DNA of 64,000 nucleotides from an uncultured cyanobacterium (GTDB lineage: Bacteria > Cyanobacteriota > Cyanobacteriia > Cyanobacteriales > CAWUOF01): assembly GCA_963744145.1 (NCBI GenBank), contig CAVUSO010000001.1, forward strand, positions 6,880,001 through 6,944,000, given 5' to 3'. The translations under genes and the position numbers were made by a program. The notes below the pieces were generated by a model. It saw only the letters and a program-made list of their open reading frames with translations, ran no database searches and was not told the DNA's origin. Numbering within the stretch: the stretch's first letter is position 1; the number at the start of each line of letters is the position of its first letter. Shown in pieces: positions 1-64,000 of the stretch.

Positions 1-591
1 GAATGATTACCGTCGGTGCTTTTTTGGTGAGATTTTCGATGACAACTGTTCCTGGACTAACTTTCTGCTCATCCGAACCTCTCAGCAAACTATATCCTTC
101 TACCCGACCAATTTGATAAGCGATTTCACCCCACAGTGTATTGTATGTACTCTTATCCCCGACTCTTGATGCAAAACACCATTTACAGGATCAAGGTCTT
201 GACAAGCGATCGCGGCAACTTGAATTGGGCGATCTGGAATAATGTTAAGATCACTGACAAACCGATCTAACCCGCTGATTAGTCTTCCATTTTTGGCAAT
301 ATGCCAAATTGCGATTTCATCGTGGGTTTTACCACCTCCAAAACTTGTCTCTAATCTGATCACTGGTGAACCCGTATCCATACCTGTTAAACGCCCAAAT
401 ACTTCTGAAATAAGCGTCTTTAGCCCATTGGTAGGAAATGTATTGGCAAAAAATGTATTTGGGTCTTGATAAACCGAGGGTGCATTACCATCTACAACCT
501 GTTTAAGTTTAGCAGCAAAAACATCCTCTGATAAGTTGCCACCAAGGACTTCATCGCGTGGTACACAGGTTTTTAAAATCGATTCCAACAT
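1..591 (-). pseudogene. DUF499-family AAA+ ATPase, N-terminal part, frameshifted; runs off the window edge
   Basis: Walker A ETSFGGGKTH and typical DUF499 N-terminus. A tandem duplication TGTAT-TGTAT at 137-146 shifts the frame; the other frame continues TLWGEIAYQIGRVEGYSLLRGSDEQKVSPG to base 1. Confidence 0.8.
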
Positions 592-641
592 AGTTTCAAT
601 TCTTTAAGTTTTTTTAAATTGAAGGCTTACCCATAACTATA

Positions 642-1274
642 TTATTTTTCTAACTTGTGCCGCAACTCTCGCATGATCACACTAATAGTGCGATCGCGGG
701 ACATTTCCCAGCATTCTGCTACAATTTCTGATACATTAAAATTGGGTAAATAGCGACTAACTGAACTTTCGATATATTGATTATTTTGTAAGGAGTAAAT
801 TCTGAGCCTATTATTTTTGAATAGCCATACTTCTGGAACTCGGTAAGGCAAATAATCATCTAAATCAGTGTAGCTAGTTACATCAATTTCAATCACTAAA
901 TCGGGCGGTGGTTCAATCCCCCAAGCAATTCGATCTTTACCTAATATGGCTGGATAATTATCAATATAAAAACAATAATCTGGTTCAATCCCTCTTACCT
1001 CTGGTAAATCCATCGTAATGGGAGTAAATGCTTCATAGTCTTGACCCGATACATCTAGCAGAACGATCGCTACCATTGCAATAATATGAGCTTGTTTTCC
1101 ATGTATGGGTAAAGGTGACATTAATAAAATCTCTCCTGGACGATATTTAATACGTGGGATCTGGCGATCGCCCAATTGTTCCACAAGCGTTTGGTATTGA
1201 TTCCAAGTTCCCAGAAATTTCACAAGTGTTCCGGGGGGTAAATGAATTTTTTCTGGTGTAATCACTGCAAACAT
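642..1274 (-). CDS. Uma2 family PD-(D/E)xK endonuclease
   Basis: MSP..H, EPD.CFY, PPDLVIEID and VPEVW motifs. Confidence 0.9.
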   Translation of the reverse strand: MFAVITPEKIHLPPGTLVKFLGTWNQYQTLVEQLGDRQIPRIKYRPGEILLMSPLPIHGKQAHIIAMVAIVLLDVSGQDYEAFTPITMDLPEVRGIEPDYCFYIDNYPAILGKDRIAWGIEPPPDLVIEIDVTSYTDLDDYLPYRVPEVWLFKNNRLRIYSLQNNQYIESSVSRYLPNFNVSEIVAECWEMSRDRTISVIMRELRHKLEK

Positions 1275-1433
1275 AAAATTTATAGCTTAATCAGAAGTTA
1301 CCAGGACTTCTGAAATTTTACCATGTTATTGGTCAGTCCTTGCTGGTAAGTCGTAAACAGTGCTTGTCTAAACAGCAAATAAATGGTAACAGTTAAAAGG
1401 TAATAGCAGCTCGTTATATAGGTAAAAATCGAT

Positions 1434-1640
1434 ATGTTTGATGACTTTTGGCAAAATGTAACTCGCTACATGCGTTATTTTGTTACCATTATCCTCGGGG
1501 TATTTGTGGCGGCTTTTGGCTGGTTAGCACCCTTGTTCAAGCGTCCCATCACCGCGATCGCCCTAGTCACCTTTTTGGTATCCGGATTAATTTTCATCAG
1601 CTTGACCCTCCGTGCTATGTTGCAGTTAAGTCCGGTCTAA
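1434..1640 (+). CDS. DUF751 family small membrane protein
   Basis: FWQNVTRYMRYF start, two hydrophobic helices, TLRAML end; located upstream of rbfA. Confidence 0.85.
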   Translation: MFDDFWQNVTRYMRYFVTIILGVFVAAFGWLAPLFKRPITAIALVTFLVSGLIFISLTLRAMLQLSPV

Positions 1641-1716
1641 ACTAAAAGAACAGAGATTTGCGTCAGGCTAAATCTCATATCTTGCATTAGAAAGTGATTG
1701 AAGGAGCTGAGTAGTT

Positions 1717-2118
1717 ATGGCTACAGATCGTCGAGTTTCCCGTGTTGCTTCACAAATCAAACGGGAAATTAGCCAAATGTTGCTCCACGGGATTAAAGAT
1801 GACCGTGTCGGAGCAGGAATGGTCAGTATTACTGATGTGGATGTTTCTGGAGACCTTCAGCATGCCAAAGTATTTGTCAGTATCTATGGTACAGATCAGG
1901 CTAAAGAAGAAACAATGGCTGGGTTAGAAGCAGCGACTGGTTATATTCGGAGTGAGCTTGGTCATCGAGTCCGTTTACGTCGAACTCCAGAAGTCATGTT
2001 TCTGGAAGACCAGTCTCTAGAACGAGGTGATCGGATTCTCTCCCTGCTCAATCGTCTCGAACGAGAAAGGGAAAATACTGAACTTCACTCCAACCCGGAG
2101 ATTGAACCTGAAGCATAA
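1717..2118 (+). CDS. rbfA: 30S ribosome-binding factor A
   Basis: [32 protein letters not shown] motifs. Confidence 0.97.
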
Positions 2119-2261
2119 CTGGATGGAATTGATCAGTTAACTAGAACTAAACTGCAATTTTGGTGCATTTAATTTGCAGTAAAATAATTGGGGTATTGGA
2201 GAAAAGCTCAATTCAATCAGTACCCCTAATTAGCGAAAATTATAGTAAATTGTAAATTTAG

Positions 2262-3375
2262 ATGTTAGAAACTTTACCAGCGATCGAAACTCTCTCGCTT
2301 AAAGAACAAATCGCTCAATTATTTATATGCGGGGTAGATTCTCATTTAGATTTACCAGTTTTACTCCATAGTCATTCACGTTTAACTGCTATTGAGTTAC
2401 CACCTTTTCAAGCAGCGATCGCGAATGGGGTGGATACAATCATGAGCGCTCACTTACTTATTCCTAGTTGGGATGAGGAAAAACCTGCCACTTGATCACC
2501 AGATATTTTAACCGGAAAACTACGGCAAATGTTGGGTTTTCAAGGATTAATCGTCACTGATGCTTTAGTCATGGGCGCGATCGCTAAACTTTACGATCAG
2601 AACGCAGCACCTATTCTGGCATTAATAGCTGGTGCTGATCTAATCATGATGCCCGTAGATCCTGAAGGTGCAATTAATGCAGTGTATGACGCTGCAACGA
2701 CTGGAAGGATTTCTGTGGCGCGAATTCGGGAGTCGGTCGAACGGATTTGGCAAGCTAAATCAAGAGTTTTTTCGCAATCTAAATTAGAGCAAGCTACCAA
2801 TTATCCATTAATTTTTCTTAACAAAATGGCTCAACCTTCAGCCCGGTCTTTAGCTAGGGAAATCATGAAAAATTCTCTGCAAATTTACGGACCGGTACCT
2901 ATACCAAAAGAGACAATTGAACCAGGAAAAATTTATCGCCATCTAATTTTAGTGGATCAGGCAATTGGCTGTGATTTTTTACCCCCAAATGCACCAGCGA
3001 TCGCCTGGTCTAAACAACTGGGATATCAAAATTTATTATGATTCAATTTGTCAAAATAATCTAATTCTAGCAGAACCAGAGCTACCAACTGTGGTACAGT
3101 TATTTGTGAGAGGAAATCCTTTCCGGAGTAGCACTGGGACTACTCAATTAGCCCAGAATTGGGTTAAGAAATTGTTAAAAAATGGTAATTTAGTAGCCTT
3201 AACGATCTACGGTAGTCCTTATGTTCTTGAGCAGTTTCTGGCTGCACTGCCTGAACATATTCCTTGTATTTTTGCCTAGGTCCAGCTACCAGAGGCACAA
3301 GCGATCGTCCTAGAACAGTTATTTGGCTTTTCTCTGCCGACAGAACCGTTTTCCGAAACGCTTAGACCTCAATGA
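2262..3375 (+). pseudogene. Glycoside hydrolase family 3 (NagZ-like) pseudogene
   Basis: DSHLDLP, IMSAHL and GLIVTDALVMGA motifs. Lesions: large internal deletion after KEQIAQL, in-frame TGA at 2493-2495, frameshift near 3030, TAG at 3277-3279; the frame then continues to TGA at 3373-3375. Confidence 0.88.
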
Positions 3376-3857
3376 TAGAACTGCCAACAGGTAATTAGCA
3401 TTTGCAAGAGGATTAATTGTGACCGCCAACGACGTGAGCAGATCGGCGGAATTCTCCATCTGATGATTTAGTCCTCTAGGCTCTGTTCAGCCATTAGCTA
3501 AGTAAAAAAGCAGAAATTTAAAGAGTGTATTTAGTGGCACTCCTCTACTTTTTCTACTCACCTCTTTCCTGACAAAGGTCTTTAGATAATTGGACTGTTG
3601 CACCAATCGCTGGCCCCAATACTTCTAGTTAGTTAAGTAAATGGGAAATATTACCATTAAGGGAATATCTAGCGACCCCTGGGCCGAAATGGGGGTCTCG
3701 ATCTGGGACAACAAAACCAAGCTGGAAGACTTTTGAAATTTTTATGAAGATAAGGAAAAAGTTTGTATCTAGCTATACTGAACAATTTTTACTTTCCAGC
3801 TAGGCAATTTTCGATTATACTAATGAAAGCTCTGTTAGTTTCTGAGCAAAAACCATT

Positions 3858-4088
3858 ATGCTGAACATAATTCAATCTCTCCAATACTCCCTAGACATCA
3901 TCCAAGACGAAGCTCGTCAACTCGTACATAAGGGAGTTGTGAGTCGTCAGCAACCGATTTACACTCTTTGCCAACATATTCCGGCGCGGGAATGGGCTTG
4001 TGTAGAACGGGAATTAGAAAAAAATAACTTTTTGCTGAGAGATCGCATTGGTGATCTCATGGGCGTAGAAGTGTGGGACAGTGACTAA
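3858..4088 (+). CDS. DUF4327 family protein
   Basis: YSLDIIQDEARQLVHKGVVSRQQPIYTLCQ..REW signature. Confidence 0.88.
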   Translation: MLNIIQSLQYSLDIIQDEARQLVHKGVVSRQQPIYTLCQHIPAREWACVERELEKNNFLLRDRIGDLMGVEVWDSD

Positions 4089-4693
4089 ATTGGCCAAATT
4101 TCCACTTTTTTAGATATTGAGCAAATATTAATGCTCTAGAAATAAATTGGTGATAAAAAGGGTTGGGTAGTGGCAAAATTTTGCTACTACTCAATTTTAT
4201 TGGCTTAATTTTCTGGCTAGTCTTGACCTGATTTACCATCACCTCCTTTAACTTATTGTTATCATATCTTGACATTTCGGCGAACAAAAAGGGGGCATCT
4301 GTGACAAAAATTGACATAATTTGCGGCTAATCCTCGAATATTGTTAAGAAATCATGACATAGCGATCCCGCTCGGTCTTGTAAATGCGTATATGTGCCTA
4401 TAATTAGCTAAAAATACCCCTTGATTTTCCCAAGGATTTTCTGCAACATAAAATTACAAAAGCAATCCCGCTAATCCAAAAAAAGTTATTTTTTGTAAAG
4501 TCATAGGCCAAAAAAATCCAACCAAATCGAGGTAAGGGAATCGACCAAGCATAAAAAAGTAAAAGATTGCAAGCAAAAGTTAACCACGAAAACGCCGTTT
4601 AGGGAAAAATCAGCAAGACCTAAGCCCAATTACGAAATCATTTGGTCGCACTAGACAAACTGAGTGCTGTCCAAACAACTGGAGACCATATAC

Positions 4694-6631
4694 ATGGCTA
4701 AAGAAAGACCACCTTTAGAAGAGATGACCTTACGTCAGCTACGCAAAGTGGCTAGTGAATGTGGAGTCTCTCGTTACAGCCGAATGCGGAAATCGCAATT
4801 GTTAGCCACAATTCAGGAAATCCAAAATACCAAAGTTTCTATTATTGGCTCTACTACAGAGGAGGCTCAAGAACAAGTGGAAGCAGCAAAATTTAATCTA
4901 GGACAAGAAGATCGGACTGGTGGCTCTCTGTCATCTGTAGATGAAGGAATTGCCGATTTACCTTCTGGGTACGGTCAAAGTTGCATCGTTTTAATGCCGC
5001 GGGACCCTCAATGGGCTTATACCTATTGGGATGTACCCAATGAAAGCAAAGAAGATTTACGCCGTAAAGGTGGGCAGCAACTTTCAATTAGACTATATGA
5101 TGTTACTGATATTAACTTAGAATACCAACGCGCCCATAGTATTCAAGAATATCCCTGTGATGAACTAGCCAGAGAATGGTACTTACCAATTCCTGTTAGC
5201 GATCGCGACTACCTAGTTGATATCGGGTATCGTTGTGCTGATGGTCGCTGGCTCATTCTAGCCCGCTCAACGGCAGTTCATGTTCCCCCTGTATATCCAA
5301 GCGACTGGATTGAAGATCAATTTATTACCGTTAATTGGGATGAAAATCTGCGTGGTAAGACCTTCTTAGAACTGGTTCCCCCCACCAAGAAAATTGTCGG
5401 TGGAGTCAATCCAATCTACGATCAAGTCTTTGGTTTAGCTGAATCTGCCGAATCAGCGCGGGTAGCTGGCTCAATATTTGGCTCAATGCAACAAGTAGCA
5501 GGTTCGGTCCAGCACGTCGCAGGTTCAGTTCAGCACGTCGCAGGTTCAGTTCAGCACGTCGCAGGTTCAGTTCAGCACGTAACAGGTTCAGTCCAGCACG
5601 TCGCAGGTTCAGTTCAGCACGTCGCAGGTTCAGTTCAGCACGTCGCAGGTTCAGTTCAGCACGTCGCAGGTTCAGTTCAGCACGTCGCAGGTTCAGTTCA
5701 GCACGTCGCAGGTTCAGTTCAGCACGTCGCAGGTTCAGTTCAGCACGTCGCAGGTTCAGTTCAGCACGTCGCAGGTTCAGTCCAGCACGTCACAGGTTCT
5801 ATCCCACACATCGCAGGTTCAGTTCAGCACGTCGCAGGTTCAGTTCAGCACGTCGCAGGTTCGGTCCAGCACATCGCAGGTTCCATCCCACACATCGCAG
5901 GTTCGGTCCAGCACATCGCAGGTTCGGTCCAGCACATCGCAGGTTCGGTCCAGCACATCGCAGGTTCGGTCCAGCACATCGCAGGTTCCATCCCACACAT
6001 CGCAGGTTCCATCCCACACATCGCAGGTTCGGTCCAGCACATCGCAGGTTCAGTCCAGCACATCGCAGGTTCCATCCCACACATCGCAGGTTCGGTCCAG
6101 CACATCGCAGGTTCGGTCCAGCACATCGCAGGCTCCATCCCACACATCGCAGGTTCGGTCCAGCACATGGCCGCATCAATTCAGCACGTACCTGGTTCAA
6201 TGATTGGTGTACAAGCCATCAGCTCCTACATCTTCCCATCCGGGGTAGGTATGTGGGCAATTCCTACCGAGTCGGGTTTAATTGGTTCTATGTCAGGAAT
6301 CGGACTAACTGCATCAGGGATTGGCTTCTCAGCTTCTGTACCGGTCAATCGTCCCCGTCAATTCTGGTTAGTTGCTGATGCTGAACTGATCGTCTATGGT
6401 GCTACTGAACCAGATGCAACTGTCACCATCGGTGGTCAGCCAATCAAATTAAATCCCGATGGGACTTTCCGGTTCCAAATGTCCTTCCAAGATGGATTAA
6501 TTGATTATCCAATTATGGCGGTTGCTGTCGATGGAGAACAAACTCGCTCGATTCACATGAAATTTAACCGCGAAACTCCTTCTCGTCATACCAACACGAA
6601 GGAAGAAGCTGTCCAGGAATGGCTAGCTTAA
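4694..6631 (+). CDS. DUF4912 domain protein with Rho-N-like N-terminus and an expanded heptad repeat
   Basis: MTLRQLRKVA..YSRMRKSQLL, LMPRDPQWAYTYWD, and C-terminal FWLVADAELIVYGATEPDA; ATG at 4694 preferred as start. Confidence 0.92.
   Translation: MAKERPPLEEMTLRQLRKVASECGVSRYSRMRKSQLLATIQEIQNTKVSIIGSTTEEAQEQVEAAKFNLGQEDRTGGSLSSVDEGIADLPSGYGQSCIVLMPRDPQWAYTYWDVPNESKEDLRRKGGQQLSIRLYDVTDINLEYQRAHSIQEYPCDELAREWYLPIPVSDRDYLVDIGYRCADGRWLILARSTAVHVPPVYPSDWIEDQFITVNWDENLRGKTFLELVPPTKKIVGGVNPIYDQVFGLAESAESARVAGSIFGSMQQVAGSVQHVAGSVQHVAGSVQHVAGSVQHVTGSVQHVAGSVQHVAGSVQHVAGSVQHVAGSVQHVAGSVQHVAGSVQHVAGSVQHVAGSVQHVAGSVQHVTGSIPHIAGSVQHVAGSVQHVAGSVQHIAGSIPHIAGSVQHIAGSVQHIAGSVQHIAGSVQHIAGSIPHIAGSIPHIAGSVQHIAGSVQHIAGSIPHIAGSVQHIAGSVQHIAGSIPHIAGSVQHMAASIQHVPGSMIGVQAISSYIFPSGVGMWAIPTESGLIGSMSGIGLTASGIGFSASVPVNRPRQFWLVADAELIVYGATEPDATVTIGGQPIKLNPDGTFRFQMSFQDGLIDYPIMAVAVDGEQTRSIHMKFNRETPSRHTNTKEEAVQEWLA
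5480..6193 (+). repeat. 21-bp coding tandem repeat, about 34 copies (GS[VI][QP]H[VI]A)
   Basis: ggttcagttcagcacgtcgca and variants directly visible. Confidence 0.97.
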
Positions 6632-6703
6632 GACATAAAAAAACCAAAGCGGCAAATTTTGGATAGACTAATTAAAATTTCGGTTTTCATCTTCAGTAAT
6701 AAT

Positions 6704-6731
6704 TTCCCCTGGTTTAGCCAGGGGATTTTTA
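6704..6731 (+). terminator. Probable intrinsic terminator
   Basis: tcccctgg/ccagggga hairpin followed by a T-run. Confidence 0.6.
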
Positions 6732-7019
6732 TTGTAGGGACTTTCCGGGAACGTCTTCTTCTTTCGGTGGAACTTAAGCCAACAGAAAAATCCGCACCAA
6801 CGGAAAAAAGTGATCTAGATAACATCAAGAGTTACTATTGGTGATGTAAGATAACATTAGGAGTTTTTTTCTATAATTTCTTCACTAATCCAAACAATAG
6901 GATAAAAACCTTGATTGTTTTGGCCGCTATCTAATAAGCTAAAAAACTTTTTTTCATTAAGCAATAAACGCTATCATTTTTAAGCTATGTCTGCCCAGTA
7001 AGCAACAGTTAAGAAAAAC

Positions 7020-7535
7020 ATGCTAAAGGCTATTAGTGTCATCTGGTTACTCCTATGTCTTGGGGACTTCATCTCCACATTTTTCTACCATATTCCCGAA
7101 CATATCTTTGGGAGTCTTCACCTCCAAACTCATCATTCTTCCAAGAAAACCTTTCGCCACTATGCCATCCTTACGCTCAACATTAGTGTTCTGCTTGATG
7201 GTATACTAGGAGCTTTACCCTACTTATTAATAGGCATTATTCTGTGGAGATTTTCGCCAACAGGGGTAATCTGTGGGTTAGTTTTAGGTCAGGTTCATGT
7301 CTGGTGGAGACATATAACTATTCTTGGTTGGCAAAGTCCTAAACCAGTTCTAGTTTTGTGCAAGATTTTGGGAATTACTACCCCAGAAAGACATTGGCTT
7401 CATCATCAAAACCCTTCCGTCGCTTATGGTGATATTTTCAGCTTCTTCGAGCAACCAGCTAAAGTTTGGTTACGTTGGTTACGTTTACTCAGAATATATT
7501 TGCGCCATACTTTTCCCAAGCAACAAGCAAGTTAG
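7020..7535 (+). CDS. Fatty acid hydroxylase / sterol desaturase family protein
   Basis: His boxes HIPEH, HLQTHH, HVWWRH, HWLHH; hydrophobic. Confidence 0.8.
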   Translation: MLKAISVIWLLLCLGDFISTFFYHIPEHIFGSLHLQTHHSSKKTFRHYAILTLNISVLLDGILGALPYLLIGIILWRFSPTGVICGLVLGQVHVWWRHITILGWQSPKPVLVLCKILGITTPERHWLHHQNPSVAYGDIFSFFEQPAKVWLRWLRLLRIYLRHTFPKQQAS

Positions 7536-7801
7536 CTTGGTTAAAGCTACATGGAACTGAGAAAATCTTGTTTGCTTGTGCTGACGGAAAACTTGACCAA
7601 GTAAACTATTGACAAAAATCTTTTAATCAGAGATGATGAGAGATCGTCTATGTATCCATGCTCGGATCAGGTTGAGAGAGCAAAGGCTGTCGATCGATTT
7701 AGTAGTCGGAGGAATGGGATTAGTTTAATCTGGCATCACAAAGAATTAGTAAATCTGATCACCAATACAGCTACCTGTACGGCAAATTTTAGGGCAATTC
7801 C

Positions 7802-8335
7802 ATGACTTATGCAATTATTGAAACCGGTGGTAAGCAACTACGCGTAGAGCCGGGACGTTTTTACGATGTAGAGCTACTGCCGATCGCTGCGGAAGAAACA
7901 ATCACCATTGAAAAAGTTTTGTTAGTTCAGCACAATGGGACGGTAACAATTGGTCAGCCCCTAGTTGCTGGGGCGACGGTTGAGGGTCAGATTTTGCGAC
8001 ATCTGCGCGATCGCAAAATCATCGTCTATAAGATGAAACCGAAAAAGAAAACCCGCAAAAAACAAGGACATCGCCAGGAAATTACTCGTCTGTTGATTAA
8101 TTCGATCAGCCTCAATGGTGTGGTATTAGGGGACGAGGAAACTCCAGCCGTAGTAACTACCACGTTGACAGAAACGCCAACGGTGGAAACTACCCCTGAT
8201 CCTGAAGTGACAGTAGAAACGACCGTGATTGAGGAAACATCAACTCCGGTAATATCTCCAGAAAATACCACAGAAACGACCGTGATTGAAGAAACGCCAA
8301 CTTCGGCAATATCTCCCGAAGATCCCGCAGAATAG
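7802..8335 (+). CDS. rplU: 50S ribosomal protein L21 with acidic Thr/Glu/Pro C-terminal extension
   Basis: [12 protein letters not shown] ... KKQGHRQ. Confidence 0.97.
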
Positions 8336-8364
8336 TTAACCATTTCAAGACAGTTGAGGAAATT

Positions 8365-8658
8365 ATGGCTCATAAGAAAGGTACTGGTAGTACGCGTAAC
8401 GGTCGCGATTCTAATGCCCAGCGTTTAGGTGTAAAGCGTTTTGGTGGTCAAGTGGTACGAGCAGGTAATATCCTCGTCCGTCAACGTGGCACTAAATTTC
8501 ACCCAGGTCAGAATGTGGGAATTGGTAGCGATGATACCCTTTTTGCTTTGATTGATGGCATCGTCACTTTTGAAAGAAAAGGTAAAACTCGCAAAAAAGT
8601 CAGCGTTTATCCCCCTGTCACCACAGTTGACCCCACACCAGTAGCAGTGACAGCTTAA
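8365..8658 (+). CDS. rpmA: 50S ribosomal protein L27
   Basis: [24 protein letters not shown]. Confidence 0.98.
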
Positions 8659-8666
8659 ATTTCTAA

Positions 8667-8696
8667 AAGCCTGCTTGAGCAGGCTTTGTTCTTTTT
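8667..8696 (+). terminator. Intrinsic terminator of rplU-rpmA
   Basis: aaagcctgct-tg-agcaggcttt plus T-rich tail. Confidence 0.75.
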
Positions 8697-8736
8697 ATTA
8701 TTTGCCGTGATTTTTACAGGAAGTTAAAGTAAAACC

Positions 8737-9720
8737 ATGTTTCCAATTCAGCGTGCTGGTCGTTTACATACCCATCCTCAGTTACGTCGGATGGTACGTG
8801 AAACAGTTCTCACTACCGCCGATTTAATCTATCCCTTGTTTGCTGTACCTGGTAATAGTATTGCCAAAGAAGTTAAATCGATGCCAGGAGTGTATCAACT
8901 TTCCGTAGATAAAATTGTTGAAGAAGCTAAAGAAGTTTATGATCTAGGCATACCTGGGATTATTTTATTTGGCATTCCTAGTGATAAAGATGTTGATGCA
9001 ACTGGGGCTTGGCACGATTGTGGCATTGTGCAACAAGCTGCTACCGCAGTCAAACAAGCAGTTCCCGATTTAATGGTGATTGCTGATACCTGTTTATGTG
9101 AATATACCAATCATGGTCATTGTGGGTACTTACAAGTTGGTGATTTAACTGGACGAGTATTAAATGACCCAACTTTAGAGTTATTAAAGAAAACGGCGGT
9201 ATCCCAGGTTAAAGCAGGTGCAGATATTATTGCACCTTCCGGGATGATGGATGGTTTTGTCCAGGCAATTCGGATCGGTTTAGATGAAGCTGGTTATGAA
9301 GATATACCCATTCTGTCCTACGCAGCTAAATATGCTTCTGCTTATTATGGACCGTTTCGGGATGCGGCAGATTCGGCACCCCAATTTGGCGATCGCCGCA
9401 CTTACCAAATGGACCCTGCTAATAGTCGGGAAGCTTTAAAAGAAATTGCTTTGGATGTGGCTGAAGGTGCTGATCTACTTATGGTTAAACCAGCACTAGC
9501 TTATATGGATATAATCTGGCAAGTTAAACAACTCACGAATTTACCAGTAGCCGCCTATAATGTTTCTGGCGAATATTCGATGGTTAAAGCTGCGGCCCTG
9601 AATGGCTGGATCGACGAAGAAAGAGTAGTTCTGGAAACTTTAATTGGTTTTAAACGTGCTGGTGCGGATCTGATTTTAACTTATCACGCTAAAGATGCTG
9701 CCCGTTGGTTATCCACCTAA
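8737..9720 (+). CDS. hemB: Porphobilinogen synthase
   Basis: [34 protein letters not shown] motifs. Confidence 0.98.
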
Positions 9721-10100
9721 ACCAGAGCATCTTGCGATCGGTGGTTGCCAGTATTAATTTTGAGTATCTGATGCTGGCAACATCATGATCTATTCCGATC
9801 TTGTCCAACTAGCAAATGTCAGGAAATTTAGATAAAAAAGCTATGAAGAAATAGCAAGAAATTTAGAAAAGTTTTATATTAAAAATTAATCTCAAGGCAT
9901 TAGAATAAATCTGAAACGCGCTTACCAACTAAATAATAATAATCTAGTTTTTCGCTAGCAAAAGGCGGTAGCAGGTCAATCTAGGCTAGAGATTAGCTTT
10001 TTCGTCAGAAAAGCTAGGACGAGAAGAAACTTAAGACAAAGATCATCGTCTTCATGAAAAACAGTTAATAACTCAGTAGACAGATAAGGAAATCAATAAA

Positions 10101-10571
10101 ATGGATCATCGGAAAATTCAATTTTGCGATCGGGCTGCGGACATAGATCTCAACCAACTTAAAGAACTCTTTTACATCACAGCATTTTGGGGAAAAGATC
10201 GAAAAATTGAGGATTTAGCCATCGCGATCGCCAATTCGGAACCAGTGATTAGTGTGTGGGATGGAGACCGAATGATTGGATTTGCTCGTGCTACTTCCGA
10301 TGGGATCTATCGTGCTGCTATTTGGGATGTAATTATTCACCCAGACTATCAAGGTAGAGGATTGGGACGGAAATTAATACATACGGTTTTAAGTCATCCC
10401 AGGATGAGTAAAGTTGAGCGCATTTATTTAACGACAACTTATCAACAGCGCTTCTACGAACAGATTGGATTTGAATATAATTCTAGTACCACAATGGTAT
10501 TGTACAATAAACCCATTATCAGTCCACTTAATGTTCAGGCACCAGTAGTGGAAGCGAGCATTGCACCCTAG
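10101..10571 (+). CDS. GNAT N-acetyltransferase
   Basis: HPDYQGRGLG motif A. Confidence 0.9.
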   Translation: MDHRKIQFCDRAADIDLNQLKELFYITAFWGKDRKIEDLAIAIANSEPVISVWDGDRMIGFARATSDGIYRAAIWDVIIHPDYQGRGLGRKLIHTVLSHPRMSKVERIYLTTTYQQRFYEQIGFEYNSSTTMVLYNKPIISPLNVQAPVVEASIAP

Positions 10572-11397
10572 TAAAATTGGCTAATCCTTCCTTAGCAGGA
10601 ACATCTAGGAATTCTAAATGCCCATTCATCATTTCCAAAATGTTCTGGTTCATTAATAACATCATCCCTGGAGAGAGACGTAGTTTTTCGGGAAAATTTT
10701 CATCTAGAGGTGAAACAGATTTCAATAAATCTAAAGGCTCACTCCAGGGATTAACAGCACTTTCATCATCCAGCCAAATATAGGCTGTTTCAGTTGTCAA
10801 TGAGGAGGAAGCGGAAAGAGTAATTCCTCCTTCTTTCATGGGCACGATTGCTGTATCAATTAAACTGAGTAAAACTTGTTTCAGACGACGTGGTTCAGCC
10901 AACACATAAATATCAGGATCGGGGGATATTACCGTGAAGGGGATATTACGATTTGCTGCTAATAGATAGGTTAATTGATAAACTGTTTGGAAAATATTTG
11001 CCAATCCCACCGGCTGAATATCTACATTAACCGTACCATGTTCGGCTTTAGAAACATCAATAATTTCATCAAGCATATGCACCATTTTCAAAGCTGAAGC
11101 ATGGGCTTTAGCGACAAAGTCGCGTTCTTCGGCGGGATCATCGCATAAATCAGAAAGAATTAACTGATGAGCACCAATCAGTCCATTCAGGGGCGATCGT
11201 AACTCATGGGCAATCCGGGCCAAAAAACCTCCTTTAAACTGGCTCATCTGAGCAGCCATCTGGTAAGCAAGCTGGGTTTGTTTGAGTTTTTCCGTGAGAA
11301 TTTGCACTTCCTGATGCAAATCTGGGGAGATCACAGAGCGCTCACATTGTTCTTTTGACTGATTCATGCTAATCATCTCCTGCGCCAATCTCTGCAT
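10528..11397 (-). CDS. Histidine kinase-like protein (HisKA plus degenerate HATPase)
   Basis: AHELRSPLN H-box; N and G boxes poorly conserved. Confidence 0.8.
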   Translation of the reverse strand: MQRLAQEMISMNQSKEQCERSVISPDLHQEVQILTEKLKQTQLAYQMAAQMSQFKGGFLARIAHELRSPLNGLIGAHQLILSDLCDDPAEERDFVAKAHASALKMVHMLDEIIDVSKAEHGTVNVDIQPVGLANIFQTVYQLTYLLAANRNIPFTVISPDPDIYVLAEPRRLKQVLLSLIDTAIVPMKEGGITLSASSSLTTETAYIWLDDESAVNPWSEPLDLLKSVSPLDENFPEKLRLSPGMMLLMNQNILEMMNGHLEFLDVPAKEGLANFTRVQCSLPLLVPEH

Positions 11398-11986
11398 CTG
11401 ATTCTAACTTTACTGTACCTGGTCGCAGAATGACAAAACCCTTTCCTGTCCATTGAGCTACGGTTGATGGTAGTCCTACTTCTTGGTTGATCTTTTCTGA
11501 TTCAGTAGTCGCTAAGGTAAACACCTCAGAAAATTCTGCGGCAATTTCTGCCATCGACAGCAAAGGAGGTTGACCACTGCGATTGGCACTTGTGGTCGCT
11601 AATGGACCAGTAGCCGCTAAAATCTGCTGGGCGATCGCTGATTTCGGCACCCTCACACCAATACTACCAGGAGTGAGGGGATTCATGGCTCGGGGCAAGC
11701 GATCGCTTGCTGGTAAAACCAAGGTCAAAGCTCCGGGCCAATATTTGTGAGTTAGCTCTTGCCAAAACTGCATTTCCGCTGCACTACCTTGAATATAAGG
11801 CCAAAGATCATCTGTTGCTGCTGCCATGAGAATTAATGGCTTATCGAGACTACGTTTTTTGGCTGCAAAAATTAATTGAGCCTGATCGGGGCGAACTGCT
11901 AAAGCTGGGACAGTATCGGTAGGAAAACTCACTAAAAATCCTGATTTAGCCTTCGCAATCAGTACATCTAGGAAAACTTGAGTCAT
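11369..11986 (-). CDS. tsaC: L-threonylcarbamoyladenylate synthase (Sua5/TsaC)
   Basis: FPTDTV, KKR..KPL, WPGALT, TTSANRSG motifs. Confidence 0.92.
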   Translation of the reverse strand: MTQVFLDVLIAKAKSGFLVSFPTDTVPALAVRPDQAQLIFAAKKRSLDKPLILMAAATDDLWPYIQGSAAEMQFWQELTHKYWPGALTLVLPASDRLPRAMNPLTPGSIGVRVPKSAIAQQILAATGPLATTSANRSGQPPLLSMAEIAAEFSEVFTLATTESEKINQEVGLPSTVAQWTGKGFVILRPGTVKLESDAEIGAGDD

Positions 11987-12021
11987 CTGACAGGGAGTAA
12001 ATTACAGCAATAGATCGCAAT

Positions 12022-12912
12022 TTAAAGTTTGCGAGCGATCGCAAACCGCTCAATTCCAGCTAAATCCGGGAGGATTTTAATTTCACTATAGCTACCCTGA
12101 GCATGAAGTAAATCAGCCACGATTTGAGCTTGTCCAATCATCATTTCAATTAGCCAAACTCCACCGGATTGTAAATAAAGTGGTGCTGTAGTAATTAGAT
12201 GCCGAATACAGTCTAACCCATCCGGACCGCCATCAAGGGCCAGATGAGGTTCATGCTGACATACTTCCGGTGGCAAAGTGGGAATCATGGCGCTGGGAAT
12301 ATAGGGGGGGTTGGAGACTATCCCACTTAGTTTTCCCTTTAGGCAGTTGAGCGGTTCAAACCATGAACCCTGATAAAACTTAATTTGATTAGTAAATCCT
12401 AATTTTTCGGCATTTACTCGGGCAATGTCTAATGCCTGTTGACTGCAATCTATAGCATAAATTGTGGCATCTGTCAACGCTGCTGCTAATCCCAGAGCGA
12501 TCGCACCGCTTCCTGTACCCAGATCAGCCCAGGCTCCTGTCGGTCGATCGGCTACTTCTACTACTAAATCAATGAGAGACTCCGTTTCTGGACGGGGAAC
12601 TAGGACCGCCGGAGAAACCTTCAAAGAGAAATGACGCCAAGTCGTAGTACCGACCAGGTATTGGACTGGCCATCGGTCCTGCAAACGCTGTTGCCACAAC
12701 TGAGTTAAATGTTCTAAGGAAAACTGCAAATCAATCTGAGGATAGTTTTTAAAAGACTCTAAGCGCAAAGCTAATTTATCTAAACTAGAGACCGTTTGCA
12801 ATAACCAGTCTAATTCGTTCACAGACACATTAGCTGCGATCGCGGCTGTTTGGGCTTTTGTTCGCCATTGCCACAGTTCTAATCCTGAAACCACACTGAT
12901 TTTAGCCACCAT
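12022..12912 (-). CDS. prmC: Release factor glutamine methyltransferase
   Basis: VLVPRPETE, DLGTGSG, SNPPY motifs. Confidence 0.96.
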   Translation of the reverse strand: MVAKISVVSGLELWQWRTKAQTAAIAANVSVNELDWLLQTVSSLDKLALRLESFKNYPQIDLQFSLEHLTQLWQQRLQDRWPVQYLVGTTTWRHFSLKVSPAVLVPRPETESLIDLVVEVADRPTGAWADLGTGSGAIALGLAAALTDATIYAIDCSQQALDIARVNAEKLGFTNQIKFYQGSWFEPLNCLKGKLSGIVSNPPYIPSAMIPTLPPEVCQHEPHLALDGGPDGLDCIRHLITTAPLYLQSGGVWLIEMMIGQAQIVADLLHAQGSYSEIKILPDLAGIERFAIARKL

Positions 12913-12963
12913 CCATGTTCAGCCCAGACTATTACTGATTAATTTTATTGACGACAATCACAG

Positions 12964-13866
12964 TTAATGCTGTACTGCCGGGGCTGGATTAAGATTAGGA
13001 GCTGAATTAGACGAGGCTGGATTAAGATTAGGAGCTGGGCTAGATGCAGAGGGTTGGAGACAATAAAACGGCTTTGTGGTGACACCAATTGAGCTTAACA
13101 CCTGACAGGAGGGCAATAATTCAATTTTGGCCAGTTGGGGGTTATCGTTACTGTATAATTGTTGTAAAATGCCTTCTAAAGGGACAACCTGAATATTAAC
13201 CGAGGTAACTAGGTCTGGTTGTTGCTTTTTCACCTGCTCTAGCAGATTTTGTAAATCTTCCTTGACAAAAAAGAAAGGAATAACTGACTCATTTCCTTTA
13301 GAAATGGTTAAAAAGCCTTTATTTGGACCAAAGTTAGCGACAAACAGGGGTACTCCAAAGTCTTTTGTGTTTACAGGGTTACCATTTATTTGGAGTAATT
13401 CTCCTGCTAATTTCATTTCCTGTTGCACCGGAATAAAGGAAAACGTTAATTTATCTGGTTTCTTTTGATTTTCTTCTGCTGATTTATAAATTTCGCCTAG
13501 GGAAATTAAGATTACGTGCATATCTTTCCCCAGGTCAGGATTTTTCTGTTTTAGTTGAGTTAAAAAATCCTCAGCATCTTGCTGACTGATAAAAACTCGA
13601 GTTATTTTGGCGGTTACATGAGTGTTTGGATCAGTAACTTCATGTATTGGTGACTCACCTTTGTCATTAACTATGGTAAATACTGGGACCCGGAGTTTTT
13701 CTAAAACTTGGTTATCTGGTAAAGCCAGGACAGGCATTATTCCCATCAAACCAGAACCAATCAGAGTTCCACCAATTAAACCTAAAGCCAAGCCCCAATT
13801 CCTAAAGGATTTCATCATAATTCCTGTGATTAATGCGGTTATCATGCTAGATAAATAACGAGACAT
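12964..13866 (-). CDS. Tic22 family periplasmic chaperone (start probably at MKS)
   Basis: Signal peptide, VPVFTI..KG, VFISQQDA, GVPLF and IPFFF.KEDL motifs. Confidence 0.85.
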   Translation of the reverse strand: MSRYLSSMITALITGIMMKSFRNWGLALGLIGGTLIGSGLMGIMPVLALPDNQVLEKLRVPVFTIVNDKGESPIHEVTDPNTHVTAKITRVFISQQDAEDFLTQLKQKNPDLGKDMHVILISLGEIYKSAEENQKKPDKLTFSFIPVQQEMKLAGELLQINGNPVNTKDFGVPLFVANFGPNKGFLTISKGNESVIPFFFVKEDLQNLLEQVKKQQPDLVTSVNIQVVPLEGILQQLYSNDNPQLAKIELLPSCQVLSSIGVTTKPFYCLQPSASSPAPNLNPASSNSAPNLNPAPAVQH

Positions 13867-14172
13867 TTTTTACGACTTTGATTTTGATAGTTGACTGAAA
13901 TTTTTTCAAGCAGGTACTGATGACTATATAGTAAGCTAAATTTTTACCTGCCTATGGTTGGTTAAGACTTGGCTAGATTGATAATAGTTCCCCCGCTTCT
14001 TGTCCAAAGGTGAGGACTGGGCAGAATGCTACCCCAATTATTTAAAGGCCAAGGATGTTCATTTAGTTAGGATCTTAACATGATCCTAAAGTTCTAATGA
14101 GGGTAATCAGATAGAAATTATACTTACTGGGCAAATGGGTTTTGGAGAGGAGGTAAAATTGGACAACTGAAA

Positions 14173-14246
14173 TCGGGATGACAGGATTCGAACCTGCGAC
14201 CCCCGCATCCCAAATGCGGTGCGCTACCAAACTGCGCTACATCCCG
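14173..14246 (-). tRNA. trnP: tRNA-Pro (anticodon TGG)
   Basis: Minus strand reads CGGGATGTAGCGCAGTTTGGTAGCGCA-CCGCA-TTTGGGA-TGCGG...GGTTCGAATCC...CATCCCGA, a full cloverleaf. Confidence 0.97.
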
Positions 14247-14515
14247 TGGCTCTTATTTATAGCCCATAAATTATGCACTTGTCAATCTTTTTTTTGATTT
14301 TCGTACAAATAATTTTGTTAAACCAAAAATTGGTTTAGGGGTGGAAGAGAGAAGAGATTGGACCGCTTTTACGCGATCGGGCGGATTCGGGTAAACCAGA
14401 AAGATAGTATGATCACTAAACTATGATATTGGTCAAACTGGGGATAGAGAGATAGACAGGCAATGCCGAGGTAATTGCCCGCCGGAAGTTAATCAAGCTG
14501 ACGAGATCAAAGAGA

Positions 14516-15067
14516 CTAGCTCGGATACCAAAACATCCCCTTAATCCCTTCGGGATCGGACATAAAACCCATACTGCGGTAAAAATCTACTACATGAGGG
14601 TCAGCAAATAGAGTAATGTTGCTGATGTCCTCACTGCGTAGTTTTTTAATCATCTGCTTCATCAGCGCTTTGCCCAAACCTTTCCCTTGAAAGTCTGGAT
14701 GGACTACAACATCCCAAATCGTAGCATTAAAAGCGTGGTCGGATGTGGCCCGAGAAAAACCAACGAGACGACGCTGAGTACCTCTAACTTCCCACATCGA
14801 AACTACAAGGAAACTATGCTGAATTGCTTTTTTTACTTTCCGCAACGGGCGTCGAGACCAACCGACGGCATCACAGAGTTCTTCGAGTTCATAGAGATCA
14901 ATATCCCGATCGGTACTAAAAAAGATGCGAGTAACACTACCCGTGCGATCGCCAAAAGTCTGATGCAGGGACTCATTAGTCCCTTCCCGCGGATAATCCC
15001 CAGAACGCGGTGTTTTAGGCGCTGAGGAAGTGTCAGAACCGCTAAAAAAACTTTTCCAAAAACCCAT
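14516..15067 (-). CDS. ycf52: Ycf52-like GNAT acetyltransferase
   Basis: [41 protein letters not shown]. Confidence 0.88.
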
Positions 15068-15241
15068 GCAGGCGTGGTTAAGGTAGTAGAAGTTGGATAA
15101 ATGTACTAGCTAGTATATCTCCCATGACCGACCCAAGCGATTTTTCCCCTTGCTTAGATCAAACATATTTGTCAGCAAATTTACCTGAATTGGGTAGATC
15201 AGAGGACAGGACTCGATAGAAAATCTAGATAGCGAGATGAA

Positions 15242-15368
15242 TAGACAAGAAAGCCAAAATAATTAGGACAGTCAAGATGCCAAAATAATTAGGACAGTCA
15301 AGATGCCAAAATAATTAGGACAGTCAAGATGCCAAAATAATTAGGACAGTCAAGATGACTGTCCCACA
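15242..15368 (+). repeat. Partial MITE (family A) with four tandem 26-bp units
   Basis: gccaaaataattaggacagtcaagat x4 (15253-15356), preceded by tagacaagaaagc, the same left end as the element at 31299. Confidence 0.85.
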
Positions 15369-15431
15369 CTGGGCACTTCAGAATTGGTCTCATCTGTGCT
15401 TTTAACCTGCAAGCGAGTTTCCCCCCCCAAT

Positions 15432-16157
15432 ATGGCTACGGGTTTAAAATCATCTACATTGGAACTCCTCAAGCGCTTTAATCGGGCGTTTCCTCAATTT
15501 TATGAGCAATTTGTTAGTAGTGAAATCCAATTACAAAACCTGAGATTAGCCTATCAGCTATATAAAACCAGGCAAGCTGTGATTGAACTCAAACCAGAGG
15601 GGAGTAAAAGTGCCCTCCATTTTGCTTACCGCAATCAATCTTTTCTGCTGAGTGATATTTTTGGCGTTTTAGCTGCTTATGGATTAACCATCCATAGTCT
15701 CAGTTTATATGGCCAAATTAACCCTCCCATGTTGGTATTTATCAAATTGATAGTTTCTCGTGGGGGTAAAACTCTCACCGACAAAACCGCAGAAAACGTT
15801 TGTCGGGCGATCCGGGAAGCATTGGCGGGACATTTTGAAGTTGAGGAAATGTTAGCGGTAGAATTTAACCTTGATGCTGGCTTAGAGGAGGTAGAAACTG
15901 AATTTTACGTTGATCCAGTTTTTCACCTACCAGCTTTATTAATTGAGGCCGATAACCAACCCGGTTTATTTTATAAAGTTATGTATGCGATCTGGCAAGA
16001 GGATTTATTAGTAGTAAATGCTAACTTGCTCGTCTGGCGAGGTAGAACTCGGTTAATTCTCTATTTGCTCGGTCCGAATGAAAGCTTAATTCCCGAATAT
16101 CTTGGTCAAAAAATTTCTGAAGGTATGCGACAGAGATTACTTGGTCGAAGATTTTAA
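15432..16157 (+). CDS. Conserved cyanobacterial protein with tandem ACT-like (GlnD C-terminal-like) domains
   Basis: RNQSFLLSDIFGVLAAYGLTI and EADNQPGLFYKV resemble ACT motifs. Confidence 0.65.
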   Translation: MATGLKSSTLELLKRFNRAFPQFYEQFVSSEIQLQNLRLAYQLYKTRQAVIELKPEGSKSALHFAYRNQSFLLSDIFGVLAAYGLTIHSLSLYGQINPPMLVFIKLIVSRGGKTLTDKTAENVCRAIREALAGHFEVEEMLAVEFNLDAGLEEVETEFYVDPVFHLPALLIEADNQPGLFYKVMYAIWQEDLLVVNANLLVWRGRTRLILYLLGPNESLIPEYLGQKISEGMRQRLLGRRF

Positions 16158-16197
16158 TCGCAGCCAGGCCGATCACAGTTGGCGATATGATAAAGAT

Positions 16198-17115
16198 ATG
16201 GCAATGATCGTGATTCGGGGAGTTCCGCATACCTACGAGTTGACAGCAGCAACTGTTTCTGGCCAGGTTCTGGTTTTTATCCACGGCTGGCTGTTAAGTA
16301 GTCGCTATTGGCAACCTCTGCTAGAGAGATTGGCACCAGATTATCGGTGTTTAGTTTATGATTTGCGAGGGTTTGGTAATTCTCAACCTGACCAAAAACT
16401 GGCCTTCTCTCCGACCTGTACTTGGTCAAATTTAAGCTCAGATCCCATGGAACTGGTTGATTCAGATCAACCTACTCCTCGTTACACCCCCTCGGCTTAT
16501 GCTCAAGATTTGGCCATTTTGCTGGAGGCTTTGCAGATTTCTAGTGCTTGGCTAATTGGCCATTCCTTGGGTGGTAGTATCGCTTTGTGGGGAGCGTCTA
16601 AATTGCCGCAAGTAGTTAAAGGGGCTGTTTGTGTCAATTCTGGTGGTGGGATTTATCTGAAAGAAGAATTTGAGCGCTTTCGGACTATGGGGCAGAAGTT
16701 ATTAAAATTACGCCCACGTTGGCTGAGTCAAATGCCTTTTCTAAATCTCCTATTTACTAGAGATAGTGTAGCTCATCCGATCGCACGTCATTGGGGTCGT
16801 CAACGGGTGATTGATTTGGTGATGGCTCATCCAGAAGCAGCTTTAGGAACTTTGCTCGATTCCACCACAGAAACAGAAGTACATTTGTTACCCCAGTTGG
16901 TAGCGAAATTACAACAACCTGTTTATTTTATTGCTGGGGCAAACGATTCGGTAATGGAGCCGAAATATGTGCGACATTTGGCTAGTTTTCACCCCATGTT
17001 TCAATCTATTGGGGAAAATGTGATTGAAATTCCTAATTGTGGACATATGTCGATGGTAGAACAACCAGACGCTGTCGCTCAGGAAATTCGCCAGATTCTC
17101 GCTCAATATGATTAA
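16198..17115 (+). CDS. Alpha/beta fold hydrolase
   Basis: HGW, YDLRGFG, GHSLGG nucleophile motif, C-terminal GHM. Confidence 0.92.
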   Translation: MAMIVIRGVPHTYELTAATVSGQVLVFIHGWLLSSRYWQPLLERLAPDYRCLVYDLRGFGNSQPDQKLAFSPTCTWSNLSSDPMELVDSDQPTPRYTPSAYAQDLAILLEALQISSAWLIGHSLGGSIALWGASKLPQVVKGAVCVNSGGGIYLKEEFERFRTMGQKLLKLRPRWLSQMPFLNLLFTRDSVAHPIARHWGRQRVIDLVMAHPEAALGTLLDSTTETEVHLLPQLVAKLQQPVYFIAGANDSVMEPKYVRHLASFHPMFQSIGENVIEIPNCGHMSMVEQPDAVAQEIRQILAQYD

Positions 17116-18155
17116 GATTTGTATAGCTTCATGACATCTTCGATCGCCATCCGGGATTGAACTCCTAGAGTTAAAGGAGAAGTGTGTCCTCGTTCTAGAT
17201 GTTCAACCGCAGCACAAGCAATCATAGCTGCGTTGTCGGTGCAAAATTTTAGGGCTGGAAGTAAGATGCGAAAATGATTAGCTGTTCCTGCTGTTTGTAA
17301 ATGATTTCGCAAACTGCGGTTAGCTGCAACTCCTCCACCCACAGCAATGGTTTTGAGTCCATAATCACGGGCACAAGCGATCGCCCGACGGGTTAAGCTT
17401 TTGGCTACAGTATCCTGAAAACTAGCTGCTAGATCAGCAATAGGAAGTGGTTCTGTTGCTGTCGCTAATTTTTTGACTAATTTCAGGACTGCTGTTTTTA
17501 AACCACTAAAACTAGAATCATATCGATGATAACCACCACCAGGAAGGGAAACATTTCCTTCTGGTAAGGGAAAAGCACTACTATCACCAAGAGCCGCTAA
17601 TCGATCTATTTCTGGTCCACCTGGATATCCTAATTGTAACAAGCGGGCGACTTTATCAAATGCTTCTCCGGCTGCATCATCGCGGGTTTGACCTAGGGTT
17701 TCATAAACACCACATTCTTTAACATAAATCAAGCTCGTATGTCCGCCCGAAACCAATAAACACAGAAATGGTGGTTCTAACTCTGGATCGGTTAAATAAT
17801 TAGCATAAATATGTCCTTCCAGATGATGAACACCCAAAAATGGTTTTTGGTGCAACATAGCCAAACTTTTTCCTGCGGTGAGTCCGACTAATAAAGCTCC
17901 AACTAAACCTGGGGTACAGGTAGCAGCTACACCATCAATTTCTGTCCAACCAAGATCAGATTCAATTAATGCTTGGGCGATCGCATCATTAATTATTTCT
18001 AAATGGTGACGAGAAGCTACTTCTGGTACAACTCCTCCATACTGTCGATGTACCAAAATTTGGGAAGCTGTTACATTACTTAAAACTTTACGATTCTTAA
18101 CAAGAGCAACGCTAGTTTCGTCACAACTTGTTTCAATTGCTAAAACTGTTGTCAT
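17112..18155 (-). CDS. tsaD: tRNA threonylcarbamoyladenosine transferase TsaD
   Basis: IETSCDET, HHLEGH, SGGHT, DDAAGEAFDK, CTDNAAMI. Confidence 0.97.
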   Translation of the reverse strand: MTTVLAIETSCDETSVALVKNRKVLSNVTASQILVHRQYGGVVPEVASRHHLEIINDAIAQALIESDLGWTEIDGVAATCTPGLVGALLVGLTAGKSLAMLHQKPFLGVHHLEGHIYANYLTDPELEPPFLCLLVSGGHTSLIYVKECGVYETLGQTRDDAAGEAFDKVARLLQLGYPGGPEIDRLAALGDSSAFPLPEGNVSLPGGGYHRYDSSFSGLKTAVLKLVKKLATATEPLPIADLAASFQDTVAKSLTRRAIACARDYGLKTIAVGGGVAANRSLRNHLQTAGTANHFRILLPALKFCTDNAAMIACAAVEHLERGHTSPLTLGVQSRMAIEDVMKLYKS

Positions 18156-18494
18156 GCACTGATAATTTGATTAAATGAGTTAGTTAGTAGGGATATTAGC
18201 TTAAACTTATCTTTAGATAAGTTAACAGCAGCAATTTGATCTAAACTTTTCCCAAGGCTAATTGAAGAGCCTCCACCTAGTTCGTGTGACTAAACACGCA
18301 AGTGGTGAAGAACTTTGAGGAAAATTTTCTCCCCCAGTGGGATGATCAGGGCCAGTTAAAAAAACTTTGCGTTAGTCAAAGTTTTTTAGCGTAAATGAGC
18401 CAGTACAATTACTTTAAAGTTCCACAATCTAGGCTGCACGAGCAGCTTAATTGGATAGCAAACTTAGTGTTTCGTAACAAAAGGAAACAATTTC

Positions 18495-18992
18495 ATGCGC
18501 CGATTGTTTGCCCTGATTATTGCTCTTTTTCTGTGCTTCACTTTTGTCCCCTCGGCGTCAGCCACAGAGATTTCTGGTTTAGTACCTTGTCGGGAATCCG
18601 CAGCTTTCCAAGAAAGAGCTAAAGATGCTCGTCCTACTACCGCTGATCCAGACTCAGGTAAAAAACGGTTTGAGCGTTATGCTGATGCTCTTTGTGGTGC
18701 CGAAGGACTGCCTCATTTAATTGTGGATGGTCGTTTGAGCCATGCTGGTGATTTCCTAATTCCTAGCATTGCCTTCCTCTATATTACTGGTGCCATTGGT
18801 TGGGCTGGTCGGAGCTATTTACAGGCAATCAAAAAAGGTCCAGATCCAGAACAAAAGGAAATTATTCTGGATGTACCTTTAGCAGTTTCCAGCATGATTG
18901 GCGCTGCCGCTTGGCCTTTGGCCGCTTTAGGGGAACTTTCTAGTGGGAAATTAACAGCCGATGATCACGAAATCACTGTTTCGCCACGCTAG
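18495..18992 (+). CDS. psaF: Photosystem I subunit III
   Basis: [25 protein letters not shown]. Confidence 0.97.
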
Positions 18993-19032
18993 TTGATTGC
19001 TCGCATAGTTGATTTAATTGGGAGAATTTCTC

Positions 19033-19161
19033 ATGCAATATTTCCTCAAATTTCTTTCTCTTTCGCCAGTAATCCTCTTTGTTTGGCTGTCGATTACAGC
19101 GGTGTGGTTAATTGTGTTTAACTACTATTTTCCCGATCTACTTTTTCATCCCTTACCCTAA
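19033..19161 (+). CDS. psaJ: Photosystem I subunit IX (missed by the ORF track)
   Basis: Translates as MQYFLKFLSLSPVILFVWLSITAVWLIVFNYYFPDLLFHPLP; GGAG RBS; follows psaF. Confidence 0.95.
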   Translation: MQYFLKFLSLSPVILFVWLSITAVWLIVFNYYFPDLLFHPLP

Positions 19162-19315
19162 ATTTTGAAATTTTGCTTTCCGATCGCTCGGAAAAGTAAA
19201 AACCCGATCCGAATTGCTACAAGTATGGCGATCGAGCAAAAATTCCGTCCTAATCTTGATTTAGGGCGGTTCATTTCCAAACAGCCAATCAGCGTGTTAT
19301 TGATGGGAGAAAAAT

Positions 19316-19792
19316 ATGTCCGACCATTATAGCTTTGTCAGACCAGCCGATGGTGATCCACAAATTGGCAATCTAGAAACCCCAATTAACTCTTCAGCGT
19401 TTAGCAAAGCTTTTCTGAATAATTTGCCAGCTTACCGGAAAGGGTTATCACCCCTATTACGGGGCTTAGAAATTGGGTTAGCTCATGGTTATTTTCTAAT
19501 TGGACCTTGGGTTAAACTTGGGCCATTAAGGGATTCAGATTCAGCTTATTTGGGTGCATTAATTTCCGCAGTGGCTTTGATTATCATTGCTACTGGTGCT
19601 TTAGCAGCTTACGGGATTGTCAGTTTCCAAAAAGATGATGGTAAAAGCACTGACTTACAAAGCTCTCAAGGTTGGAGCCAATTTACCGCTGGCTTTTTCA
19701 TTGGTGGTACTGGTGGTGTTTATGTCGCTTATTCCATTTTGCAAAATCTGGATGTGATTAAAGGAATCCTGAGTGGTGCCTTTAACAGCTAA
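19316..19792 (+). CDS. psaL: Photosystem I subunit XI
   Basis: GNLETPINSS, NLPAYRKGLS, GLEIGLAHGYFL.GPW..LGPLRD. Confidence 0.97.
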   Translation: MSDHYSFVRPADGDPQIGNLETPINSSAFSKAFLNNLPAYRKGLSPLLRGLEIGLAHGYFLIGPWVKLGPLRDSDSAYLGALISAVALIIIATGALAAYGIVSFQKDDGKSTDLQSSQGWSQFTAGFFIGGTGGVYVAYSILQNLDVIKGILSGAFNS

Positions 19793-19847
19793 TCGTTGAT
19801 TTAATTTAACAAAATTGCCTCATCGGGCGTCCATGTGGACGCCTTTT

Positions 19848-20426
19848 TTAATGGTAAGCAAAAATTGCGGTTTCAATCAAACTTAAAGCTTGTTCTAACT
19901 CATCGTTAACTATTTGCAGATCAAATTCATTAGCCGCAGCAATTTCATCATAAGCGCGTTGGAGACGACAAATAATCGCAGTTTCTGAATCTTGAGCCCG
20001 ACTACGGAGCCGTCTTTCTAATTCCGTCTCCGAAGGTGGTAGGATAAAAATTTGCAGTGCCGATGGAAAAGTTTCCCGAATTTGTCGCGCTCCTTCTAAT
20101 TCAATTTCTAAGATTACAATCCGTCCTTGTTGGATTTTTTCTTCCACTTGGGCTCGGGGAGTGCCATAAAAATTACCAGCAAATTCTGCCCATTCTAGTA
20201 ATTGATGGTTAGCAATCATTTCCGCAAACTCTTGACGGGTCACAAAATAATAATGCTGTCCGTGGACTTCATCGACCCGAGGAGAACGAGTAGTGACCGA
20301 GAGCGACAAATATAATTCCGGGTAACGTTTGAGGAGCGATCGCAACAAAGTTCCTTTGCCCACTCCACTTGGACCGGTGAACACAATTAATTTACCTGGG
20401 TGAGAAGTGGGTGATTGATGTATCAT
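19848..20426 (-). CDS. gmk: Guanylate kinase
   Basis: GPSGVGKGT, SVTTRSPR, GNFYGT. Confidence 0.96.
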   Translation of the reverse strand: MIHQSPTSHPGKLIVFTGPSGVGKGTLLRSLLKRYPELYLSLSVTTRSPRVDEVHGQHYYFVTRQEFAEMIANHQLLEWAEFAGNFYGTPRAQVEEKIQQGRIVILEIELEGARQIRETFPSALQIFILPPSETELERRLRSRAQDSETAIICRLQRAYDEIAAANEFDLQIVNDELEQALSLIETAIFAYH

Positions 20427-20545
20427 ATAAATAATAGGTAGATAGTAATTTTTAAGTAATTACTCTATCAAAAATAATACGGGAGGGTAAGAACTCCTCG
20501 CTTTTAAGCCTATCCATTAGTCACATCTTTATAACCATCCTAAAA

Positions 20546-21109
20546 CTATTGCCTCATTTTCAACCAGCCAAATACTTGATTGACCGTGAGGGTTAGCTCT
20601 AGATCGGGTAAAACTGGGAGAACATGATTTCCCTGACAGATGATGGGTTGTTGTTGAGGTAGCAAAACTAGAATACTCAGATCATCTGGATCTACAAACC
20701 ATCCCAAAAGACTTCCTTGCTCTAGACAATGTAGCAGATTCCCTAATACTTTGTTAGGCTTTTGTTCAGGGGAAAGAATTTCGATCGCCCAATCTGGTGG
20801 TAAGTCAAAGTGATCCGGAACATCACCTGGTGGTGTAAACGGGATGCGATTCCATCGAAAGACAGCTACATCCGGAACAATCGATCGCCCACCAAAACTA
20901 CATCTTAATTCTGGGAAAGCATAGGCAATTTTTGGGTCTTCTGTGATTTGATTGATAACTGCACAAAATTTTCCTTGTAAACGGCTATGTCGTCCTTTGG
21001 GCATGGGTTTTTGACTAATTTCACCATTGACATATTCACTTGCGGGTTTGGTTTCTGGTAATTGCAGAAATTCCGACAGTGTGAGCGGTTTGGATAGTGC
21101 TTGTGCCAT
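20546..21109 (-). CDS. Uma2 family endonuclease
   Basis: LPETKPASEY, PELRCSFGGRSIVPD, PDWAIEILSP. Confidence 0.92.
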   Translation of the reverse strand: MAQALSKPLTLSEFLQLPETKPASEYVNGEISQKPMPKGRHSRLQGKFCAVINQITEDPKIAYAFPELRCSFGGRSIVPDVAVFRWNRIPFTPPGDVPDHFDLPPDWAIEILSPEQKPNKVLGNLLHCLEQGSLLGWFVDPDDLSILVLLPQQQPIICQGNHVLPVLPDLELTLTVNQVFGWLKMRQ

Positions 21110-21302
21110 GAAAATCCTCAGCAAAACAAGTTCCACATTATATTCTAACTACTCAAACAATCGGAGAATCCCTATCAATGCGAGAATCAGACTTTTACGA
21201 ATTATTTGCATATTGGCTATAATCAAATAGCTCTAATCTATATCCAGTATGAGATTAATCGGATATCTCCAGGATTATTTCAGCCTATAACTGGTAAAAC
21301 TT

Positions 21303-21887
21303 ATGTCTCTAGTAGCAACAGAACCAAAAAGAAAGAAATTTACAGTAGAGGAATATCACCAACTGGGTGAATTAGGGATAATCAGACCTGATGAACGGAC
21401 AGAACTAATTGATGGGGATATTATTCTTATGGCACCAATGGGTAGTCGTCATTTTGGTTGTTTAATTGGGCTAAGTGAAATTTTCCCCAAGCTTTTAAAT
21501 AATCGTGCTTTTGTCGTAATGCAAGGCCCTGTCAGGCTAAACAACGGATTTGAACCAGAACCCGATCTATCAATTTTGAGGCGACGTGAAGATCGTTACA
21601 GACATCAGCTCCCACAACCTCAAGACGTATATCTATTGATTGAAGGGGCGTATTGCAATACGCCCGTACATACGACCATTAACAACGACCGTAATGTGAA
21701 GTCAGTCCACTACAGCCAAGCTGGGATTATTGAACTTTGGATCGTAGACATTAGGGCCGAATTAGTAGAGGTCGATCGTAACCCTGGTCCCAATGGTTAT
21801 GAAAGTGTCCAACAATTCAGACGAGGCGAAAGTATCTCACCTCTTGCCTTCCCAGATTTAGTAATCAGCGTTGATGTCATTTTGTAG
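21303..21887 (+). CDS. Uma2 family endonuclease interrupted in frame by a REP-like palindrome
   Basis: FTVEEYH, ELIDG, EPEPD; LLIE is followed by the atypical GAYCNTPVH. Confidence 0.85.
   Translation: MSLVATEPKRKKFTVEEYHQLGELGIIRPDERTELIDGDIILMAPMGSRHFGCLIGLSEIFPKLLNNRAFVVMQGPVRLNNGFEPEPDLSILRRREDRYRHQLPQPQDVYLLIEGAYCNTPVHTTINNDRNVKSVHYSQAGIIELWIVDIRAELVEVDRNPGPNGYESVQQFRRGESISPLAFPDLVISVDVIL
21642..21670 (+). repeat. REP-like palindrome inside a CDS
   Basis: gggcgtattg|caatacgccc is a perfect 20-bp palindrome; a related copy lies at 62644-62670. Confidence 0.8.
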
Positions 21888-22002
21888 AAAATTATTTATC
21901 TGATTATTCATAATATAACTAAAATTAGGCTTCATCATCATTTGCCAAACGCTCTTTTCTAAGACTTTCTGCAATCTCATGAATAATCCCGATTGAGGCT
22001 AA

Positions 22003-23157
22003 ATGCACAAGCTCAGAAATCTCAAAAAATACCTGTCTTTGGTAGCGATCGCGACAGTTATTTCTCTGCTAACTATTTTGATACCGATCTGGCTAGGAAA
22101 AAATCATCAGCCGATCGCCCAATCAACAGAAATAACTAGGACATCAGCGCTCGAATCCGTATTTTCTGATCAAGATATTGAATTTTCTTTTGTAGTAATT
22201 GGTTGTAATCGAGTTGAAAAGACTGATATTAAATCTACTCTTCCTAGCACCGCTAATATCGAACAACTCCAACGTACATTTACAGAAATTGCAGCCCTAT
22301 CTCCAGCACCAAAATTTTTATTTTTCGCAGGAGACATGGTTTACGGCTACAACTCTGATCCCAATGTATTAGAAAGTGAGCTAAAGGGTTGGCGAGAACT
22401 TTATGAAAAGTCTCCCCTAGCATCAACTCCAACCACATTAATTACTATTCCTGGTAATCATGAAGTTCAGAATGAGAAAAAAGTTGCTTACTTAGAAGCC
22501 GAAAAAACTTGGTTAAATGTAATGGCACCTTATTTGCAGTATGCGGGTAATGGACCAAAAGCTGGAGGACCAGATAATTTAAAAACTGATCAAAGTTCTC
22601 TGACATATTCCTTTGAATATAACAATACTCATTTTCTGATCTTGAATACAGATCCAGTTGGCAAAGATTGGAGTGTCCCACTTAACTGGATTAATCAAGA
22701 TTTAGATGAAGCAACAAAAAACCAGGTAGAACATATTTTCGCGATCGGACATAAACCAGCATATACTTATCCGCTCAATCTTTATCGTCCCGCTGAAAAA
22801 TTAGAAGATGGACTGGGTAGATTATATCCACAAGAACGAGATCAATTCTGGGATTTATTAGTAAAAAGCCGTAGTGAGGCAATGTTAACAGCTCATAATC
22901 ATCTCTATTATCGCACTAAAGGGCCAAAAGGTAATACTTGGCAAATTATTGCTGGTAATGGTGGAAGTCAACTCGACTCAGTAGCTGATCAAAAAAGCGT
23001 TAACTTCTTTGGGTTTACGGTGATCAATGTTCTCAAAAATGGACATATTACCCTGACTAGTTATGGAAGGGATGTTCCTACCCAGGGTTATCTAGCACCA
23101 AGTTCAGCTCATCCAACTACAGTTAGAGATCAAGCTGATCTAACTTGGATTGATTAA
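22003..23157 (+). CDS. Secreted or membrane-anchored calcineurin-like metallophosphoesterase
   Basis: GDMV, PGNHE, GHKP and AHNH motifs; N-terminal TM/signal. Confidence 0.88.
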   Translation: MHKLRNLKKYLSLVAIATVISLLTILIPIWLGKNHQPIAQSTEITRTSALESVFSDQDIEFSFVVIGCNRVEKTDIKSTLPSTANIEQLQRTFTEIAALSPAPKFLFFAGDMVYGYNSDPNVLESELKGWRELYEKSPLASTPTTLITIPGNHEVQNEKKVAYLEAEKTWLNVMAPYLQYAGNGPKAGGPDNLKTDQSSLTYSFEYNNTHFLILNTDPVGKDWSVPLNWINQDLDEATKNQVEHIFAIGHKPAYTYPLNLYRPAEKLEDGLGRLYPQERDQFWDLLVKSRSEAMLTAHNHLYYRTKGPKGNTWQIIAGNGGSQLDSVADQKSVNFFGFTVINVLKNGHITLTSYGRDVPTQGYLAPSSAHPTTVRDQADLTWID

Positions 23158-23173
23158 AAGCGGACCACATCAA

Positions 23174-23710
23174 TCACTCACCAGCAAACCACCAACCGGA
23201 ATTGACAATTTTATCTCCTGCCGCATTAAAATAGAGAAAATCATGATAACCCCGCCACTGATAAATTAGAAATTGATTGGTATCTGGAATCGTTTTATTG
23301 ATGAGGGAATCGTTTTGGATCAGGTAGAAAAGCGGATCATCTTTAACAGCAATGTGATCAGGAGATCCGAGTAATTGAATAATCTCGGATCTTTGATATT
23401 TTCCTGTACCTAAGCAAAACCCGATCTGATTCATAATTTGATGTTTGCGCCCATGCCATCCATCTATATCATTATTCCATCTACCATTATTACTATGTCC
23501 AGGAATAGTGCGGATTGTCTGAAAATCAGTTGCTAAGGTTTTGATTGGACATTCTGGTGGGGATAAATTATCTGCTTGAGCAGGATTAAAATTGCCGATC
23601 AGCAGCAATCCGAAAATAAGCAAAAGCCGACTTTGGTATGATTGGTAATTCATAGAGTGTCCAGAGCTAATGCAACTGCTGTGATCATCATAAGTAGGGA
23701 TGGGCAGCAT
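23174..23710 (-). CDS. Hypothetical secreted protein (start likely at MNYQ)
   Basis: Signal peptide ending AQA; LLGSPD...YQWRGYHDFLYF. Confidence 0.65.
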   Translation of the reverse strand: MLPIPTYDDHSSCISSGHSMNYQSYQSRLLLIFGLLLIGNFNPAQADNLSPPECPIKTLATDFQTIRTIPGHSNNGRWNNDIDGWHGRKHQIMNQIGFCLGTGKYQRSEIIQLLGSPDHIAVKDDPLFYLIQNDSLINKTIPDTNQFLIYQWRGYHDFLYFNAAGDKIVNSGWWFAGE

Positions 23711-23872
23711 AGACTTTTATCTATTATCATAAAGCCAATTTGATCTTTGAGCCAAGGGTTGATTTTTTCTCACTAAAGAATTAGGAATTTATTAATATTA
23801 CCAAAATTTTTGCCAAAATAGGTATAAATAAATAGGGAAATATCCATCCAAGTAAAATTAGGATTAATCTTT

Positions 23873-26521
23873 ATGCAGTCCCAGCAATTTCCTAAGTTAT
23901 ATTCTCGTCAACTACTAAGCTCTAAACCTTCTCTCCAAAGACAAATTTTGATTATAGTATCAAGTCTCTTGTTAATTGCGTTATTACCAACGATTGCACT
24001 GTTGACTTGGACAGCAAGACAAGCAATGCTAGAGCGTACCCGAGCAGATGGAGTTCGGATTGCCCAAATTTTAGCTCAAAGTGCTGGTGTGGTTGAACAA
24101 TTACCCCAAGATGTAGAAAAAGTTATTGGTGAACAAATGATTGTCTCCGCTACAACTTTGGCTCATCTTGTGAGTGTAGCTGAAGCTAATAATTTGACTC
24201 CCAACCAAATGAATCAACGATTGAAGGAGATCGTGAATAGTACCGTCCTTGATGAAATTTGGATTACTGATGAAAAGGGTAAAGCATATCTAAACACTCT
24301 CGATCTTGATTTTACTTTTTTGCCCGATCGCCAAAAACAACCCCAAGCTTATATTTTTTGGGAATTATTAAATGGTCGAAAAAAGACTGTAGTTCAAGAA
24401 GCAAGAAAACGCGAAATAGATAATCGGATCTTTAAATATGTTGGTGTAGCCGGAGTTGATAAACCACGGATTGTTGAAGTAGGTTATAATGCTGAATTTC
24501 TCGAAAAGATTCGCGAAAAAATTGGAGTTAAATCCCTAATTAATCAGTTGCTTAATGGAGAAGATGTTAAAGCAATTTGGGTAGTTGACAATAATTTAAA
24601 AGTCTTAGCTGCTAGTCAAGATCAAAAGTCACTGATTGCTTCAGAGATAGACACAGTAGATCGATCTAATATTTCCCAAGTAATTGCTCAAAGACGAGTT
24701 TTTAGTGAAATCAACGGCAATTTTCTCAAAGTTGCAGCACCTTTGCTCAATCAAACAGGTGAGATTCGCGGTGCTGCTTTAGTTTATTTATCTTTAGACT
24801 CGGTCTATGCTACCTTAAAGGGTCAATTAGAATTAGCATTGTTTGTTACTGTGATTGTTTTAACTATTGGACTGTTAGCTTCTTATTATCTATCTCGGTG
24901 GATTACTCAACCAATTTGTTATCTAAGTAAAGCATCTAAATTACTTTCTGATGGTCAATGGCACCAACCAGTAGAGATCAAACGAGCTGATGAATTAGGA
25001 GAATTAGCTAATTCATTTAATTTTATGGCACAGCAATTGTATGAGTCGTTTCAGTCTTTAGAAACCAAGAATGAAGATTTAGAAAACCGTGTAAAAGAAC
25101 GGACTGTAGAACTAGAACAAGCTAAACAAAAAGCTGAGGTTGCCAATCAAGCTAAAAGTGAATTTCTGGCGAATATGAGTCATGAATTACGCACACCTCT
25201 CAATGGAATTCTTGGTTATGCTCAAATTATGCAACGTGCTGCTGATCTTAATCAATATCGTAAAGGTGTGCTGATTATTGAACAAGCAGGTACTCATTTA
25301 CTTGCTCTGATTAATGATATTTTGGATCTGGCGAAAATTGAAGCAAGGAAAATGGAATTATTACCCAAGGATTTTCATTTTCTTTCCTTTCTAGTTGGGG
25401 TAGCTGAAATTACTAGAGTCCGGGCAGATCATAAAGATATTTTGTTCGATTTTATTCAATCAGAAAACCTCCCATCGGGGGTAGTTGCTGATGAAAAACG
25501 TCTTCGTCAAGTATTGATGAATTTATTAGGGAATGCGATTAAATTTACCGATCGCGGTAGTGTAACATTTAAAGTTGAATTGGTATCTACTAATTATCAT
25601 GCTGGAGTAAATATTCATAAAGTTCGATTTAGTATTCAAGATACAGGAGTAGGAATGACTTCTGAACAATTAGAAAAAATATTTTTACCTTTTGAACAAG
25701 TTGGTTCTAGTTCGCAACGTGCAGAAGGTTCTGGGTTAGGATTAGCTATTTCTCGTGAAATTGTCACAATGATGGGAAGTCAAATACAAGTTATTAGTAA
25801 TTTAGGAATGGGTAGCATTTTTTGGTTTGAAGTAGATTTACCACTCTCAAATCAATGGATGAATACTGCTACTTTATCCTCCCAAGGTCAGATTATTGGT
25901 TATAGCGGTGAACGAAAGAAAATTCTGATCGTTGATGATAAACCAGTGAATCGAATTGTCATTGCAGAAGTTTTAAATCCGTTAGGGTTTATGATTGCTG
26001 AAGCGGAAAATGGGCAAGATGGATTAAATCAGACTAAGGAATTTCAACCGGATTTAATTATTACTGATATTGCGATGCCCGAGATGAATGGTTATGAATT
26101 CGCTCGTTGTATTCGCCAGACTTATTCTGCTACTTTAGCAATGATCGCCGCTAGTGCAAGTGTATCACAATCAGATCAAAGTTTAGCGATCGCTGCTGGT
26201 TGTAATGATTTTATCGAAAAACCTTTAGATCTGGAAAAGTTACTCAGAATAGTCCAAAAATATCTCAATATTGAATGGATTTATGCTGAACATCAAGGGG
26301 AAATAGAATCAAGGTCACAAGAGATTATTTTCCCCACGTTAGCGGAGTTAAATAATCTTTACCAAGCGGTTAAAATTGGGGATATTGCTTTAGTCGAAAT
26401 GATTGCTAAACAACTAGTAGCAACTAATTCCCAATATCAGGCATTTTCCGATCGCATTTTAACTTTAGCCGCAGAATTTGATGAGGGTGGTATAATTGAG
26501 TTGATTGAAGCTAGAACATAG
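23873..26521 (+). CDS. Hybrid sensor histidine kinase (periplasmic Cache-like, HAMP, HisKA, HATPase, REC)
   Basis: Two TM helices, DELGELANSFN, SHELRTPLN, GSGLGL, ITDIAMP. Confidence 0.95.
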   Translation: MQSQQFPKLYSRQLLSSKPSLQRQILIIVSSLLLIALLPTIALLTWTARQAMLERTRADGVRIAQILAQSAGVVEQLPQDVEKVIGEQMIVSATTLAHLVSVAEANNLTPNQMNQRLKEIVNSTVLDEIWITDEKGKAYLNTLDLDFTFLPDRQKQPQAYIFWELLNGRKKTVVQEARKREIDNRIFKYVGVAGVDKPRIVEVGYNAEFLEKIREKIGVKSLINQLLNGEDVKAIWVVDNNLKVLAASQDQKSLIASEIDTVDRSNISQVIAQRRVFSEINGNFLKVAAPLLNQTGEIRGAALVYLSLDSVYATLKGQLELALFVTVIVLTIGLLASYYLSRWITQPICYLSKASKLLSDGQWHQPVEIKRADELGELANSFNFMAQQLYESFQSLETKNEDLENRVKERTVELEQAKQKAEVANQAKSEFLANMSHELRTPLNGILGYAQIMQRAADLNQYRKGVLIIEQAGTHLLALINDILDLAKIEARKMELLPKDFHFLSFLVGVAEITRVRADHKDILFDFIQSENLPSGVVADEKRLRQVLMNLLGNAIKFTDRGSVTFKVELVSTNYHAGVNIHKVRFSIQDTGVGMTSEQLEKIFLPFEQVGSSSQRAEGSGLGLAISREIVTMMGSQIQVISNLGMGSIFWFEVDLPLSNQWMNTATLSSQGQIIGYSGERKKILIVDDKPVNRIVIAEVLNPLGFMIAEAENGQDGLNQTKEFQPDLIITDIAMPEMNGYEFARCIRQTYSATLAMIAASASVSQSDQSLAIAAGCNDFIEKPLDLEKLLRIVQKYLNIEWIYAEHQGEIESRSQEIIFPTLAELNNLYQAVKIGDIALVEMIAKQLVATNSQYQAFSDRILTLAAEFDEGGIIELIEART

Positions 26522-26581
26522 TGATACCAATTCACGCTGAAAATACATTAAATATTAGATTGAGTTGACTCTGATGTTTTA

Positions 26582-27214
26582 CTAATATAATGGTACAGCA
26601 GGATCAATTTCACGACTCCAAGCATTAATTCCTCCTTTAAGATTCATACCTTCAATTCCTGCTTTTTTCAAAATTACTAACGCTTTTGCACTTCTAACTC
26701 CAACTTTACAATGAGCAATTAATTTTCGTCCTTTTAGCAAAGATTTGATTTTAGTAATACCCTCACCTGCTTCAATTTCTGGTAAAGGAATAAGAACTGA
26801 TCCAGGAATTCTAGCAATTTCATATTCTGCTATTTCCCGGACATCAACTAACAAAAAATCTTCGGTTTTATGGTCGATCAATTGTTTTAACTGTTGCACG
26901 GTAATTGCGGGAACTTCTGCTTGCTGGATCGCATTACCAATCAATGGTAAATTAGCAGCTAAATGTAAAGGAATACCTAATTTAATTAAGGGTCTGAGCA
27001 GATCTGGATTATAAATAATTCCAGCGATCGCAATCATCCCTAATCCTACCATACCTCCCCATATTTCTAACCTGAGTCTTGGTCTGGGTTTTTGCTCTGT
27101 GATTTTGCTCGTATTATCCATAAATTTTGCTCCCAATTTTCTTAGGTAAGATCGAAGTAGCTCTAATTCTAGTTTAGTGCGATCGCTATCTACTTTCTTA
27201 GTGATCGTGATCAT
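26582..27214 (-). CDS. Rhodanese-like domain protein with TM anchor (start probably at MDN)
   Basis: LVDVRE, HCKVGVRS, NLKGGINAW; resembles the MoeB C-terminus. Confidence 0.85.
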   Translation of the reverse strand: MITITKKVDSDRTKLELELLRSYLRKLGAKFMDNTSKITEQKPRPRLRLEIWGGMVGLGMIAIAGIIYNPDLLRPLIKLGIPLHLAANLPLIGNAIQQAEVPAITVQQLKQLIDHKTEDFLLVDVREIAEYEIARIPGSVLIPLPEIEAGEGITKIKSLLKGRKLIAHCKVGVRSAKALVILKKAGIEGMNLKGGINAWSREIDPAVPLY

Positions 27215-27239
27215 GATTAACCTAAATTATGATCGGATA

Positions 27240-27857
27240 TTATTGCATTTCTTCTGTTCCCTCAGCACAAACAACTTGATCATTTTTGATAATTGGATCA
27301 GCAGGAATAATTTTACCAGGAGAAATTGTGCCACAAGCACCAGCTAAACTATTTCCTTTTGATGTTATAAAAACTATACCCACAAAACTTTTCAGATTAG
27401 AATCTAGAGGAATTGCATAGATAAAAACAGCTTGATCACCTATATTTTTCATGGCATAATGAAAGTTGTTTGATTGAGTGGGAATACCGATGTTTAACTG
27501 ATCAAATGTCCGGGCAAAAGTTGGATTCTCTAAGCGATAAGCTTGTTGAGCTCTATTACTTGCACCAATAAAAGACTTCCCCTCACTTTGTCTAGGTTTG
27601 GCACCACAACCAAGATTAGATGAAACAAAAAAAACTCCTCCTGTTCCGAATACCAAGCAGGAAATACAAAAAACAATTACGTTATGTTTTTTAGTAATTA
27701 TCTCCAAATAAGTCTTTAAAAAGCTTTTTTTATTTGCAGGAAAATCTAAATTCGGTCGAGGATTTTTAATTAGTAAATATTTCATCCATTTAGTGATAAA
27801 ATTGATATACATATTTTTTACTAACTCCTGATTTGTCTTAAATAAAGGCGATCGCAA
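27240..27857 (-). CDS. Type IV pilin-like G/H family protein
   Basis: RQSEGKSFIGASNRAQQAYRLE...YAIP...LKSFVG; terminal Cys pair. Confidence 0.8.
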   Translation of the reverse strand: MRSPLFKTNQELVKNMYINFITKWMKYLLIKNPRPNLDFPANKKSFLKTYLEIITKKHNVIVFCISCLVFGTGGVFFVSSNLGCGAKPRQSEGKSFIGASNRAQQAYRLENPTFARTFDQLNIGIPTQSNNFHYAMKNIGDQAVFIYAIPLDSNLKSFVGIVFITSKGNSLAGACGTISPGKIIPADPIIKNDQVVCAEGTEEMQ

Positions 27858-27898
27858 TTCTCTAACCTAAACCTAATATCTAGACTGACTATTCCTAG

Positions 27899-28021
27899 TA
27901 TACCTCTTGCAAAAGTCATGTTGATCAATTTACTGGACAGGCAAGATGCCTGTCCCACAACCAAAAAAACTTTTGTGGGACAGGCATCTTGCCTGTCCTA
28001 GTTATTTTTGCAAGAAGTCTA
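27899..28021 (-). mobile_element. MITE family A copy
   Basis: TIRs tatacctcttgcaaaa / ttttgcaagaagtcta; internal gacaggcaagatgcctgtcccac inverted pair. Confidence 0.8.
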
Positions 28022-28310
28022 GTCTAATCTCAATTTCGGTTTTCCTAATAGAGCTTTGTTACTTTATATTAATACCTACGCGAATTTGAGTTCTCGATGG
28101 AGTTATTTGAGAACTCATCGACTTTTGATTGAGTTTGGATCGACTTTGGAGTTCTGGTCAAAGTGACAAAAACCTCACTGACTTTTTTTCTGATTTGGAT
28201 TAGTGTGATCGCAGTCACACCCAATTTCTAGTTTTATCCCACGTAATTTCTGTAAAAAAATGCTATCATCAAGTAAATTTATCAATATTTCTGGTAAGTC
28301 ATTATGCCCT

Positions 28311-28412
28311 ATGCTAGAAGTTCGTGAATTTGCTGAAAAAATCAACCTCTTATCTCTTGAGGATAAACAATGGTTACTACAACAAGTCAACAAATTGCTA
28401 CTTCTCCCCTGA
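28311..28412 (+). pseudogene. Possible short antitoxin-like remnant
   Basis: Translates as MLEVREFAEKINLLSLEDKQWLLQQVNKLLLLP. Confidence 0.35.
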
Positions 28413-28476
28413 CTGATCTGAATGATACCGATACAACCCCTCTTTATGCTTTAGTAGATTTCTAATCGAGTTTCTT

Positions 28477-29220
28477 ATGAACAAAGTTTATTTTTCCTTT
28501 TATGCAGAACTAAAACACTTTTTATCACCTCCTCGTCAAGAACTAAGTTTTGCTCATCAATTTAATGGTCGTGTATCAATCAAAGACATGATCGAATCTT
28601 TCGGAGTTCCTCATACAGAAGTAGATCAGATTATAGTTAATGGTAATGTAGTCGATTTTTCCTATATTGTTCAGCATGGTGATCAGTGTAATATTTATCC
28701 AGTTTCTGTCGATCAAAAAATCGGTCACAATCAACAACAGCAATTACCTGGTTTCGTCTTAGATGTACATTTAGGAAAACTAGCTAATCATCTCAGAATG
28801 CTAGGGTTTGACACCCTCTATCGTAATGATTATGCTGATGAAGAATTAGCATATATTTCTAGTAATGAAGAACGGATTTTACTCACTAGGGATCTGGGAG
28901 TGCTGAAACGTAGTATAGTTAAGCTTGGCTATTATGTGAGAGAAACAAATCCCCAGCGTCAGTTAGTTGAAGTATTACAGCGGTTTGATTTGTTTGATCA
29001 AATTAGACCATTTTTTCGTTGTATCCAATGCAATATTTCGCTAAAAACAGTTGCTAAAGAGACAATTATTGAAAAATTACCACCAAAAGTTAGAGAACAC
29101 TATCAGGAGTTTCGTCAGTGTCCATCCTGTGAACAAATTTTTTGGAAAGGAAGTCATTTTCACAAAATGCAAGAGTTTGTCGTTGAGATAATGAAGCATC
29201 GAGCGATCGCGAAGGAATGA
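28477..29220 (+). CDS. Mut7-C RNase (PIN plus Zn ribbon) with N-terminal ubiquitin-like domain
   Basis: IESFGVPHTEVD, FVLDVHLGKLA, LLTRD, CIQC..CPSC, WKGSH. Confidence 0.9.
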   Translation: MNKVYFSFYAELKHFLSPPRQELSFAHQFNGRVSIKDMIESFGVPHTEVDQIIVNGNVVDFSYIVQHGDQCNIYPVSVDQKIGHNQQQQLPGFVLDVHLGKLANHLRMLGFDTLYRNDYADEELAYISSNEERILLTRDLGVLKRSIVKLGYYVRETNPQRQLVEVLQRFDLFDQIRPFFRCIQCNISLKTVAKETIIEKLPPKVREHYQEFRQCPSCEQIFWKGSHFHKMQEFVVEIMKHRAIAKE

Positions 29221-29262
29221 AAATAGATAATTTCCTATTTCCTCCGCAAATAGTCAGGTTAT

Positions 29263-29958
29263 TTAAGAATTATCCGGACTGTAACTTATGCGTAAAAGCT
29301 GATTTCCTCCTCGTTGAAACTCATAGTTAACTGGTTGGATTTCTAGCTGATAACCTTGGTTTTTCAGAGTATTGATGACAGGAATTACATAAGGAGATGG
29401 TTCACAGGAGAGATTTAAAAGTGGAAAAATTCGCACTTCCCGTGCAACTCGACAAAGTTCTGCGATCGATTGAAGATGAAATTGTTCTGAAAAGTGATCA
29501 GAATATAGAAAAAGAAAATGGGAACAGAGAGCTAAATCAAATGTACCAGTGGGAAAAGGTAAAGATGGTAATTCTGCGATCGCATAGCGTCCTGTAGATA
29601 ATCCGACAGGAAAATCTTCTAAAAATAGTCGGATGGTTTCTGTTCTACTCTCTCCCAACTCAGTCGGAGATGCAAATTCCTTCCAAATATATTGATCTAA
29701 ATTAGCAGTTAGACCATCAATAATTAAAGGATAAGTTTCTTGAAAACGCTGGAAAATTTCAGCTCCAGAAAATTGATATACCGGATCGCAGGAAATGACA
29801 TGATATCCTTGTTTAGTCATCTCGGTATTAAAGCTAGCTGGACCACCTGCACAATCAAGAATTTTTAACTTTAAATCCTCAGCATTTAAGTTAAACATTT
29901 TGATGTAAGTATTGAGCGATCGACCGAGAGGAACTACTTTTTCTAACTTTAAACCCAT
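29263..29958 (-). CDS. SAM-dependent methyltransferase
   Basis: ILDCAGGPASF, FDLALCSHFLFLYS. Confidence 0.85.
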   Translation of the reverse strand: MGLKLEKVVPLGRSLNTYIKMFNLNAEDLKLKILDCAGGPASFNTEMTKQGYHVISCDPVYQFSGAEIFQRFQETYPLIIDGLTANLDQYIWKEFASPTELGESRTETIRLFLEDFPVGLSTGRYAIAELPSLPFPTGTFDLALCSHFLFLYSDHFSEQFHLQSIAELCRVAREVRIFPLLNLSCEPSPYVIPVINTLKNQGYQLEIQPVNYEFQRGGNQLLRISYSPDNS

Positions 29959-30039
29959 TTTTTTTCACCAATATCAATTGAGCCAATGAAATGTAGTTGT
30001 AATTTAGCCAGTACAACTACATTCCTGGGAAAACTAAAG

Positions 30040-30885
30040 TTAAACTAGACACTTTTCCTTGATCTGGATTTGTCGTCCCACTGCGATCGCGATCGGTTGT
30101 AAAGTGCGTACTAAATCTACCATTTCTGATAATGACAGTGCTTGTCTAGCATCAGAAACAGACTTTTCTGGTTCAGGGTGACACTCAATCATAATTCCAT
30201 CAGCTCCAGCTGCGATCGCTGCTTTAGCTAAACCTCCCACAAGTTCACTTTTTCCAGCAGCATGGGAAGGATCGACAATAATGGGTAAATGTGTCAACTG
30301 TTTTAATGCTACTACTGCCCCTAAATCTAGGACATTACGGGTATAATTATCGAAACTACGAATACCCCTTTCACATAAAATTACATCTGGATTTCCATGA
30401 CTAAGAATATATTCTGCGGCAAAAATGAATTCTTCGATCGTCGCAGCTAATCCTCGTTTTAACATCACAGGTTTTCCTGCTTGTCCTACGGCTTTTAGTA
30501 AGTCAAAGTTTTGCATATTGCGGCTACCTATTTGTAAGATATCTGCATGAGCAACCACTGGTTCAATTTGGCTAATTGACATTACTTCCGTGATCACTGG
30601 AATATTGTAAGTATGACGAATCTGATTTAAAATTTCTAATCCTGCTACACCTAATCCTTGGAAAGAATAAGGAGATGTGCGCGGTTTGTATACACCACCT
30701 CGGATAATTTGCACTGAAGTATGAGCTAAATGACTAGCTACCTGCTCCATCTGGGTTAAATTTTCCACAGCACAAGGTCCACCAATAATCACAATATCTT
30801 GATCACCAATACTGACTTGAGAGGATATTTTGATAATGCTCTGGTGTTCTGGGTGAATTTTGCTGACAAGTTTAGCGTTTAACAT
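30040..30885 (-). CDS. aroF: DAHP synthase (type I-beta), short form without an N-terminal regulatory domain
   Basis: GGPCAVE, GGVYKPRTSPYSFQG, IGSRNMQNF, LCERGIR, DPSH; only 281 aa. Confidence 0.95.
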   Translation of the reverse strand: MLNAKLVSKIHPEHQSIIKISSQVSIGDQDIVIIGGPCAVENLTQMEQVASHLAHTSVQIIRGGVYKPRTSPYSFQGLGVAGLEILNQIRHTYNIPVITEVMSISQIEPVVAHADILQIGSRNMQNFDLLKAVGQAGKPVMLKRGLAATIEEFIFAAEYILSHGNPDVILCERGIRSFDNYTRNVLDLGAVVALKQLTHLPIIVDPSHAAGKSELVGGLAKAAIAAGADGIMIECHPEPEKSVSDARQALSLSEMVDLVRTLQPIAIAVGRQIQIKEKCLV

Positions 30886-30917
30886 TTGGTACTCCGATGG
30901 AAAGTAATATGGTTAAT

Positions 30918-30949
30918 AAAAAAGCCCAGAACTTTAAAAGTTCCGGGCT
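30918..30949 (-). terminator. Attenuator terminator 2 (proximal to aroF)
   Basis: Minus strand AGCCCGGAACTT-TTA-AAGTTCTGGGCT followed by a T-run. Confidence 0.85.
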
Positions 30950-30975
30950 GAGGTGACAAGCGACATAGCAATTAC

Positions 30976-31041
30976 CTACCCAGAACTGTTTCTGAGCCAA
31001 TAGTAAAAGCTAAAAAACCAATGATTGAGATTTGTGGTCAT
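30976..31041 (-). CDS. Putative aromatic amino-acid leader peptide 2 (MTTNLNHWFFSFYYWLRNSSG)
   Basis: Hand-translated; 7 of 8 consecutive codons are Trp/Phe/Tyr; sits just upstream of a terminator and aroF. Confidence 0.85.
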   Translation of the reverse strand: MTTNLNHWFFSFYYWLRNSSG

Positions 31042-31071
31042 GTTCGCTCGTAGTTTTGAGGACTGTAGACT

Positions 31072-31106
31072 AAAAAACGAAAAACCGCAGAGTTGCTTCT
31101 GCGGTT
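31072..31106 (-). terminator. Attenuator terminator 1 (distal)
   Basis: Minus strand AACCGCAGA-AGCAAC-TCTGCGGTT followed by TTTCGTTTTTT. Confidence 0.85.
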
Positions 31107-31134
31107 CACTTGGGTATCCAATCCAAATCTGGAT

Positions 31135-31191
31135 TCACTCCCTGTGAACCGATCTATGCCAAAAGTAAAAGTAATAATTGCTGGTGGGCAT
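31135..31191 (-). CDS. Putative aromatic amino-acid leader peptide 1 (MPTSNYYFYFWHRSVHRE)
   Basis: Hand-translated; six consecutive Tyr/Phe/Trp codons; directly upstream of a terminator. Confidence 0.85.
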   Translation of the reverse strand: MPTSNYYFYFWHRSVHRE

Positions 31192-31237
31192 GAGCTTGTT
31201 TTTGCGGTTGAACGCTTAGTTTATCGTTAGGCTTATA

Positions 31238-31266
31238 TATATATCAAGTAATCAGGGATTTGTCAA
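31238..31266 (-). promoter_or_regulatory. Putative sigma70-type promoter for the leader-aroF transcript
   Basis: Minus strand TTGACA-17 nt-TATATA, with TG just upstream of the -10. Confidence 0.55.
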
Positions 31267-31298
31267 CTATCTAGGGAAAATTAGTCCTAAAATACCAT

Positions 31299-31424
31299 TA
31301 GACAAGAAAGCAAAAATAAATAGGACAGGCAAGATGCCTGTCCCACAAAAGTGATTTTTTCTGGTGGGACAGGCATCTTGCCTGTCAATAAATAGATCAA
31401 TAAGGACTTTTGCTTTCTTGTCTA
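31299..31424 (+). mobile_element. MITE family A, complete 126-bp copy
   Basis: Perfect 17-bp TIRs tagacaagaaagcaaaa / ttttgctttcttgtcta with TA ends; internal inverted gacaggcaagatgcctgtcccac. Confidence 0.88.
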
Positions 31425-31906
31425 TTGATGTTTGCGCGATCGCATTTTCCTGGGTTAGTCAAGTCCTGGGGATGCGATCGGCATTTCATCCAATTGGCCA
31501 AATCTGAGTAGTGGTGGCGATAGTGGCACCAAGGTTTAATCTTGAGTTTTAGTTGAGCGATCGCCATTTCACAAGGGGAAATTTAGCTGTGATCGCCAAT
31601 CACACGCCACCACCAAAACAGACCGGGAAAAACTCTAATTTTCCAGAGAAACTGCAAAATATTCAAAATCTCACCAAATATCAATCGACCTAAACGCTAT
31701 ACTGGACTTAAATAAAGGTAATTTAGCTCCTTGGATGTCCTTAAAAGAAGAAGACAAAAATGGGCGATTGTACCTGTGAATGCTTCGGTCAAATTCAAGT
31801 TTGTAATGAGTTTCATTTTGTATTTCGGGAGGATGCTGTATTGCAAGATCCCTACTTATTCAAGAACTTAAGCACAAAGTTACGAAGCGAGCAGAGTAAT
31901 AACATC

Positions 31907-32470
31907 ATGACTTCAATTCAATCTCCTCCCCAACTCTCCTTAGCAGATTTCCTAAAACTACCAGAAACTAAACCAGCAAGTGAATATATCAACGGTCAAA
32001 TCCACCAAAAACCTATGCCTAAAGGAAAACACAGCCGACTGCAAATCCGGTTAGCTACCGAAATTAATCGTGTGGGTGAACTCAATCGTTTAGCTTTTGC
32101 TTTTCCAGAGTTGCGCTGTACCTTTGGTGGACGTTCAATTGTCCCAGATATAACAGTTTTCTCCTGGGAGAGAATCCCTGTTGATGCGAATGGAGAAATC
32201 GAGAATGAATTTGAAATTCACCCAGATTGGACTATAGAAATACTGTCACCAGAACAAAGTTCAACTCGCGTCATTAACAAAATTTTATTCTGTTTGAATC
32301 AGGGAACAGAGCTAGGCTGGTTTCTCGATCCAAAAGAGCGTCTAATTATGACTTTCCAACCAGGAAAACAACCTGAAATTAAGCAAGAGCAAGATATTTT
32401 GCCAGTTTTAAGCTCTCTAACTGATTTACAGTTATCAGCTCAAGAAGTATTTAGTTGGCTAAATCTTTAA
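31907..32470 (+). CDS. Uma2 family endonuclease (copy 1 of a duplicated block)
   Basis: LPETKPASEY, PDWTIEILSP; ATG at 31907. Confidence 0.9.
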   Translation: MTSIQSPPQLSLADFLKLPETKPASEYINGQIHQKPMPKGKHSRLQIRLATEINRVGELNRLAFAFPELRCTFGGRSIVPDITVFSWERIPVDANGEIENEFEIHPDWTIEILSPEQSSTRVINKILFCLNQGTELGWFLDPKERLIMTFQPGKQPEIKQEQDILPVLSSLTDLQLSAQEVFSWLNL

Positions 32471-32739
32471 TTTAAGGGTGGTCAAATATGTTTGATATCT
32501 TCAAAAATCGGTTAGAAATAACAGGAACTCTCTGGACTGTAACGGCAATTCGGATTAGTGTGGGTCGTTCTACTGAGCCAATTGGTTCTGATTTACCCGT
32601 GATTAAAGATGCTTTGGGACATCCTTTAATTCCGGGTTCGAGTTTTAAAGGAGCTTGGCGATCGCGCTTAGAAAGTTTCCTACGTGGTATTGATTTGAGT
32701 TTAGCAGAAGATCCAGCTAATTTTAAAAGTCCAACCAGA
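32153..32739 (+). repeat. About 590-bp near-identical direct repeat (partner at 34592-35177)
   Basis: Uma2 3' part and csx7 5' part match by eye at an offset of about 2439 bp. Confidence 0.92.
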
Positions 32740-32970
32740 GCTCATCAAATCAAAACCTTAAAAGAACAGTACAAAGACGATGACTTTGCTTTGACAAAAA
32801 TAGAAGGATCTTCGCACATACAGAAGTTTAACGAAGTTCTAAAAAAACATTGGCAAAGGTGGGGAGAAATTTTGGGCAATCTCACTCTAGAAAATCGCAC
32901 TTATTTCACCCTAGATTTGCAATCAGACGCTATTTTAACGGCTACGGCGCTCGTCATCTTAAATATTTGA
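32488..32970 (+). pseudogene. Chimeric RAMP remnant: Csx7 (Cas7) N-terminus joined to a Csx10-like internal fragment
   Basis: PLIPGSSFKGAWRS RAMP motif followed by RTYFTLDLQSDAILT; no G-rich loop. Confidence 0.75.
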
Positions 32971-33004
32971 GAGATGGTAAATAGTTCCATAGAAGGAGAA
33001 ACTC

Positions 33005-34325
33005 ATGCCTAGTATTCTGATAGTTACAGTCGGTGGTTCTCATCAACCTATTGTCACTGCTATTTGTAGCCTCAACCCCGATCGCGTCGTTTTTATTTGT
33101 TCGACTGGCAAGAAAGGTAGTGAATCACAAGTTATAGGAGATGGTACTCCCTGTGAAGTGAGGAAAGGACAAGAGCTGATTGAAAAATTGCCTAATATTC
33201 CCACACAAGCAAAGTTAGGATATCGTTTTGATGCCAATCGAGACTTAATCAAAATTCAAGAACCTGACGATCTCTCAGAATGCTATCAAAAAGCTGTATT
33301 AGGTATTCAAAATATCCAAGCAGAATTGCCTGATGCTCAAATTATGGCTGACTACACAGGTGGAACAAAAACGATGTCTGTAGCTTTAGCAATAGCTGCA
33401 CTCGATCATCGGGTTGAGTTATATCTGACTACAGCTGATCGCTCAAACATTATTAGAGTAGAAAGAGGAGAAATGACTTCACAAGCAATTGTCGCTCCTT
33501 TAGTTGTACAACGCACGATCGAGCAATTTCTACCGATAGTTTTACAGCAGTACAATTATCCAGCAGCGATCGCAGAACTCAGGCGACTTTTACCATCGAG
33601 GGAATTACCACATGAAACTAAACGAAAAATTCAAACTTTATGTACTGTTTGTTCTGGGTTTGACACTTGGGATAGATTTGAACACAAAGAAGCATTACTG
33701 TGTTTAGAATCTTACATGAGCAAATCAGAAATTCAGCCATTAGCTTTATTTCTTAAGCGCGTAATTAGTAGTCGTGGCAAGATTGATGAGAAATTTGATG
33801 CAAGTAGCGGAACCAAAGGTCATTCTTATGAAATTGTCCAAGATTCTACTACTTAACGCTGAACGACGTGCTAAACAAGAAAGATATGATGATGCAGTTG
33901 GTAGACTCTACAGAGCATTAGAACTATTAGCTCAAATTAGACTGTTAGTTACCTATGACATCAAGACAGGTGATGTGGACATTGAAAAATTACCAGAACC
34001 TTTGCGAAATGAGTATGAAAAAATGCGTTCTCCAGACAAAGGAAAAATACAATTAGCTTTGAAAAAGAGCTACGAACTTTTGGCAGAATTTCCTAACGAT
34101 CCGATAGGAAGACTTTACCAAGAAAATGCAAATCGAATTATTAATGCACTTGAAACCCGTAATAATTCATTATTTGCTCACGGATTTCAACCTATCACAG
34201 AGAGTGATTATCAAAAGGTTAGTGAAGTTTTTGTCAATTTCATTGAAACTTGTATTACTGCTGTTGTTCCAGCTAAACTAAAGTCACAGCCTCCCCAGTT
34301 TCCTACGAACTATACCCTTGAATAA
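33005..34325 (+). pseudogene. TIGR02710 / Csm6-like CARF-HEPN ribonuclease, frameshifted
   Basis: TVGGS and DYTGGTKTMS (CARF); RYDDAVGRLYRALE and RNNSLFAHG (HEPN); one extra T near 33845 splits EIVQD|LLLNAERRA. Confidence 0.88.
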
Positions 34326-34342
34326 TCCCATTAATAATTACC

Positions 34343-34909
34343 ATGATTTCATCAGTGCAATCTCCTCCCCAACTTTCTTTAGCAGATTTCCTAAAACTGC
34401 CAGAAACTAAGCCAGCTAGTGAATATATCGATGGTCAAATCTACCAAAAACCCATGCCTAAAGGTAAACATAGTTCAATCCAAAGTTTGTTAACTCCTGC
34501 TATTAATCAAGTAGGTATGCCCAAAAAGATAGCGCGTGCATTTACAGAATTACGCTGCACTTTTGGAGGTCGATCGCTCGTTCCAGACATCACAGTTTTC
34601 TCCTGGGAGAGAATCCCTGTTGATGCGAATGGAGAAATCGAGAATGAATTTGAAATTCACCCAGATTGGACTATAGAAATACTGTCACCAGAACAAAGTT
34701 CAACTCGCGTCATTAACAAAATTTTATTCTGTTTGAATCAGGGAACAGAGCTAGGCTGGTTTCTCGATCCAAAAGAGCGTCTAATTATGACTTTCCAACC
34801 AGGAAAACAACCTGAAATTAAGCAAGAGCAAGATATTTTGCCAGTTTTAAGCTCTCTAACTGATTTACAGTTATCAGCTCAAGAAGTATTTAGTTGGTTA
34901 AATCTTTGA
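34343..34909 (+). CDS. Uma2 family endonuclease (copy 2)
   Basis: C-terminal half identical in protein sequence to the 31907 copy. Confidence 0.9.
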   Translation: MISSVQSPPQLSLADFLKLPETKPASEYIDGQIYQKPMPKGKHSSIQSLLTPAINQVGMPKKIARAFTELRCTFGGRSLVPDITVFSWERIPVDANGEIENEFEIHPDWTIEILSPEQSSTRVINKILFCLNQGTELGWFLDPKERLIMTFQPGKQPEIKQEQDILPVLSSLTDLQLSAQEVFSWLNL

Positions 34910-34925
34910 TTTAAGGGGGGCAAAT

Positions 34926-35186
34926 ATGTTTGATATTTTCAAAAATCGGTTAGAAATAATAGGAACTCTCTGGACTGTAACGGCAATTCGGATTAGTGCG
35001 GGTCGTTCTACTGAGCCAATTGGTTCTGATTTACCCGTGATTAAAGATGCTTTGGGACATCCTTTAATTCCGGGTTCGAGTTTTAAAGGAGCTTGGCGAT
35101 CGCGCTTAGAAAGTTTCCTACGTGGTATTGATTTGAGTTTAGCAGAAGATCCAGCTAATTTCACAAGTCCAACCAGAACTATTTGA
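34926..35186 (+). pseudogene. Csx7 (Cas7 RAMP) N-terminal fragment
   Basis: MFDIFKNRLEI...PLIPGSSFKG; stops after 86 aa. Confidence 0.8.
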
Positions 35187-35196
35187 TGAGGTAAAT

Positions 35197-35817
35197 ATGA
35201 GTTTCAGTAGTTATAAAGACATCGGTGAAGTTCTCCAAGAATTTCAGATCACCTACATCGAAGATAATTTTATGGGTGAAGTAGAATTTAGGGTATCTGA
35301 ATATTTCCGAGAGGATTTACAAACCATTATGCAGGACGGAGTACCTAATGCTTCCGAGTTTTCAATTTGTGAAAATTTAATTTATCCGATTTTGAAAGAA
35401 GTCTGGAAATTTTATCGTAGCAAATTCGTTTTATGGGGACATAAGTCCCTTACTTACGATGAAAATATTTCGGGTTTTCCTGAATATATTTTGGCTAGAC
35501 GCTCTCCTTTAGGGAAAGTTGTTTTTGATCAGCCATATTTTTTATTAGTGGAAGCAAAGCAAGACAAATTTGAAGAAGGATGGGCGCAGTGTTTAGCTGA
35601 AATGATTGCAGCACAACGGCTTAATGAGCAACTGCCAATCATCATATTTGGGATCGTTTCTAATGGCAAAGTATGGCAATTTGGCAAACTTGAAACCAAT
35701 AGTTTCACCCGCAATAAAACCTTCTATACTATTCAGGAATTAGATCGGCTATTCGCTGCCGTTAATTATGTTTTCCAACAATGTGAAACGCAGCTTAATG
35801 AGTTAGTAGCTGCCTAG
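35197..35817 (+). CDS. PD-(D/E)xK restriction-endonuclease-like protein (HsdR_N-like)
   Basis: ENLIYPIL, VEAK, AQCLAEM, GIVSNG..WQF. Confidence 0.75.
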   Translation: MSFSSYKDIGEVLQEFQITYIEDNFMGEVEFRVSEYFREDLQTIMQDGVPNASEFSICENLIYPILKEVWKFYRSKFVLWGHKSLTYDENISGFPEYILARRSPLGKVVFDQPYFLLVEAKQDKFEEGWAQCLAEMIAAQRLNEQLPIIIFGIVSNGKVWQFGKLETNSFTRNKTFYTIQELDRLFAAVNYVFQQCETQLNELVAA

Positions 35818-35845
35818 TTTCAATTATTTATCTACTTACTTAAAT

Positions 35846-36097
35846 ATGCACAAACGAGGTTCTGTAGCAGTTGGTTCTTTTAATTATCAAGTGTGTGCTG
35901 ATGGAGAATTCAAAACTAAAATTCATCTCAAAAATTTTACCTTAGCTCAGTTAGGTTTAATCGGCTTAGTTTTGCGAGATTTGAATGATGGCTGGTTGGG
36001 TTTAGGTTTTGCTAAATCTCGCGGTTTGGGTACAGTAACAGTTAATCTACCGATCGCGAACCTCCCTCTGGAATGTATTAATCATGGTTATGAATGA
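35846..36097 (+). pseudogene. RAMP (Cas7-group) C-terminal remnant
   Basis: NFTLAQLGLIGLVLRDL and G-rich loop GLGFAKSRGLG. Confidence 0.78.
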
Positions 36098-36498
36098 CAC
36101 TTTAGTAGAATCTTTGACAGAAACTCAATGGCATCAAAACCAAGCAGCAGATGCTCCTACTCTACTGCAAATTCTAGGTTGGTCTGCACCGTTGATGAGA
36201 TTATTATAAAGAAGGAGGTGCGATCGCAGAAAGGACAGCATCAATTGCCGAATCAACTCGTCAAGTGGAAATTGCTGTAAACGCTAATACTCATAACTTT
36301 GCAATTGGTCAAATTTTGGAAGCCAAGGTTACTGCGATCAAGGGTAATAAGGTAACTTATGAAATTTTAGGTAATATCAAGCTGACGGAAAAAGAACCAA
36401 AAAAAGCACAAACCCTATCAGAAGGACAGACGGTTAAGGTAGAAATATTAGACTTGAAGGAAGAGGGTAGTATCAAAAAGGTTAAATGGGTTGAATGA
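36090..36498 (+). pseudogene. Type III-associated gene remnant (helical, possibly Cas11-like, plus C-terminal S1/OB-like domain), frameshifted
   Basis: MNDTLVESLTETQW..ILGWSAPLMR; a +1 shift near 36201 continues YYKEGG... into the frame of the 36265 ORF. Confidence 0.55.
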
Positions 36499-36809
36499 AA
36501 CGTGCTATTGTTTGTCATATAGCCAGCCTAAATGAGTTATGTAATGAAAATGGGCTAAATGCTTGTCCAGCAAGATTGGCCATACTCTAAATGATTTAGG
36601 CTTGCTATATAGCTTATCTTAAGCTTAAGATAGAATACGCTAGCAACAGTCAATTCGATGAGGTTGCTAATCCTGATACCTTCTAGGGAGTTGTATATGT
36701 ATGCAGACACGCCAAAATTCCTACTTCACCACTGAACTAACTTTTCAAGCCTCAACTAGAGCATCTGAATCAACTTTTCAACCATCAGATAGAGAGTATT
36801 TTGTAAATA

Positions 36810-37181
36810 ATGGAGAAAGAAATGACCTGGGAAGTTAGGTTTACAGAGGAGTTTGAGCAAGAGTTCGCAAACCTTGATCCAGAAACCCAAGACAAAATTA
36901 TTGCGCGAGTAATACTACTTAAAGAAAAAGGCCCACATCTTCGGGTTCCTTACAGTTCAGGTATCAAAGGGTCTCGTTTTGGACATATGCGAGAACTACG
37001 AGTACAACATAGCGGGAAACCGTATAGAATCTTGTATGCTTTTGATCCCCGCAGGGTTGCAGTCCTTCTGTTAGTAGGTAACAAGGCTGGTAACGACCGC
37101 TGGTATGAAGAGAATATACCACAAGCAGATGAGCTCTACGCTGAATGGCTAGGAGGGCTTGGGCTAAGAGTGCTTGAGTAA
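36810..37181 (+). CDS. RelE/ParE superfamily (HigB-like) toxin
   Basis: GPHL..PYSS, MRELR, RILYAFDPRR.AVLL..GNK..RWY. Confidence 0.9.
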   Translation: MEKEMTWEVRFTEEFEQEFANLDPETQDKIIARVILLKEKGPHLRVPYSSGIKGSRFGHMRELRVQHSGKPYRILYAFDPRRVAVLLLVGNKAGNDRWYEENIPQADELYAEWLGGLGLRVLE

Positions 37182-37219
37182 TAAGAGCGATAACACTATG
37201 AAATTGGACACAAGTTGAA

Positions 37220-37879
37220 ATGAAAACAAAGCCTTTTAGTGAATTGCTAGAACAGTTGACACCAGAGAGAAGAGCAAAGATCGAAACTCACGTTCAACTC
37301 GCGTTGCTTCATCATAACCTTCTAGAACTTCAAGAATCATTGGGCATAACTCAAGAGGATATGAAAAAAAACCATAACGTTGTTGAGTTGGCTTTGTCCG
37401 AATGGGAAAATCACGATGATATTCAAGTTTCTACTCTCTCTGGGTACATCAAAGCTCTTGGTGGAAGTCTCAAATTAGTTGCTCATTTTCCTGATAAGGA
37501 GGTTGTAAATAAGGAAAAAAAAATGTGGGAAATTGAGTATACAGACGAATTCGAGCAATGGTGGCTAACACTTGATGCAGCAACACAAACTTCTATTGAC
37601 ACAGTTGTAAAGTTGCTTGAAAAAAGGGGGCCGAATCTTGGTGATCCCTACAGTTCAGATATCAAGGGATCTCGTCACACAAACCTACGGGAACTGCGTA
37701 TACAACATAAAGGAGATCCAATACGGATCTTGTATGCGTTCGATCCCCGTAGAGTTGCTGTACTTCTTATAGGAGGTAACAAAAAGGGTAACGATCGCTG
37801 GTACGAAGAGAATGTACCCAAAGCAGATCGGCTCTATCACGAACTCTTGCAAGAACTTGAGGATGAAGGGTCAATATGA
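37220..37879 (+). CDS. In-frame fusion of an HTH (HigA-like) antitoxin and a second HigB-like toxin (internal ATG at 37523)
   Basis: First half resembles the 37952 antitoxin and second half the 36810 toxin. Confidence 0.85.
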   Translation: MKTKPFSELLEQLTPERRAKIETHVQLALLHHNLLELQESLGITQEDMKKNHNVVELALSEWENHDDIQVSTLSGYIKALGGSLKLVAHFPDKEVVNKEKKMWEIEYTDEFEQWWLTLDAATQTSIDTVVKLLEKRGPNLGDPYSSDIKGSRHTNLRELRIQHKGDPIRILYAFDPRRVAVLLIGGNKKGNDRWYEENVPKADRLYHELLQELEDEGSI

Positions 37880-37951
37880 AGAAAAAGCATTTGAGTCAGT
37901 TAACAACCCACCGTCCTTATGATAACAGAACAAAATTGAACACAAGTTGAT

Positions 37952-38257
37952 ATGAAAACAAAACCTTTTAGTGAATTGCGAAAGCGAATGACACCTGAGC
38001 AAAAAGCAGAGAGTGAAACTCGTTTTCAACTTGCATTACTCCATCTCACCCTGACAGAATTACAAGAGTCATTAGGAGTTAGTCAAAATGGCACAGAAAA
38101 AAATTCCAATGTAGTTCAGTCTGCTTTATCGGAATTGGAGAACGAAAACGATATTCAAGTTTCTACTCTCTCCAAGTACATCAAAGCTCTTGGTGGAAAT
38201 CTCAAATTAGTTGCTCAATTTCCCGACAAAGATGTAGTTATTTCTCAATTTCAGTAA
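37952..38257 (+). CDS. XRE/HigA-like antitoxin
   Basis: LGVSQ..ALSELE..DIQVSTL.KYIKALGG.L. Confidence 0.88.
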   Translation: MKTKPFSELRKRMTPEQKAESETRFQLALLHLTLTELQESLGVSQNGTEKNSNVVQSALSELENENDIQVSTLSKYIKALGGNLKLVAQFPDKDVVISQFQ

Positions 38258-38259
38258 AG

Positions 38260-38297
38260 AGATAGCTTGACTTTTTCCCCAAGTCAAGCTATCTTTT
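38260..38297 (+). terminator. Intrinsic terminator
   Basis: agatagcttgactt / aagtcaagctatct 14-bp stem plus T-run. Confidence 0.8.
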
Positions 38298-38330
38298 AAA
38301 AGACTAGAGGATTTAAGTTTCCCAAAAAAA

Positions 38331-38433
38331 ATTGAATTTTTTAAATTCCCCGTAAGGGGATAGAAACACGCCTCTAGTATGGTGATTGAATAGTTGATTC
38401 AGTATCACCACTTCCCCGCAAGGGGATTTTTAC
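38331..38433 (+). CRISPR. Degenerate two-repeat CRISPR remnant (type III-like repeat)
   Basis: ttccccgtaaggggatagaaac and ttccccgcaaggggatttttac, 66 bp apart; GAAAC 3' end; lies downstream of RAMP remnants. Confidence 0.7.
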
Positions 38434-38615
38434 TAAACCTGACACCTGATTATACTTTTCTCAAAGTGCGATCGCCCAATCTTTAGTTAAAGAAGAGACA
38501 GATATTAATTAGTTGGGAAAAGGGGTGGATTTTGAGCAGTTGTCGATCAGGAGCAAACCTCTGGTAGGACAGGCATCTTGCCTGTCAATTACCCTGCTTT
38601 TTTCTAGTGAGGAAT

Positions 38616-39242
38616 TTAGCCCAAAGTAAATAATTGGGCTAGCCGTTTTAACACCTGCAAAACTGTATAGATGTCATCACCTCTATCAAGGGAAAACAAA
38701 TAAGACATGGCATATTTTGGCTTGTCTTCTCTAGTCAGTTTCAAAAACCTAAACTCACTACCGTTAGTAATAAATCCAAAGGCGGTTTGATCTGGATTAG
38801 GATTACCCAGCATATAAGCTAATGCTTGAGGTATTCCTGTTTCTAAAGATAACTTTGCCCTTTTTGATTCAACTACAAGTATCCAAAACTCTGGCGTAAA
38901 AACCAATATATCTAACCTTCCTGTTATGATAACTCCCTCATCTTCAAAAGCAATTCTTACTTCCTTTTCCGCCGAAAGGTAAAAAGGTGGACGATAAAAC
39001 CCAGCTAATTTTAACAATGGAGAAAGCACTACCATTTTAACGATCGGTTCTAGCATCGGATACTCAGCCAAGTGAAAATAATCCCGCTTTACATCGTCTA
39101 ACGCTTGTTTTTCCAAATCCGAAAGTTCCGGCAAATTATCTTGCCATTCTCGAAAAAATTGCTCATCCTCAATACGTTGCAGACCAAAATTTTCGATTAA
39201 ATCATGCAATTCAATAGTCTGTGCTGTAATTGTTTCAACCAT
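38616..39242 (-). CDS. Type I restriction HsdR_N-like PD-(D/E)xK protein
   Basis: VLSPLL.LAGF, GRLDILV, VESK, PQALAYM, TNGSEF. Confidence 0.82.
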
Positions 39243-39555
39243 AATTCTCTTTCCTTTCACTACTTACAAATGGACTGATATTTGTCAAGTAAATTAAGAT
39301 GCCTTTATCAAGATAAGCAGAAATCCCAGCTAGAAATATAAATGTAAGAGCGCATAAATGAGTGATCCATCTAGTCAGAAATAAAAATTCATTAGTTTTG
39401 GTCAAATCAGTCGCACGAAAATTCATTTTCGTCAAAAAATCTCTCACATGATCTAACACCATTAACACCATGACGAATCCCCGTAAAATATCTATTGATA
39501 GGATTCGTTTAGTTGGTGTTTTTTCTGTGCTAGTCATCGGTATTATTAAATTCAT
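39235..39555 (-). pseudogene. DUF1624 / HGSNAT-like membrane protein, N-terminal fragment
   Basis: [32 protein letters not shown]; truncated after about 80 aa of homology. Confidence 0.8.
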
Positions 39556-39565
39556 ATTTAATTGA

Positions 39566-41512
39566 TTAGGCTAATTCTTGATGGGCTTTAAAATCTCGGT
39601 GAACTTGGTAGTACAAAGTATGATCATCTCCCTTAAATCCCAACACACTGTAAAGCTTGACCACACCACTACGTCCCTTTACTTCCTGTTCTCCGACAAA
39701 TAGGACATCTATTTCTTCAGCAATCAGATCGTAGAGAGATTGAGTAATCAATAAATCCGTAACATATTGCTTGGTTAAACCCTCTACTCGGCTGGCAACA
39801 TTTACCGCATCGCCAATTACAGCATACTCCCGTCGCCGGCGGGAACCAATATCCCCAGCAATTAATTCCCCATAGTTAATCCCAATACCATGAAAAAGCG
39901 GCTCTTGACCATTTTTCTGCCATTGTTCGCGGAGGTTCGCTAATGCTGCTCGCATTCCTAGGGCTGCTCGGATGGCGTTAAGTGCATCATTTTTTGCTCC
40001 CTGAGACAAGGGAGATCCAAATTCTGCCATAACCGCATCACCGATGAACTTATCGACCGTACCACCAGCTTCTAAAATTGCCTCCACCATACCATCTAGG
40101 TAGATATTTAACTGTTCCACTAAGGGTTCGGGTTCAAGGTGGGAGGAGAGGGTGGTAAAACCTCGAATATCAGAAAAAAGGATAGCAGCTTTAATCTTCT
40201 TACCCTTGAGTAGAGCATTATAATCATCGGGAGCCTTGAGAATTTCCCGCACTACTGGGGCAGCCACGTAACGTTCTAGGGTATTCTGAAATCGGCGTTT
40301 TTCGATCTGATCTTGAATTACTCCAATAGTGAAGTAAGAAAAACCACTCAAGAATATACCGATTACAGGTATGGCGGTAGGTAGAATCAGAAATTGGTAG
40401 GTAAAAAGTTCATAACTCGCGATCGCCCAAAAGCCGCTTAATCCTAAACTCCAAAACAATCGATCGCTAGTCCGTCTAGTTGCCTTGACTAATAGGATAT
40501 TTGTTACCCCTACCATAAAAAAGACAAATAAACCCTGCCCGAAGGGACTAGTAATACCAGGATTAATAACTCGATTTTGCATCAGAGTAGCAATGGAGTT
40601 GGCATGAATTTCTACCCCTGGCATAGTTGGACCAAAGGGAGTTGGAAAAAAGTCCTTCAAGCTTTCCGCAGTAGTCCCAATTAAAACAATTTTGTCCCGG
40701 AACTGGTCTTTATAGGCATCCCATTTGTTGGGGGCAAGAACGCTAAAAGGCAAGGTCGTGAAAGTCCGAGCCGGACCATAGTAGTTAATATCTGCTTTCA
40801 CGCTTGAGCCTTGGACATCAGAGTAGGGTCTTTGGGCAGCTTGGAGAGTAGCTTCGGCTAAAGAGGGTATTTCTGGCAGTCCCCGAGGACGAACTACCTG
40901 TTGACGGTAGTTACTGGCCAGTTGATGGATTCGACCATTCACCTCTAGAGGAGGATAATTAACAAAGCCTAGGGCCACTCCCGTATTCTGTAAAGTGAGA
41001 TTAGGTTTAGAGAGAGTAATGGTTAATCCTTCCGGTGCAGGACTTTCATCGTAGCTAGCTGCTAAAACTACTTGAGAGGAATATTTCTTCAGAACAGCCG
41101 CAAATTGCTGGTCATCCTTAACTCCATACCTGCTGGGGAGAGCAAAGATTAGGTCTAGGGTGACAGATTTTACCCCCACTGCCATGAGCTGTTCGATCGC
41201 TCTGCCATAAGCTACCCGTTGCCAAGGAAAACTTTCCATCGGCTGGAGGTAATCTCGCATCGCTGGTAAATCCCGATACAATTGCGCGGCGGCGATCGAC
41301 TCATCATCAATTGCTAAGATCATAATCTCTGAAGGTGGTTTTACCCTACCCCTTCTTTCTAAAAACTGGACTTGGAGTTGACGATTCAGCCACTGGACAC
41401 CCGGAGTTTCGTAGATGGTTAAAACGGTGGGAACGATCGTCCATAAAGCTAAGGACAGATAATTTCCTACTTGTAGCCCCAGTCGAGTTAAATTAATTTT
41501 CTGAATTTTCAT
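39566..41512 (-). CDS. CHASE2-domain class III adenylate/guanylate cyclase
   Basis: [16 protein letters not shown], three TM helices, [26 protein letters not shown]. Confidence 0.95.
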
Positions 41513-41526
41513 CGGATCGCTTCAAC

Positions 41527-42339
41527 CTACCAGCCCGGAATCCTTGGAGTCGGAATGCTCGGAGTTGGAATGCTCGGAGTTGAGATTGAGTGTACTGGGT
41601 TAGGTAAAGAAATCCCTGGAAATAATTTTTGCAAAGATTGCTGCAATTTGTCTGCTCCTGGCAACTTTCGGCTATACCCAGAAAAGAAAGACCCTTCGAG
41701 GATGGTCTTAATTTCCTCAAGAGTAATGCTCTGGGGTTTACCAATCTGCCCATCTTCAGAAATAGAAACTTTTTTCCCCTGTTCGAGAATCAATTTTGTT
41801 GGAGACTCAGACGAAGAATCGCTTTTCACTTTATTATCTTTAGGGATATTGGTTATTTCCACACTACCTTCTAATACCTTGCACCCATAAGTTTTATTTT
41901 TATCTAACTCCATCACAAAGGTTGTACCCTGAGTAGCGGCTCGCACGGAACCAGTACAGGCATTCGTAGGACCGCTAGCCAGAATACTTCCCCGATCAAT
42001 TGTGATACATTCCCCAATCACTAGAGAAGTATTCGGTCCGAGTCGTCCTGCTGCTCCATTATTGAATTCGAGTCCAGCACGGGAGTTTCCGGTACGGACT
42101 TGTTGCCCTGATTTAGCCACCTCATTTACCGGCACCATATTATTGTCAATAAATACCTCATTACCATCCAGAATCTCTGTCACGGTAGCTTGAGTGATAT
42201 CATCAGCTTGAACAGGATTTAGCCAAACTCCCAGAAATACAAATAGACAGAAGCTAACTATGAATACATAGACGATTTGCCGAAATTGCTTGTGTTGCCA
42301 TCTGTACATAAAAACCTCATGGAGCATCTCTATTTCCAA
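41527..42339 (-). CDS. FecR-domain secreted protein, likely partner of the CHASE2 cyclase
   Basis: VRTGNSRAGLEF, AATQGTTF, VLEGSV; C-terminal TPSIP repeats. Confidence 0.82.
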   Translation of the reverse strand: MEIEMLHEVFMYRWQHKQFRQIVYVFIVSFCLFVFLGVWLNPVQADDITQATVTEILDGNEVFIDNNMVPVNEVAKSGQQVRTGNSRAGLEFNNGAAGRLGPNTSLVIGECITIDRGSILASGPTNACTGSVRAATQGTTFVMELDKNKTYGCKVLEGSVEITNIPKDNKVKSDSSSESPTKLILEQGKKVSISEDGQIGKPQSITLEEIKTILEGSFFSGYSRKLPGADKLQQSLQKLFPGISLPNPVHSISTPSIPTPSIPTPRIPGW

Positions 42340-42462
42340 TCTATGATGAGGGGTCAGACATCCCCATAAGCTAATTATGCTCCAATAATACCCATGATGC
42401 TAGGATTTCTGCTTTATTTCCCTGGGGGAATAAGGGAAATATAAGGAAGCTATTTTACTACT

Positions 42463-42566
42463 TAAGAATGAAAAATAAATAACTTGATGATTTGGTTCGT
42501 AGTCAGCGCTCTCTTCGCTCTAATTGCCTACTAAAAGCAAACAAATTATTTAATTTTTATTCCTTA
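42463..42566 (+). mobile_element. MITE family B copy
   Basis: Imperfect TIRs taagaatgaaaaataaataa / ttatttaatttttattcctta; homologous to the inverted copy at 60487-60589. Confidence 0.75.
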
Positions 42567-42589
42567 CAAGCAAGTCGTAATTGGTGGGT

Positions 42590-42772
42590 GAGACTTTATT
42601 AAGAATGGAAGATCAACAGGAAGCGATCGCTAATTTACAGAAAGCCGCTAATTTATTTCAAGCTCAAAGAAAAAATTAAGATGCTAAAAAAGCTTTAGAA
42701 ATAATTGAGCAACTCCAAGAATAGACAATCAGACATAAAAAACCTAACCTAACATTTTTTACAATTTTATCC
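42590..42772 (+). repeat. Duplicated 3' end of the protease-TPR gene (partner at 47915-48097)
   Basis: Near-identical gagactttattaagaatggaa...aattttatcc; this copy carries an in-frame TAA. Confidence 0.92.
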
Positions 42773-42888
42773 TGTTCACATCCCCTTTGCCCTGGGCTAT
42801 TTCTGCATCCAATTGATCGACCAAATCAATCAAGAGTTGAAAAATTGTCGCGGGATTTGGGTGAAGCATTTCCTGATTATTATCGCTA

Positions 42889-44349
42889 CTATATACCATG
42901 AGACCTTAATAGAATTGCGCTAATGGGAGGGATGTTTAAGGTGGCAATTCCCACGTTACTGACTGGGTAAGTCTGACCTGGAGCAGCAATCCAGCTACCA
43001 TCAGCATTGATTGGCGCACCGTTCAGCAATTGGCCACTTGTACTCAGCAGAGATGGTCCAGTTAAAGTCAGTGCTTGTAAACCCTCAGCTTGAATACCTA
43101 GATTCAGATTGGCTGTTACGGTCGTTGTTTGGTCTTTATTAATGAGTACAAAATTGACCCCACCATCATTTCGCATGACTCCATAAGCAGTGAAGTTAAT
43201 GTTTCTGTCCAGTGCGATCGCTGTGGGAACAGCTCTACCTTGTGCCGCTTTGGCAAATAAGGTGATGCCATAAAATTCCGGACGTGCGCTCTCAATCTTA
43301 CCATCGATGTCTGCGATGGGGGTATAGCCATTGCTATTACCGCCTCCATGAAAATTAACGCCACTACAGCCATTGATAGCACAGATAAATAGGTAATCGA
43401 GTGCCCACAAGGCAGTACCATAGGTATTGCTAATATTGGGCGCACCATTATTATAGAAAGAATTACATTCCCCCATCCTGAAGCCGAACGGTAGGTGATT
43501 ATCTTTGGCCACCATACTTATTTTCTTGACCCAGGCTGGTAATCCTGGATCAGCTTGCAATAACAAATCCAGCGTCGAACTGGGAAGCTGACCATTAGCC
43601 CGGTAATAATGATGTGTTAACATCACCGTCTGGCTGGCTGTATCATGGGCAAAGGGGATCGAATAGGTGGGATCGTAGGCCGCAGCTGGACCAATAAAAT
43701 TTGCATTGGGTAGTTCTGTGCGAATTGCCCTGACTATTTCCTGCCACTCTCTGAGGAAGTCGGCGTAACTCCAGTTTTTCGGGCGATCGCCGCTTGACTT
43801 ATACAAGTCAGGTTCGTTACCGATTTCAAAGCCCATTAAATTGTCGCCTAGCTGATTTGCCACATACTTAGCTTCAGCGACAGCATTGCTTACCGTGTTT
43901 TTGGCTAGATTTATGCCATAAATTATTTTCCAACTAGTGGCTTGTGCAAAACTCGCCAGCGCATCAATACTAGATGGTGTAATGGCCGGCAATCCGCCAA
44001 CTACACCGTTCCAGCTAGTGTGATCGACTTCATAGGCACTGATGCGTAAAACACTGGGTCCCAAGAGCCCGAACAGATTGATTAATGCTGTATTTGTGTT
44101 GGTGAATAAAGGAACCTGTAGTTTATTTTTTTCGTAACTTAGCCCTGCAAATTGGCTGTCGATGAGTGAACCAGGACTAGCTGTTAATAAGCTGATTTTT
44201 GCGTTGACTATAGAGCGCGGAGTGGTCGAAGTTGATGGTGTTTGCTTTGACAGTGCTACACCGAAAGGTATTAACAGACCCCAGCCTATTGCTTTAATTA
44301 GTGTTCGGCGCTGCTGGAAAAATAGGGGTACTTCTAATTTGTGTGGCAT
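42889..44349 (-). CDS. Glycoside hydrolase family 79 (beta-glucuronidase/heparanase-like), Tat-like signal
   Basis: RRTLIK, FEIGNEPDLY, FRMGECNS, ALWALDY, GVNFHGG. Confidence 0.85.
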   Translation of the reverse strand: MPHKLEVPLFFQQRRTLIKAIGWGLLIPFGVALSKQTPSTSTTPRSIVNAKISLLTASPGSLIDSQFAGLSYEKNKLQVPLFTNTNTALINLFGLLGPSVLRISAYEVDHTSWNGVVGGLPAITPSSIDALASFAQATSWKIIYGINLAKNTVSNAVAEAKYVANQLGDNLMGFEIGNEPDLYKSSGDRPKNWSYADFLREWQEIVRAIRTELPNANFIGPAAAYDPTYSIPFAHDTASQTVMLTHHYYRANGQLPSSTLDLLLQADPGLPAWVKKISMVAKDNHLPFGFRMGECNSFYNNGAPNISNTYGTALWALDYLFICAINGCSGVNFHGGGNSNGYTPIADIDGKIESARPEFYGITLFAKAAQGRAVPTAIALDRNINFTAYGVMRNDGGVNFVLINKDQTTTVTANLNLGIQAEGLQALTLTGPSLLSTSGQLLNGAPINADGSWIAAPGQTYPVSNVGIATLNIPPISAILLRSHGI

Positions 44350-44501
44350 TGTGATTAGGACACCTACAGCAATAAACTTTTGTCCTATTATAGGATATCA
44401 AGTTTTGCCAACAAAATCGCATTGGCCAATTTCTCACAATAAATGCTATTTTATCTTTGGCAGTTTTAGCATTTATTTCCATAGAAACAAGAGTTTAGGT
44501 T

Positions 44502-45974
44502 TTATTTGCTGCTACCATTCACAAACCACAAAGCATCATCTGGTGGCAAGTTTTTCTCGATTTTTCCCAATACATCTACATAGGTTTGCCCCGAAGTTGG
44601 GTGATCTTCTTTAAGCACATGATCATCTTGAGTATTTGAGGAAATACTAAGAGCAAATTCATTCAACACAGCTTTAGCTGTTAATGGATTACTAGCATTT
44701 TCTCCTGTGAGTCTAAAAAGTATATTGCTGTGATCACAATCGTTGTCTTTTCCTCTGACCAAACAGATCACGGGATTATTGTTTACCACACCATTAGTAA
44801 AATACAATTCTTCCCAAGTATTTACACCATATTTCTCGATCAGTTCGTTCAAGCGATCGGTAGCTTGCTCACACCGTTTGTAAGGTGTCAAGGTTTCATC
44901 TGGAGAAAGTTGGATTGAGCGTGTCCAATTTACTAATGTCTGTGTCTTAGTAGAATTAACTCTAGCGACAACTGTGGCAAAACTATTTCCCTCTGCGGAT
45001 TTACAGATAAAATATGGTAAATTATTGTTGGGATTATTAGGATCATTAGCTGCATACCTAGTATTTTGAGCAGTAACATTAAAGGGTTCTTTTTGAAAAT
45101 TATTGTTCGCTGCAATATTTGGTTTTGCTTGCGCTAAGTAGACAAGATCATTGTCGGTATTCTGGTCAAAAGAGTTGTGCTGGATAGTCGGACTAGCAGT
45201 TTGAGTAATGACGATACCAATTCGGTTATCTTGAATTTGGTTATTGTCGATTAATGGGCTAGATGCTCCCGCGATCGCGAGAGCATAACCTGTATGATGG
45301 AACTGATTACCACGAATTTCTCCTCTAGCGGAACCACCGACAGCAATACCATTACCGTGATTGTTACTAAAGATATTATTATTAATTTTCGCCACAGCAT
45401 TACCGCTCAGAAAAATTCCTTCCCGATCGTTATTGATAAAGGTACTATTGCGAATAGTAGGATTACTATCTTCTACCCAAATCGCAGTTCCTCTTGTTTC
45501 AGAGTTAGTGACAGTAACACCAAGGATTTGACTATTTCCCTCTGGCACAATAGTTACGTTTTGGCTAAAATAGAAACGACTAAGATATGCACCACTTCCT
45601 GCGATCGTTACTCCGTTACCTTGTTCATTTTCATTACCGATCACAGTTACACCGCTTTTTATTATCAGAGGAAATTTTTCACCTTGAGCATAATGTCCTG
45701 GTGCCAGCACAATAGTTGTACCAGATGTAGCGTTTTGTAAAGCCATACTAATCGTAGAAAAAGCATTTGCTTCGCTTTGTCCGCTATTTGAGTCATTTCC
45801 AGTTTGAGGATTGACATATATAGTTTGCTGTAACTCATGCTGGGTAACTATCATACTTGATGAAGCTGGGATAGTTTTCGGTTGAATGGGTGCTGCTGCT
45901 ACACCTGAAATGGGAATCAATCCACACAAACTAATCCCCAATAATGCTACTTTAGACTGGATTTTAGTTGTCAT
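44502..45974 (-). CDS. Secreted DUF1565 beta-helix protein with C-terminal COP23-like domain
   Basis: IYVNPQTGND, LAPGHY, RGTAIWVE; C-terminal TPYKRCEQ...NGVVNNNPVIC...ILFRL. Confidence 0.8.
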   Translation of the reverse strand: MTTKIQSKVALLGISLCGLIPISGVAAAPIQPKTIPASSSMIVTQHELQQTIYVNPQTGNDSNSGQSEANAFSTISMALQNATSGTTIVLAPGHYAQGEKFPLIIKSGVTVIGNENEQGNGVTIAGSGAYLSRFYFSQNVTIVPEGNSQILGVTVTNSETRGTAIWVEDSNPTIRNSTFINNDREGIFLSGNAVAKINNNIFSNNHGNGIAVGGSARGEIRGNQFHHTGYALAIAGASSPLIDNNQIQDNRIGIVITQTASPTIQHNSFDQNTDNDLVYLAQAKPNIAANNNFQKEPFNVTAQNTRYAANDPNNPNNNLPYFICKSAEGNSFATVVARVNSTKTQTLVNWTRSIQLSPDETLTPYKRCEQATDRLNELIEKYGVNTWEELYFTNGVVNNNPVICLVRGKDNDCDHSNILFRLTGENASNPLTAKAVLNEFALSISSNTQDDHVLKEDHPTSGQTYVDVLGKIEKNLPPDDALWFVNGSSK

Positions 45975-46181
45975 AATAACCTCCGAAATATCTACAAATT
46001 TAGCTTTTCAAAGCTAGTTGACTTTATTGATTTTCAATGCTTTTGATTCAAGCTATCAGTTGAGAACTAATATCTTATTTTCTTACTTCCACCGCATTAT
46101 TTTGGTTATCAAAATAATAGCACAATATTTATTTGTCTATTTTCGATATTTCAATAATAATGTCTGCATTATGTGGAACAT

Positions 46182-46217
46182 AAATGTCGGAAATGTCGGA
46201 AATGTCGGAAATGTCGG
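46182..46217 (+). repeat. 9-bp direct repeat AAATGTCGG x4 in a divergent promoter region
   Basis: Directly visible. Confidence 0.9.
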
Positions 46218-46316
46218 ATTTTGACATTCGGAGGATAATATTCAGATAATATATAAATTTAATTTTTGTCTATACTATTCATAAGATGGCTGTTTCGTTT
46301 TCTCCAAAAATAGTTT

Positions 46317-46472
46317 GACCTCTCCCCCAACCCCTCTCCTAAGAGGAAAGGGGAGCAATGATTTAATAGCATTACTCCTCCCATTCCTCTCCTAAAATGC
46401 GAGAGAAGCAATGATTTACTAGTATTAATTACTCCCCATTCCCTTGTAGGGAAGGGGGTTGGGGGGTTAGGT
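46317..46472. repeat. Cyanobacterial REP/MITE-like hairpin element
   Basis: cctctcccccaacccc ... gggggttgggggttagg inverted arms with internal hairpins. Confidence 0.65.
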
Positions 46473-46549
46473 TTTAGGATTTAGAAGCGAGAATCAAACA
46501 GTCCTGTTATTCACAATGGATCAAAATACTCCTAACGAGCCAATATTTT

Positions 46550-48049
46550 ATGAAAGTACGTTACCATTTTCTTAGTAGCATCTTAGCCAGAATAATAACA
46601 CTAGCAACATTAATTCTATTTGTACCTATAGTAGTTTTTGCTACCGGTTCACCAGGAAAGGAAATAAAAACAGAAAAAGAAATTAAGGCTTTTGCTAATT
46701 TAGTTACTGTGAAAATCTATCGAAAAAAAGCTGAAGGTTCTGGATTTATTATTGCTAAAAAAGGTAATACATATACTGTGGCGACAGCTAACCATGTTTT
46801 TGATGATAAATCCGCAACTTATCACATTCATACTTATGATGGAAAAGAATATCAAGCAACTATTGTCAATCTGCAAAAAAAAGACAATATTGATGTAGCA
46901 ATTGCAACATTTGAAAGTACAGAGTCTTATCAAGTTGCAACTTTAAGTGATTCTTGTCCTGATGGCAAAGTTTATGTTTCTGGATATTTATATGGTGATA
47001 TACAGTTTACATCCGGTGGTGTTACTAATAGCAAGAGTAATTGTCTCTCAATGGATGAAAAAGAAAATGGTTATAACTTAAATTACGGTGCTCCTACCGC
47101 TCCAGGGATGAGTGGAGGACCTGTATTTGATGAAGAAGAACGAGTCGTTGCTATTCATGCAGAAGGGATTACATCTAATTCTGAAGTAAAAGGTATTACT
47201 AAAAGTTTTATAGGTTCAATAGGTTCAGCCGAAATGCTGACCGGATTTAATGTGGGAATTCCTATTAATATATTTCTCAAAAAAATATCAGAGAATGGGT
47301 TAGATCCTTCTGGAATTGTGGTAGATAAATCTCCTGTCAATCCTAATTTATCTCCCAATCTCAATCACCCTAATGACGCTAAGAGTTATTATCTTAGAGG
47401 TTTAACTAAACTTGATCAAGGTGATTTAGACGGTGCGATCGCAGATTTTAATGAAGCAATTCAAAAACAATCAGATTATGATGCTGATGCTTATTTTTAT
47501 CAAGGTATTGCTTATTTATATAAGGGAGATTTACCAAATAGTATGACTGACTTTAACCAAGCGATCACTTTAAATGCAAGTTATACTAATGCTTATTTTA
47601 ATCGGGCGCTAATTCATCAAGCAATGGGGGATAAAAAAAGTGCTATTGATGATTATAATCAAGTAATTCGTTTAGATGGATATTTGGCAGAAGCTTACAA
47701 TAATAGAGGACTGATATTTTCAAGTTTAGGGTATCAGGAACGAGCAATTAATGACTTTACTAAAGCTCTCGAAATTAATCCAGTTCGAGCTAATACTTAT
47801 TATAATCGAGGATTAGCATTTTTCCGTAGTCATCAATATCAACAAGCTTTAGCTGATTATACTCAAGCGATTATAATTAATCCTAATTATGCCAAAGCTT
47901 ATGCTAGTCGAGGAGAGACTTTATTAAGAATGGAATATCAACAGGAAGCGATCGCTAATTTACAGAAAGCCGCTAATTTATTTCAAGCTCAAGGAATGAA
48001 TGAAGATGCTAAAAAAGCTTTAGAAATAATTGAGCAACTCCAAAAATAG
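46550..48049 (+). CDS. Trypsin-like serine protease with C-terminal TPRs
   Basis: ANHV (His), DVA (Asp), GMSGGP (Ser); multiple AYxNRG TPR motifs. Confidence 0.93.
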   Translation: MKVRYHFLSSILARIITLATLILFVPIVVFATGSPGKEIKTEKEIKAFANLVTVKIYRKKAEGSGFIIAKKGNTYTVATANHVFDDKSATYHIHTYDGKEYQATIVNLQKKDNIDVAIATFESTESYQVATLSDSCPDGKVYVSGYLYGDIQFTSGGVTNSKSNCLSMDEKENGYNLNYGAPTAPGMSGGPVFDEEERVVAIHAEGITSNSEVKGITKSFIGSIGSAEMLTGFNVGIPINIFLKKISENGLDPSGIVVDKSPVNPNLSPNLNHPNDAKSYYLRGLTKLDQGDLDGAIADFNEAIQKQSDYDADAYFYQGIAYLYKGDLPNSMTDFNQAITLNASYTNAYFNRALIHQAMGDKKSAIDDYNQVIRLDGYLAEAYNNRGLIFSSLGYQERAINDFTKALEINPVRANTYYNRGLAFFRSHQYQQALADYTQAIIINPNYAKAYASRGETLLRMEYQQEAIANLQKAANLFQAQGMNEDAKKALEIIEQLQK

Positions 48050-48101
48050 ACAATCAGACATAAAAAACCTAACCTAACATTTTTTAAAATTTTATCCCCT
48101 C

Positions 48102-49310
48102 TGTAGGGGCAAAGCATTTCGGCGAAAAAATCATGGCTTTAACACCGAAAACTATGACCGAAATGCTTTGCCCTCGGCCATTTCTGCCTCCAAGCGATCA
48201 ACCCAATCAACCAATTTCTGCCTCCAACCGCGATCGATCAAATCAACCAATTTCTGCCTCCAATCAATCGACCAAATCAACCAATTTCTGCCTCCAATCG
48301 ATCGACCAAATCAACCAATTTCTGCCTCCAATCGATCGACCAAATCAATTAATAGTTTGAGAATTGTCGCGGGGGCTGGGCGAAGCATTCCCCAATTAAA
48401 TTTATCCATAATCTGATCAGTGATCGTGGGGAATGCTTCGCCCCTACAGCGATCGCCTGAATAGCTCCATCAACCTGAAACAGCATTTGAGCCATCTTTG
48501 TAGGGGCAAAGCATTTCGGCGAAAAAATCATGGCTTTAACACCGAAAACTATGACCGAAATGCTTTGCCCTCGGCCATTTCTGCCTCCAACCGATCAACC
48601 AGATCAACCAATTTCTGCATCCAATCAATCGACCAAATCAACCAATTTCTGCCTCCAATCGATCGACCAAATCAACCAATTTCTGCCTCCAATCGATCGA
48701 CCAAATCAACCAATTTCTGCCTCCAAGCGATCGACCAGATCAACCAATTTCCGCCTCCAAGCGATCGACCAAATCAACCAATAGTTTGAGAATTGTCGCG
48801 GGGGCTGGGCGAAGCATTCCCCAATTAAATTTATCCATAATCTGATCAGTGATCGTGGGGAATGCTTCGCCCCTACAGCGATTGCCTGAATAGCTCCATC
48901 AACCTGAAACAGCATTTGAGCCATCTTTGTAGGGGCAAAGCATTTCGGCGAAGAAATTATTGCCTTAACACCGAAAATTTTGACCGAAATGCTTTGCCCT
49001 CGGCCATTTCTGCCTCCAACCGATCAACCAGATCAACCAATTTCTGCATCCAATCGATCGACCAGATCAACCAATTTCTGCCTCCAATCGATCGACCAGA
49101 TCAACCAATTTCTGCCTCCAATCGATCGACCAGATCAACCAATTTCTGCCTCCAATCGATCGACCAAATCAACCAACAGTTGGAAAATTGTCGCCGGGGC
49201 TGGGCCAAATATTTCCTGATTGTCAATTGTCGCGGGGGCTGGGCGAAGCATTCCCCAATTAAGTTGATCCATGATCTGATCAATTGTCGTGGGGAATGCT
49301 TCGCCCCTAC
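48102..49310. repeat. Hierarchical repeat array: three units of about 400 bp, each with REP-like inverted repeats and a 34-bp tandem microarray
   Basis: gtaggggcaaagcatttcgg / gaatgcttcgcccctac arms; caatttctgcctccaatcgatcgaccaaatcaac tandem units. Confidence 0.93.
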
Positions 49311-49403
49311 GGTTATTATGGATATTATTGTCAATGGTGTTGCTGATTGATCACTTGTTATAATTAGGATAAATTCACCCGAAATAATATCTCAGGGATA
49401 ACT

Positions 49404-49718
49404 ATGACAGACGAAGACTTAAAAAAACTGGTAGAAAGTAATGCTCGTTCTATTCAAGCACTTACTGATAATATTAATTCCTTTGCTGATCGAATGTCTC
49501 AATTAATGGAACAAGCACAAGCAGAACGACAAGAACTCCGTCAAGCAATGATCCAATCGCAAGCAGAACAGCAAGAACTTCGTCAAGCGACCATAGGAAT
49601 TGCTAACCTGCTTGCGGCTCTTGACCAAGATCGTCCTACAATACTCAAACGTTTAACATCGATTGAGAACAAAATAGACCAAATTTTGGAAAAAAATCAA
49701 TTTGGCAATAATGAATGA
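49404..49718 (+). CDS. Coiled-coil hypothetical protein
   Basis: MTDEDLKKLVESNARSIQAL; heptad pattern. Confidence 0.75.
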   Translation: MTDEDLKKLVESNARSIQALTDNINSFADRMSQLMEQAQAERQELRQAMIQSQAEQQELRQATIGIANLLAALDQDRPTILKRLTSIENKIDQILEKNQFGNNE

Positions 49719-49777
49719 AAATCAGTTGCTATAGTCTGCTTTATCGTCAACCCGCCCTGACTATAGCACCATTCCTA

Positions 49778-50560
49778 TTAAAAATTCACAGTCAACAACA
49801 CAGTACGTCGAGGCTGATTTTCCCCCTCCATTGTAAATCGAACTCGACCAAATCCTCCAGCTCCAGGTTTAATTAACTTATACTCAGAAGTCACATATCC
49901 AGTCGCTGTATTATATTCAGCAAAAACTCCACCTGGTTTTCTACCTACAGGACCATCTGCATCACCATCCCAAGTACCCCAATCATCATTAAGAGTAGAT
50001 AAGCGCGTTGGTACGAGGGAATCAACAATTTCTTTGGGAGTTAGTCGCAGATCAGCTAAAACTTGTTGAGCGTTATGAATCCCACACATAGTTGGTCCAG
50101 AAATCTTGTGAGCATTGTAGCGACTGTTAGTCATTTCCACAAAACCAAAACCAACATTAGGACCTAAATTATCCTGTTTGTTTCTACCCCAGAGTCTACT
50201 AATATTGGCATTCTGTTTAATCCCAGTACCAGTTACACCTAATTCAGTAGGTTGAATAAAACCACGGTTAACAAATGATTCATCTGCTGTGCGAATTAGG
50301 TTAGCCACATCTTCATCTACATAAGAACTAGCATAATTGTTTCCTTGTAATATTCCTGATAATGCTCCAGGTATAGGTCGGGCAGCACAATAGGTTTGAA
50401 AAGCATTAAAGACTTGATTCGCGGAGAAATTATTGAGGTTAATGTCTAAGGAGTATGCTTCAGCAGGTTTTGGGAAAAATATTCCTGATGTTGTTGAAGC
50501 GGTAAAAGAAGCTCCACCCCAGATAATCATGCGATTAAATTGACGACGTGTTATATTCAT
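49778..50560 (-). CDS. Tat-exported hypothetical protein
   Basis: MNITRRQF twin-arginine signal, AEA cleavage site. Confidence 0.75.
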   Translation of the reverse strand: MNITRRQFNRMIIWGGASFTASTTSGIFFPKPAEAYSLDINLNNFSANQVFNAFQTYCAARPIPGALSGILQGNNYASSYVDEDVANLIRTADESFVNRGFIQPTELGVTGTGIKQNANISRLWGRNKQDNLGPNVGFGFVEMTNSRYNAHKISGPTMCGIHNAQQVLADLRLTPKEIVDSLVPTRLSTLNDDWGTWDGDADGPVGRKPGGVFAEYNTATGYVTSEYKLIKPGAGGFGRVRFTMEGENQPRRTVLLTVNF

Positions 50561-50573
50561 GATTTATCTGTGA

Positions 50574-51209
50574 TCAAAAAGATGTTGACTTTGGTATAAT
50601 ATCAAACCATGAAAATTCATACGGATGTGATCCACAACCTGTTTCTCTAGCACATTGCATATCTATGGAAAGACTACTACCATTACTAATATCTGTTTCC
50701 ATCGTATTTATCTTTCCATATTCACCCGTTTTTTTATCGACTAAATTTCCATCCACATAAACCTGGATCTCTAAAGGAGGTAACCCGCTAGCATCATCCA
50801 TCGCATACTGTATTTTCAGAATAGCAGGACCACCTGGAAGTTTACAAGTAAAACTACTTAAACCACTAACAGCGATTCCATGGTGACCAGTAAATATTTC
50901 TCTACCTACAGAAATATCTGCACCGCCCGGGTAAAGAAGATAATTACTGGATCTGGTAACGCACTTGAGGTTAAATACATATGTAGAGCCAGATTCAGGT
51001 ACTTCTTGGCCTAAATTATTCGATGGTGTCGATGTTGGAGAAGGAGTAGAATATGGTTGAGGGGATTGCATGGCTTTTTGTATATTGTGCAAAATACCCC
51101 ATGCGTAAGTATTGGACTGGGCTTGTGCTACACTAATATCGATCGCCTCCATAACCACCGAAATGGCACTAGCACATAGTAACTGACTAACTAACCTTAG
51201 CTTTTTCAT
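50574..51209 (-). CDS. Secreted protein with possible NPCBM/NEW2-like beta-sandwich
   Basis: Signal ending AQA, Ser/Pro/Thr linker, YAMDD...VYVDGNLV...DISNGSSLSI. Confidence 0.6.
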   Translation of the reverse strand: MKKLRLVSQLLCASAISVVMEAIDISVAQAQSNTYAWGILHNIQKAMQSPQPYSTPSPTSTPSNNLGQEVPESGSTYVFNLKCVTRSSNYLLYPGGADISVGREIFTGHHGIAVSGLSSFTCKLPGGPAILKIQYAMDDASGLPPLEIQVYVDGNLVDKKTGEYGKINTMETDISNGSSLSIDMQCARETGCGSHPYEFSWFDIIPKSTSF

Positions 51210-51298
51210 AAAAATATCCTGAAAACACCTCAGTGACATAAATATAATCGGTAACTTATCCGAGAAATGTCTGGAATTTGGTCAGACAATTCAATGAC

Positions 51299-51332
51299 AA
51301 ATATCGGAAATGTCGGAAATGTCGGATATAAT
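51299..51332 (+). promoter_or_regulatory. AAAT[GA]TCGG x3 abutting a TATAAT box upstream of the STAND gene
   Basis: aaatatcgg-aaatgtcgg-aaatgtcgg-a-TATAAT. Confidence 0.6.
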
Positions 51333-51362
51333 AGGGAAACAATATTCTCCCATCCCTAAGCT

Positions 51363-52748
51363 ATGGACGTTAATGAAATCTTAAAACTTACAGATGAGCT
51401 AGTTTTTACCAAGATGGGGAAGCATTTAGATTATCTGCAAAAAGCTATATTAAAAGGAACTTTGCTAAATCAGACCTACTCGAAAATTGCCGAAACTACT
51501 TATACAAGCGAAGGTCATGTTAGGGATGTGGGAGCAGAATTGTGGAAGATACTTTCAGAGGGATTGGGAGAAGAGGTAAGTAAAACAAATCTTAGAACAA
51601 TTTTAGAAAAAATAGAATTCAACAATTTTTCATCAGCTATTATTAGTGGTAATGTAACAGTTAATAACGTTAATTTTTGCGAAGAAAAAGCGCCTAAATT
51701 TCCTGAAAACCACCACCAACCAAAAACTAAACCCCATATAGACTTAGGAGAAGCACCCGAAATAGTTAGTTTTTACGGACGGACTGAGGAACTGACTAGA
51801 TTAGAAAATTGGATACTGGAAGAACACTGTCGCTTTGTGACAATATTGGGAATTAATGGGATCGGAAAAACAGCTCTTTCTATTCGTCTAATCGAGCAAA
51901 TAAAAACTCACTTTGATTACGTTATTTACCGAAGTCTACGTTTTGCACCTACCCTAGATTTAACTCTAAACAACCTGTTGCAAATATTCTCTTATCCATC
52001 TAAAAATTCTGCGCTCAAAAAATCAACTTCTGACCATATTGATATCCTAATTTCTGAACTAATTAAACACTTCCGACAGAATCGCTGCTTGATCGTATTA
52101 GATGATGCTCAAGCACTTTTTAGTAGTAAACAACTAGCCGGACAATACAAGCGTAATTATGAAAATTATTATCTTTTTTTTAACTTAATTATAGCAACTT
52201 CTCATCAAAGTTGTTTGCTATTAAATAGCAGGGAAAAGCCTAGAGAAGTTGTGAAAGTAAAAAAAGAAAACAATCCTTTGCGTTGTTTGGTATTAGCAAG
52301 TTTAGGAATAGCAGCTAAAGAAATTTTACAAGAACAGCAGTTAACCGATGAAACAACCTGGGAAAAATTAATTAATATCTATCAAGGTAATCCTCGATGG
52401 TTAGAGTTTACTACAACTATGATCCAAGAGGTATGTGGTAGTAGTGTTGCTAACTTTTTGCAATACGATATGCCAATTTTAGCTGAACCATTACAAGTAG
52501 ACTTAGATCAACATTTTCAGCGTTTAACTCCGCAAGAACAAGCGATAATGATTCAGCTCACCAAAGAGAGTGAACCGATTACTTTACTGCAATTGATGGA
52601 AAAAATCAATTTATCTTCTTCTGAATCACTGAATGCTATGCAATCTCTAGGACGCCGATTTTTATTAGATGGAATTCAGCAGGAGAATGGATTTTTTTTC
52701 ACTTTGGAGACAGTGATCAAACAGTATGTGAAAAATCGGTATTTGTAA
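51363..52748 (+). CDS. N-terminal wHTH plus NB-ARC/NACHT STAND ATPase lacking C-terminal repeats
   Basis: LDYLQKAIL..TYSKIAE..GAELWKILS (HTH), GINGIGKT, LIVLDD, YQGNP; ends right after the winged helix. Confidence 0.88.
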   Translation: MDVNEILKLTDELVFTKMGKHLDYLQKAILKGTLLNQTYSKIAETTYTSEGHVRDVGAELWKILSEGLGEEVSKTNLRTILEKIEFNNFSSAIISGNVTVNNVNFCEEKAPKFPENHHQPKTKPHIDLGEAPEIVSFYGRTEELTRLENWILEEHCRFVTILGINGIGKTALSIRLIEQIKTHFDYVIYRSLRFAPTLDLTLNNLLQIFSYPSKNSALKKSTSDHIDILISELIKHFRQNRCLIVLDDAQALFSSKQLAGQYKRNYENYYLFFNLIIATSHQSCLLLNSREKPREVVKVKKENNPLRCLVLASLGIAAKEILQEQQLTDETTWEKLINIYQGNPRWLEFTTTMIQEVCGSSVANFLQYDMPILAEPLQVDLDQHFQRLTPQEQAIMIQLTKESEPITLLQLMEKINLSSSESLNAMQSLGRRFLLDGIQQENGFFFTLETVIKQYVKNRYL

Positions 52749-52956
52749 GTAAGTTAAGGAATATATTTCAGTCTGTCAAGAAAATAGCATCAATTTTTAC
52801 TACCAAATTAGGACACAATACGGTTCATTTAAGGATATTTTGAGGGATCTGGGCGTAGAACTGGGTAACCTTTCGAGCGATCAATTGGATATATTCCCAA
52901 AATCGTTAATCATTTTTGAGTTACTCTAAAGATATAGTCGATCAGGTAACCTGGTT

Positions 52957-53205
52957 ATGAGTGTCATCATCTCAGATGAAATCCTGCACGCATCTCAACT
53001 TACAGCAAGCGAGTTTCGTCAAGAAATAGCATTATATCTTTTTCAGACAGGCCGTTTAACATTGGGCTATGCTAGTAGATTGGCAGATTTACCCATAGAT
53101 GCTTTTCGCCAACTTTTGAAGCAGCGAAAGATTGCACTTTATTCCTATGCTGTTGAAGATTTTGAACTGGATGTGAAGAATCTAAGGGAGTTGGGACGAT
53201 TTTGA
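52957..53205 (+). CDS. UPF0175 family antitoxin-like protein
   Basis: EIALYLFQTGRLTLGYASRLA. Confidence 0.88.
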   Translation: MSVIISDEILHASQLTASEFRQEIALYLFQTGRLTLGYASRLADLPIDAFRQLLKQRKIALYSYAVEDFELDVKNLRELGRF

Positions 53206-53360
53206 TTGTCATTAGCGATACCTCAGTCATCACAAATTTGGCGGCAATTGACTATTTAAAACTTCTACCTGTTCTCTATGAACAAATCACGATTCTAAAG
53301 GAATATATTTTAGCTTGGATTAGATTGCTCGCGATCGCTATAGTTACGATGAGAGGGTAA
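53202..53360 (+). pseudogene. DUF3368 PIN-domain toxin, truncated
   Basis: TTG start overlapping the upstream stop; MIVISDTSVITNLAAIDYLKLLPVLYEQITI then loses homology. Confidence 0.8.
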
Positions 53361-53379
53361 AATTAGGGCGGTAATATAT

Positions 53380-53616
53380 ATGTTACAAACAATTGAAGGA
53401 ATCTATAAAAACGGTACAATTGAGTTGACAGAAGTTCCCCAGGGAATTTTTGAAAGCCGGGTGATTGTGACGTTTCTATCGGGACAACCAAAGCTGACCG
53501 CCAGAGCAATAATGCACTTTGGGATGTTTGCTGGAGCTAACCAATCGACAACGGAGGAGGATTTTCAATTGGCAGAGTTTCAAGGAGATGCAGCAGATGG
53601 TTTGGATTGGTCATAG
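53380..53616 (+). CDS. Small antitoxin-like protein (AF2212/DUF104-like)
   Basis: MLQTIEGIYKNGTIEL.E.P...VIVTFL. Confidence 0.75.
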   Translation: MLQTIEGIYKNGTIELTEVPQGIFESRVIVTFLSGQPKLTARAIMHFGMFAGANQSTTEEDFQLAEFQGDAADGLDWS

Positions 53617-53622
53617 GTGGTT

Positions 53623-53706
53623 ATGAGATTTGTCGTCGATACTCATGCTCTAATCTGGTTTCTAGAGGGAAATTCTCGGTTAGGTCAAACAGCAGCTCTT
53701 CCCTGA
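53623..53706 (+). pseudogene. VapC PIN toxin N-terminal stub
   Basis: Translates as MRFVVDTHALIWFLEGNSRLGQTAALP*. Confidence 0.82.
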
Positions 53707-53783
53707 TTCAACAACAGCCGTGCTTGTGCTGGATGAACAGGATTAATTGGGCGCTTGTTGGTATCGATTACAAAAACTTGCAT
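53685..53783 (-). pseudogene. iscB: IscB/RRXRR (PLMP domain) N-terminal stub
   Basis: Translates as MQVFVIDTNKRPINPVHPAQARLLLNQGRAAV*; stops just before the RRxP motif. Confidence 0.85.
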
Positions 53784-53799
53784 TAGACATAATTGAAAC

Positions 53800-54032
53800 T
53801 CTGATTTCTCAGGTAATTTTTTCCTCGTCAATGTTACTTAGGCTTGTTTGGCTCAACTCACTTCCTTAGCTAAATAGGGATGTTTAAAGTTGAACGGCAG
53901 AGCTACAAGCTGGAAAGCACTTGTAGGTGCCATGACCCAAGTAACGTAGTCCAATTAAGAACTGAGACTGGCCATCTCTACACTTTATGTACTGGTTGTC
54001 CAGATCTGAAAGCGTGTTTAGCGGATAGCTAG
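53800..54032 (-). ncRNA. Omega RNA / HEARO RNA scaffold of an IS200/IS605 IscB element (ends approximate)
   Basis: Minus strand agctatccgctaa...ccagtctcag...ctacgtt...gtcatggcacctacaagtgctttccagcttgtagctctgccg...ttaaaca...aacattgacgagg...ttacc, directly upstream of the iscB stub. Confidence 0.82.
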
Positions 54033-54051
54033 GCAAGAAATAATTTATTTT

Positions 54052-54357
54052 TTATTTACCTCCATAATAAAAAGCAATTTCTTTATCTTTAAGAGGAGCA
54101 AAGTCAGCATCTTTGAGCTTTTGATTAAGTTGTTCTAAGGGAAGATGTTTAGCACCAATCCGGACAATGCGCGATCGCATGGTATTTGAGACCCCACTGC
54201 GTTGCCGTCCCGCTTCGATGGCCATTACTTCATGATATAATTCTAATTTAGCCTGGGGGATGGGGGTGCCATCAAAGTCAATTCCTTGGGCGATCGCTTC
54301 ATCGATCGCATCAGCACCTGTAGTGCTTTGTGTAACTGAGCTAGGTTCAATAGTCAT
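54052..54357 (-). CDS. DUF4090 family protein
   Basis: TTGADAIDEAIAQGIDFDG, RQRSGVSNTMRSRIVRIGAKH. Confidence 0.88.
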   Translation of the reverse strand: MTIEPSSVTQSTTGADAIDEAIAQGIDFDGTPIPQAKLELYHEVMAIEAGRQRSGVSNTMRSRIVRIGAKHLPLEQLNQKLKDADFAPLKDKEIAFYYGGK

Positions 54358-54414
54358 AGGAAATTCAAAAAAGTTTATTACCGAATTTTACCAGTAGATA
54401 GGAAAAGAACATTT

Positions 54415-55422
54415 TTATTCTTCCATCCGAATCATCTCACCAATTTGGGCAGAGCGACGGGCAGCATCAGCAATTTTGAGAGTATATAAGCTCTCCCCAG
54501 GTGTAATATATAAAGGTGTACCTGCGGTTAAATAATCTAAAATCATTTTTGTTTCTTTAGCAAACAGACCTTGACGACTAGCAACTGCGATCGATCGCTC
54601 CTGTTCTTCCCTAATTAATTTACCAGTTTCAGGAGTAAAAATCAGATTACCCCCATCTCCATAGACGATAAAAGTTTGTTCTTTTTGCCAAAAAGTTTCC
54701 CCTTTACCATAAACAACTTCTCCGATCACACCATTAGTAAAGCCTAATTGAGCATGGCACCAACAGGCTCGATAAAAATCTGTTTCTGGAACATCCCAAT
54801 ATCTTTCAACACAATTCACACTTGTGACTTGACCAAATAAATCGATCAAACGGTGGAGACGGGAAAGGGCACCAATTAAAGGAAAACCAAATAATTCTCG
54901 TTGATAAGACCATTTCTGGGGTGCTGGTCGTTGAGGACTGATGGTCACATAACGGGCAAAGAACGCTGATCCAATTGTGGGTAAGGATTGTTTGAGTGCT
55001 TGATGTAAACCACCGAGGAGTTCAATATGGGCAACATGAAGTAATAGTTGACTTTGAGTCGCTAAAGTAATCAGCTCTTGGGCTTCAACTACATCTAAAG
55101 CAAGAGGATATTCAACTACAATATGCTTACCCGCTGCCAGAGCGGCTCGGGCGATCGCTCCGTGTTCGTAACTAGCACTACAAATTATGATCAAATCCAG
55201 ATCAGTCCTAGTCACCAAATCGAGCCAGGGATGATCCATTTCAAGCTGATAGGTTTGAGCAAAAACTTGCGTGTGGGCTAGATCATGACCAGCAACAGCT
55301 AGTAAAAGCGATCGGGGGTCAGCTTGTAAAGCTTGGGCTCGATGTTGCGCTACATAACCAGTTCCTACCAACCCAACCCTAATTGGCACATTAACACCCC
55401 GAACAAAAAAATTATTGATCAT
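54415..55422 (-). CDS. bvdR: Gfo/Idh/MocA oxidoreductase, probable biliverdin reductase
   Basis: VGTGYVA, KHIVVEYPLA, HIELLGGLHQ, GALSRLHR. Confidence 0.8.
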   Translation of the reverse strand: MINNFFVRGVNVPIRVGLVGTGYVAQHRAQALQADPRSLLLAVAGHDLAHTQVFAQTYQLEMDHPWLDLVTRTDLDLIIICSASYEHGAIARAALAAGKHIVVEYPLALDVVEAQELITLATQSQLLLHVAHIELLGGLHQALKQSLPTIGSAFFARYVTISPQRPAPQKWSYQRELFGFPLIGALSRLHRLIDLFGQVTSVNCVERYWDVPETDFYRACWCHAQLGFTNGVIGEVVYGKGETFWQKEQTFIVYGDGGNLIFTPETGKLIREEQERSIAVASRQGLFAKETKMILDYLTAGTPLYITPGESLYTLKIADAARRSAQIGEMIRMEE

Positions 55423-55596
55423 GTCATCAGCTCAATTTATTGATTTTTCAGCCTATTTATTGGCAGATCTAGTGACCCTAACTTGATCGACATCCGCTTA
55501 TGTATAAGTAATTGGGATATAATTAGACATTTTTATAACTAATACGATTCAAAATATCTATTGATCAGACGTTGCAAGACTTTACTTTTCCCGTAG

Positions 55597-56001
<405 letters not shown>

Positions 56002-56185
56002 GATTTGTAACCAGTGACAGTTGGTGAAAAACCCGATAACTGGCAATATCGGCTATTGCTCTTGCATCCCTTCAAGCAAATCTCCAAAGTAGCCACCGAC
56101 TCAATTGAGCAAGTGGGTAGCGGGTTGCTGACTAACCCTTTAAGAAAAAAGCTTTGGACGGATTTATCCTCAAAAGCTTTTCCTT

Positions 56186-56221
56186 AAGAATCCCCGCGTC
56201 TTTTAGACTAGGGAGTGTCAA
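56186..56221 (+). mobile_element. IS200/IS605 (TnpB-type) right-end remnant
   Basis: aagaatccccgcgtcttttagactagggagtgtcaa: AAGAATCCCC-hairpin-GTCAA architecture. Confidence 0.65.
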
Positions 56222-56251
56222 CTCATGTTAACATTTAGAGAGGATAACTAA

Positions 56252-56551
<300 letters not shown>

Positions 56552-56620
56552 GGTCTGAATTGAATCAGTCAGGAGATAAATTTTATGACCATTCTCCTGA
56601 CTTTTTCCCAGCAAGTTAGA

Positions 56621-58327
56621 TTAATGAGTTGGAGATGTGGGAGGACGCCAAAATACGATGGAGTTATTTAAAGATTGAACTTGAGTACCGGGATAATAAA
56701 AACTGAGAATCCGACTACTTGACCAACCCAGGTCAGCTAATTTGTAAGAACCGATCTGACTTAATCCTATTCCATGTCCATATCCACCACCGACAAAGGT
56801 ATAGCCCTTGAGAGTTTTCTGATCTTCGTAAATCGGCTCTAAGTAAAAAAGGGTGCTAATTGGTGGCTCAAAAGCATTACGAATATCATCTTTATTAATT
56901 TCAATTGGACCTCGATCGGTTTGCACAACCACTTGCAAAACTCGTCCTGATTTACTGCGTTGTCGGATTTGGATCTCTTGGATCGATTGAAAATTAGCTA
57001 GAGGACTTTGCCTTTTTTGCAGAAATCGTTTGAGAAATTCTGTGATTGCTGGTAGAGTTGCACTCTCTTGCCAGCGAAAAAGATCTGAGTCTGACTCATT
57101 AAATCCCTTTTTTAAACTCATGAAACGACGAAAGGTTTTTTCATCAGCCAAATTTTCTTGTGATAAATCCCAGACCTGGTCTACCGCGTCCAATCTTGAG
57201 GATAGATAAGGACGTTCTGGTCCATTCCAAATATCGTTAAAACTAGCCGTGATGCCCCCAGTTGCAGCAGAATAAAGAGCATCAACTAATTCGTTTTGAT
57301 AGGTGAGTACCTGTTTATTAGTAGCCGCGATCGCCTGATCTGCTAGCTCCGATGTGCCATTAAGTCCTTCATATACCTGGCAATCGGTACTAGCACACAT
57401 TTCATAGTCATCAATGAGAAACCTGCGTAAGTTACGCAACGCATAAGTACGAGCAAGAATTGTTTGAGCTTCGATCGCTGCATAAGGAGCAGCACCAATT
57501 TCATGGGGTACTACTCCCCGCAAATAGGTTTCGACGGGGACTTGGTTAACTAAAGTATAGGTGCCGTAAGCATTAGGCTGTAATTGGAAAAAACCACCAT
57601 AAATACCATTTGCCTGACTATCTTGATTAGGATTATGGCTAATTTGCATGATCCCTTGACCAGAGGTGATTTTTAATTGGTTGCGATTGTACCGAAAACC
57701 ATTAATTACCCAATTGGCTTGTGGTTTTTGCTGCCAGATTTTACTATCTAAATAAGCAGTGGTATTGCCATTAGTCCGCAAACTATCCAACAACATTCGT
57801 CTCAGCAAGGGTGTTCGATAAATATCACGTTTAGCCCAAATTTGCCAGCGATCGGGCTGGGCGATTTCCACTTCTATTCCTTTACTGCGCCATTGTTGGG
57901 TATTATTTTCTGCACCTTCAAAGCTGCGATAGGTACCAAGCACTACTCTTTCTTCCAGCCTTGGAGGATCTAATGGTTTCATCGCTATTTCTAACTTAAC
58001 ACTATCAGTGCTAAGGTTTTGAGGCTGAAAATTACCACTCAAAAATTGTAAGGTTAGGCGATCGCCCGGGAGCGCTTTAAAAATTATTTGGTCTGTTGGT
58101 TTCTCTCCAAATCGCTGTACTACCCCGACTTTAATTTCTAAATCCGCCGCATTTTGAGCCGATGTTTCGACTTCGCTCAACACAAGTGTTTCGACTTCGC
58201 TCAACACAAGTCCTGCTTTAGTTGTCAGTGCCAAAATCCAGGTTAGACCTAGTAAACTCCCCCAGATCACTCTGCTAATGCTAGGGTTGGGAGTAATTTG
58301 CTCAGTCTGTTTAATTTTAATTTGCAT
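56621..58327 (-). CDS. SpoIID/LytB domain protein
   Basis: ETYLRGVVPHE, AQTILARTYA, CQVY.G, GGGYGHGIGLSQ. Confidence 0.92.
   Translation of the reverse strand: MQIKIKQTEQITPNPSISRVIWGSLLGLTWILALTTKAGLVLSEVETLVLSEVETSAQNAADLEIKVGVVQRFGEKPTDQIIFKALPGDRLTLQFLSGNFQPQNLSTDSVKLEIAMKPLDPPRLEERVVLGTYRSFEGAENNTQQWRSKGIEVEIAQPDRWQIWAKRDIYRTPLLRRMLLDSLRTNGNTTAYLDSKIWQQKPQANWVINGFRYNRNQLKITSGQGIMQISHNPNQDSQANGIYGGFFQLQPNAYGTYTLVNQVPVETYLRGVVPHEIGAAPYAAIEAQTILARTYALRNLRRFLIDDYEMCASTDCQVYEGLNGTSELADQAIAATNKQVLTYQNELVDALYSAATGGITASFNDIWNGPERPYLSSRLDAVDQVWDLSQENLADEKTFRRFMSLKKGFNESDSDLFRWQESATLPAITEFLKRFLQKRQSPLANFQSIQEIQIRQRSKSGRVLQVVVQTDRGPIEINKDDIRNAFEPPISTLFYLEPIYEDQKTLKGYTFVGGGYGHGIGLSQIGSYKLADLGWSSSRILSFYYPGTQVQSLNNSIVFWRPPTSPTH
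58163..58210. repeat. 24-bp tandem duplication (ttcgacttcgctca-type repeat) in frame in spoIID/lytB
   Basis: tgtttcgacttcgctcaacacaag x2, encoding LVLSEVET x2. Confidence 0.9.
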
Positions 58328-58369
58328 ACTTTTCTACAATTTAGCTGGAGCAAGTTTACCGAAAAATAT

Positions 58370-58648
58370 ATGGCCAACCAAACTCCTCGCGATCGCTATC
58401 AAGCTACTCCCACCCCTAAAAAATCTCAATATGCCCGCTTAAAAGCCGAAGCTAAAGCACCCTATCGCGGTTTACGAAAATTTATTTATGTCGCTTTTGC
58501 TGCTTCTGGTGGAATTGGTGCCCTGGTTTTTGTCACTCAATTAATTGCTGGTCGCGAAGTTGATTCTGCCTTACCTAATTTTGCACTCCAACTGGGATTA
58601 GTTGTCTTGATGATTTGGTTATTTCGTGTAGATCAATCCCAGTCTTAA
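58370..58648 (+). CDS. DUF3493 (LPA1-like) membrane protein
   Basis: RLKAEAKAPYRGLRKFIY.AFAASG. Confidence 0.85.
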   Translation: MANQTPRDRYQATPTPKKSQYARLKAEAKAPYRGLRKFIYVAFAASGGIGALVFVTQLIAGREVDSALPNFALQLGLVVLMIWLFRVDQSQS

Positions 58649-58725
58649 AGCGACAGAAGCTTGGCCAAAAAAACTGGCCAAGCCTGGTTTGGTTTATAAT
58701 CAACTGGAGCAATCGCGAAAACTAA

Positions 58726-60360
58726 TTAGGGACTTGTCACCAAATAGGGGGAAGAAATGGCACTTGCTTTACCAGCATTAACTAAAGCTTGATAGACAAA
58801 GGCGGCCACATCAGCTCGAGTTGCTTGTTGACTAGGATTTAATTGATTAACTTGGGGATAATTAATCACCAATTGTGAGGTGACCGCACCAGCGATCGCG
58901 GTAGTTGCCCAACTCGGAATTTGATTAGCATCAGTAAATACTGATAGCACCCCTGTATTATTAGAGCGCAGATTTAATCCACTTACCAACGCCACTAGTA
59001 CCTGTACCCTGGGAATCGCTTGATTGGGTAAAAACGTCCCATCCGTATAGCCGGATAGGAAACCACCCTGACAAGTATCTTTAATTGCTTGATAACCCCA
59101 AAAACTACTGCTGACATCGGGAAAATCACTGCAAGATTTCTGGGATGTGGGAACAAAAGCTTTATCAATAATCGCTGCAATTTGGGCTCTGGTGACTGGA
59201 TCATTGGGACGATAGGTGCCATCTGGGAATCCAGCAATAATCCCTTTTCCCGATAGCGCTCGGATATAAGCTTCAGCCCAGTTCCCAGTAATATCAGTTA
59301 AACTACCTGATGGTACTTGAGCCGCTACAAAGTTCACCCGACCCGATATGCGACTTTGGTTAATATCATTGCCAACGGCTGAAATAGTTATATTCGAGGT
59401 GGCATTATAAACATCATAATTGCCATTATTGCGAATCAGATTTTGACCTGGAGAAGTGCCATTTCCTAAATCAGGTTGAGCATTACTAATCGCAATCACC
59501 CCGTACTGAGTATTTCCTTGAATGACATTATTCCGCAATACTGGTTGGGCTGAATTAGAAACGACTATTCCATCTACGTTTTGAGTGATTTGGTTATTGC
59601 TAATTAAGGTTGAACTATTGTCACCCACCGCAATCCCATATCCAGTGTTTTGAAATACATTATTCTGAATTGTTCCCGCCGAGGATCTGGTTAAAGAAAT
59701 ACCATTACCACTATTTTTGGTGAAAATATTATTGGTGATGAGCGGAGCCCCTGTACCAGTCACAAAAATCCCTTCTCTGGCACTGTTAGAAAAGGTATTA
59801 TTCGCGATCGTTGGGGTAGTTGATTCCACCCACAGTCCTGTCCCACGAGTGTTGGGATTAGAAATGGTTAGTCCTCTCACTTCACTGCTAGAATTGGCTA
59901 CAATTGTGACACTTTGACTCGCAAAGCTAGGGCTAATATAAGTACCCCCACCAGTCACAATTGTGGTTTGACCTTTCGTGGATTCATCACCTTTTAAAAT
60001 TACTCCGGATGGGACTGTTAAAGGAAAGGTCTCCTGGGTGTATTGACCAGGAGCTACCTGCACCACTGCACCAGGTTGGGCTTGACTAAGCGCGTTGGTT
60101 ATAGTTTGATAAGGGCTGGTTTGACTACCGTTTCCAGAACTATCGCTGCCATTGCTCGAGTTTACATATATAATCGTACCGGTTTGAGCTATTTTTACTG
60201 TGGGTAAAGTCGGATTTGCTTGCACTGGGGGTAGAATTACTCCATTAGTGCAACCTAAGATTATACTCAGACTCGCTCCAAAAAATAGGAGATTTTTGTT
60301 ACTCCGACGGCTCGAACTAGTCTGAGATAGTTTGTTGGTAAAATCCTGGTTAATCATCAT
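58726..60360 (-). CDS. DUF1565 beta-helix protein with three SLH domains
   Basis: IYVN..GSD, RGTGLWVE; GFPDGTYRPN.PVTRA SLH motifs. Confidence 0.92.
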   Translation of the reverse strand: MMINQDFTNKLSQTSSSRRSNKNLLFFGASLSIILGCTNGVILPPVQANPTLPTVKIAQTGTIIYVNSSNGSDSSGNGSQTSPYQTITNALSQAQPGAVVQVAPGQYTQETFPLTVPSGVILKGDESTKGQTTIVTGGGTYISPSFASQSVTIVANSSSEVRGLTISNPNTRGTGLWVESTTPTIANNTFSNSAREGIFVTGTGAPLITNNIFTKNSGNGISLTRSSAGTIQNNVFQNTGYGIAVGDNSSTLISNNQITQNVDGIVVSNSAQPVLRNNVIQGNTQYGVIAISNAQPDLGNGTSPGQNLIRNNGNYDVYNATSNITISAVGNDINQSRISGRVNFVAAQVPSGSLTDITGNWAEAYIRALSGKGIIAGFPDGTYRPNDPVTRAQIAAIIDKAFVPTSQKSCSDFPDVSSSFWGYQAIKDTCQGGFLSGYTDGTFLPNQAIPRVQVLVALVSGLNLRSNNTGVLSVFTDANQIPSWATTAIAGAVTSQLVINYPQVNQLNPSQQATRADVAAFVYQALVNAGKASAISSPYLVTSP

Positions 60361-60486
60361 GGTAGTTTTCCTCCTGGTTTGGTTCTGGGTCAGGTGAGGA
60401 TTGTTCTTGGTCAGAAATATTTCACCAATAAAAATCCTTTTCTAGAAAATATAGCCGATTAACAAAGTATTAAAGTTTGCACAACT

Positions 60487-60589
60487 TAGGGATAGAAATT
60501 CAATAATTTGCTTGCTTGTAGTAAGTGATGAGAACGCTCAATCGCTTACTACGAACAAAATCATCAAGTTATTTATTTTTCATTCCTTA
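60487..60589 (-). mobile_element. MITE family B copy
   Basis: Reverse complement aligns with 42463-42566. Confidence 0.75.
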
Positions 60590-60805
60590 GATATTTTTAT
60601 CAAAAATCCTTGCCAATTAGTGAAGTTAAATTTCTCCACTATCTCTGATTTTCTGATCCAGACTCAGCAATTTCATGCAAGTTTATTCCTGGTTAGTGTT
60701 TTCCATTCATTGGAATGATATAATACTTTAGTCGCTCGCGATCGCAACTAAAATCACATTTTCATCCTTTCTGCTCGAAATCACCCACCCGGAAATTTTT
60801 CCCAG

Positions 60806-61477
60806 TTATGAACTTAGGCTCAGAATCGCATTTTTAGCTTCTTGGGCTACTGGCTCGCTTTCGTCTTGGGTGAGTAGCTCTAAAGTATGACGAGCTACAT
60901 CACCTCCCAAATGTGTTAGTGCTTGGACTAATCTGTAGCGAATTTGCCAATCCGCATGATCAGCATAGGGAATTAACAGGGCAACCGCAGCCACATTACC
61001 CAATTCACCAAAGGCACCAATGGCAATAGTTTGGATTAGATCATTAGAAGATGCTAAAGCATTTTCTAAAATGGTAAAAGCTCGAGGTTCACCCATTTCA
61101 CCTAAAGCAGCAATAATACTCATCTTAATTAGCCATTCTGAGGTGCTGTAGTAGAGTTTCTCTAGGTCATCGAAAGCTTGGGTGAGTTTCAATGCACCTA
61201 AAGAGTCAGCCGCAGCCGCAACTACATCAGTTTCTGGATCGTGATACAAGCGATCGCGCAGTAAGCTCAGAGCTGTATCTAAATTTTGATGACCGAGGGT
61301 AGCTAGCTGACTCACTGCGACATAGCGGATACGGGCATTTTGATCCTCAAGGGCAATTTGGGCTAGTTCAAAAGCACTAGCTGGTTCTAATTGGCGTAAT
61401 TGGTTGACAGCTCGGAAGCGATCGCCTAAATCCTCCGAACCGAGTAATTTTCTGATTGAATCAGGAGTTATGCTCAT
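60806..61477 (-). CDS. nblB: HEAT-repeat phycobilisome degradation protein
   Basis: MSITPDSI..LL.SED.GDR.RAVNQLR; HEAT repeats; located next to a CBS gene. Confidence 0.85.
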   Translation of the reverse strand: MSITPDSIRKLLGSEDLGDRFRAVNQLRQLEPASAFELAQIALEDQNARIRYVAVSQLATLGHQNLDTALSLLRDRLYHDPETDVVAAAADSLGALKLTQAFDDLEKLYYSTSEWLIKMSIIAALGEMGEPRAFTILENALASSNDLIQTIAIGAFGELGNVAAVALLIPYADHADWQIRYRLVQALTHLGGDVARHTLELLTQDESEPVAQEAKNAILSLSS

Positions 61478-61549
61478 GCTGCGATCCCGATGGTATAATA
61501 ATGCTTATTGAATCACAAGTTGATCCTGCTGTCCTGATTTTTTTGATGA

Positions 61550-62014
61550 TTAATCTGTTTCTGCGGCCATAGCCCGGACAATATCCCCACGAGTAATAAT
61601 CCCAATCACTTTACCAGAGGAATCTAATACGGGTAATCGATGTACACTACGTTTGTGCATCAGACCTGCTGCTTCTGCTACAGATTTTTCTGAGGTGATC
61701 GTAATCGGATCTCCACTCATCACTTCTCCCACGGTTTGTCCTAGGGCTTTGTGTAGTTCTCGCTCGTAGCGATGGGGATTTTCCAAATAAATTACGCTAT
61801 CGAGCAACATCATATAGGCCGGTGGCTCTACTTCGGTGGCTCTCCACATTAGGTCAGTTTCCGAAATCACCCCGACTAAATTGCCTGAATCATCGACTAC
61901 GGGCAGACCGCTAATGCGTTTTTCTGCCAAAATTTTAATAGCCTCTTTTAAGGGTGTTTGAGGTTGGACTAAAATTGGCTCACGGCTCATGATGTCGGCG
62001 ACAGTTTTAGGCAT
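61550..62014 (-). CDS. CBS domain pair protein
   Basis: ISGLPVVD..GVISETD, RLPVLD..GIITRGD. Confidence 0.92.
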   Translation of the reverse strand: MPKTVADIMSREPILVQPQTPLKEAIKILAEKRISGLPVVDDSGNLVGVISETDLMWRATEVEPPAYMMLLDSVIYLENPHRYERELHKALGQTVGEVMSGDPITITSEKSVAEAAGLMHKRSVHRLPVLDSSGKVIGIITRGDIVRAMAAETD

Positions 62015-62105
62015 AGTTACTTAATACCTTTGATTGGCTTTCTGGGATCATCATAACCCTTGAGCAGACACAGCTTGAAAAAATTTGGATGGCGATTTGA
62101 TTACA

Positions 62106-62411
62106 ATGCCAGAAACTGATTCTCTCACTAAGTGCGTGATGGTGTGCCAACACCGTTCTTGTCTGCAAAACGGTTCGGCTGATGTTTTAAAGGCTTTTGC
62201 AACTGCAAAAATTCCTGGCTATGAAGTTAAAAGCAGTGATTGTCTATGTCAGTGTAGTTCTGGACCAACAGTCAGGATTACTCCAGAGGAAACTTGGTAT
62301 TGTCGGGTTAAACCAGATGCAGTACCTCTGATTATTGAACAACATCTTCAAGGTGGTAAACCAGTGGAAGCTTTACTTAATCCTCGAATCCATTTACGTT
62401 TTTCTATTTGA
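62106..62411 (+). CDS. Thioredoxin-like [2Fe-2S] ferredoxin
   Basis: CQHRSC, CLCQCSSGP, WY..V, IIEQHL.GG. Confidence 0.88.
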   Translation: MPETDSLTKCVMVCQHRSCLQNGSADVLKAFATAKIPGYEVKSSDCLCQCSSGPTVRITPEETWYCRVKPDAVPLIIEQHLQGGKPVEALLNPRIHLRFSI

Positions 62412-62643
62412 ATGTGGTTAATCAAGAATTTTGATGGATTATAGTATTTCCGAGAACTGTTAAGACCTCAGCCGTGGAAAGATGCTAATCAATTAACTAA
62501 AGAGTTAATACTTAGATTGGCTAAGTTGATTGGTTCTATTATTAATCCTAGCAAAATTGAACCGCTAAAAGTCTATGGTAAAGAACAATTTATTTTGCAG
62601 TTAAATTTAGAGCCGACTTTGAGCAAAAACCATCCCAATTACT

Positions 62644-62670
62644 TGTACGGGCGTATTCTTACGCCCCTTC
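62644..62670 (-). repeat. REP-like palindrome, same family as 21642-21670
   Basis: Reverse complement is gaaggggcgtaagaatacgcccgtaca. Confidence 0.75.
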
Positions 62671-62853
62671 AACCCTGGACTGGTGATGGCAGTTTAATTT
62701 TGTTCGGAGTATTGAGTTAGGAGACTTCAAATAATGGTAAAATATGCTAAACGGTTAGTTAAAAAACATCTTTGCTGAGATAACAATAAAATTATGCTGA
62801 TTTTGATTTCGGCCCTAGCTGACCCAAAATAACTAAAGTTAAGGAAAATTCCT

Positions 62854-64000
62854 ATGCACACAGGTTGGAGGATTGGGTCTTTGTTGGGAATTCCTATGTT
62901 TTTAGACCCTTCCTGGTTTATTATTTTAATCTTGTTTACTATTGCTAATGAACAAGTTTGGCAAATGCTCTACCCAAAATGGGGGTTAGTTCTCACTTGG
63001 AGTGCTGGACTGCTGATTTCTCTGTTAATGTTTGTTTCTGTGGTACTCCATGAACTTGGTCATAGTTTGGTAGCGCGATCGCAAGGAATCAAAGTCACCT
63101 CGATTACCCTATTTTTATTCGGTGGGATCGCTGCTATCGATCGAGAATCAAAAACACCAGGTGAAGCTTTACAAGTAGCGATCGCTGGACCAGTAGTAAG
63201 TTTGACTATATATGCTCTCCTAACTTTATTGGTTCAATTGATTCAATTACCAGAACCAGTTAGGGTTTTGACCAGAGATCTAGCTGATTTGAACCTGGTG
63301 TTAGGGATATTCAACCTAATTCCTGGTTTACCCTTAGATGGTGGTCAAGTTTTAAAAGCAATTGTTTGGAAAATCACTGGTAATCGTTTTCAAGGTGTAC
63401 ATTGGGCAGCTAGATCAGGTAAAGTTTTAGGTTGGGGTGCAATTTTAAGCGGACTAGGTGCATTTTTCCTAGGAGGTCGAGATGGTGTCGGTGGGTTATG
63501 GGTGGTCTTGTTAGGATGGTTTGCTGTTCGTAATGCTAATAATTATGACCATCTGACCGATCTCCAAGAAGCTTTGTTAAAATTAACAGCAGCCGAGGTA
63601 ATGACTCGCGATTTTCGAGTAGTAAATGCTAATTTGACCTTGCGGGAATTTGCCGATAATTACCTGTTAGAAGCGACTAAACCTCAAGTTTATTTTGCTG
63701 CTGCGGATGGTCGTTATCGTGGTCAAGTTTCAGCCCTAGATTTGCAATCAATTGAGCGGAGTCAATGGGAAATTCAACACTTACATCAGATTGTACATAC
63801 TTTAACGGAAATTATTAGTGTTTCTGAAAAAAATACCCTGGTTGAAGTAATTAATCGGATGGAAACCCATCAACTACGTCAAATTACAGTTCTTTCTCCT
63901 GCTGGTACGGTAGCTGGGATTATTGATCGGGGAGATATTGTGCAAGCTTTAGGAAATGACCTGGGAATGGAAATTTCGACCGTCGCGATCGCTCAGATTA
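62854..64000 (+). CDS. Site-2 protease (M50) with CBS domains, partial at the window end
   Basis: ATG at 62854; LHELGH, IAGP and NLIPGLPLDGG motifs; open to the end of the window. Confidence 0.93.
   Translation, partial: MHTGWRIGSLLGIPMFLDPSWFIILILFTIANEQVWQMLYPKWGLVLTWSAGLLISLLMFVSVVLHELGHSLVARSQGIKVTSITLFLFGGIAAIDRESKTPGEALQVAIAGPVVSLTIYALLTLLVQLIQLPEPVRVLTRDLADLNLVLGIFNLIPGLPLDGGQVLKAIVWKITGNRFQGVHWAARSGKVLGWGAILSGLGAFFLGGRDGVGGLWVVLLGWFAVRNANNYDHLTDLQEALLKLTAAEVMTRDFRVVNANLTLREFADNYLLEATKPQVYFAAADGRYRGQVSALDLQSIERSQWEIQHLHQIVHTLTEIISVSEKNTLVEVINRMETHQLRQITVLSPAGTVAGIIDRGDIVQALGNDLGMEISTVAIAQI

Follow-up and report, generated by a model that had tools for sequence, protein, structure and literature searches.

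Ribosome stalling ahead of a DAHP synthase gene has been described in Corynebacterium glutamicum, where aroF follows a leader ORF, aroR, with an aromatic (Phe-Tyr-Phe) run at which stalling raises transcription (Neshat et al. 2014, as summarised in the available part of PMC11802643). The locus reported here likewise places aromatic leaders before a DAHP synthase gene; aroR, however, is a single module without a Trp codon in another phylum, whereas here there are two modules, with Phe, Tyr and Trp codons (PMC11802643, same part). Since the supply of Tyr is described there as having no effect on aroR despite its Tyr codon, the codons of such a leader need not all be sensed. With the trpL, pheL and pheST leaders of Escherichia coli, as far as the same text treats them, the present locus shares an upstream ORF (uORF) rich in amino acids of the pathway and an antiterminator that is mutually exclusive with an intrinsic terminator, but the E. 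coli leaders are single modules that read one amino acid each (PMC11802643). For cyanobacteria, a 2016 survey states in its accessible portion that reliable data on attenuation were lacking (PMC4833913).

We analysed a window of 64,000 nucleotides from an uncultured cyanobacterium (GCA_963744145.1, CAVUSO010000001.1:6880001-6944000), and all coordinates count from its first letter. An initial annotation of this DNA had placed a promoter, two leader peptides, two terminators and two alternative pairings in series upstream of aroF; all of these were located in the sequence at the minus-strand coordinates below, and both terminators were found by a consensus scan. In the order of transcription, the features are:

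31238..31266, minus strand: sigma-70-type promoter candidate, TTGACA (31266-31261), 17 nt, TATATA (31243-31238), with an extended -10 (TG-n-TATATA)
31135..31191, minus strand: leader ORF 1, MPTSNYYFYFWHRSVHRE, with 3 Tyr, 2 Phe and 1 Trp, read from the sequence, without a Shine-Dalgarno (SD) site
31140..31151, minus strand: 5' arm of antiterminator 1, codons S-V-H-R of leader 1, with an alternative short hairpin with 31138-31132 over the stop codon
31120..31135, minus strand: inner hairpin inside antiterminator 1, predicted by folding, its sequence variable among homologs
31102..31114, minus strand: 3' arm of antiterminator 1, its last 5 nt being the base of terminator 1
31072..31106, minus strand: intrinsic terminator 1, a 9-10 bp stem (31106-31083) and a U tract to 31072, from the consensus scan
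30976..31041, minus strand: leader ORF 2, MTTNLNHWFFSFYYWLRNSSG, with 3 Phe, 2 Tyr and 2 Trp, read from the sequence, without an SD site
30979..30987, minus strand: 5' arm of antiterminator 2, the final three codons of leader 2, closely matching the 3' arm of terminator 2 in sequence
30918..30949, minus strand: intrinsic terminator 2, a 12-bp stem (30949-30923) and a U tract to 30918, from the consensus scan, its 5' arm being the partner of antiterminator 2
30892..30895, minus strand: SD site (GGAG) of aroF, read from the sequence, outside both hairpins
30040..30885, minus strand: aroF, short type I-beta DAHP synthase of 281 aa, TIGR01361 above cut-off (NCBIfam)

The predicted antiterminators pair 31151-31144 with 31109-31102 and 30987-30979 with 30947-30939, overlapping the terminator by just 5 nt in module 1 and taking up its whole 5' arm in module 2. 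A third terminator-like match, at 31346-31320, was rejected from the system as part of a high-copy repeat upstream of the promoter.

Aromatic codons make up 6 of 18 codons in leader 1 and 7 of 21 in leader 2, and the 356-nt leader folds with a z score of -3.1 against 100 shuffles. When all 4575 ATG-started ORFs of at least 150 aa in the genome were compared for an aromatic-rich uORF and a terminator within 500 nt upstream, aroF alone had this arrangement, and it has two; the excess of the double leader at aroF far beyond chance is confirmed.

The TTGACA-17-TATATA promoter of the initial annotation is present as sequence, and its position is supported by homologs, although the consensus scan did not list it because the -10 hexamer lacks the final T. 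The motif TTGAC-N18-TA..T, with at most one mismatch, occurred 5' of module 1 in 48/91 non-redundant homologs versus 5/87 control windows, and 34 of the 48 carry the TG extension. Promoter-like motifs in the windows between and after the modules were found in 1/91 and 5/94 homologs, respectively; a promoter-like match inside terminator 2 was rejected, its conservation (5/94) being at background. As the conserved promoter motif lies ahead of module 1 and the two internal windows hold no such motif, a single transcript most likely crosses both terminators.

The ATG of aroF lies at 30885, and the sole Pfam match of its product is PF00793. The 281-aa protein has the catalytic barrel and is without the N-terminal ferredoxin-like regulatory domain (PF18152): its residue 5 aligns with residue 70 of solved chains of 333-338 aa, among them the 338-aa chain 1rzm. 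The genome encodes a second DAHP synthase of 352 aa with PF18152 at residues 1-67; this paralog has no aromatic leader, and a whole-genome profile scan placed each module solely at the 281-aa aroF locus. Truncated DAHP synthases missing the regulatory domain are described as unregulated, and the missing domain together with that earlier work suggests that the short enzyme is insensitive to feedback. For cyanobacterial DAHP synthase, feedback inhibition is given as the expected control in the accessible text of PMC8750797. An SD-like site precedes aroF in 76/91 and 81/94 homologs. No conserved gene follows aroF (the biggest cluster of downstream neighbours covers 8/139 loci, and the window's own neighbour occurs in 4), and no relatives of the enzyme were found among viral contigs.

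Of 401 genomes sampled from the class, 141 gave a match to short-form aroF. For G428, whose class has loci titled Obscuribacterales or Melainabacteria, the matches number 24/121 among class and 74/107 among order genomes. We gathered 150 short-form loci and dropped L134, L165 and L166, in which the contig ends at or inside the gene. Module 1 followed by module 2 was scored in 138 of the 147 loci left, a count that leans upward because the profiles derive from the same loci; six were scored with module 2 only and three with module 1 only, and neither module was found at any of 16 long-form loci. The raw uORF list is consistent with the figure of 138/147, and RNA-only patterns placed both modules in 114/147 short-form loci. 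The single-module loci comprise L012, L161 and L164 (module 1) and L014, L138, L159 and L163 (module 2), while L155 and L156, scored as module 2 only, show by eye a diverged module 1 with leader, stems and terminator. A pattern scan of GTDB for module 1 matched at least 120 stretches, with aroF downstream in 72 of the 80 matches listed with flanks; among the 120 matches listed, seven are chance matches from other phyla without an aromatic leader. Carriers include Nostoc, Calothrix, Microcoleus, Coleofasciculus, Okeania, Stenomitos, Phormidesmis, a Gloeobacterales MAG and Obscuribacterales MAGs, with Calothrix sp. PCC 7716, Microcoleus vaginatus and Stenomitos frigidus ULC18 as cultured examples; the predicted double switch is conserved in cyanobacteria and in non-photosynthetic relatives. 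In a FastTree phylogeny the oxygenic short forms nest within sister-class sequences, and we make no claim of transfer because backbone support is weak and the long form is the sole outgroup. Given their shared core, the two modules might plausibly have arisen by duplication, though the arm sits in a different frame in each.

Genomes with duplicated genes were informative about what the leaders read. The comparison of paralogs covers most of the short-form loci of the Obscuribacterales-type class of G428 and includes 25 genomes with at least two. In eight related genomes (G431, G551 and G583-G588), one copy has Tyr runs in both leaders (for example MSARTYYYYYSIEVHLS and MRLTQNYYYYRRMLRGSPR) and the other has Phe and Trp, of the MRNFGFFFWFSEVHPG type, with leader 2 uncalled at L358 and holding one Tyr at L325. 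The copies of G543 and G599 split into a Phe run versus Tyr plus Trp, partial or other splits are seen in G539, G596 and G601, and in the remaining 12 of the 25 genomes a clear leader is present in at most one copy. On the tree, Tyr-run and Phe-run copies fall into distinct clades with support of 1.0 and 0.98, respectively, which points to at least two splitting events. In each gene the two leaders change in step, so the amino-acid identity of their codons is under selection and the two modules likely serve one signal. At the sequence level, the two uORFs did not look like sensors of different signals, being alike in amino-acid make-up and changing together in paralogs. Most single-copy genomes have pan-aromatic leaders; the exceptions (G595 and G597 with Tyr/Trp, G598 with Phe) are assemblies that may lack a paralog.

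The leaders behave as coding sequence in tests of reading frame that were anchored on the RNA arm, with relatives not thinned (n=127 for module 1, n=124 for module 2). In module 1, an ATG within 19 codons is in frame in 119/127 sequences, versus 10 and 0 for the other frames; stops within 12 codons upstream occur in 0/127 in frame, compared with 9 and 57 out of frame; and 4 codons past the arm a stop codon is found in 110/127, the stop of leader 1 being TGA in 111/127. In module 2, the ATG is in frame in 88/124 (19 and 6 in the other frames), and the stop lies 2 codons past the arm in 115/124, as TAA in 65, TGA in 34 and TAG in 16. Aromatic codons per 10 codons number 5.9, 2.3 and 1.7 in frames 0, 1 and 2 of module 1 and 6.7, 2.8 and 1.7 in those of module 2, and indels within the aligned coding stretch occur in multiples of three. 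Phe, Tyr and Trp are all present in 95% of leader 1 and 90% of leader 2 sequences among non-redundant homologs. The Phe codons UUU and UUC stand at 275:35 and 299:58 in the leaders versus 175:230 and 171:244 in aroF. SD-like sites ahead of the leaders were found in just 3/88 and 5/82 homologs, so that initiation may not be efficient. On the strength of the frame tests, the leader ORFs are probably translated.

The initial annotation had also proposed an alternative pairing in each module, and both pairings are present and covary. In sets thinned to at most 80% identity (n=91 for module 1, n=94 for module 2), antiterminator 1 was paired at 89.3% versus 82.8 ± 0.5% in shuffles (maximum 84.3%) and 26-50% in slid controls, with 86 compensatory cells versus 35 in shuffles. 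Antiterminator 2 was paired at 81.8% versus 76.5 ± 0.6% in shuffles and 16-53% in slid controls, with 86 compensatory cells versus 42 and with U-A/C-G swaps at two positions. In both antiterminators, covariation exceeds that of each of the 500 shuffles and of every slid control. A separate, independent count, made on 37 of 92 module-1 sequences, gave 91.6% pairing over 13 pairs and 49 compensatory cells versus 16.7, which 0/500 shuffles reached. When changes were mapped on the aroF protein tree, joint changes clearly exceeded the slid controls at two of five variable module-1 pairs (15 versus at most 9, and 21 versus at most 12), the other three showed no clear excess over those controls (7 versus 4, 11 versus 14, and 8 versus 10), and two module-2 pairs showed a modest one (12 versus 9 and 9 versus 5). 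Judged by this covariation, the predicted alternative stems are under selection. The expectation that the upstream regions of other short-form aroF genes would align with conserved W/F/Y uORFs and covarying stems was thereby borne out.

Both terminators keep their stems and U tracts in homologs (tail median 8 T), the invariant positions being partly selected by the search pattern; at one locus, L297, no clear U tract follows module 2. The stem of terminator 1 shows A-U/G-C swaps at two positions in 8-9 of 91 homologs, and the stem of terminator 2 ends a median of 66 nt ahead of the aroF start codon. In module 1 no upstream 1:2 protector helix stands out, but the downstream stop-codon hairpin does (pairing 0.92-0.94 in 91 homologs, without compensatory changes). 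Module 2 has a weak upstream protector candidate over Phe-Trp codons (0.88 pairing, mostly G-U, without covariation). Neither the window stretch nor any of 12 homologous loci gave an Rfam match that reached gathering score; matches to trpB (RF04312) were rejected as terminator-driven, at 25.7 and 17.9 bits versus a gathering score of 59. The trpB motif belongs to Firmicutes and Fusobacteria (PMC11109978, in the part available).

To model the ribosome, each leader was folded as a transcript whose 3' end lies in the terminator loop, under a footprint reaching 12 nt past the A site. In this folding model, antiterminator 1 forms with a probability of at least 0.97 for A-site positions 2-11, the last of these being the Trp codon, and the probability drops to 0 from codon 12 onwards. 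Antiterminator 2 persists up to codon 16 and is gone from codon 17 onwards, the last Trp being codon 15. The proposed difference between a stalled and a running ribosome was thus reproduced by the model, with the antiterminator lost once the last aromatic codons are passed. With footprints of 9-13 nt the switch still falls directly behind the aromatic run, while at 15 nt the module-1 Trp fails to permit antitermination; the switch point is partly geometric by construction, because the footprint model forces the covered arm to be unpaired. The distance from Trp to arm is nearly fixed in homologs. Folding of the homologs free of the ribosome gave the antiterminator in 97% for module 1 and in 61% for module 2. 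Since that of module 1 forms without a ribosome and no upstream protector stands out there, an untranslated leader 1 is predicted to give read-through and not super-attenuation. In the full-length RNA at equilibrium, the terminator core forms almost wherever the ribosome is placed; the antiterminator of module 1 coexists there with a shortened hairpin. Because the terminator core wins or coexists at equilibrium, the choice would have to be kinetic.

We consider it very probable that aroF is preceded by two serial classical ribosome-stalling transcription attenuators that read the charging of aromatic tRNAs. This is the reading of the initial annotation for Phe, Tyr and Trp, and conservation, frame tests, covariation, geometry and the paralog split all support it. 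In this mechanism, RNA polymerase would start near 31230 and a ribosome would translate leader 1. When charged tRNA-Phe, -Tyr or -Trp is scarce, the ribosome would pause on the aromatic run and leave free the arm 12-13 nt past the Trp codon, which could then pair with the base of terminator 1 before the 3' arm of the terminator exists, giving read-through. When the tRNAs are charged, the ribosome would cover the arm and the stop codon, the terminator would fold and the transcript would end near 31075. Polymerases that pass terminator 1 would be tested again in the same way by leader 2 and terminator 2, with ends near 30920, and aroF would be transcribed only when both tests are passed. Since the modules read the same amino acids, the second would lower leak and widen the range while adding no new input. 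We infer that termination takes place in vivo, which way and how strongly it responds, and that the modules act independently; the multiplicative or sharper control that the initial annotation had proposed may follow from this.

The two modules might instead be unequal, with one sensing amino acids while the other works mainly as a pause, coupling or fail-safe element, or they might answer to differing depths of starvation. Antiterminator 1 takes only the base of its terminator and has the stop-codon hairpin, whereas antiterminator 2 takes the whole 5' arm, and the weak upstream protector candidate of module 2 and the ribosome-free folding (97% versus 61%) also set the modules apart. Each module is nevertheless found alone ahead of aroF in some loci, and paralog leaders switch amino acid together. 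We regard unequal roles, which are partly compatible with serial attenuation by stalling on uncharged tRNA, as rather unlikely.

The same RNA switch could also be driven by another sensor. In nascent-peptide arrest of the TnaC kind, an FYFW peptide would sense free aromatic amino acid in the exit tunnel and keep the ribosome on the antiterminator arm, close to the stop codon, such that abundance leads to termination. An F-Y-F-W core is present in both peptides at a fixed distance to the stop, and an arrested ribosome would presumably hold the arm while the terminator is transcribed, which would solve the timing. TGA ends leader 1 in 111/127, which also speaks for arrest, but this codon also belongs to the stop-codon hairpin. 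Against peptide sensing, Phe, Tyr and Trp interchange freely in the run, and paralogs carry pure Tyr or Phe runs. The V-H codons moreover are fixed as RNA (GTT in 115, with no synonymous Val codon listed, and CAC in 124 with CAT in 1), a fixation that is attributed to the antiterminator pairing. We hold peptide arrest to be improbable.

Post-transcriptional control, in which the hairpins would be processing or stability ends or would gate aroF translation and a ribosome on the leader would alter the fate of the mRNA, seems more doubtful still: cyanobacteria are without functional Rho (PMC13613805, available portion) and stem-loops mark many kinds of 3' end, but both hairpins have conserved U tracts and the aroF SD site lies outside terminator 2. 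That the RNA is a protein- or metabolite-binding switch (TRAP-, T-box- or riboswitch-like) whose ORFs are by-products of U-rich sites might account for the preference for UUU over UUC and for the missing SD sites, yet it is scarcely credible given the frame-specific ATG and stops, the three stop codons at one module-2 position, the triplet indels, the TAY runs that replace TTT runs in paralogs and the lack of any Rfam family at gathering score in the stretch and the 12 homologous loci scanned.

Beyond serial stalling-dependent attenuation as such, we lean towards a broader history, with appreciable reserve. The double leader may be an old, phylum-wide two-stage attenuator whose non-identical serial modules multiply their effect and stand in for the missing allosteric domain, with SD-less leaders and read-through as the untranslated default; codon changes alone may have rewritten its specificity, at least twice, into Tyr-, Phe-, Phe+Trp- and Tyr+Trp-controlled isozymes. 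E. coli divides the same step among the isozymes AroF, AroG and AroH, and the Obscuribacterales-type paralogs would be an RNA-level parallel.

A conserved leader-peptide attenuator in the short aroF lineage (141/401 genomes) would revise the picture of cyanobacterial attenuation, and it suggests that many filamentous cyanobacteria have a second entry into the shikimate pathway, one controlled through expression. The system could serve as a compact test of transcription-translation coupling in a Rho-less phylum, and serial attenuators for the same signal would allow a direct test of whether stacked switches multiply dynamic range, with the natural single-module, double-module and amino-acid-specialised versions as ready-made controls. 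It also bears on aromatic metabolite supply and may offer portable biosensors for Phe, Tyr and Trp. The idea that tandem modules compensate for runaway transcription was unsupported: of the 38 strict terminators in this genome, just 3 are found within 12 nt of a stop, with a median of 29. Cyanobacteria go unmentioned in the main text of PMC13323073.

A literature search returned no published description of the system, in line with the initial annotation, which knew of no characterised cyanobacterial example; motif tables in supplements and subscription papers could hold a prior prediction. The main texts of PMC2965389, PMC11109978 and PMC5737381 do not mention cyanobacteria or aroF, and the attenuator table of PMC1173090, in the part shown, has no cyanobacterium. 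What the locus holds is real, conserved and apparently undescribed so far: a probable variant of leader-peptide attenuation in which two modules read one signal ahead of a DAHP synthase without its regulatory domain, with an amino-acid specificity that can evolve.

Predicted single attenuators occur before aroF in other phyla, namely uORFC-13-1 of Acholeplasma (PMC8632094, available text) and the Shewanella aroF attenuator (PMC2659441, available text); the present locus shares the predicted uORF or attenuator, but each of these is Phe- or Tyr-only. The claim that attenuators are normally single needs a qualification: it holds for the aromatic aroF leader of Corynebacterium (PMC11802643, part available), but a tandem arrangement is known from mgtCBR of Salmonella and is presented as a singular case in the accessible part of PMC3641672. 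There, mgtM and mgtP are likewise two translated uORFs in one leader, each altering structure and read-through (PMC3641672), but the signals differ (ATP and proline), act additively and control a non-biosynthetic gene, whereas here the same amino-acid signal appears to be read twice. That text also contrasts mgtCBR with a leader of two intrinsic terminators; here each module has its own terminator. The tandem riboswitch of metE in Bacillus clausii shares two serial terminators, each with its own sensor, but its RNA binds the ligands directly and has no leader ORFs (PMC3641672, same part).

The likeness to trpL and pheL, which the initial annotation had taken as the layout, stands for the leader ORF, antiterminator and terminator but does not extend to the position of the arm or, as far as folding shows, to a module-1 protector. 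The trpL leader has a four-region layout; unlike it, the cyanobacterial leaders have the antiterminator 5' arm inside the ORF just before the stop, are SD-less and, in module 1, show no clear 1:2 protector. The basic mechanism is the textbook one, and what is new is the phylum, the serial design and the paralog split.

Short DAHP synthase genes preceded by one leader ORF, or by none, occur among the collected loci. In L310-L318, from deeper-branching genomes in the class of genome G428 (loci titled Obscuribacterales or Melainabacteria, non-photosynthetic relatives, some with duplicated short-form genes), module 1 is absent and each locus carries one Phe/Tyr-rich uORF, the gene behind it encoding a more distant short DAHP synthase. 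This single-uORF layout is possibly the older, one-module state. No leader was detected 5′ of the short DAHP synthase paralogs L291, L292, L321, L350, L370, L372 and L374, which form one clade with a support of 0.99.

The leader ORFs themselves vary among the homologs. In locus L032 (genome G424), an early TAA stops the leader 1 frame directly before the antiterminator arm (MFTANSYFYFWYP), while in its close relatives there is no stop at this site and reading continues; the early stop either occurs naturally or stems from an error in the sequence. The aromatic run is expanded internally in leader 2 of L069 and L158 and in leader 1 of L362 (examples: WFYGFYFWFGFYFW; YYYYYYY), which suggests that sensitivity is tuned through repeat gain. 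In module 2, a semi-conserved motif, TCATGC/TCGTGC/TCGCGC, lies 3-20 nt past the stop codon in 45 of 94 homologs.

Several further features flank aroF and its promoter in the window:

29980-30035: long, single-copy hairpin directly past the aroF stop, ahead of a 231-aa gene
31310-31395: 86-nt inverted-repeat element containing two palindromes, directly upstream of the promoter
31760-32970 and 34343-35186: local duplication, 91% identical across 843 nt
33005-34325: Csm6/CARF-like gene in two pieces, between the duplicate copies
36810-38257: RelE/HigB-like toxin and HTH antitoxin genes in tandem (labels by eye)

The 231-aa gene has no match in Pfam or NCBIfam, carries a methyltransferase-like motif as judged by eye, and sits directly downstream of aroF in just 4 of the 139 loci. 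The 86-nt element resembles a MITE or a dispersed repeat. BLAST finds 346 matches to it across the genome when both strands are included, and many of these are 100% identical. The duplication involves a Uma2 endonuclease gene and a truncated RAMP-family fragment; together with the split Csm6/CARF-like gene, these are what is left of a type III CRISPR locus. Within the toxin-antitoxin region, one ORF joins an antitoxin-like half to a toxin-like half.

Both leader 1 and leader 2 show a strong UUU bias, which may slow decoding through wobble or may provide the polymerase with a T-rich pause signal. In B. subtilis, TTNTTT is a NusG-dependent polymerase pause signal, to which such a signal in the leaders would be comparable.

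Follow-up and report, generated by a model that had tools for sequence, protein, structure and literature searches.

The locus lies on the minus strand of the window, by which we mean the whole 64-kb stretch of DNA that was analysed, and consists, in the direction of transcription, of a promoter candidate, a short leader reading frame with an intrinsic terminator behind it, a second leader reading frame with a second terminator, and aroF, which encodes a DAHP synthase (Table 1). All of these elements (promoter, leaders, terminators and aroF) had been listed in an initial annotation of this DNA, and each was found in its place when the minus strand was read directly. The promoter candidate carries TGa ahead of its -10 element and is in this sense extended -10-like, and transcription is predicted to start at approximately 31231. 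Note that our promoter scan demanded a T at position 6 of the -10 element, for which reason the TATATA site is absent from its list. Leader 1 encodes the peptide MPTSNYYFYFWHRSVHRE, with the regulatory core YYFYFW, and leader 2 the peptide MTTNLNHWFFSFYYWLRNSSG, with the regulatory core WFFSFYYW; on direct reading of the minus strand, no obvious Shine-Dalgarno sequence was seen for leader 1 in the window. The stem of terminator 1 (31107-31082) comprises 10 pairs and is followed by TTCGTTTTTT up to 31072, and that of terminator 2 (30949-30923) comprises 12 pairs, followed by TTTTTATT, with only 33 nt between terminator 2 and the aroF ATG. Antiterminator 2 has as its partner the terminator's own 5' arm, CCCGGAACU, and the small hairpin that caps antiterminator 1 may serve as a pause site for RNA polymerase.

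Table 1. Coordinates of the promoter, leader elements and aroF within the window
Feature	Position	Strand	Description
Promoter candidate	31238..31266	-	-35 TTGACA at 31266-31261, 17-nt spacer, -10 TATATA at 31243-31238; read directly
Leader 1 ORF	31135..31191	-	ATG at 31191, TGA ends at 31135; 18 codons plus TGA
Antiterminator 1, 5' arm	31140..31151	-	CGGTTCAC-A-GGG; made of leader-1 codons 14-17; in the MFE fold
Small hairpin capping antiterminator 1	31117..31130	-	AUCCAGAUUUGGAU; MFE fold
Antiterminator 1, 3' arm	31102..31114	-	CCC-AA-GTGAACCG; overlaps the 5' arm of terminator 1
Intrinsic terminator 1	31072..31107	-	GAACCGCAGA-AGCAAC-UCUGCGGUUU, then UUCGUUUUUU; terminator scan
Leader 2 ORF	30976..31041	-	ATG at 31041, TAG ends at 30976; 21 codons plus TAG
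Antiterminator 2, 5' arm	30979..30987	-	AGUUCUGGG; final three leader-2 sense codons, abutting the stop
Intrinsic terminator 2	30913..30949	-	AGCCCGGAACUU-UUA-AAGUUCUGGGCU, then UUUUUAUU; terminator scan
aroF	30040..30885	-	281 aa, type I-beta DAHP synthase; GGAG 8 nt before the ATG

The aroF product scores 394.9 bits against NF006421 and 358 bits against TIGR01361; the NF006421 match runs from position 69 to position 337 of the 338 in the profile, and PF00793 occupies residues 18-261 of the 281 in the protein. The alignment with the Thermotoga enzyme (1rzm, 338 aa) pairs residue 5 of the aroF product with residue 70 and covers residues 70-337 of the former enzyme, and that with the Pyrococcus enzyme (1zco, 262 aa) pairs residue 14 with residue 9 and covers residues 9-257. 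In other words, the protein is the DAHP_synth_1 catalytic barrel without an N-terminal ferredoxin-like or chorismate-mutase regulatory domain, that is, an unadorned, core-only enzyme of type I-beta. Core-only DAHP synthases are not known to be subject to feedback inhibition, and control at the level of the gene makes sense here because the enzyme is a catalytic core only. Downstream of aroF sits a 231-aa methyltransferase-like ORF; as an operon partner it was rejected, since it adjoins aroF in just one of the 80 loci compared below (L077) and thus falls outside the conserved unit.

Conservation of the layout in related cyanobacteria

Of 572 confirmed relatives, we used the best 80 for comparison, namely the loci with the closest DAHP synthases (67-76% identity), which span Nostocales-type, Oscillatoriales-type, Leptolyngbya-type and other genera, the genus names being taken as recorded. 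The counts of modules rest on the 76 of these 80 loci whose upstream sequence extends to 600 nt or more. Of these 76 loci, 74 carry the complete pair of modules in unchanged order, and nhmmer profiles agree with this, so that the earlier proposal of two serial attenuators of the trpL/pheL style ahead of a short-form DAHP synthase is supported. Two loci (L075 and L078) possess module 2 alone, and the absence of module 1 there suggests that the second gate is dispensable in some lineages; in L031, module 1 was not seen in the 365 nt of upstream sequence available. Homologous reading frames were found for leader 1 in 74 loci and for leader 2 in 78. Starts other than ATG (GTG or TTG) occur in 8 of the 78 copies of leader 2 and in one of the 74 copies of leader 1, L042 and L074 offering a distant TTG only. 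In L079 the leader-2 ORF is longer (34 aa), and this locus was re-anchored in alignment A2 and excluded from the folding, spacing and codon counts of module 2. What is more, the promoter-block consensus GGGGTCTTGAC...TCTGTTAnnnT is kept upstream of leader 1 across the aligned loci and is retained in L075, which lacks module 1, and the -10 element ends 46-48 nt ahead of the leader-1 ATG in 27 of the 48 sequences scoring at least 9/12. Linkage to aroF is retained in all 78 loci with upstream sequence, its downstream neighbour being common to only one of the 80.

That each leader carries Tyr, Phe and Trp codons had likewise been claimed at the outset, and the alignments agree, the cores being conserved as aromatic. 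Namely, positions -12 to -8 of leader 1 are 93-99% aromatic, with F, Y and W occurring together in 74 of 75 copies, and the seven core positions of leader 2 are 87-100% aromatic, with all three residues together in 77 of 78 copies. Individual aromatic positions vary by synonymous change (TAC 48 / TAT 14) and by swaps among F, Y and W, and remain aromatic throughout. The codons of the tails are fixed at the nucleotide level (GTT in 71/75, CAC in 67/75 and GGG in 69/78), a pattern that RNA pairing, and not peptide function, would predict.

The evidence against chance that is internal to the window is moderate in strength. In particular, the two leaders rank first and second in aromatic density (7/8 and 6/8) among the 749 ORFs of the window that start with ATG and encode 10-40 aa, and 30 dinucleotide shuffles gave a mean of 0.47 ORFs per window with an aromatic density of at least 6/8. 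Three terminator-like sites were found in 1.9 kb, as compared with 1.3 +/- 1.2 in shuffles, and the 356-nt leader folds at -92 kcal/mol, as compared with -75.2 +/- 5.3 kcal/mol when shuffled (z = -3.16). The decisive evidence against chance is the conservation of the whole layout across related genomes. A search with the nhmmer profiles for additional copies of the modules in the 64-kb window and the flanks of the loci gave none beyond reverse-strand matches on the palindromic terminators and weak cross-matches between the modules.

Antiterminator pairing and the position of the ribosome

When run on each module, RNAalifold yields the terminators and, beyond them, just a local hairpin of 5 bp (TTCAC/GTGAA) that spans the stop codon of leader 1, and the competing antiterminators were therefore scored explicitly. 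The initial annotation had proposed that CGGTTCAC (31151-31144) pairs alternatively with GTGAACCG (31109-31102) in module 1, and AGTTCTGGG (30987-30979) with CCCGGAACT (30947-30939) in module 2, and both pairings are kept in the alignments, with compensatory changes in each. In antiterminator 1, 89.5% of cells are paired and 11 of 17 pairs show changes in both partners; its covariation score is 0.218 as against 0.129 for shuffled alignments, none of 500 of which reach the observed value, and slid controls are at most 55% paired. Within it, the helix formed by columns 45-55/86-96 of alignment A1 is 94.4% paired, with both sides changing in 6 of 11 pairs, and the helix of the capping hairpin in the same alignment is 80.3% paired, with both sides changing in 5 of 6. 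Antiterminator 2 is 89.8% paired, both sides change in 4 of its 9 pairs, and its score is 0.120 as against 0.094 (0/500), but its number of pairs changing on both sides was equalled in 60 of 500 shuffles. The stems of the terminators themselves are 93.3% paired for terminator 1 (75 sequences; both sides change in 4 of 10 pairs) and 95.6% paired for terminator 2 (79 sequences; 4 of 9 pairs). Because the stems are so conserved, the covariation rests on a minority of sequences. For example, CAC is replaced by CGC together with a change of GTG to GCG in L015, L032 and L061; GGCTCAC occurs with GTGAGCC in L051, L053 and L057; and the leader-2 variant CTCCGG occurs with the arm CCGGAG in L040, L068, L069, L072 and L080. 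An alignment of the upstream regions had been suggested earlier as a check, and in the related cyanobacterial loci it reveals conserved W/F/Y uORFs together with covarying stems.

The spacing within the leaders is also highly regular. The last core Trp codon is separated from the antiterminator arm by 11 nt in 66 of 75 copies of module 1 and by 12 nt in 69 of 78 copies of module 2, and the arm is separated from the stop codon by 4 nt in 71 of 75 and by 0 nt in 73 of 78, respectively, which fits the footprint of a ribosome.

Folding under constraints that mimic a stalled or a translating ribosome, another check proposed earlier, gave the expected switch, for module 2 only in folds of the nascent RNA. 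In RNA folded up to the terminator loop, a ribosome placed at the first or middle core aromatic codon leaves a median antiterminator probability of 1.00 in module 1 and of 0.88-0.89 in module 2, as compared with a median of 0 in both modules for a ribosome on the stop codon. A ribosome placed at the final aromatic codon of leader 1 leaves the antiterminator only partly free (median 0.42), and antiterminator 2 of the window itself forms with a probability of 0.89-0.99 in nascent folds unless the ribosome occupies the stop codon. At full-length equilibrium, the basal pairs of terminator 1 have a median probability of 0.89 with the ribosome at the stop versus 0.24-0.27 when it is stalled, and terminator 2 is favoured in every ribosome state (median 0.89-0.98). 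Since the equilibrium of module 2 always favours the terminator, its switch would have to be kinetic, that is, co-transcriptional; in classical attenuators, the switch is kinetic too. Neither the nascent folds nor RNAalifold provided a convincing case, in either module, for a protector helix of the trp 1:2 type or for the classical four-segment design. What is more, the ribosome-free nascent RNA adopts the antiterminator (median 1.00 in module 1 and 0.88 in module 2), and an untranslated leader would consequently default to read-through, unlike trpL.

A probable two-stage switch and the alternatives to it

Taking the conservation, pairing and folding together, we consider it highly probable that the region is one transcription unit, in which a conserved promoter is followed by two serial ribosome-mediated attenuators and then by aroF, whose product lacks an allosteric domain. 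Most likely, the arrangement works as a two-stage switch on the entry into aromatic amino acid synthesis. Namely, transcription from the promoter would produce a leader of approximately 345 nt that holds the two attenuators in series ahead of aroF. In each module, the short ORF contains a stretch of codons for Tyr, Phe and Trp, and the codons at the end of the ORF double as one strand of the antiterminator, the other strand being the 5' arm of the terminator in module 2 and overlapping that arm in module 1. With all three aromatic tRNAs well charged, the ribosome would reach the stop codon and mask the 3' end of the ORF, the antiterminator would be blocked, the terminator hairpin would fold and transcription would stop, with predicted products of approximately 155 nt and 310 nt. 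When any one of the aromatic tRNAs is poorly charged, the ribosome would stall in the aromatic run, at least 11-12 nt upstream of the arm, which would then be able to pair with the emerging 5' arm of the terminator and let RNA polymerase read through. Since the modules are in series, full-length aroF mRNA would require read-through twice, and since both leaders hold all three types of residue, a shortage of any one amino acid would open both gates. The expected outcome would be a low basal output and a response steeper than that of a single attenuator.

In this scheme, we infer that the leaders are translated, that termination takes place in vivo, that the response is to tRNA charging and that the two gates behave multiplicatively. 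The "multiplicative or sharper control" suggested in the initial annotation would, in particular, follow solely from the series layout and the three residue types per leader. A broader proposal is possible, and we put it forward tentatively, with a good deal less confidence than the layout of the transcription unit: the element may be the first case of ribosome-mediated attenuation to be recognised in cyanobacteria, old and widespread there, and may act as the main control of carbon entry into the shikimate pathway, with non-redundant gates giving a multiplicative, near-digital, any-of-three switch, such that a block of leader translation would lead to constitutive read-through. In this proposal, module 1 would be best suited to sensing Tyr and Phe, since its single Trp codon and its last Phe codon lie at the edge of the ribosome footprint, and module 2 has Trp codons at both the start and the end of its core.

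Could the signal that the leaders sense be the free aromatic amino acids, detected by way of the nascent peptide as with TnaC, and not tRNA charging? Under abundance, the conserved tails (VHRE; WPR-SSG) would then arrest the ribosome at the stop codon, covering the arm and causing termination. Indeed, the C-terminal residues are strongly conserved (V in 72/75, H in 67/75, G in 71/78 and P in 48/78), and with the arm 0-4 nt from the stop codon, a ribosome held there would mask it. However, the tails are conserved as nucleotides, third codon positions included, in the GTT, CAC and GGG codons counted above, and changes in the tails are matched by changes in their RNA partners, so that RNA pairing explains the tail. 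What is more, peptide sensing of this kind leaves unexplained the six to seven consecutive aromatic codons that freely swap F, Y and W, and we regard it as very unlikely. Less likely still is that the two ORFs are independent small genes, for small hydrophobic proteins or small RNAs, each with its own terminator, and that aroF has its own promoter. A strong terminator does follow each ORF, module 2 does occur alone in L075 and L078, and a weak promoter-like site (a 9/12 match) overlaps terminator 2 at 30959-30931; such matches, however, are at chance level, with 7 found versus 4.7 +/- 2.5 expected. Free-standing genes would also have to be reconciled with the constant linkage to aroF in 78 of 78 loci, next to a downstream gene shared in one of 80, and with the short distance from terminator 2 to the aroF ATG. 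The covariation of the antiterminators would be purposeless in a free-standing gene, and the peptides preserve aromatic character only, with no fixed sequence.

Another way to read the same layout is that one module regulates and the other is a relic of duplication or mainly an insulator against read-in transcription. That L075 and L078 manage with module 2 alone speaks for this, as does the weak cross-match of the A2 profile to module 1 (best E = 4.3e-4, in L066), a hint of an old duplication. Yet the start, the aromatic core, the stop, the antiterminator and the terminator of module 1 are all retained in 74 loci, the antiterminator with compensatory changes, and a relic would have decayed across a divergence such as that of these DAHP synthases. 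A single working module is therefore, in our view, unlikely, and two working attenuators in series remain the reading that we prefer.

Relation to known attenuators and significance

Attenuation by leader peptides is textbook knowledge, and most documented cases come from proteobacteria, actinobacteria and a few further groups. Classical attenuators consist of a single module and read one amino acid each, and they follow a four-segment design in which the 1:2 helix terminates an untranslated leader. With the enteric trpL and pheL, the cyanobacterial leader shares a short ORF in which codons for the end product are clustered, an intrinsic terminator ahead of the structural gene and a mutually exclusive antiterminator that depends on the position of the ribosome; unlike them, it comprises two serial modules with three amino acids each and no convincing 1:2 helix. 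According to the review PMC11802643, the classical enteric leader-peptide attenuators include trpL-trpEDCBA, pheL-pheA and the pheST leader. The same review describes the aroR leader that precedes aroF in Corynebacterium glutamicum (Neshat et al. 2014), in which a Phe-Tyr-Phe peptide attenuates the DAHP synthase operon in response to Phe limitation and not to Tyr availability. The two elements have in common a mixed aromatic leader peptide, the target step and the logic; as described there, however, aroR is single, actinobacterial and reported with no Trp codon, whereas the cyanobacterial element has two modules, each of which also has Trp.

In Brewer et al. 2021 (PMC8632094), the uORFC-13-1 motif upstream of Acholeplasma aroF, with 24 representatives from Acholeplasma and environmental sequences only, is proposed to sense the rate of Phe incorporation. 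It, too, places a conserved uORF beside an intrinsic terminator upstream of aroF, but in that account it is a single module reading Phe only, as opposed to two modules here. A tandem arrangement is found in the Salmonella mgtCBR leader, where, according to Lee and Groisman 2012 (PMC3641672), mgtM and mgtP are tandem attenuators that act additively on different signals, ATP versus proline-charged tRNA, and that the authors call "a singular example". There, as in our case, the leader has two short ORFs, each of which governs alternative stem-loops and the passage of transcription into the coding sequence; unlike what is described there, both cyanobacterial modules appear to respond to one and the same set of three amino acids, and an intrinsic terminator belongs to each. 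The mechanism is, in other words, of a known kind, with single aromatic aroF leaders in other phyla and the Salmonella tandem leader already published.

The initial annotation had known of no characterised example in cyanobacteria, and our searches came to the same result. In the full-text literature search, no cyanobacterial case of leader-peptide attenuation was found, and a scan of 29900-31800 against Rfam 15 at E <= 10 gave no family at its gathering threshold, the leader families (Trp, Phe, His and Bacteroid-trp) included. The best relevant matches were to the trpB motif, which scores 25.7 bits on terminator 2 (gathering score 59), and to Bacteroid-trp, which scores 24.9 bits (gathering score 49) over an unrelated hairpin of the opposite strand. 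The highest scores of all, still below threshold, came from miRNA-like families and fall on a palindromic hairpin at 31320-31390 that is unrelated to the element. The trpB motif family comes from Firmicutes and Fusobacteria (PMC11109978), and we rejected an identity with it, the match being sub-threshold and a chance one driven by the terminator. A Synechocystis preprint raises the possibility that Sml0012, which lies upstream of aroQ, is an "attenuator peptide" (10.64898/2025.12.20.695498); as the same element it was rejected, since it is a 45-aa protein and precedes a different gene.

If confirmed, the arrangement would mean that translation and termination are coupled in cyanobacteria closely enough for gene regulation, and it would explain how a DAHP synthase free of regulatory domains is matched to the supply of aromatic amino acids. 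It would also be a natural two-stage attenuator with the same three amino acids at each stage, and as such a case for studying how RNA switches in series sharpen a response. The two predicted terminated transcripts may already figure as unexplained "sRNAs" in cyanobacterial transcriptome maps, and overproduction of shikimate-derived compounds in cyanobacteria would need the leader to be removed or rewired.

Anatomy of the aroF leader

Direct reading of the minus strand over 29400-31700 found every element that the initial annotation had described upstream of the DAHP synthase gene aroF in its reported place, and both terminators were also recovered by a consensus scan. In the following table, module 1 comprises leader 1, antiterminator 1 and terminator 1, and module 2 the same set numbered 2.

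Features of the aroF locus and its surroundings (window positions; A1, alignment of module 1 across loci)
Feature	Position	Strand	Remarks
Promoter candidate, TTGACA	31266-31261	-	17-nt spacer to TATATA (31243-31238), preceded by TGa
Leader 1 ORF	31191-31135	-	18 codons, MPTSNYYFYFWHRSVHRE; direct reading
Hairpin across leader-1 stop codon	~31149-31135		5 bp, TTCAC / GTGAA; A1 columns 47-51 with 57-61
Terminator 1	31107-31082	-	10-pair stem, U-rich tail to 31072; consensus scan
Leader 2 ORF	31041-30976	-	21 codons, MTTNLNHWFFSFYYWLRNSSG; direct reading
Terminator 2	30949-30923	-	12-pair stem and tail; consensus scan
aroF ORF	30885-30040	-	281 aa, preceded by GGAG
Hairpin past aroF	30023-29990	-	12 bp, AATGTAGTTGTA ... 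TACAACTACATT; 17 nt past stop codon
GATAGT	~31267-31272		in place of GGGGTC
Nested palindromic repeat	31320-31390		19-nt GACAGGCAAGATGCCTGTC and complement, paired as a ~65-nt hairpin
Recurrences of the repeat	27936-27997, 38568-38586, 15345-15363
Uma2 ORF then RAMP ORF, two copies	31760-32970, 34343-35186	+	RAMP ORFs of 160 and 86 aa
ORFs between the copies	33005-33856		Csm6/CARF-like matches, weak, sub-threshold

The 356-nt leader folds more stably than its own shuffles (z = -3.16), and its two peptides rank first and second in aromatic density among the 749 ATG-initiated ORFs of 10-40 aa in the window, with dinucleotide shuffles giving 0.47 ORFs per window that are at least 6/8 aromatic. 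From the window alone the case against chance is only moderate; comparison with other genomes settles the question.

As for the promoter, aligning the 110 nt that precede leader 1 across loci gave the consensus GGGGTCTTGAC...TCTGTTAnnnT, with a -35 core at least 90% conserved and the -10 element ending 46-48 nt ahead of the leader-1 ATG in 27 of the 48 sequences scoring at least 9/12. The TTGACA-17-TATATA of the window sits inside this block. Directly upstream of the -35 hexamer, the loci also conserve a GGGGTC block, a candidate protein-binding site through which some lineages might exert additional control. No Shine-Dalgarno sequence for leader 1 appears in this consensus. Leader 2 of the window has only GAG ahead of it, while many Nostoc-type loci carry AAGGAG directly after the terminator 1 U-tract (A1 consensus), which, lying 8-10 nt before the leader-2 start, makes a strong Shine-Dalgarno there.

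The surroundings hold several further features. The hairpin past aroF has no U-tract and was not scored as a terminator by the consensus scan; it may serve to stabilise the 3' end or be a variant form of factor-independent terminator. The palindromic repeat lies ~55 nt before the promoter of the aroF leader and probably represents a small dispersed element; it has 11 strand-matches at three or fewer mismatches in the window against 0.02 expected, and it accounts for the miRNA-like sub-threshold Rfam matches. Farther upstream are two copies of an ORF pair, a putative endonuclease of the Uma2 family and then a RAMP-family member (both assigned by Pfam, Uma2 and RAMPs). The copies share long identical stretches and their RAMP ORFs look truncated, which suggests that a type III CRISPR-associated region has been duplicated or rearranged.

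Conservation across cyanobacterial loci

The DAHP synthase was searched against genome contigs; of the 572 relatives confirmed, the best 80, all cyanobacterial by record title and 67-76% identical in the enzyme, were compared with the window. Upstream sequence amounts to almost none in L012 and L014, 365 nt in L031, 264 nt in L062 and at least 600 nt in the other 76. Within the best 80, ORF scans and nhmmer profiles place module 1 in 74 loci and module 2 in 78; of the 76 loci with at least 600 nt upstream, 74 contain both, in an order that is constant wherever they occur together. Aligning upstream regions from these loci, as the initial annotation had proposed for cyanobacteria, returned both conserved aromatic uORFs and covarying stems. 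L075 and L078, closely related to each other, have module 2 only: the promoter block is kept (~200 nt upstream in L075, 2030-2265), and the ~200 nt in place of module 1 contain no leader ORF or terminator. The two are a natural single-gate variant that lends itself to comparison. L062 has module 2 and, at the contig edge, the 3' portion of module 1; L031 has module 2 only within its 365 nt. The profiles found no additional module copy in the 64-kb window. Of the best 80 loci only 1 has, next to aroF, the gene that lies downstream of it in the window, and the conserved unit is therefore the promoter, the two modules and aroF.

Typical peptides read M..(S/N)SYFYFWFR(V/A)VHRE for leader 1 and MTYFSSWFYGFYFWPR.SSG for leader 2. 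Aromatic residues occupy positions -12 to -8 of leader 1 in 70-74 of 75 sequences and seven core positions of leader 2 in 68-78 of 78, and Phe, Tyr and Trp occur together in 74/75 and 77/78 copies, respectively. Within the cores F, Y and W substitute for one another and Tyr codons vary synonymously (TAC 48, TAT 14), whereas the tail codons are invariant at the nucleotide level (GTT 71/75, CAC 67/75, GGG 69/78). Such a pattern would be expected of a core under selection for the tRNAs that it requires and of a tail under selection for RNA pairing. For Phe the leaders use TTT almost to the exclusion of TTC (for example, 69:2 and 63:0 at two positions of leader 1); the overall codon usage of an AT-rich genome may account for this, or else selection for slow decoding.

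Alternative helices and ribosome position

Pairing support for the four helices (A1, 75 sequences, module 1; A2, the module 2 alignment, 79 sequences)
Helix	Cells paired	Pairs with two-sided change	Covariation
Antiterminator 1 with capping hairpin	89.5%	11/17	0.218 vs 0.129 in shuffles (0/500)
Antiterminator 2	89.8%	4/9	0.120 vs 0.094 in shuffles (0/500)
Terminator 1	93.3%	4/10	0.069 vs 0.047 in shuffles (0/500)
Terminator 2	95.6%	4/9	0.207 vs 0.138 in shuffles (0/500)

In module 1 the last leader codons (consensus GGTTCACCGGG) pair with CCCGGTGAACC, which overlaps the 5' arm of terminator 1 by AACC, in a helix capped by a small hairpin; slid controls are at most 55% paired. In module 2 the final three sense codons (AGTTCCGGG) pair with CCCGGAACT, the 5' arm of terminator 2 itself; here the count of two-sided changes is matched by 60 of 500 shuffles and is a weak measure. 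Compensatory changes include leader CGC with partner GCG (L015, L032, L061) and GGCTCAC with GTGAGCC (L051, L053, L057), and in L040, L068, L069, L072 and L080 the leader-2 arm and the terminator arm are altered jointly. The stems are unusually conserved for terminators, which fits a three-way constraint whereby the 5' arm would have to pair with its 3' arm as well as with a coding strand.

The antiterminator arm lies 11 nt beyond the last core Trp codon, counted from its first base, in 66/75 sequences of module 1 and 12 nt in 69/78 of module 2, approximately the 3' reach of a ribosome footprint, and the arm ends 4 nt (71/75) and 0 nt (73/78) before the stop codon. With the stretch from 15 nt before to 12 nt after the A-site barred from pairing, as a model of the ribosome, and the nascent RNA folded as far as the terminator loop, a ribosome on the first or middle core aromatic codon gave median antiterminator probabilities of 1.00 (module 1) and 0.88-0.89 (module 2), against 0 on the stop codon; on the final aromatic codon of leader 1 the figure falls to 0.42. 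The stalled-versus-translating switch foreseen in the initial annotation is thus seen in the nascent folds of both modules, but at full-length equilibrium it holds for module 1 only, with terminator probabilities of 0.89 at the stop versus 0.24-0.27 when stalled. The equilibrium fold of module 2 favours the terminator in every ribosome state (0.89-0.98), and its decision would therefore have to be kinetic. With the ribosome absent, both nascent leaders adopt the antiterminator fold. No convincing trp-type 1:2 protector was seen in either module, RNAalifold offering only the 5-bp hairpin across the leader-1 stop. Its TTCAC is the same as that of the antiterminator 1 arm, TGA follows the last sense codon of leader 1 in nearly all sequences, and this conserved hairpin may either act weakly as a protector or pause element or simply result from the repetition of GTGAA.

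Proposed serial attenuation and its relation to known systems

The best-supported reading, and the one the initial annotation had put forward, is that of two ribosome-stalling transcription attenuators in series; given the comparative evidence, we think it quite likely that they work as such. Namely, with aromatic tRNAs well charged, ribosomes would reach the stop codons and mask the arms, and both terminators would form, yielding predicted products of ~155 nt and ~310 nt. If any one aromatic tRNA ran short, ribosomes would stall in the aromatic runs, both antiterminators would form and aroF would be transcribed. Abolishing leader translation should accordingly give constitutive read-through, not super-attenuation. 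In a series layout each gate would have to answer every inducing signal, and the retention of Phe, Tyr and Trp in both leaders is consistent with this. From such gates we infer a multiplicative or steeper response.

Three other explanations are disfavoured. The peptides might sense free amino acids while nascent, but their tails are conserved at third codon positions and covary with an RNA partner. The modules are also unlikely to be independent small genes: they are invariably linked to aroF, whose start codon is 33 nt away, and their antiterminators covary. That one module is a relic gains something from L075 and L078, in which a single gate can suffice, yet module 1 is fully conserved wherever it is present.

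Attenuation by stalled ribosomes is a mechanism of known kind. In Corynebacterium glutamicum the aroF operon is reported to be attenuated by aroR, a leader with Phe-Tyr-Phe (reviewed in PMC11802643), a Phe-linked uORF and terminator precede aroF in Acholeplasma (PMC8632094), and the mgtCBR leader of Salmonella carries tandem attenuators that answer two different signals, 'a singular example' to its authors (PMC3641672). The closest item found is from Synechocystis, where Sml0012 upstream of aroQ was suggested as a possible attenuator peptide (10.64898/2025.12.20.695498); it is a 45-aa protein ahead of a different gene. Rfam 15 has no family at threshold for the leader region. The initial annotation knew of no cyanobacterial example, and our full-text literature search, in which subscription journals are thinly covered and an earlier report is possible, likewise found neither an aromatic leader peptide nor an attenuator described ahead of a cyanobacterial DAHP synthase gene. 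What is new is the tandem arrangement, the proposed reading of three amino acids in both gates, the apparent lack of a protector helix and the occurrence in cyanobacteria.

The gene that would be so controlled encodes a type I-beta DAHP synthase (NF006421, 394.9 bits; TIGR01361, 358 bits), in which PF00793 spans residues 18-261. Its residue 5 aligns with residue 70 in the enzyme of Thermotoga (338 aa) and its residue 14 with residue 9 in that of Pyrococcus (262 aa); it is therefore a catalytic core without an N-terminal regulatory domain. Attenuation may stand in for the missing allosteric domain.
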